Below, piece after piece: positions 1 to 27,550 of a stretch of DNA of 27,550 nucleotides. The translations under genes were made by a program, and so were the position numbers. The stretch covers positions 1 to 27,550 of the forward strand of contig NW_021833476.1 of NCBI RefSeq assembly GCF_006345805.1, given 5' to 3'. Source of the DNA: Octopus sinensis (Eukaryota). The notes below the pieces were generated by a model. It was not told the origin of the DNA and ran no database searches. It saw only the letters and a list, made by a program, of their open reading frames with translations. How positions within the stretch are numbered: the stretch's first letter is position 1; each line of letters starts with the position of its first letter.

Positions 1-3
1 TAG

Positions 4-586
4 TTACACAAGCGACGGACCAGCCACCAGCAAAGTCCCCCGGATTCTTAAACCTTCTTTTACTAAGCTGATGTGTCAGGGGAAGTCTGGCCCTACTCCC
101 ATCAAATTTGAAATAATTGATACTTCAGAACATGAAAGTTCAGACCAAGCATGGCCACTGTTATATCCTGAGACAGTTCGCTTTTATATATTGACATAAG
201 GATATATTTATTATATGTTGTTCAGTTGTGGAACCTCAGTCATTTAATGTTCTGCCTTCTAAGGTAATCGAGTTATGTGATCCTCAGTGGACTTGTCACC
301 TTCCAAAGACCACCCCATTTATTGTTGTAGGGACCAAGACTGACCTTAGAGAAAGTCAGGATGTCATCGATGATTTAAATAGACGTGAATTGAAATTAAT
401 TTCTTACCAAAAAGGATTAAAGGAATCTAAAAAACTTGGTATTTTAGTTTTGATTTATCAGGTGCTTCAAAATATATTGAATGTTCTTCTACGACTTTTT
501 ATAATGTTCGAAATGTATTTCAAGTAGCTATTGATATGTTGTTAACCACGACGAAAGAATTGGACAATACTTGTTACATACTATAA
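4..586 (+). CDS. Atypical Rho/Rac/Cdc42-family small GTPase, 5'-partial (P-loop exon upstream of window)
   Basis: Exons 4-175, 201-263, 288-438, 462-586; GT-AG introns 176-200 (25 nt), 264-287 (24), 439-461 (23). Spliced: YTSDGPATSKVPRILKPSF..FEIIDTSEHESSDQAWPLLYPET-DIFIICCSVVEPQSFNVLPSK-WTCHLPKTTPFIVVGTKTDLR..G-ASKYIECSS..NVRNVFQVAI..NTCYIL*. It aligns by eye to Rho (SYTT, PLSYPQTDVF, TPIILVGTKLDLR, YLECSA) and ends in a CAAX box (CYIL). Confidence 0.9.
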
Positions 587-864
587 TTAACAACTTACTA
601 TTTAGAAAATGAATTCTTAAGTTAAATCTGATATAGCTAATCAAATAATTTCTAAAACTGTTGACCATTTGTCAATAGATTAAGATTATATAAAAATATC
701 TAAGATTTTTTTGCATAAGAATTCAACTTTTTGTTTTTAAAAATCATAAACTAATACAGTAAAACGAATTCGAGATGCAATTTAGACAATATTTTATTGT
801 TGAAACACGAACTTACAATATATTAAATATTCCTTTTTATATACAAATGACTAGGGGATTCCCC

Positions 865-1490
865 CTGACTGAAGCAAACTTGTGACTTCTGCAAGACCGA
901 AAATTGTTTTTCAATAACGGAGAGAATAAATGCAGCCACTGCAACTCATTCAAAAAAGACCGTTGTCACCTGATGTGGGCGAATGCTTAACGGCCCCTAT
1001 TTCAGACGCCATAACGAAGTGGTCAAATGCTCGAATCTGCATCTATATCACTAATACGGAATTAAAAAATCTAAAAATTAAAAACTCATTTAGTCCATTC
1101 TGTTATTACCAACAAATTTGTGTAAATCCGAGTTGACATAAACCTTTTGACTATAATAGTATCCCGAATATCAAACCCGACATATTTTTCCACGACAAAT
1201 CGAGCAACAGAATTAAATTTATCAAACTGAGGATTACTTTACAGATTTTTCTCAGGTAGATCGAATTGAAAAAGTTTCATAATACGACTTCTGACAAATA
1301 AACTGAAAGCGATCCACCTGGCGAAAGTAAAGATTGTCCCTGTCGTTATGACCTGGTGCGGAATTGTGTCAAAATTCTTCAAGAACCACCTGGAGGCGCT
1401 GGGAGTGGAGGACAAGTCGAAGCATATACCCCGACACAGACCTTAGAATGCATACAAAAACAAGGTGCCTTTTGAGGAGGTACCGCGTGA
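865..1490 (+). mobile_element. Decayed 3' part of an R4-like restriction-like-endonuclease (RLE) non-LTR retrotransposon
   Basis: Frameshifted remnants EANL*LLQDRKLFF..KCSHCNSF..HL, RRHNEVVKC, KPDIFFHDK, KVKIVPVVMTWCGIVSKFFKNHLEALG, VEAY..TLECI match the CCHC zinc knuckle, RHN and PD..D RLE tail. Confidence 0.75.
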
Positions 1491-1639
1491 ATCTACACTG
1501 CGCTGACAATTTCCCCATGTCTCAACCTTTTCAATTATATGATTTATTTCAAATTGGGAAATTCAGCTCAAAAGTTTTCTCCATAAAATTTGTTTAAATT
1601 AAGGCCATTTTGAAATTTAACTTTTCTAGCCAGCCAAAA

Positions 1640-1985
1640 CTTGGTACATTTCTGTTCCACCCTCTCACCTTGTTTAGCAGATGTACAGACCCAGTCAACA
1701 CTTTTTCAAAGACGAATATAGTCGACTCGACAATCAATCCAGGGTCTACCGCTACAAAGGCTGAGGAACTTAAAAAGTCGAAATACGCTAATTTTACAGA
1801 CAACATGATCTTTTCCCCAATCTCCGTAAAAACACCCGGAGCCATGACTAATTAATCATCCGGAGCTCGTTGGGGAAATCGTGCAACTGATTTCCAGAAG
1901 ACAAAGAGAGCCTCGAGAGAAGAATTGGCTGTTCCAAATAATCTCGATTGCGGTTCTGAGGGGTATTGTTTTCTCGATCATAGGT
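1640..1985 (+). mobile_element. CRE-like non-LTR retrotransposon 3' remnant
   Basis: PGSTATKAEELKKSKYANF..FSPISVKTPG, then ELVGEI..REPRERNWLFQIISIAVLRG, matching the CRE RLE C-terminus (AE..K..KY, F.P.A.ET.G, WLFQR.S.A..RGN). Confidence 0.75.
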
Positions 1986-2310
1986 AATTGTGATTAAAAC
2001 TAACTTAATAAAAGTTCTGACTTGAAAAAAATTTAATGCATATAAAATTATTCTGTGTCTAGCGCAAAGTAATTGGCGAGATATCTAATAGTTCAAAATA
2101 AAAACTGTCTAAAAATGATTAAAAAGAATATAGATTAAATAGTTAAGATGAAATAAAAGATTAAAATACTGTTAAAATAAAAACAATTCAATTACAGAAT
2201 ATCGAATATTTTAAATTTAATCAATTTTAACAAAAATATAAACCATAAATATAATGGAAGAATAGAGTTTTAACGTGATTATCTAACTACATTAGGTTTT
2301 CCAAATAAAA

Positions 2311-2885
2311 TTAACTGCAATAAAACAAATATTTTATTATAATTAACCTCATCGGTGTCGATGTGGAGGTATGGCCTTGCCATGAGGCACTTAACGACAT
2401 CATCTCGCGAGCACTCAATTCTGTCGTTTTCCCAAATAATACTCGAACCAGTCGGTCTGGACATGGGGGACTGCAAATCCACTTTTTTGCGAGGTAGGAC
2501 TTTCTCCTCCATGTGGCTAACATCTTGGAATCTCGCTGCCTATTTTCCTCTGGCTGCTTACTCAACAAATAGTGAACATTGACTCAGTAGTGATAAATCA
2601 AAAAATTTAAACCTTGGCGCTTGTGCATTACACTGACCTGGCCACTGTTTTGAGCATTTCTTCTATTATTTTCACAACTTTGTCGACATCATTCTCCGCG
2701 ATTTTCTGAAGCTCCACTGAAAAAAATGAATCCTTCGTTTTATTTGAGTATCTTTCAATAAATAAAACAGATCCAACCCTGTACTCCACGAGAAATCTGC
2801 TCCTATTTGTGGGGTGATAAAGCCTCCTAAAAAGGATAGGTATCGCTACCCACAAAAAAAGAACACTAAAAGTTTGTTTAGACAT
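2311..2885 (-). CDS. Putative spliced gene, 164 aa, unknown function
   Basis: ORFs 2628-2885 and 2311-2568 join into one open frame using GT-AG introns 2613-2637 (25 nt), 2540-2561 (22) and 2315-2347 (33). The N-terminus is hydrophobic. No homology recognised. Confidence 0.4.
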
Positions 2886-2900
2886 TAAAATTACTACAAA

Positions 2901-3860
2901 ATGTCAAAAAAACTCTTTAAACAAAAAAACTTTTTAAGCAAAAAAGTAGTCGAAACGGCAGCGCATTTATTTGAATCGACAGTAACTAGTAGGTCAGCAG
3001 ACGAAAAAGTAATTTTTCTATCCAAAAAAACAGACTTCCAACTTCTTTTCCCCACTTCTCAAGCGGGTCATCCATGGTGTAGACATCCATTCAGAAAAAG
3101 CCCTAAATTTGTCGTTAATTATTTTGGTATAATCTCTAAGAGGATGTTTTTGTATGTTACAAACCTAAACTGATGGAACGTGTGAGAGCACAATATATTT
3201 GTAGTGTGGTAATGTCTTTAGTGAAATTCGAGCAAGTAGGATTGGTTTAGGTCCATTATCGAGAAGGGGATTCTTTTTTAATGCCACTTTTATGTTTTCG
3301 TAGGCATCAATTCTAACTCTAATTTGCAAGAATACACATTGCCGATGAAGGATCAGGAATAGTCAAGCACTGTGTACCAAATCTTCTCTTTTGACGATTA
3401 TTTTGGAATTTATATATTTTGTGTCCGTAAATTCAAATCGAAACCCCTACTACCTCGAGAAATTAAAAAAACTGAATTTACCAGAAACAGGATTCTTTCA
3501 ATAGTAGATTGAACACACATACGAAGTAGACATTTAACAGATTTCTAAAATCCACGTGGTTTTGAGTGGAAAACAGTTTGTAAGTCGCGTTGAAAGTTAA
3601 TTGGTCATCAAATCATTAAAACGTGGATGCGTTCATGAAGGTATTCAGCATTAAAAGAAAAGATATCTAACTGGATGCTTTTTGCTGCCACGGATAGCCA
3701 TATGTTTGAGTACGTAAGTGATTCCTTTATCGTTTTCCGCGTATGTTAGAATGGCGATGCTTATTTTAAGTTATTTCATTATTTTAATACCAGGAGACAT
3801 TATTAGCGTCGTCTGAGGCAATTTGGAGATATTCTGCCTCGATTTATCATGCTTAAATAA
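2901..3860 (+). pseudogene. Possible decayed or mis-spliced gene with tiny-intron-like signals
   Basis: ATG at 2901, a 25-nt GT-AG at 3009-3033, and further 22-36 nt GT-AG segments around 3641-3795 giving ..KISNWMLFAATDSHMFEY-NGDAYFK-RHY*RRLRQ. I could not build a continuous frame. Confidence 0.25.
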
Positions 3861-3911
3861 GTATTGGTTAGTCTGAGTTTGTTGATTTTTGTAGTTTTAA
3901 TGGATAGTTAT

Positions 3912-4160
3912 TTAAAGAACAGGCACTTTTTGAGACAAAAACCCTATAGAATCTAGAAGCTCATTTTCGTGTCCATGCTCAAAGACAACTCGACAAGTCC
4001 TTCGTGCGGGCATAGAATGTCTGGTGGTCCTCCACTCCAAGTTTAGAAAGCAATGACAGAAAATCAAAAACCGATTGCCACTCTCCAGCTTGCAAAACTC
4101 ATCCACAGAGGGATTAGCAAAATAAAAGGCAAACACAAGACTAATGATTAGGGCGAACAT
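3912..4160 (-). CDS. Small ORF (82 aa) with signal-peptide-like N-terminus
   Basis: MFALIISLVFAFYFANPS. Its start and upstream region are duplicated at 4688-4822. No homology recognised. Confidence 0.3.
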   Translation of the reverse strand: MFALIISLVFAFYFANPSVDEFCKLESGNRFLIFCHCFLNLEWRTTRHSMPARRTCRVVFEHGHENELLDSIGFLSQKVPVL

Positions 4161-4822
4161 TTATGAACCTTAAAAATTGAAAAAATAGCCTTAAAAAGTT
4201 AACTTTATTTAGAAAAATTTTCAACTTAGAAATTAACTTTATGGCATAAATAGACCATTTCGCACAGTTAAATAAAAATGTTTGTCTTTCTCATTTTACC
4301 TTTTTTAATCTCTAACGATGAAGAATTTAAAGGTTTTGTTAGTTAATATTTATTTATAGGCGACTTTATTATATCCGAATTGGATTTGGGCAAAGTATTT
4401 ATTTTATATAAATTTCTAACATTTAAAATTGCTCTATTTAGAAGTTGACAGAGAACCCACCAAACTGTGAACTCCGAGAAACAAGAACCTCATGAAAGAT
4501 AAAGGTTTTTGATTGTCAAAAAAAGTCCACTTATTCCATCTTTCCAGCCTTATAAAAGCAAATGCGTTTTCCCTTTTGAGCAGTGCATTGGAGAAACAGA
4601 AGTATAGACAAGGAGGTTAAGTCAAAGAGAGGAGAACAGGAGTGGTGGAGGGTTAGTTAGTTTCGGCTTCTCAGTTACTCCTGAACCCAAAATAAAAAAC
4701 AAACACAAAACTAATTATTAGGAAAACATTTTTTAACCTTAAAAATTAACAAAATTTAACCGTAAAAAGTTAACTTTATTAACCTATAAACTAAAATTTT
4801 TAACTTAAAAATTAACTTTATT
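4119..4822 (-). repeat. Two diverged ~125-135 bp copies (4119-4242, 4688-4822) of an upstream region plus signal-peptide start
   Basis: Direct alignment: aaacacaagactaatgattagggcgaacat..aaccttaaaaatt..taaaaagttaactttatt vs aaacacaaaactaattattaggaaaacat..aaccttaaaaatt..taaaaagttaactttatt. Confidence 0.8.
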
Positions 4823-4859
4823 TTTTCTTTACTTAAACTTCTAAATTAATAATTTTAAT

Positions 4860-5420
4860 TGGATCGCTTTCCAAAATTTTCTTCTGAAAATATTTTTAGC
4901 CACTGTTTTATTTTACCCAAAATCTACTGCACTAAGAGTCGAATATGATAGAAAATTACCTCGTTCTCATTTATTTCAAAAATATTAATCCCTGATATAA
5001 ATTTTTTTGGAATAATAAGATGAAACTTTTAACCAGTATCCCATCTGGTCAATACTACTTTCGGCGGAATTCTAATTTCTGAAAACAACAATTGTTGGTT
5101 TTGATTTTTCCTAATTGCAGCTTGTACACTCGATATCACATCATCAACTTCTGGATAAAATTTTCTGATCTCCATTGAACAATTATGTAAAATATGGGCA
5201 ACACAATTGACCTAGAAAATATTAGGATATAGATTTGTAAAAATAAAAATTTTCCTGGGTAAATCGAAAATAAATTAAAAATACCGGCCATCATATACCT
5301 TGCAGTATCATAATGTCAATTATAAAACTGAAAATGTATTGCTTGTGTAAACGATTCAATTTGAAAGAATAATCTTCATAACGAGGTTTGCTCTCAATAT
5401 CTCAATTTTTCTTCATTGAA
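4860..5420 (-). mobile_element. Decayed hAT-like transposase remnant
   Basis: DTARYMMAG..NLYPNIF*VNCVAHILHNCSMEIRKFYPEVDDVISSVQAA..PPKVVLTRW contains the CxxH and TRW motifs of hAT-type transposases. Confidence 0.7.
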
Positions 5421-5785
5421 AAAACATCCGACTTATAGAGAATTGATTTTTATTTAGATAATCATTAATTTCTTTCCTAAACTTTATTAATCAAATGTTC
5501 AAGCATCTATTTTTTTCTGTTAAAAAAATCTCGTATTTATTGTTAATGTTTCGTTGGTCCATCCACACAATTTCCCGAAAAACATTACTGTCTGCATATA
5601 TGCCGTTTAAACGCTGATGTTTAGAGCTTCAAAATTAGTGCTTGAGGCATCAATACAAATGCTCACGCTTTCGACGTTGAAGACTGAAAACGCTATAATT
5701 ATGCAAGTAAAATAATAGTTTTAAAGCGTTTTTTCAAAGTTCCGTAAAATGATGAAGTTGAAAATATTTAGAAAATAATAAAGAA

Positions 5786-7357
5786 TTATAAATCATCAAC
5801 TAGGTGACGTGCAATGCCCATACTCGAAAGCGTAGTTTTATAATGTGTCATATATTCAGGATCCGTCAAATAAAATATTTTTGGGTCCCTCTGTGTCTTA
5901 TTTGAGTATTTTGATTGACGATAAAATACGACTCCAATGAATATGATACTTATTACTAAAAATATGAGAAAAATAATCCAGGCAGACACCACACGTCTCT
6001 TTTGCCGGCTATCTGGAAATAAATTTAGTGGTTCTGAGACCACCAAATAAACAGTCTTTGCAGCTTTTCCGAAATCATTTTCGACAAGACATCGAATACT
6101 CATTGACTTTTCTGTCAAAATACTCAAAAGTGAATTATTTTGTGACAGTGTTGATACCAATTTATCCGAATAAGTCTCTAAATGTAATAATAGTGTGATT
6201 ACCATATTCCTCTAAATTTATATACCACTTTATTTTAGGTTCGGGGTACCCTTTTTCAGGAATACATTTAAAATTCGCCGTATTACCAGACGTGACGTTT
6301 TGTGAGCGAAGGGAGTCAGAAATGGCAGGCAATTCTTTAATATTTAAAACTATTTTAACCGTAAATAGATACAGTAAATGTTTTTTCAGTTTCTTTCGTA
6401 TCTACATATGTCTCGTTCAAACATAAAAATTCGGTTTTCTTTCGTGGAGGTTTGTGTTCAGACCTACAAGCAAAAATTTCAGGTTCTTTTTTTTCAGTGG
6501 CAACTATTTTCATAACGTGAGATGAGATAAGTTCATTATTCTTATAATAAAGGCCAGGGTTTCCAACCCTAAAATCAATGTTGGTGGGAAAACCTTCCAA
6601 AATAGAAACAAGGGACGATATTATGGACTTTTCCAAACTCTAAAGCGACGTTTGACGTTTTTGGAAAAAAGTGAATTAGATCAAAATCGGATTCTTAAAA
6701 ATTTAGATTATTATCAAAATAAACCCTGAATAGTGAAATTAAAAAAATATGATTTTAACTCTTTGTTCCCAATACAAATATACTTGCACGTGGAGTCTTC
6801 TGCAATTAAGTATTTTATATATAAATCATTGTCGACCACATAAAATCTGTCATGATCTGCTTTCCCTATAATTTTGGTCATTTCCTCTGCATATTGGGGC
6901 CATCTGTGCCAGGTGCATTGGCCAGTGATTCCATTTCCACTTAGAATGGCAAATGGAAGTGTATATGTATTATATACTATAATTATAACATTTCTATATA
7001 CCGATATGTAGTATTGGACTCTCTACATTCATTGGGAGAGATATTTCGTAACCACATTCGTTTTCGACAGAACATTGAAATATTCCATTTCCTTGGAACC
7101 CCTTGCTAAATGCGAGCTTATTGCCATTTTTATAAAAATAGTAATTAGTTTCAAAGTCAATAGGAATCCCATCTTTAGTCCAACTGAATATTTTATATAT
7201 AAATATACTTGTATTCAGTTGTATTTGTCTCTATTGGACATGTAATACTACGCTTATAATAAGTGAGTAGAAATGTAGTTTGTGACATATCCATTGTCGG
7301 GGGAGTGCAGTGGAGGGATATACTTGGATAAATAAATATGAGCAGATAAACTAACAT
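5786..7357 (-). CDS. Immunoglobulin-superfamily type I membrane protein (~471 aa, about four Ig-like domains)
   Basis: ATG at 7357; introns 7184-7208, 6977-7001, 6694-6724, 6569-6593, 6335-6359, 6178-6202 (25,25,31,25,25,25 nt) give a 1416-nt open frame. Features: signal peptide MLVYLLIFIYPSISL; ITCP..YNWTKDG..GIFQCSVENECG; FKCIPEKGYPEPKIKWY..CLVENDFG; TM AWIIFLIFLVISIIFIGVVFY; short cytoplasmic tail. Confidence 0.85.
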
Positions 7358-8199
7358 TTGTCGTCATCTACGGAATTATACATATTTATAATTTATTTCC
7401 TTGTGTGCTATTTATGTCTATTTTTATAAAAAGAGTTAACGTCAACAGTCTTCAAAATTAAGCTTACACAATTTCAATTTTTTGAAATCTCAAAAACTGG
7501 TTTTGCCTAGAGAAGTGAAAATCCTGCGAGTAATACAAATAGATTACAGAAATCAAGAATTGCAGGATTTTTAATTTCTAAATTTGGAATTAAATATAAA
7601 GGAAATTAAAAACATGACAAGTGACTCCATAAAGTATATTACAAGTTGTTATGTAATCATTTATATTAAAACTTGCACGGAAATATGAAAATTAAACGTA
7701 AAAATTGAAGTAAAATCTAAGAGCAATTAAAAGTTACTAGAAACAATATTAATCAATCAAGTAATATACATCTCTGTGTGGAGGAATAAATAGACTCGTC
7801 AATTTATGTATGTTAAAAGGGATGGATAGATTAATTTAATCATAATTAGTCATTAAATGTCTCATTTTGTCACAATATGCTTCATTTTTTTTAGTTAGAA
7901 ACAAGAAAGAAATTAAAGGCCTCACTAGACACCCGGCCAGCCTCGCGAAATAATATTTATGTTTTAAGACTGAGTAAAAATTAATTTAGTTATAAGAAAA
8001 TTTTATTAAAACAAAACAAAATTTAATCAAGGTTACACTATTTAATTGAGATTTTGACTTTTTACTGTTGGAAATCTCTTTCCTTTTTAAAGGGGAGAAT
8101 TTTCTACCATAGATAAAGTTATGTGTCTCATACCTTTAATTGAAGTATCCCACAAGAATGCCAGTACCACGGGTAGGTCGGTAGCGAAGGTATATTCTT

Positions 8200-8390
8200 C
8201 ACCAAATACCTTCATCCCATACTTATGTTTAATCAACATACTTTCAAGCGTCCTTTTCAGTATAACGGATTGGATATAAATTTTCGTTGATTATTCAAGG
8301 GTTATTTTATCCATGTAATTTTAACAGCATTTTGAAACAACTCTATCCATAGTTATAAGTAGTATGTGCCATTTATAATACATAGGATTG
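8200..8390 (-). mobile_element. R4-like RLE non-LTR retrotransposon 3' remnant
   Basis: ILLITMDRVVSKCC*NYMDKI..KIYIQSVILKRTLESM, homologous to the tail at 1330-1490. Confidence 0.6.
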
Positions 8391-8699
8391 TTCAAGACGT
8401 GTTTTTTTATGAAAATAAAAACATAATGTTGATCTATAACATGGAAGTCAAAGAACTTATTATTAAATTTCACTTATATTAACATTAAAATAAAAAAAAA
8501 CTAGAATAATGTAAAGAAGAATTTAATAATTTGATTAATGAATTAAAACCATTCTTCTGCCTAAATACATTATACAAACTTAACTCAAAGTCGAACCTGC
8601 GTCAGTTGGCTTCACTAAACTACCCGTGTAAGACGCATACGGGAGATTGACTCTAAAGACTTTCTATCTAAAGACTTCCTATCCGGCCTTAGAAAGGCG

Positions 8700-8890
8700 T
8701 TACGTGGTCCACCAAATTCACTTGGAGATTTCGACTGGATTTGAAAACGCCGAGGGGGCACCTAATGCTCACCGAAAAAGGACCAATAGCTCTCCTACCC
8801 CCTGGGACATCGTCGTCGCAGGACGATGCACTTTGCATAGGATTGAACCTTTCCGGAGGATCTCCGTCGAAGTGCGTCGGGATCACACGC
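8700..8890 (-). repeat. Dispersed repeat (second copy 26996-27110,+), possibly a non-LTR 5' region with a decayed C2H2 finger
   Basis: MIPTHFDGDPPERFNPMQSASSCDDDVPG vs VIADPNEGDPTERFDPAT*SA*DDDVPG; shared DNA ggagatcct..gaaaggttc.atcct and gacgacgatgtcccaggg. Followed by RCPLGVFKSSRNLQVNLVDH. Confidence 0.65.
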
Positions 8891-9109
8891 TAATTAGTTT
8901 GGTCTTAACTGTGGTCTTGGTGTTTAATAAATAAATAATCTCTACGACAGATTACTCCTGGAAGATGAATCTTTAATGATTGGTATCCATTAAAGCTTAG
9001 GCTTTGGATACCTGCCAGCCCCACCCTTGGCGGCGCGTGGCTACAGTTTTGTCAAACGGCTTTCATGTCTTGTTGTGCGAAAAAGTGCCATTAGAATTCC
9101 TCATTACAC

Positions 9110-9300
9110 TCAATTTTACATTGTCCCCTTAGTCTTAGAAACCTTTGGAATTGTCGGCAATGCTGCGACTCAACTTCTTTCTGACATTGGTTGAAAGTTT
9201 TAAAGAAAATTAACGACCGGACGGCGACTAGTTGGCTTTTTTAGCAAATTTCAGTCGCTGCGCTTCGCGAAAACTGTCACTAAATACACAGCGCAGCGTT
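9110..9300 (+). mobile_element. CRE-like non-LTR 3' remnant
   Basis: FYIVPLVLETFGIVGNAATQLLSDIG..DRTATSWLF*QISVAALRENC. Confidence 0.7.
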
Positions 9301-10199
9301 GTTGAGCTGACTTTTAGGCTCTCGACTGTTTTTTAGTTACCTTGTCTGTTTTTGGTCACATAATGAAATAATTAAAATTAAAAAAATTTATTGAACATTT
9401 AGCGATCTCATGACAATATACGCTGAAACAAAAAGCGACGCCATTGGTGTAATCACCGTATAGAAGAAGCAGGGTCTTTTGCTTGCTCCGTTTCCGGCCT
9501 GAGCCAGTACGACCCTCATTATTCAAACCTGAGAGCATTACTTTCATAATACTATCATGTTCACATTAACCATACGATGGCAACAGGCATCACTTACGAC
9601 CGACCACACGGCTTAATTTTTTCGGGATAAATGAATGTTAATATCAATTGTTTTTCATTCTTATCAATTTTTATTTAAATTCAAGATATAAGTCTGCTTG
9701 ATTTTTACAGTATAAGATATTAGAGAAAGTCGCGTTTAATGCAAGCCACTTTCTTAAAACAACTGAAAGACAGCTTCATCTCAGAGATCAAAGTCAACTT
9801 CGGGTATCTTCCGTAACTTTTTGAAATTCCACATTATGGCAAATAGACAAAAATAAAAAATGTGCTTTTTCCTTTGTCTTTGAAACCTGTGACGTTGGAA
9901 ATCGTACTTCTCTTTAAATAAAGAAGCTCAGACTTGCCTTGGTGAATAAAACTAAGCCTAAAATTATCCATCTTACAAAAAAATACTAAAATAAGCTTGC
10001 GATATCGGGGATCACTTGAAATTATAATTAACTTGCTTACCCTGGTCTTTTGGTCAATAATATCTCTCTGTCTCTCTTTCATTTTCAGCGGAAGACCGAT
10101 CGTCATTCATAAGGACGACTATTATCCTATTTGCAACCAAAAAGGTTATTATCAACGATAATTATAAATCAATTTCATATGAATTCAGTAAAACATAAT

Positions 10200-10376
10200 A
10201 CAATCTTAATTTCGTTGATAAAGTTTGGGGCCAAGACGCTTGCCCATCTCAAGAAACTTGGCCGCTTGTGCACCCACCGCTCCAGAGATCCGAGGGAATT
10301 TATATTCCTCATTCAGAGGATCTCGGTGGCTGTTTTACGCGGGAATTGTCTTTCAATCCTGCGAGCCAGTTCATAA
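10200..10376 (+). mobile_element. CRE-like non-LTR 3' remnant
   Basis: FGAKTLAHLKKLGRLCTHRSRDPREFIFLIQRISVAVLRGNCLSILRAS*. Confidence 0.8.
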
Positions 10377-10589
10377 TAGCTAGTTTTTTTTGTTTTCGTT
10401 ATTAAAAAAAAAAATTTTTTTTAAAAAAAGTTAATGTTAAATTCAGTAAAAAATTTGAGCTATTTAGAAAAATTAAATATTTAAAAATTATGCAAACCTC
10501 ATTTCTTATATTCATTAATCAACAAATCACCAAAAAGAGTAGAATTTTTTGTTAAAATTATGATGCAAAAGAATGGCAAAAATAAGACC

Positions 10590-10690
10590 TCTCTTTCAAA
10601 GAAAAAGTGTATTGTTTGAGATGCTACGTGCGTGAACTATTTTTCCTCTCAGAACATAAGAATATCACTAGAAAGGCCTGGAGCTCTATA
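10590..10690 (+). mobile_element. CRE-like non-LTR internal RLE remnant
   Basis: KKCIV*DATCVNYFSSQNIRISLERPG resembles GK.LVWDATCVDT..S.L....PG. Confidence 0.55.
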
Positions 10691-11059
10691 ACACGTGGGA
10701 ACATAATTTCAATTATTCAAACAAAAAAAATATTTATGAAACTTTGAATAATAAAAAATTTGACGTTTTTCAATCAATATAAGTCCCAAATATTCCAGAT
10801 TCCAATAATACGTTAAAGTAAACAATTCAAAAAGTAATCAACAATTTTTCAAAACGAATAAAAGCTTTAGTTACCTCTATATAATATCCCCCGCTAGACA
10901 GATTCCCGTGCAAAAATAGTGCTAGTAAAATTCATCGCCAGACTCAACCCAACAACGATGTCAGTCCTTGGTTTATGACCGACTAATTGCCAAAATCGAA
11001 AAAAGACTTTTCGCTTATTTTCCCGTGGAAAAACCGAATAATTCTACTCTTCCTAAAAT

Positions 11060-11541
11060 TACTTTATTTCCCCACGTTCACCACTCCCTCCGCCGACATC
11101 ATAAACCTACTCTTCACACAACCACAACAACTGCCTCACAATTATGTCCGGTGGACACAAATTGTTCACCACCGGGCCGAACATCACTACATTTCTCAAC
11201 GATACAAATCACTCTACTTTTATCCTCTCCTCCAAATTGCAAGCCATGTTCACCCCATTCAAATTCAACAGGTCTGATCTCAGTCAGATTTGCAGTCCCG
11301 CCCACCCACACTTCACTTTCGTCCTCAGGTCACGCACCCGATAACAGTCGATCACTTTTACCTCCTCACAATCACTCACCACGTCTATCAAATTCGTCTT
11401 TACTGTCAGGAACATTCGCAAAGAATGCAGTCGCACTGTATTTACCGTGTTCCCACACTTGTCTCCTTCATCCCACACGTAAAACTCCTCGTCTTTCAAC
11501 AGCTCTTCCAATTCCGTCATTCTCCTCATTTCCCGTAGCAC
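11060..11541 (-). CDS. Probable spliced gene of unknown function in the GC-rich island
   Basis: Purine-rich sense strand; MTELEELLKDEEFYVWDEG..; candidate 18-27 nt GT-AG introns (e.g. gtgggcgggactgcaaatctgactgag) remove in-frame stops. The exon structure is not uniquely resolved. Confidence 0.35.
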
Positions 11542-11599
11542 TTATTAAATATATCACGAAATGATGAGAATGCTCATTTATTAAACAATGCTCATCGAA

Positions 11600-11830
11600 C
11601 GCAATTTACGCTATGACTGTCCTATTGGGAGTGTCCTATTGGGACTATCAACCCGACAACCAGATGCAATTCATCCTACTGTCTTATGTATACGACTGCC
11701 CATTGGTACTGCTCAATTGGCACCCTTTTCTGTCCTATTTCCCATAGCACGCCAACCAGACGCAATTCACGACTGCCCTATTGGCATTGTCCTATTGACA
11801 CTCTTTTCTGTTCTATTGCCATTTGAGCAC
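11600..11830. repeat. Degenerate tandem array of CTGTCCTATTGG-like units (about 9), CCAAT-rich on the minus strand
   Basis: ATTGG at 11624, 11638, 11702, 11716, 11780 plus near-matches; longer duplicated block caaccaga(t/c)gcaattca. Confidence 0.7.
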
Positions 11831-11843
11831 ATCACAAAACCAT

Positions 11844-13070
11844 TTATTGGTTAACAACCGTCTTGATCATCTCCAAATCACTGAGGAGTTGTGGGTTGAG
11901 GGGGTCGATTGAAAGAGCACTCTCAAGGGCAGCCCGAGCTAGAGGATGCCAGAATACTCCCACCTTCCCCATACTCTCCAAGGTGAAAGTAGGAAGTCCC
12001 CATTCGACAGAGCGCCTTCAGACGACTATGTTTGTTGGCCTGGACTGGAGGGAGGAGGAGTGTGAGTGCCTGGGTGTGTGGTGAGGAATACCTGGCGACA
12101 ATCCTCAATGCAGTTTGAATATAACCCCTTCTGAAGGTAGGAAGCTGCCCGGTTGGAGTAGAGTCTGTTGAAAGTACAGTGGGGGATACGAGGGCATTCC
12201 TGGGCTGAGGGATATTCCGTGGGAGTAGGCGCTTATGGCAGAATCGTAGTCTCCGTGAATGTAAAATTTGCTGAATATTGTGAATATTTACTTTGCTTTG
12301 TCCCTTATGAGGACTGGGTTGGACTCCAACTCCCCTCCTGTGATCCGACAACCACTCGCCTGCTTCCTCAACCACTGCCACTTATGATTCACCACTCACT
12401 TCCTCCTCCTCTTCCGCCTTCGACTCCCGAGAGGGTGTTGGGAAATATCGCTCAGTGAATGACATTTTTATTTTCCCGGCACCACGAATTGGGAATTCTT
12501 TAGGAGACTCATTGTGTCTGGTGGTCGATAAATGACTCTGGGAGTCCACCTTCATGGCTGTCAGTTCATCTGCCACTTTCTTGTTCTCCTTTTCCTTGAA
12601 CAGCTCGATTTGACTAGTCTTCTCTGAGTCGAGCTGGGCAAGTGTGATGGGATGAGTACAGCAATGGCCGCCCTCACTGCCATTTGTTTGCGTGCACTAC
12701 TCTTGTCTTCCTTCACCTTCCTCCACTCCATTTCCTCTCTCATCTTCTCCTTGTTGTCTGCAACTTATTTTATTTCCCTACCCTCCGACATGAACGTCGG
12801 CCACACTTCGGGGACTACTTTTCTCAGATTGAACATTATTTGTCCTTCTTTTATCACCACAGTTGACTCGTCCTCCTCCACATCTGCATAGAGCAGACAC
12901 TCAAACAAGTAAGGCTGGTAATTGGCCTGATTGGTGGGGTTATATACTTTGATGTATCTCCTCGTGTACACAATGTCCACCGACGACGGACTGCTCCCAT
13001 GCAGTTCAAGTTTGAGATATAATGCACTCTCTGATTGGCCCCACTCCACATCCCGCACTCTTATCACCAT
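11844..13070 (-). CDS. DNAAF4: Dynein axonemal assembly factor 4 (DYX1C1): CS/p23 domain, coiled coil, TPR; 345 aa, 9 exons
   Basis: Introns 12927-12947 (21), 12758-12781 (24), 12634-12659 (26), 12375-12399 (25), 12271-12291 (21), 12165-12189 (25), 12070-12091 (22), 11939-11963 (25) give a 1038-nt ORF. Diagnostic segments: VRDVEWGQSESALYL, YIK-ANYQPYLFECLLY, IRGAGKIKMSFTERYFPTPSRES..EEEE-WLRKQA, DKANKFY..AISAYSHGI, LYSNRAASYL..CIEDC, LLLPPVQAN..RLKALCRMGT, ALSIDP.N. Confidence 0.95.
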
Positions 13071-13334
13071 GTTTCCTTGGATACACTATTAAGATAGTTG
13101 TCAGGCACACTCATATATTAATGGGTGCAGTCTGAGGAGTGTTCTCTAAGTTTTGAGGGCTTCCGAGACCATCATGGTTCTAGTTTTCAAGCCCCCTAAG
13201 CGCTAATTCCTTAAATATTTTTTTTGTTGAGCCAATTTTTTGTTATTTCCTTCTCTCACTATTGTGTCGATAAAACCATATACTTTTTTTTACTGACATT
13301 GGTTGGAAATTCAGTTAAGAACGAAATATTACCA

Positions 13335-13790
13335 CCACTAGTCTCCTGTGTTCTTCGGAACCCTGAGGCTGAGATCAAATATGTAGTTCGAACAGCTAAA
13401 GTCTCAAAACTGTGTGTTAGCTAGCAGTCTAGCTTTAAATCTTCAGCCTTCTTAGCTGCAGATTTAGCCTCCAGAGCACACGAAGTTAAATGAGAAGCAG
13501 AATAGGTGTCCCAGCAGGTTGCATCCCATACGAGACCTTTTCCGCCTTCAAAAGGGAAAAGGGTCATCCCGTCAGGACGTTTCCCATCGCCGCGGTCAAG
13601 ACCCGGTGGTTCGAGGACCAAAGGAAATCCCGCCGAGTCGAGGGCCCTCCGTATGATGTCATTCATAGCAGAGTGCCTCGGGAAACGTCCGGCACTCCTC
13701 CTGCATGATAAAGGGTGCAGACCGAAAGGGTCAACAGTGCAGCCACAGCGGCACGTGTGCGGGACACATTGCCTTAGTCCGAGGCGCAGA
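13335..13790 (-). mobile_element. CRE-like non-LTR 3' remnant (zinc knuckle plus RLE)
   Basis: [86 protein letters not shown]. Confidence 0.9.
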
Positions 13791-14097
13791 GTTCAAAAAA
13801 TCTGAAATTGATTGATTTAAAGTTTGAAAAATGAATATTCTATGCCAATTGAATCTTTTGTTTTAAAAAAGAGGCTTTTCCTTTTTATGCCCCATGCTAC
13901 CCTCAGTGGTTGCATTTATCGCTGACATATTTTTTGTTGATCATACTTTTCTTTCCTGTATCATTTTACTGACTCATGAATTCAGAGTTTATGGATTTCT
14001 ATCCATATGGCCATATGGCCATTGGTAATTTACTTTAAATTATAAGTAATAAAGCTAATCAATGACAGTTTTAGTCTGCTACAATATTTTAATCAAT

Positions 14098-14205
14098 TCT
14101 CGATCGCCGTTATCCGGGGGAACAGTTTGGCGATCCGTCAGGCCTCTGGCCTTCCCTGCGATTAATCGATATGAATTGCTAAATTTTTCTATACAGAAAA
14201 AAAAT
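14098..14205 (+). mobile_element. Very short CRE-like 3' end inserted in repeat copy 1
   Basis: SIAVIRGNSLAIRQAS..* followed by an A-rich tract; absent at the aligned position of copy 2 (about 15610). Confidence 0.65.
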
Positions 14206-14384
14206 TTGTCAATCATTAGCAAATTCTATTCCTCATTTTCACATCCTCAGTGACGTTTGATTCTGCTCTGATATTAGAATAAACGTTTCTTATCTGTATT
14301 CTCCGTTTGTAACGCGTGTCTTCTATTGACGATCGACTGACCACTTAATTCATGTATAATGGGACTGGCCAAAAGCAAAGTTGG

Positions 14385-14900
14385 TCTTACCAAAAGCATA
14401 AAGCTATAAGAACCCAATCTTGAAATTTTATTTCCAATGAATTCCTTTTCTTTAACAATTTCTTCAATTCGTAAATGCCATGGACCATTGCCTACCACTA
14501 GCACTGCTAAAAAATTGTGAGATTCCCTGCCTTTTCGTAGACAAATTCTCATCCATTCATGGGCAGATTCCTTATTAAAGGATCCACGTTTCAATTTATA
14601 ATGTAACAATCCAAGAGATCAAGTTCCCTTCAGTCACCATCTCTTTATAGGCCACCCCATTTGAGAATATTCAGTCAGTATTTAAAGCTGACAAAAAACA
14701 CATTGCAACAGACATTAAAAATATTTTGAATGGTGTGGAAGAAGAAGCTTTGTTAACTACTGAGTTTCGACTTCAAAAGTTAGAAGAAACTATGATTAAC
14801 TCTTTATTTATAATCACTCCATTTTTATGCAACATCGTATTTGCAAGAATTAAGGGGTTGGCCTCATCTGTCTTAAATAATGATGATATGGTTTATTAAA
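14385..14900 (-). mobile_element. Decayed Tc1/IS630-like transposase
   Basis: DEANPLI..GLLHYKLKRGSFNKESAHEWMRICLR..VLVVGNGPWHLRIEEIVKEKEFIGNKISRLGSYSFML resembles the DDE_3 pattern RGSF, DNAP.H, LRL.PYSPML. Confidence 0.7.
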
Positions 14901-16433
14901 TAATTTTATTGTTCCACTTTGCTTTTGTTAAGTTTCACTTTAAATCTGAAATGGTATAGATAGGGTTATAATTCTGTTTTGCGTTAGGTTTAAGTTTCTA
15001 TTTTACGCTATGCCTAATCTGTAAAATAGGAATAAGATTATTTTCTATAAAATCACATTATTTTGAAATTATTAACACTTTGAAGGCTCTGCACTTAGTT
15101 AGAAAAATTCTTTCTCGATCGCGTCGGCTTCCCGCACTTGAAGCTTTTAATTAATTAACTTGTAGTTATTGGTTGGTTTTCATCAAACTAGAATTGTAAA
15201 AAAAAAGAAAAATTACTTAGTTAATTAGTTTCTTTTTTTTATCAATAAAGGTTCGTGATTAAATAAAAAATGACCTTGAATGAGTTCGCGATTAACAGAT
15301 TTTGAAAAACACGTTAAAAGTTATGTAATTTGTATGTGTAACAAAACAAATTGAATTTTTTGGTGTTAAAAAAGAGGCGTTTCCTTTTTATTCCCCATGC
15401 AACCACTGAGGGTTGCATTTACAGCAGATCCTTATTTGTTTCTTTTGTTTCATTACCTGACTTTTTTAGCCTGTAGCATTTTACAATAGAATGAAAGCAG
15501 GTTTTATAAATTCGTATCCATATGGCCATATGGCCATAAGTAATTTACTTTAAATTATAAGTGAACAAGCTAATCAATGATAGTTTTAGTCTGCTCCAAT
15601 ATTTTAATTAACTCGTCAATCATTAGTCAATTCTACCAAATTCTCTTAACTTTTTTTCATCTTCAGTGACGTTTGATTCTGCTCAGATATTTGAATTAAG
15701 GTTTCTTATCTATATTCCCTGTTTGTGACAGCGTGCCTTCTATTCATGATCGACTGAGCACTCAAGTCATACATAATCATACTAAAAAGAAAAAAGCACT
15801 TTGTTTTTTATCATTGCCATCAAGGGACCCAGTACAATGAGGTTGAAGACTATGTCACCAAACTTTAACTGAGTTAGAAAATTGGTGACTCCAGTGCACA
15901 ATGAAAAATGTTGTTTTTAGCTGCGAACGAAAAACGTAGATACGTAAAATATATTAAACCCCATCAAATACTATTTTTGCTCAACTTTAATATCAATGCT
16001 GAATTCCATTGTAATTGACAGGGACATCGAGACAGCCATGAACAGAGCTGTTTATAGAAATAAAAATCTAACTAATCCCTAATAATATAAAATTTCCCTA
16101 AAAAGTCTTGCCATATTCTTTATTTTAGTAGAAATCTTAAAAAAGTAATGTCGCTATTTTTCTTAAAAGTTAAAAAAACTTAAAATAATTAATTTTAAGT
16201 TTGAAAAATGAACGCATTATCAAATCGTTTCATTGCAAATTGATTCTTCTGGCATCAAAATTATAGGCTTCCGCGTTTTATGCCATACAACTACTGAGAA
16301 TTGCATTTATTGTCGTCAAAATTGAATTCCTTTCATGGCCCGCAGCATTTCACAGTAGCATGAAAGTTTACAATGACAGCAATTGAAATAAGAATAAAAA
16401 AAATTTTCGACATGTAAAGTAAGGGAGGAGATG

Positions 16434-16765
16434 TCTTTCCATTCTTGGTGGCTTATCTTGCTAAATTCTCATGGTGGTTTTCTAACTCAGTTCTATAGTT
16501 AGATGATTCAAATCTTCTATGGGTTTATCGATTATTTTGTTACCCCATTTTGACAAAAGGAAAAGCGGCTCAATTTGTGAAAAGCCTCTGCTAGAAATCT
16601 TTCCATTCTTGGTGGCTTATCTTGCTAAATTCTCATGGTGGTTTTCTAACTCAGTTCTATAGTTAGATGATTCAAATCTTCTATGGGTTTATCGATTATT
16701 TTGTTACCCCATTTTGACAAAAGGAAAAGCGGCTCAATTTGTGAAAAGCCTCTGCTAGAAATCTT
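16434..16765. repeat. Perfect 164-bp tandem duplication
   Basis: Units start at 16434 and 16598 and are identical by eye; TCTT microhomology at 16434, 16598 and 16762. Confidence 0.95.
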
Positions 16766-17429
16766 GGAATTATTTTTGAAGTTTTTAACTGATAAAGCGA
16801 TTAAATTAGGAATCATTAAAGGGAAAGTTTTTAAGTTGCTTATAAAAAGTTTTAGTTTTTTGAAAAAACTGTTTCTTCATCGTCTTTGTTTAAATGTACA
16901 TTTAGAAAGTATTTTACATGTATCGATCATGTAGAAGTGGCAACTGTTTACATCGTCCCAAAAGATTATGATGTTTATATGCGCGACTTCTAATAGATAC
17001 TCTAAAAGGATTTAAGTATTTATCTGGTAACCATTGCTTGAAAAATTATTTATGATGGAACTTAAATGATAGGTTAAACACTTAACCTTTCAAGCCCTTG
17101 GTTGGATTACTCAGTCGGGTCACTTTCTAATTCAGAGTCTTCAAGAATCTCTTTCAACAGTTAAGTTTCTCTGAGACCCCCACACGCCTTTTTTATGGAA
17201 TTGAATTTATTCCTCCTGAAAGCTTCCGATCGATTTAGATCTCTCACTCCAGTTTTAAATCCACTTCCAAACCGAACATTCAATTTAAACAGCTAGAGTA
17301 GAATTCAACTAACTCCTCGACAAACTCGTTGGCAGCATATGAGGAGTTTTTTAGTTTCAAGAAAGTTGACTTACAAAATTTGTTTCCTGATTGATTTCCC
17401 AATATGTAACAGGAGATACTCCTAACATT

Positions 17430-17817
17430 CTGGGGACGGAAAACGCCCTGATGGGTCGACTTTATTCCCATTCAGAGAGGGAATGGAACTCGTGTGGGAT
17501 GTTACCTGCGTAGACTCATTTTAATCATCATCGTTGGTTGACTCCGCTTCTCGTCCTGGATCTGCATCTGCCCTTGCCGAATCTAGGAAAACTGCAAAAT
17601 ATCGCTCTTTGACCGATACCTGCTGCTTCATTCCTCTGGCTTTCGAGACCAGTGGGATAATTGGGCCAAAGCGCTCAAACTCCTCTCAGAGATTGGTTTA
17701 ATCATCTCGAGGAGGAGTCACGACAGTCGTGAAACGAGTTGGCTATTTCAGCGGATATCGTTCGCGATATTACGTGGAAATTGCCTGTCCATCCGCTCGG
17801 CGACTCATCTAATTTAG
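17430..17817 (+). mobile_element. CRE-like non-LTR 3' remnant
   Basis: [74 protein letters not shown]. Confidence 0.9.
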
Positions 17818-18420
17818 TTAACTTCTCTTTTTTCTTGTTTCATTAATTAACATTAAATGTTATTAAGTTAAATTTTTCGGTTAAATATTTTAATTAATTC
17901 GTCAATCATTATTTATTCTGTTCAACCCGATTTTTCTGTTTGGCAATGTAAAAAATACTCGCGATATCCTTATAATACTATTAACAAAATTGATTTTGTA
18001 TTTACTCCGGTACTGTCTTTAATGCCAATAATCTCCATACATGTTGTGAAATAATGCTTTCCTATGCAAGAACAATTGAAGTTATTTTAACTTTAAAGTT
18101 GTAAAAAATCCCTAAATACTTTGTAGATTGTCAAATTATAAAATTTTTATACTTAAACAATTTTTTGGTTTTTAGATTATCAAATTTTCTTAACGTTCTT
18201 TTGGTTTTAGTTACTTAAATTTAGTTACTTATATTTGGTTTATTTTTTGTCGTAAGAGAATTCTGGTTTTCTATATTGACGGAACGATTCAAAATGTTTA
18301 AAATTTATTTTGGAACTTTTTCTTGGAATTAAACTTTAAAAATAGAAAATTTTTCAGATACCGGAATTTGCACAGTAGTTTTAGCAATTAATAAAAAGCA
18401 AGCTAAAATTAAGTATTTCA

Positions 18421-19622
18421 TTTCACCGTCCAGATAGGTCGGGGCGCCAGATCGGTTATGTATAAAATTTTTAATAAAAACTACCTTTCGGAAGTTATTT
18501 TCTTTTTCTGTTCATTCTTTTGTTGATTTTAATATTATTTTTGCCAAAATATTGAAGTTACTGAGTTCATAAAAAACCAACATCGAGTCATTTCCAGATA
18601 ATTACCGTATTGATTTTGCATTTTATTTAAAAACGCTTTAACCAAGGTTAGCCAAACAATTCTCAACAATAAAGTTTATTAGAAAAATCCATTTTTAATT
18701 TTTAAAAATGTTGTAAATTTCTATTTTTATCATTAAAACTCTAAAATACAATCCGGCCTACGGCCGGATGATTCAATGTGAATATTTTTCCCTATGCGGC
18801 CTTCGGCCGCGTCGAATTTGTAACAATGGCACAATTATTTCACATTTAAGTAAATATGACACGAGAAAAAACACAGAACGAACCCCATGAATATTTGCAG
18901 TTAAAGTTTTTTTACTCTGCTAATATGTATCCTTTGATCTTTTTCATCCTCTTCATTAATTATCGTTACGAGTTCTCGATCCCTATTTTTCACAATATAT
19001 TTTTGTGCAGATATTTCGTCGTATAATGGGTATTTTCTATAACCCGGGTTTGCATCCCTATCATGCCGTATTAATACTTCATCGCCACTTTTCACTTCAT
19101 CATATTTCCATTTTCAAAGCCACATCAGTACGTATGGCACCATAAATTGTGAGTGTCAATAAACTGTACAACCTATCACGTTCAAAGTGATTAAGATTGT
19201 GTTGAACCTAATTTAAATAGACAAATATACTACTTCAATGAATTTTAACCTAAGTTCAGCGTCTTCGATACAAAAGAAACGCAACTTTGAGCCATTTTTA
19301 AAATGTAGGTGTTGTTCTCCTTGAAACTAAATTTTTGGCATATCTCCGTATTCGTGCCCTTTCTTCCGAACTCAAGGAATCATCAAGGTGGCCTGATTCT
19401 AAATACTCCCTAATTTTTTCGAGGGTGTCTCGAGTTAATTCAACTAAAACCATTGATTAATGCTAATCTTTTCAACTTTTTAGAACTTTTTTATTAATAA
19501 GATTTTATTTTTTTATTATCAATATTTTTTTGCAATGAAATGTTTCATAGGAAAAATATTTGTTTTGTATTTAGATAATTGACCTGACCGATCTGGCGCC
19601 CCGGCCGGTCTGGACGGTGACA
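18421..19622 (-). mobile_element. Internally deleted Ginger-like (integrase-type) DNA transposon
   Basis: ~36-bp TIRs: T(T)TCACCGTCCAGATAGGTCGGGGCGCCAGATCGGT at 18421-18456 and ACCGATCTGGCGCCCCGGCCGGTCTGGACGGTGACA at 19587-19622; 5-bp TSD TTTCA (18416-20, 19623-27). Coding 19453-18901: IREYLESG..LSSEERARIRRYAK..KFIE-(26-nt intron 19208-19233)-VQHNLNHFERDRLY..YGAIRTDV, then directly GDEVLI..RIHISRVKKL; the DDE core is missing. Confidence 0.75.
18751..18810. other. Two GC-rich mini-hairpins
   Basis: ATCCGGCC-TAC-GGCCGGAT (18751-69) and GCGGCC-TTC-GGCCGC (18796-810) in very AT-rich context. Confidence 0.8.
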
Positions 19623-20225
19623 TTTCATTTTTAGAAAAAAAATAAATTTTATTTTAAAAGAAAATTGACAACATATTGTATGTACAGGTTGTAAAATCAA
19701 TTGAAATATGTCTTTTTAGTAAACTCAATTTTAAATTATGGATTTTCTGTGTATGTTTTATTTATAACCAACGACTGACGCAAATTGATATCAGAGAAGT
19801 ATGTGGGCTATGCGTCCTGATAAAAAACGTTTTTTGAAGGACTTTTAAGCTGATTTGGTTAAGTTTAAAAATTTATTACGGCAGCAGTTTGAAATTATTT
19901 ATAATTAAATCGTTAAATTTTCCAAATCAATCACTTATTAAAACAAAATATTTTCAATTATTATAGAGTGATTAACTTTATTTATACTTCTACTTAAGAA
20001 ATAAAAGTTTTTTGACATAATGGACATTTTCCTTTCATAAAAAGCCAAGGATTTATACAATCTTTGTGAAATTGATGACTAAAATAATTTATAAATATTA
20101 TTTTTTACTTGCATGACATAGTTCGAACTATTTCACCACACAAAATTTCAGATATACAAATTGCGCAGAATATTTCAATCGATTCATTCTAAAATTGTTA
20201 AGTATTTAAAAAACTGTTGATTCTA

Positions 20226-20860
20226 CCTATTCTTGACCAACCAATACTCTTAGCTTCCGTCCCAACCGTCCGTTTTAATACAGTCGAGTACATTTTGCTC
20301 ACTGAAGCTAACAAGCTTGCCGTATTTAATAGCGAATTGGCCTTCAAAACTTCCCAACTACAAATTGATTAGTGTCTTTATAGCTCCAAATATATAACAG
20401 GATGCACATTTTCCCTTCACTTTTAACATCAGTCACACCCAACTAAAGTTGACTGGGACGTCAAAATTATCTCCAAATTCGGATTTAGAACTAAATTCTT
20501 GAAATTCGGGTAAATTGAGATCAAAATGAGATCCTTTATGCATTTCTCCAAATTCCTGACTAGTTAGAGAAGTGATTAAATAGCCTGTCCGCGAACTGAT
20601 TGATGCCTAGAGCATACGAAGTCTCCCTTCTTTCGTATTTCAAGTTGCGATTGCTTCGAAATATCGCCAGTCTCTTTGTGTGATGGATATTTTTTTGTAA
20701 ACAAAGGTTAGTTCATTCAACATCTAAATGTTTTAGGATATTTAATCCGTTTCAAATTAAACTGATGGCCCTGGGAGATATTGGAACGAACATTGTCTTT
20801 ATATTTTATTGATACTTTGAGCTGACTCCAGCCGAAACTCCTGACTATGATTGCAAAAAC
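20226..20860 (-). pseudogene. Cathepsin L-like (papain C1A) pseudogene with internal deletion
   Basis: I29 prodomain RLAIFRSN..YALGINQFAD..SQEF; mature GVTDVKSEGKCASCYIFGA, GSFEGQFAIKYGKLVSFSEQNVLDC..DGWDG* fused directly to EYWLVKN. Stops and frameshifts present; a 24-nt intron-like segment has a mutated donor. Confidence 0.85.
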
Positions 20861-21051
20861 AACAAAATTTTTTTATCAAATAAATTAAATTTATTAAACT
20901 ATAATTTTTGCTAAGTGATCCACAATGTTAATTCTTTGATGAGTTATAAAGTTAAAAATTTGAATTTATTTTATTCAATTTTATTTTTTCTGCTTTATTT
21001 AATATTTGTAAATTGCAATTTAAACTAAACAATATTAGACTACTTTTTCCC

Positions 21052-21165
21052 AAAGAGATTGTTATCGTGGGGGTGGGTATCACGTGCCTAGACCGTTTGC
21101 AGACAGTGGAAATGGAAAAAAGGAGAGTATAACCTCCTGCAAAATAGCTAGGACTGATGCACCAG
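21052..21165 (+). mobile_element. R4-like RLE non-LTR remnant
   Basis: KEIVIVGVGITCLDRLQTVEMEKRRV*..AK*LGLMH. Confidence 0.65.
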
Positions 21166-22650
21166 TATATTCTTTGGTTTTTATTTTTTTGCTCTCTTTC
21201 AATAGAGGACTAAAATATTGGCAAATAGCTTTTTTTGCTTGGTCTTTCTATTAGAATCAGTCGTTTCTAAAACTTTCCTTCCATCCTAAAGTTTTTGCGA
21301 AAGGCATAGTTAATTATTTGATTTTTTAAAGAGGTGTTTAACTCAACTACAGTTCTTTTTTTTTGGAGTGTGAATGTGAAAGTACTATTCTTATAGTTCT
21401 TATAAATTAACTTTAAAATGAAACGACAAAACTTTGATTAAATCAGATAAGACAAATTAACGAGAACAGAAGATTATTTAAACAGTTAAATGAGAAAAAT
21501 ACTCCCATGTCATCGCCTTAAAATTACGTCGGCAATCTAGTTTCAGATCATTGTTATTATGTTTGCATCTTTCCTTTAAGTAAGCGAAATGATAACAGTA
21601 GACTGTCGGCAAATCTATATCCAAGCCGCCTTTAATCACGTCAAATTTCTTAACTCCCAATTTTTTTATTTTTGAGGATTTATCTCCGAATATAGTAACC
21701 GAGTCTTCCAAACCTAAAATATCTCAGTCGTAACAAATACAGTTCTTCTCCTTCTACATACATCAAATTTTTAAGAAACTCAAGAGTTTGTAATTTATTG
21801 GGAACGGCGAAGATGATGTATTCACTCAGTGCCTGGACTCAACTTAAATATTTAAAATTCCCGATTCGAAAAGTTCTACTTATAGTAATTTGCAATCAGT
21901 ACTCTTAAACCATCATGTAAAGACTCCCGATTACGACAGAACAACGCTCAAATTGATTGATGTTAGAATTTGTCATCATAATGATTTCATCCACGATTTC
22001 ACAAACTATTTTTGTAATTAAAGACATTTAGAAACTATAAGAGTTATTGAAAACGTTCATTTTTATTGCGAGTCCGCCGATTAATACTTTCCGTTGTCCA
22101 CATTCCAACTCATTTTCACAATCGTGAATTATTTGTCTGTGAAAATGCTTATGATCAAAAAACTTTTAACAAGTGTAGCGCCAAATGGATATTTTATGAA
22201 GGAAATTCGTTCTTCCCCGGAATCCAGCGTGATTCTTTTTGTTTTGCTGCATTCTATGTATAAATAATGCTGCATTTTATGTATAAAGAAAAGTAAGAAA
22301 ATAGATCAATTTCAATTCAATTTTTTGTAATAATTAGATGTCTATAAGGCTTAAAATATAAACAAAACATTTAAAAAGTGGCAATTCCAGCGTCTATTCA
22401 CCTGTAATAATCAAAATTAGTTGCGGATCCACTTTTATACAGAATCTTTTTTGAATTCAGGATGATATAATCCGATGGATATTGACAATACAAAGGTTAC
22501 TTCTGCATTTACGCATGAGGCTCCAAAGAAAGTTGTTTCGATAACTAAGCAGCTCTTATAAACAGTGTCACACGGCAAGTGATTTATGTTGCGATTCTGA
22601 GACCACAAAAAGATGGGACTCTTTTGACAGTCAAATTAGATGATCTAGGT

Positions 22651-24339
22651 CAGGGGTGGCCAACCGGTCGATCGCGGCATGTTTCGTGGTCGATCGCTCG
22701 ATATATAAATTGCTAATTATTTTTTTTGTATTTAAATTATTATAAAAAAATATTTATCAATATTAAAGTAAGTATTTTTCACGTGTCTTGTTATGAGGTG
22801 TAACAAAAAGTCCAAATCATATAAATTTAATGCCAAATGGGAAAAAGACTATATTTTTACGATGCACATGGAAAAATGCACATGTATGCTATGCAATAAA
22901 ATCATTTCATTACCAAAAAGGGGAAATCTTTGTCGGCATTTTAATTTTTTACATGCCGAGTTCAACAAACACTTTCCTTTAAATTCCTTATTACGGGAAG
23001 AGAAAGTTGAACAATTAAAAAATCTTTTTTTCACAACATACAATTTTGAAAAAGTTTATTAATTCGTCCAGATCTGCAACAATTGCATCATTGCGAGTGA
23101 CTCGTCTCCTCGTAAAACACAAAAAACCTTTCACTGATGGGGAAATTTTAAAATCTTGTTTTTTGGAAGCTGCCGATTCACTATTTGATGGTATGAAAAA
23201 TAAACAGGAAATTTCAAATTGCATCAAAGAGCTTCAGCTCTCAAAACAGTCAATTGTCAGAAGGGCTGAAAGCATTTCTGAAAATCTTCTTTCGCAGTTA
23301 AAAAAGGATCTTTACGCATGTTCGTGTTTTTCTCTACAGTTTGACGAATCAAACGATGCTATTGATATCGCCCAACTATGTGTATTTTCCCGTTTAATCT
23401 TCCATGATCTAACTGTCAAGGAAGAGTTATTTGCTATTATACCTATGAAAAAAAGAACAACTGGTGAAAATATTTATAATTCTTTCAAAACGTTTTTGTT
23501 ATCATTCGAATTATTACCGTTAATGAAGAAACTTGTATTCATAACAACAGATGGAGCCCCTGCAATGATTGGGAATCAAAATGGATTTATTGCATTTTGT
23601 CGGAAAGATGAACATTTTCCGAAATTTTTATCATATCATTGCATCATTCACCAACATGCATTATGTGGGAAAATGTTAAATTTCAACTATGTTATGGAGA
23701 CAACAGTTAAAATTATTAATTCCATCCGAGCCAAGCCCCTACAAAGAAGATTATTTCGACTTTTTTTAGAACAAGTCGATGCAATCTATGGCGATCTACC
23801 TTTACATTGTGACATAAGATGGTTAAGCAAGGGATTAATTCTCAGTCGTTTCAGAGAATTATTATCATACATTAAAGAATTTTCTAAAGAATTTAGCAAG
23901 ATTTTTGACGTTGATCGAAGAAAAAGTCAAATAGAAATTATAAATCTAAAAAATGACATCACTTTAAAATTACATTCAAATGTCAACATGTGGAAATTTA
24001 TGTCTCAGGAAAAATATCCAATTTTGATTGATTCGTATCAACGAATTCTTTCATGCTTTGGAAGCACATATTTATCCGAAACATCATTTTCAAGTATGAA
24101 AATGATAAAATCTCAATACAGGACACGTTTAACGGATGACCATCTTGGGGATTGCATGAGAATAGCAATAAGCTTATACGAGCCAGAATTTGAAATAATC
24201 GCAAGTGAATTACAATGCCAAAAATCGCATTAATTTTTAATTGTAAAATAAAATTTTTGATATTAAAATATATAAGTCGATCTCCAAAAAATCGCAAAAT
24301 GAAAAGTAGCTCGCCGGTGAAAAAGGTTGGCCACCCCTG
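22651..24339 (+). mobile_element. hAT (Charlie/Buster-like) DNA transposon, defective
   Basis: 15-bp TIRs CAGGGGTGGCCAACC / GGTTGGCCACCCCTG; exact 8-bp TSD ATCTAGGT (22643-50, 24340-47). ORFs 22793-23062 (C..C..RH..H finger) and 23046-24233 (QFDES, TTDGAPAM, HCIIHQ, RWLS, STYLSETSFS) are joined by a frameshift in a T-run; an apparent internal deletion follows RFRELL. Confidence 0.95.
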
Positions 24340-24373
24340 ATCTAGGTACATCTGTGATCATTGTTAGAGATGA

Positions 24374-24745
24374 TGTCGCTCTGTTAGACACATAATAAAG
24401 CGTGTGGCTACCAAACATTTTTAGGAATTCAATCAAAAGAGTAATGACATCGACATCATTGTCACCGAATATGAAGATCGCTTCTTTTCTCTCAATGACT
24501 TGCATCACCCGATGGACTGCAATATTCATACATAGAAATTAATCTGTCACCAGTAAATTTGGGATTTTTGCATTAAGACTTAATGCCTTAATGATTAAGG
24601 TATTTGTAGATCACTTCATAAGACTGAGAACCTCTAGAAACAAGAACCTGAGCCATTACCGGATGGATATTGGATTCTTTTTCAATAGAATCACACCAAT
24701 CCGGCGAATAGTCAGAATAGACTCAAAGAGGAGTAGACTCAAGGA
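24374..24745 (-). pseudogene. recJ: Bacterial RecJ ssDNA exonuclease N-terminal fragment, decayed
   Basis: After removing a 22-nt insert (24572-24593) one frame reads ESTPL*VYSDYSPDWCDSIEKESNIHPVMAQVLVSRGSQSYEVIYKYLNAKIPNLLVTD*FLCMNIAVHRVMQVIERKEAIFIFGDNDVDVITLLIEFLKMFGSHTLYYVSNRAT. This matches RecJ (A.LL..RG; M..AV.RI..AI..KE.I.I.GD.DVDG.T..LL..FL...G....YY..NR). No introns. Confidence 0.85.
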
Positions 24746-24850
24746 GTCCTTCCTCATGAGCTCAAGGTCTTCACGAATGCGATCAAATATATGATGGTAT
24801 CATTCAAAGAATAACAATGATCGTCATCCATCCGCCATAAATGAGTATGG
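24746..24850 (-). pseudogene. secF: Bacterial SecF/SecDF fragment, decayed
   Basis: atg acg atc att gt tat tct ttg aat gat acc atc ata ta ttt gat cgc att cgt gaa gac ctt gag ctc atg agg aag. Restoring two 1-nt deletions gives MTIIGYSLNDTIIIFDRIREDLELMRK, the conserved SecF GYS.NDT...FDR.RE motif. Confidence 0.85.
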
Positions 24851-24905
24851 AAGCTGAACTGCTATGTTTTAGAAAGTAACAGAATAAAAAATGAATAATA
24901 AAAGA

Positions 24906-25307
24906 TGTATAGGGTTTTCCGAGTTTTAACGTCAAAGCCCAAGCATTAGTGTTGACGCATCAAGCATTAGTGTTAATTCTCAAGAATTCTGTGTTAAAAG
25001 TAAAAGCTACATATGGACTGCTGAAGTCATTCCAAATTTTAATATTGAATATTTACCATCATACTCTCCTTTTATGTATCATTGAGAATATATTTGCATT
25101 AAGGTATTCTCCGGATAAAAGCGTCTTGTAATTTCCGAGAATGTCAACAGCGAAATAAAGTTGAAAAATGAATAGAACTTTGTTTTTTAGACCGTCGACA
25201 CGAATGCTTGATGCATTAACACTAATTCTAGATCCGTAAGCACTAATGCTGGTACATTAACACTAATGCTTGCGGTTTTTACGTTAAAGCTCGGGAAACC
25301 CTATACA
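24906..25307. mobile_element. Non-autonomous TIR element (MITE), ~400 bp
   Basis: ~49-bp imperfect TIRs TGTATAGGGTTTTCCGAGTTTTAACGTCAAAGCCCAAGCATTAGTGTT / AACACTAATGCTTGCGGTTTTTACGTTAAAGCTCGGGAAACCCTATACA, with subterminal GCATTAGTGTT repeats in inverted orientation at both ends. No clear TSD. Confidence 0.8.
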
Positions 25308-25519
25308 GTCCGACCTCAGCCCAATAAATCTCGGCCTTGGGGCACCTTCCATATTTGGGGCACTTTTTTAATAAAATCCATTTTATAGCAGCTTATTTAA
25401 TAGAATACTAAATTAAAATATTATCGACCCCGCTTATTGGGGCATTTTTTAAAATAATTTTGTTTTGAACTTTTCAGGATTTGAGACAAAATGGAATTTC
25501 AATTTCCGGATTCGGCGAT

Positions 25520-25640
25520 AAAATTACCTTGAAGACGCATAACCGGAGGGAGGCGAGCTGGCTCTTCAAGCGCGTTTCGGTCTCTATTCTACGTCGGAAC
25601 TGCCTCTCGATTCGTCGGACTGACTCCCGGGTCCAATAGC
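25520..25640 (+). mobile_element. CRE-like non-LTR extreme 3' remnant
   Basis: THNRREASWLFKRVSVSILRRNCLSIRR. Confidence 0.7.
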
Positions 25641-25665
25641 TCTACTAATTCTGATTCATTTCTTT

Positions 25666-25900
25666 TTTTACAATTGGTTACGAAAAATTAATGATGAAAT
25701 GTTTTCACAAAATAGAAAAATTTTAATTCTTCCTGATAATGCTACTTGTCATAGATGTCTAAATATTCAAATCTTACTTTCCTAAAATTCCAAAGAATAC
25801 ATTCTTAACTCCTTGATATGGGGATCGTCAATTTTTTTCAACTATCTTTTTCAAATGTCCTATATGAAGAAATTTGTATTGGCGATTTTATGAAAATTAT
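25666..25900 (+). mobile_element. pogo/Tigger (DDE_1) transposase remnant
   Basis: NWLRKINDEMFSQNRKILILPDNATCH..LLDMGIV. Confidence 0.7.
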
Positions 25901-26689
25901 TATGAGACATGAATATAAATATGCGACAGTTATCATATTTGTAGGATAAGTATGAAATCGAGTGAATAAAAAAAATGATTTCGAAATTAATAAACATTCA
26001 ATCTGAACTATTGGAGACTATATTTCAAATGTAGTGAAAATATATTTTGATGGAACTGAAAATGGCTCTCAATTATATGATAATGAATATAGTAAACATA
26101 TGCAATTGTATTTTTTGGAAGGCTTTGACGTTACGAAGAGGAGAAATTCTTCTATTAAAAAGCCTATATTATAACTGGGATGCAAGGTTACAAAATTATA
26201 AGCGAACTTTTTACTTGCTCATGAAATATTATTAACAAAATTTTTTTGATAACAAGCACTACTGTTGGACTATTTTTTTAAATAATTTAAGAAGCTTAAA
26301 TGTAAAGTAAAGATGTGCGGTTGTTTTTTTGAATAGCTTTTTTTACGATGCAAAAATAAATTCTCATGAGATTCAACGCCTACATTACTCATTGTTAAAA
26401 CGGAACCAATTTTAACTAAGGTTAAACTATTTAATTAAGGCATTCACCCCTTATTGTTGGAAATCATTCTCCTTGTTTAGATGTTGTTATATGTTCTATA
26501 GCTTCTATAGCTTTAAGTATCAAAATATCTAAAGTGCACTTTAATAGGTAAAAATTATTTTATCTCACTAAAAATTTCGGAAACAGACAACATGTCGGTT
26601 CATAAATCCTATAAAAATTCATTAAATTATACTACAACTTATTCCATCAAAAAGCATATGCAAAAACCGATTCCAAGAATAAAAAAATT

Positions 26690-26970
26690 ATAAAGACTGT
26701 GTGTCTTTTATGCTTTGTTCAAATATGACCGGAAGTCATAAATTAAAACCAGTTATGTTTTAGAAATTTTAACTATGGATTTCTAGTCTCATATTATAGC
26801 TCACAAGCTTGGATGACTGCATCTATATTTATTGATTGAATTATCAGTTTTGATCTCTAGCTTAAAATTAAAAAGAAAATTTTATTTCTAATAGACCACT
26901 GTCCTGCACATTGTATCCCTCAAAATTAAATATTGAAGGAACTTATTTATGTATTAAAACCAAAGACGGA
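26690..26970 (+). mobile_element. Second pogo/Tigger (DDE_1) transposase remnant
   Basis: KDCVSFMLCSNMTGSHKLKPV..SQAWMTASIFID*I..KKILFLIDHCPAH. Confidence 0.75.
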
Positions 26971-27187
26971 TAAGCCAGTTAATTATAATAATTCCCGTGA
27001 TCGCCGATCCAAACGAGGGAGATCCTACTGAAAGGTTCGATCCTGCCACATGATCGGCCTGAGACGACGATGTCCCAGGGTCTGAGATTACACCCCTCGA
27101 CATTAATCCGGAAGTTAATAAATCGTCATTTTTATTATCAAATTTAGAAAAAAAAACCTTTGAGCATATAGTTTTTCTATATTTTTT

Positions 27188-27550
27188 ATGGTCTGGGGAT
27201 GCTTTCTATTGGAATGGGTTCGTTATGTTCATTGATGAAAAAATAAACTCAGGACAATATATAAACATTCTTGCTAACAATCTGGAAAAATCAGCCATTA
27301 AAATGGGATTAAACAGCTTCATTTCCAGCAAGATAATGCCCCATGTCATACTTCGAAAGAACAAAGGAGTATTTTTCTGCAACAAAATTAATTTACTCGA
27401 TGGCCGCTCAATCCCCCGATATGAATCCCATTGAACATATTTGGTCAAAAATAAATATGAATTATCGAGGGATGATACAGAAAATCGACAAAAAATAAAC
27501 ATCAACAAAAGGAGAAAATATTAGAAATTGGAATAAATTCAATTGATTTT
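27188..27550 (+). mobile_element. Tc1-like transposase C-terminal remnant
   Basis: MVWGCF..FIDEKINSGQYINIL..FQQDNAPCHTSK..QSPDMNPIEHIW with frameshifts. Confidence 0.85.

Follow-up and report, generated by a model that had tools for sequence, protein, structure and literature searches.

Probable nuclear insertion of decayed Simkania-like chlamydial DNA, interrupted by a hAT transposon, in Octopus sinensis

The presence of bacterial-looking gene fragments in an octopus contig raises the question of whether they reflect contamination, a faulty assembly, or a past transfer of DNA into the nucleus. The window, i.e., the whole stretch of 27,550 nucleotides from Octopus sinensis analyzed here (contig NW_021833476.1, positions 1 to 27,550), is AT-rich eukaryotic DNA with 34% GC that carries exons for a Rho-type GTPase, an Ig-like domain, and a CS domain as well as transposons. 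An initial annotation of this DNA had recognized two adjacent remnants of bacterial genes, secF and recJ, and had ascribed them to a probably chlamydial donor. The evidence set out below adds a third gene and a non-coding region to this remnant and leads to the reading that the region is a non-functional, ameliorated nuclear insertion of Simkania-like chlamydial DNA in Octopus, and not contamination, with a probability of roughly 0.9. Bacterial inserts without function are in themselves a type of feature already known from animal genomes.

The two remnants first described, co-oriented on the minus strand between 24374 and 24850, are both recovered by matches to Pfam and TIGR models. The secDF relic (24741–24840, minus strand) comprises ~35 codons of the SecF half, corresponding to codons ~1410–1445 of 1523, and reads MTII(G)YSLNDTII(I)FDRIREDLELMRKDSL, distributed over three frames as the pieces GGWMTII, YSLNDTII, and IFDRIREDLELMRKDSL. 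When stitched together (GGWMTII.YSLNDTII.IFDRIREDLELMRKDSL), these pieces match Pfam SecD_SecF_C with E = 1.2e-6 and 28.5 bits (cut-off 20.5) and TIGR00966 SecF with E = 8e-9. Comparison with close relatives reveals two 1-nt deletions near 24815 and 24790. Instead of the SecD_SecF_C domain in an intact 12-TM frame that characterizes SecDF proteins, the relic displays a partial domain match and two frameshifts; to judge from its sequence, it is a gene fragment and not a family member able to function. The recJ relic (24348–24733, minus strand) covers codons ~7–131 of ~576. The stretch had been correctly recognized but its length underestimated, since ~125 rather than ~115 codons are preserved, reaching up to the target-site duplication of a hAT transposon at 24348. 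The RecJ piece aligns with model positions 2–95 of TIGR00644 recJ (E = 7e-12; 44 bits at a cut-off of 397), and a profile built from 80 chlamydial RecJ proteins matches the six-frame translated window with E = 4e-18 and 1e-9. The reading frame is interrupted by two stop codons, one arising from TGG to TGA in P-L-W-V-Y near 24724 and the other from CAA to TAA (glutamine to stop) near 24541, and by an insertion of 22 nt at 24578–24599. The DHH motif GDNDVDG is changed to GDNDVDV and is followed by a 9-nt deletion near 24445, which falls within the GDNDVDG-IT motif just after GDNDVD. The DHH, DHHA1, and OB domains with intact motifs that define a RecJ protein are not found in the relic. Between the two relics, ~327 nt have been lost; this loss took the final ~80 codons of SecDF, the spacer, and the initial ~6 codons of RecJ, and the repeat search detected a 16-nt tandem duplication (CTCCTTGAGTCTACTC / CTCTTTGAGTCTATTC; 24715–24746, minus strand) at this deletion junction. 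The stops, the 1-nt deletions, the 22-nt insert, and the lost SecF C-terminus reported at the outset are all present when the relics are compared with close relatives, and the bacterial origin of both genes is borne out by profile matches and by homology at the DNA level.

A third relic (22475–22650, plus strand) lies across the hAT element from recJ and secF. Tblastn searches of the window with all ORFs of the 80 chlamydial loci described below gave 66 matches at 22549–22653 on the plus strand, and a profile of the corresponding family matches the window with E = 1.4e-6. The bacterial homologues of this relic are proteins of 140–180 aa with two tandem excisionase-type HTH domains. Euo is described as having paired TorI-like winged HTH (wHTH) domains, and its DNA binding requires Y31, R47, and Y100 (PMC4989314); the resulting Y-16-R-53-Y spacing is fitted exactly by the Waddlia ORF of locus L064. 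Euo (CT446) is a Chlamydiales-specific signature protein (PMC1403754), and its gene neighbours recJ in C. trachomatis (PMC10653925). Among 3300 Euo-family homologues retrieved, all named ones are chlamydial. The tandem wHTH architecture, the Y/R/Y spacing, the Chlamydiales-only distribution, and the recJ neighbourhood together identify the third relic as euo. The two tandem excisionase-like wHTH domains and the three critical residues are features of the bacterial homologues and not of the relic, which consists of the start codon and codons 1–62 and retains the first wHTH only, in which the equivalent of Y31 is present, that of R47 is gone (TRW to TLL), and the frame is shifted. With frames read by eye, the relic runs through MDIDNTKVTSAFTHEAPKKVVSIT, a 1-nt deletion, AALINSVTRQVIYVAI, a 12-nt deletion, and LRPQKDGTLLTVKLDDL; the start codon, the variable N-terminus, and 24 in-frame codons are still present. 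The preceding 187 nt (22288–22474, plus strand) correspond to the non-coding region upstream of euo in the donor (promoter/5′UTR), form the left border of the relic, and contain a Shine-Dalgarno-like GGA(T/G)G. The idea that this conserved upstream DNA represents a tRNA or another known RNA was dropped after ARAGORN and Rfam had drawn a blank in the bacterial loci. As a separate observation, two adjacent euo paralogues were seen downstream of recJ in several chlamydial MAGs (loci L001–L005, L010, L011, and L046), one of the type '...KASKD.TRWTI...' and the other of the type '...RAYKNPTRWII...'.

The donor was sought with an index-free HMMER search of 1.84 billion (1.84e9) representatives in which the in-frame 54-aa RecJ piece served as the query. 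The best true matches are of the chlamydial GDNDVDG type, i.e., RecJ fragments sharing GDNDVDG, IHPV.AQ..SRG, and W.YP. The residues that had been taken as reminiscent of environmental chlamydiae (P.WVY, IHPV.AQVL.SRG, GDNDVD, and YYVSNR) form part of the chlamydial RecJ consensus. The top-scoring representative (P0001) was discarded, being a repetitive 652-aa protein with nine short matching stretches and no RecJ. When the stitched RecJ piece was used in a word-indexed protein search, no candidate had three 5-residue words in common with it, and neither an exact ORF look-up for the relic in other sequences nor an exact 25-mer scan of metagenome contigs gave a match. The RecJ representatives map to 80 genome loci, all of them from Chlamydiota MAGs. 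Some of these loci are labelled Verrucomicrobia, and one has 'VERR_A' in its name; older GTDB releases filed chlamydiae under 'Verrucomicrobiota_A'. In ~64 of these 80 loci, recJ is preceded at a distance of 350–700 nt by the SecF motif in the same orientation, in keeping with the secDF–recJ order put forward initially.

The N-terminus of Euo matches one group only, the subgroup containing P0090, a Simkania sp. by its NCBI name. P0090 is encoded on L084, a contig of 2.43 Mb, to which L088 is related. L084 and L088 share the gene order tsp(-), euo(+), tRNA-U5 methyltransferase(-), recJ(-), secDF(-), and the three octopus relics agree with it in order and orientation. The closest relative, L093 (Ga0180433_10000176; 108 kb), was found by a scan of JGI metagenomes. 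At the DNA level, 325 of 364 aligned recJ bases (89.3%), 159 of 173 aligned bases of the euo coding part (91.9%), and 171 of 184 aligned bases of the non-coding DNA upstream of euo (92.9%) are identical to L093, as is 91.7% of a 96-nt alignment of secF. For L084, the corresponding value is 77% of aligned bases, the non-coding euo upstream region included, and 82 of 124 recJ codons are identical. Protein identity to L093 is 73% for Euo and 76% for RecJ; for the RecJ fragment, it declines to 67% with L084, 63% with L088, 50% with other Simkaniaceae, 44–49% with other chlamydiae, and 32–41% with the best non-chlamydial representatives. A neighbour-joining tree of the RecJ fragment from which L093 was absent (200 bootstraps) unites the relic with L084 at 96% and with L088 added at 99%, and separates chlamydiae from all others at 100%. 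On the strength of these comparisons, the donor is placed among the Simkaniaceae as a Simkania-like chlamydia. The chlamydial origin originally proposed is thus upheld by an unbiased search and by euo, and is narrowed to this family. Non-coding flanks and a lineage-specific gene can evidently suffice to assign even a short and heavily decayed relic to a genus-level donor.

Alignment to L093 and L084 sets the borders of the relic at 22288 and ~24840. When tiles of L084, a Simkania sp. chromosome, are compared with the window by nhmmer, matches are obtained at 22288–22649 (E = 4e-51), at 24346–24731 in recJ (E = 1e-44), and at 24739–24835 in secF (E = 2e-7). Together with bootstrap support of 96–100% inside the chlamydiae and the Chlamydiales-specific euo, these matches attest to the bacterial origin of the DNA. 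A left border at 22237, suggested by one nhmmer match to L068, was abandoned, as both L093 and L084 put it at 22288. Profiles of 27 gene families from chlamydial loci detected no additional bacterial relic in the window outside 22288–24840, and tiled nhmmer searches of L077, L068, and L084 against the window revealed none beyond these borders either. A 23-nt tandem duplication at 22245–22290, TGCTGCATT(C/T)TATGTATAAA(T/G)AA, abuts the left border. The surviving bacterial DNA amounts to 854 nt from a donor stretch of ~4.04 kb (L093 3596–7632), with two internal deletions of ~327 nt and ~2.87 kb. Absent from the octopus copy are the recJ codons past ~131, the entire methyltransferase gene, the euo codons past 62, and, around the secDF relic, the final ~80 codons of the gene as well as all sequence upstream of its codon ~1410. 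All in all, the relic bears three stops, three single-base deletions, a 22-nt insertion, deletions of 9 and 12 nt, and the two large deletions.

Several features were recorded in the remainder of the window. A fragment of a host Rho/Rac-type GTPase exon (IVVGTKTDLR...) occupies 228–527 on the plus strand, and a host exon for an Ig-like domain, to which PDGFR Ig-like matches weakly, occupies 5786–6636 on the minus strand. At 9448–9582 (minus strand), Rfam Protozoa_SRP scores 66.1 bits (gathering score 65) over model positions 80–213 of 228; this could be a partial SRP RNA gene, a pseudogene, or a 7SL-derived repeat. From ~10500 to 14000, GC content rises to 45–49% against ~31%, with a strong negative GC skew at 10500–12000. 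This block includes the CS-domain exon (12765–13070, minus strand), while its other long ORFs have no Pfam match; the block may be a promoter region of the CpG-island-like kind or another repeat. At 16434–16765, a 164-bp unit is perfectly (100%) duplicated in tandem, either through a very recent event or as an artefact of assembly.

The element that separates euo from recJ (22651–24339, plus strand) is an internally deleted hAT transposon inserted in the relic. Its 15-bp terminal inverted repeat (TIR) CAGGGGTGGCCAACC is present twice and perfect, and it is flanked by the 8-bp target-site duplication ATCTAGGT, the left copy of which (22643–22650) straddles the euo/recJ deletion junction and is perfectly repeated at 24340–24347. 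Duplications of 8 bp made by Buster-type hAT elements fit nnnTAnnn, a pattern to which ATCTAGGT conforms. An ORF of 395 aa at 23046–24233 matches Pfam Dimer_Tnp_hAT (PF05699), and its homologues are ZBED5-like and GTF2IRD2-like; TIRs, 8-bp duplication, and dimerisation domain place the element in the Buster/ZBED5 type of the hAT superfamily. The protein is 90–97% identical to O. sinensis 'zinc finger BED domain-containing protein 5-like' proteins, and the DNA is 96–99.5% identical to further copies in O. sinensis GCA_006345805.1, one of which (L082) matches exactly 22651–24339 and has a separate duplication, TTATAAGG. The copies differ by 0.4–4%, consistent with an insertion later than that of the relic. 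Placement of the element's ends at a 21-nt inverted repeat (CTAGGTCAGGGG...), which the L081 copy flanked by ATCTAG had seemed to support, was rejected as L082 shows the ends CAGGGG/CCCCTG together with an 8-bp duplication. The L081 copy is flanked by ATCTAGAC, similar to the target-site duplication of the copy in the window. Before insertion, the empty site would read ...TTAGATGATCTAGGTACATCTGTG.... The relics had initially been placed between a hAT element and a MITE. This is true of the MITE-like element (24906–25307; 34-nt terminal inverted repeats, detected in the repeat search), which lies ~65 nt outside the right border, whereas the hAT element interrupts the relic and has euo beyond it. 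The MITE-like element has internal subrepeats (CAAGCATTAGTGTT), does not belong to the bacterial DNA, and has no copy among the three O. sinensis loci compared. The 8-bp target of the hAT element coincides base for base with the point at which the deletion joined euo to recJ, euo contributing ATCTAG and recJ GT...; such a coincidence with the junction of the 2.87-kb deletion has a likelihood of ~1% by chance. A TCTAGA microhomology, considered as the cause of this deletion, occurs at both L084 breakpoints and is not relied upon because it is missing from recJ of the closer relative L093.

The transposon bears directly on the possibility that a contaminating chlamydial read or contig was wrongly joined to octopus sequence. 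Bacterial contamination is frequent in invertebrate assemblies, and the relic–host joins at 22288 and ~24840 are taken from the assembly. However, the bacterial-derived DNA contains stops, frameshifts, the 22-nt insert, and two large deletions, its GC content equals that of the host, and a hAT element present in many copies in the octopus, flanked by a perfect 8-bp duplication of relic sequence, divides it in two. Since ATCTAGGT, which is relic sequence, is found on both sides of the element, the transposon must have entered DNA already holding the relic. Transposition therefore took place into DNA already in the octopus nucleus, which argues against a chimeric assembly and renders such a misjoin exceedingly improbable. 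Integration is attested by the hAT element inside the relic and by the octopus repeats and exons that the contig also carries. The earlier view that decay speaks for nuclear integration and against a living contaminant thereby gains the testimony of a host transposon with a perfect duplication.

The mode of decay was assessed in a three-way comparison of the relic, L093, and L084 over 707 sites. Changes on the relic branch affect 56 of these sites and are distributed 16/20/9 over the three codon positions in the coding parts. On the L084 branch, the distribution is 15/8/68, the third-position bias usual for selected genes. From the even spread in the relic it follows that almost all relic-specific change was neutral. 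The L093 branch has 7 changes only, so the donor was ~99% like L093 at these loci. Differences between relic and L084 are AT-biased (95 strong-to-weak, 50 weak-to-strong), and GC content is 34.7% in the relic, 34.0% in the host, and 40.2% in the homologous Simkania DNA. Lesions, codon-position spread, and host-level GC content all conform to neutral decay and not to a living contaminant. At an assumed cephalopod neutral rate of 2–5e-9 per site per year, on which the figure depends, the divergence of 8% suggests an age of very roughly 15–40 million years, or more broadly on the order of 10–40 million years. The same data bear on co-option of the fragment by the host, for example in a regulatory capacity, as a non-coding RNA, or as the source of a short peptide. 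Nothing was found in support of such a role, apart from the persistence of the euo start codon and its in-frame codons. Substitutions even across codon positions, disruption of all three reading frames within a few dozen codons, the lack of an Rfam family match at the relic, and the tolerance of a transposon in its middle make co-option very improbable.

The history of the locus may thus be envisaged as follows. A piece of at least ~4 kb of the donor chromosome, comprising the 3′ end of secDF, recJ, the tRNA-U5 methyltransferase gene, and, on the other strand, euo with the region preceding it, would have entered a germline nucleus and been joined into a chromosome break. Probably never selected in the host, the insert was reduced to 854 nt by the two internal deletions, while ~8% of its bases changed regardless of codon position and with an AT bias, GC content fell to the host level, and stops and frameshifts built up. 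Later, a Buster-type octopus hAT element inserted in the remnant, creating the 8-bp duplication. The sequence comparisons demonstrate the homology, the clade of the donor, the synteny, the pattern of decay, and the arrival of the transposon with its duplication, whereas germline entry from an intracellular infection, the mechanism of integration, and the age are what we infer from this picture; a past or cryptic intracellular bacterium, as suggested initially, would be a reasonable source of the DNA. The relic might also be genuine but have arrived by an indirect route, for example in DNA from prey, through a protist that hosts Simkania, or on a vector of viral or transposon origin. The Simkaniaceae known so far come mainly from amoebae and a range of marine invertebrates, and an octopus-associated chlamydia is absent from the literature searched, both of which would suit such a route. 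Yet the relic is not bordered by vector sequence, its flanks (22200–22287 and 24841–24905) have no homology to the bacterial loci, and the hAT element came later. Moreover, donors in known non-functional transfers of this type from bacteria to animals are overwhelmingly germline-associated intracellular bacteria. An indirect route is thus unlikely. As the searchable literature holds no report of chlamydial infection of octopus, the ecological link between octopus and chlamydia is one that we infer; nor does it mention chlamydial DNA in a cephalopod genome or Simkaniaceae from octopus, and it offers no relevant paper on HGT in cephalopods or on Ga0180433.

Insertion of Simkania-like DNA into the nuclear genome of Octopus has several known counterparts. 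Like the inserts transferred from Wolbachia to insects and nematodes, and like other bacterial inserts without function in animals, the relic is non-coding, decaying DNA of an intracellular bacterium in a host chromosome, in which bacterial gene order is kept, composition drifts towards that of the host, and host transposons strike later. In contrast to the inserts from Wolbachia, an alphaproteobacterium, the relic comes from a chlamydia (Simkaniaceae), resides in a cephalopod mollusc, and is small, with 854 nt left of at least ~4 kb; we know of no living symbiont in the octopus host. The relic shares genes, order, and orientation with the tsp/euo/tRNA-U5 methyltransferase/recJ/secDF segment of Simkania (L084, L088, and L093), but the octopus copy is truncated and carries stops and frameshifts. 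It has a Chlamydiota donor and a eukaryotic nuclear recipient in common with the genes of chlamydial origin in plants and algae. While those are intact, expressed, and ancient, the octopus relic is dead, and its donor lineage is still recognizable at the DNA level. As with NUMTs, integration probably occurred when stray DNA was captured in a double-strand break, and neutral decay followed, although the source was a foreign bacterium and not an organelle.

Dead bacterial inserts in animals are records of past germline infections. Nearly all known inserts of this kind stem from Wolbachia and a few other arthropod symbionts, and a chlamydial insert in octopus would extend this list by one donor phylum and one host class, both new. 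We tentatively raise the possibility that this is the first documented chlamydial transfer to the germline of a cephalopod, perhaps of any animal, from a donor ~99% like the L093 lineage. L093 represents a Simkania-like lineage that is still in the environment. The relic would constitute a molecular trace, with a date attached, of a Simkania-like bacterium among cephalopods, for which no such association is reported in the literature searched. If the reading is correct, octopus germ cells would have been infected by Simkaniaceae at some time during the past few tens of millions of years; such infection of germ cells may still occur, and further relics would be expected throughout the genome.
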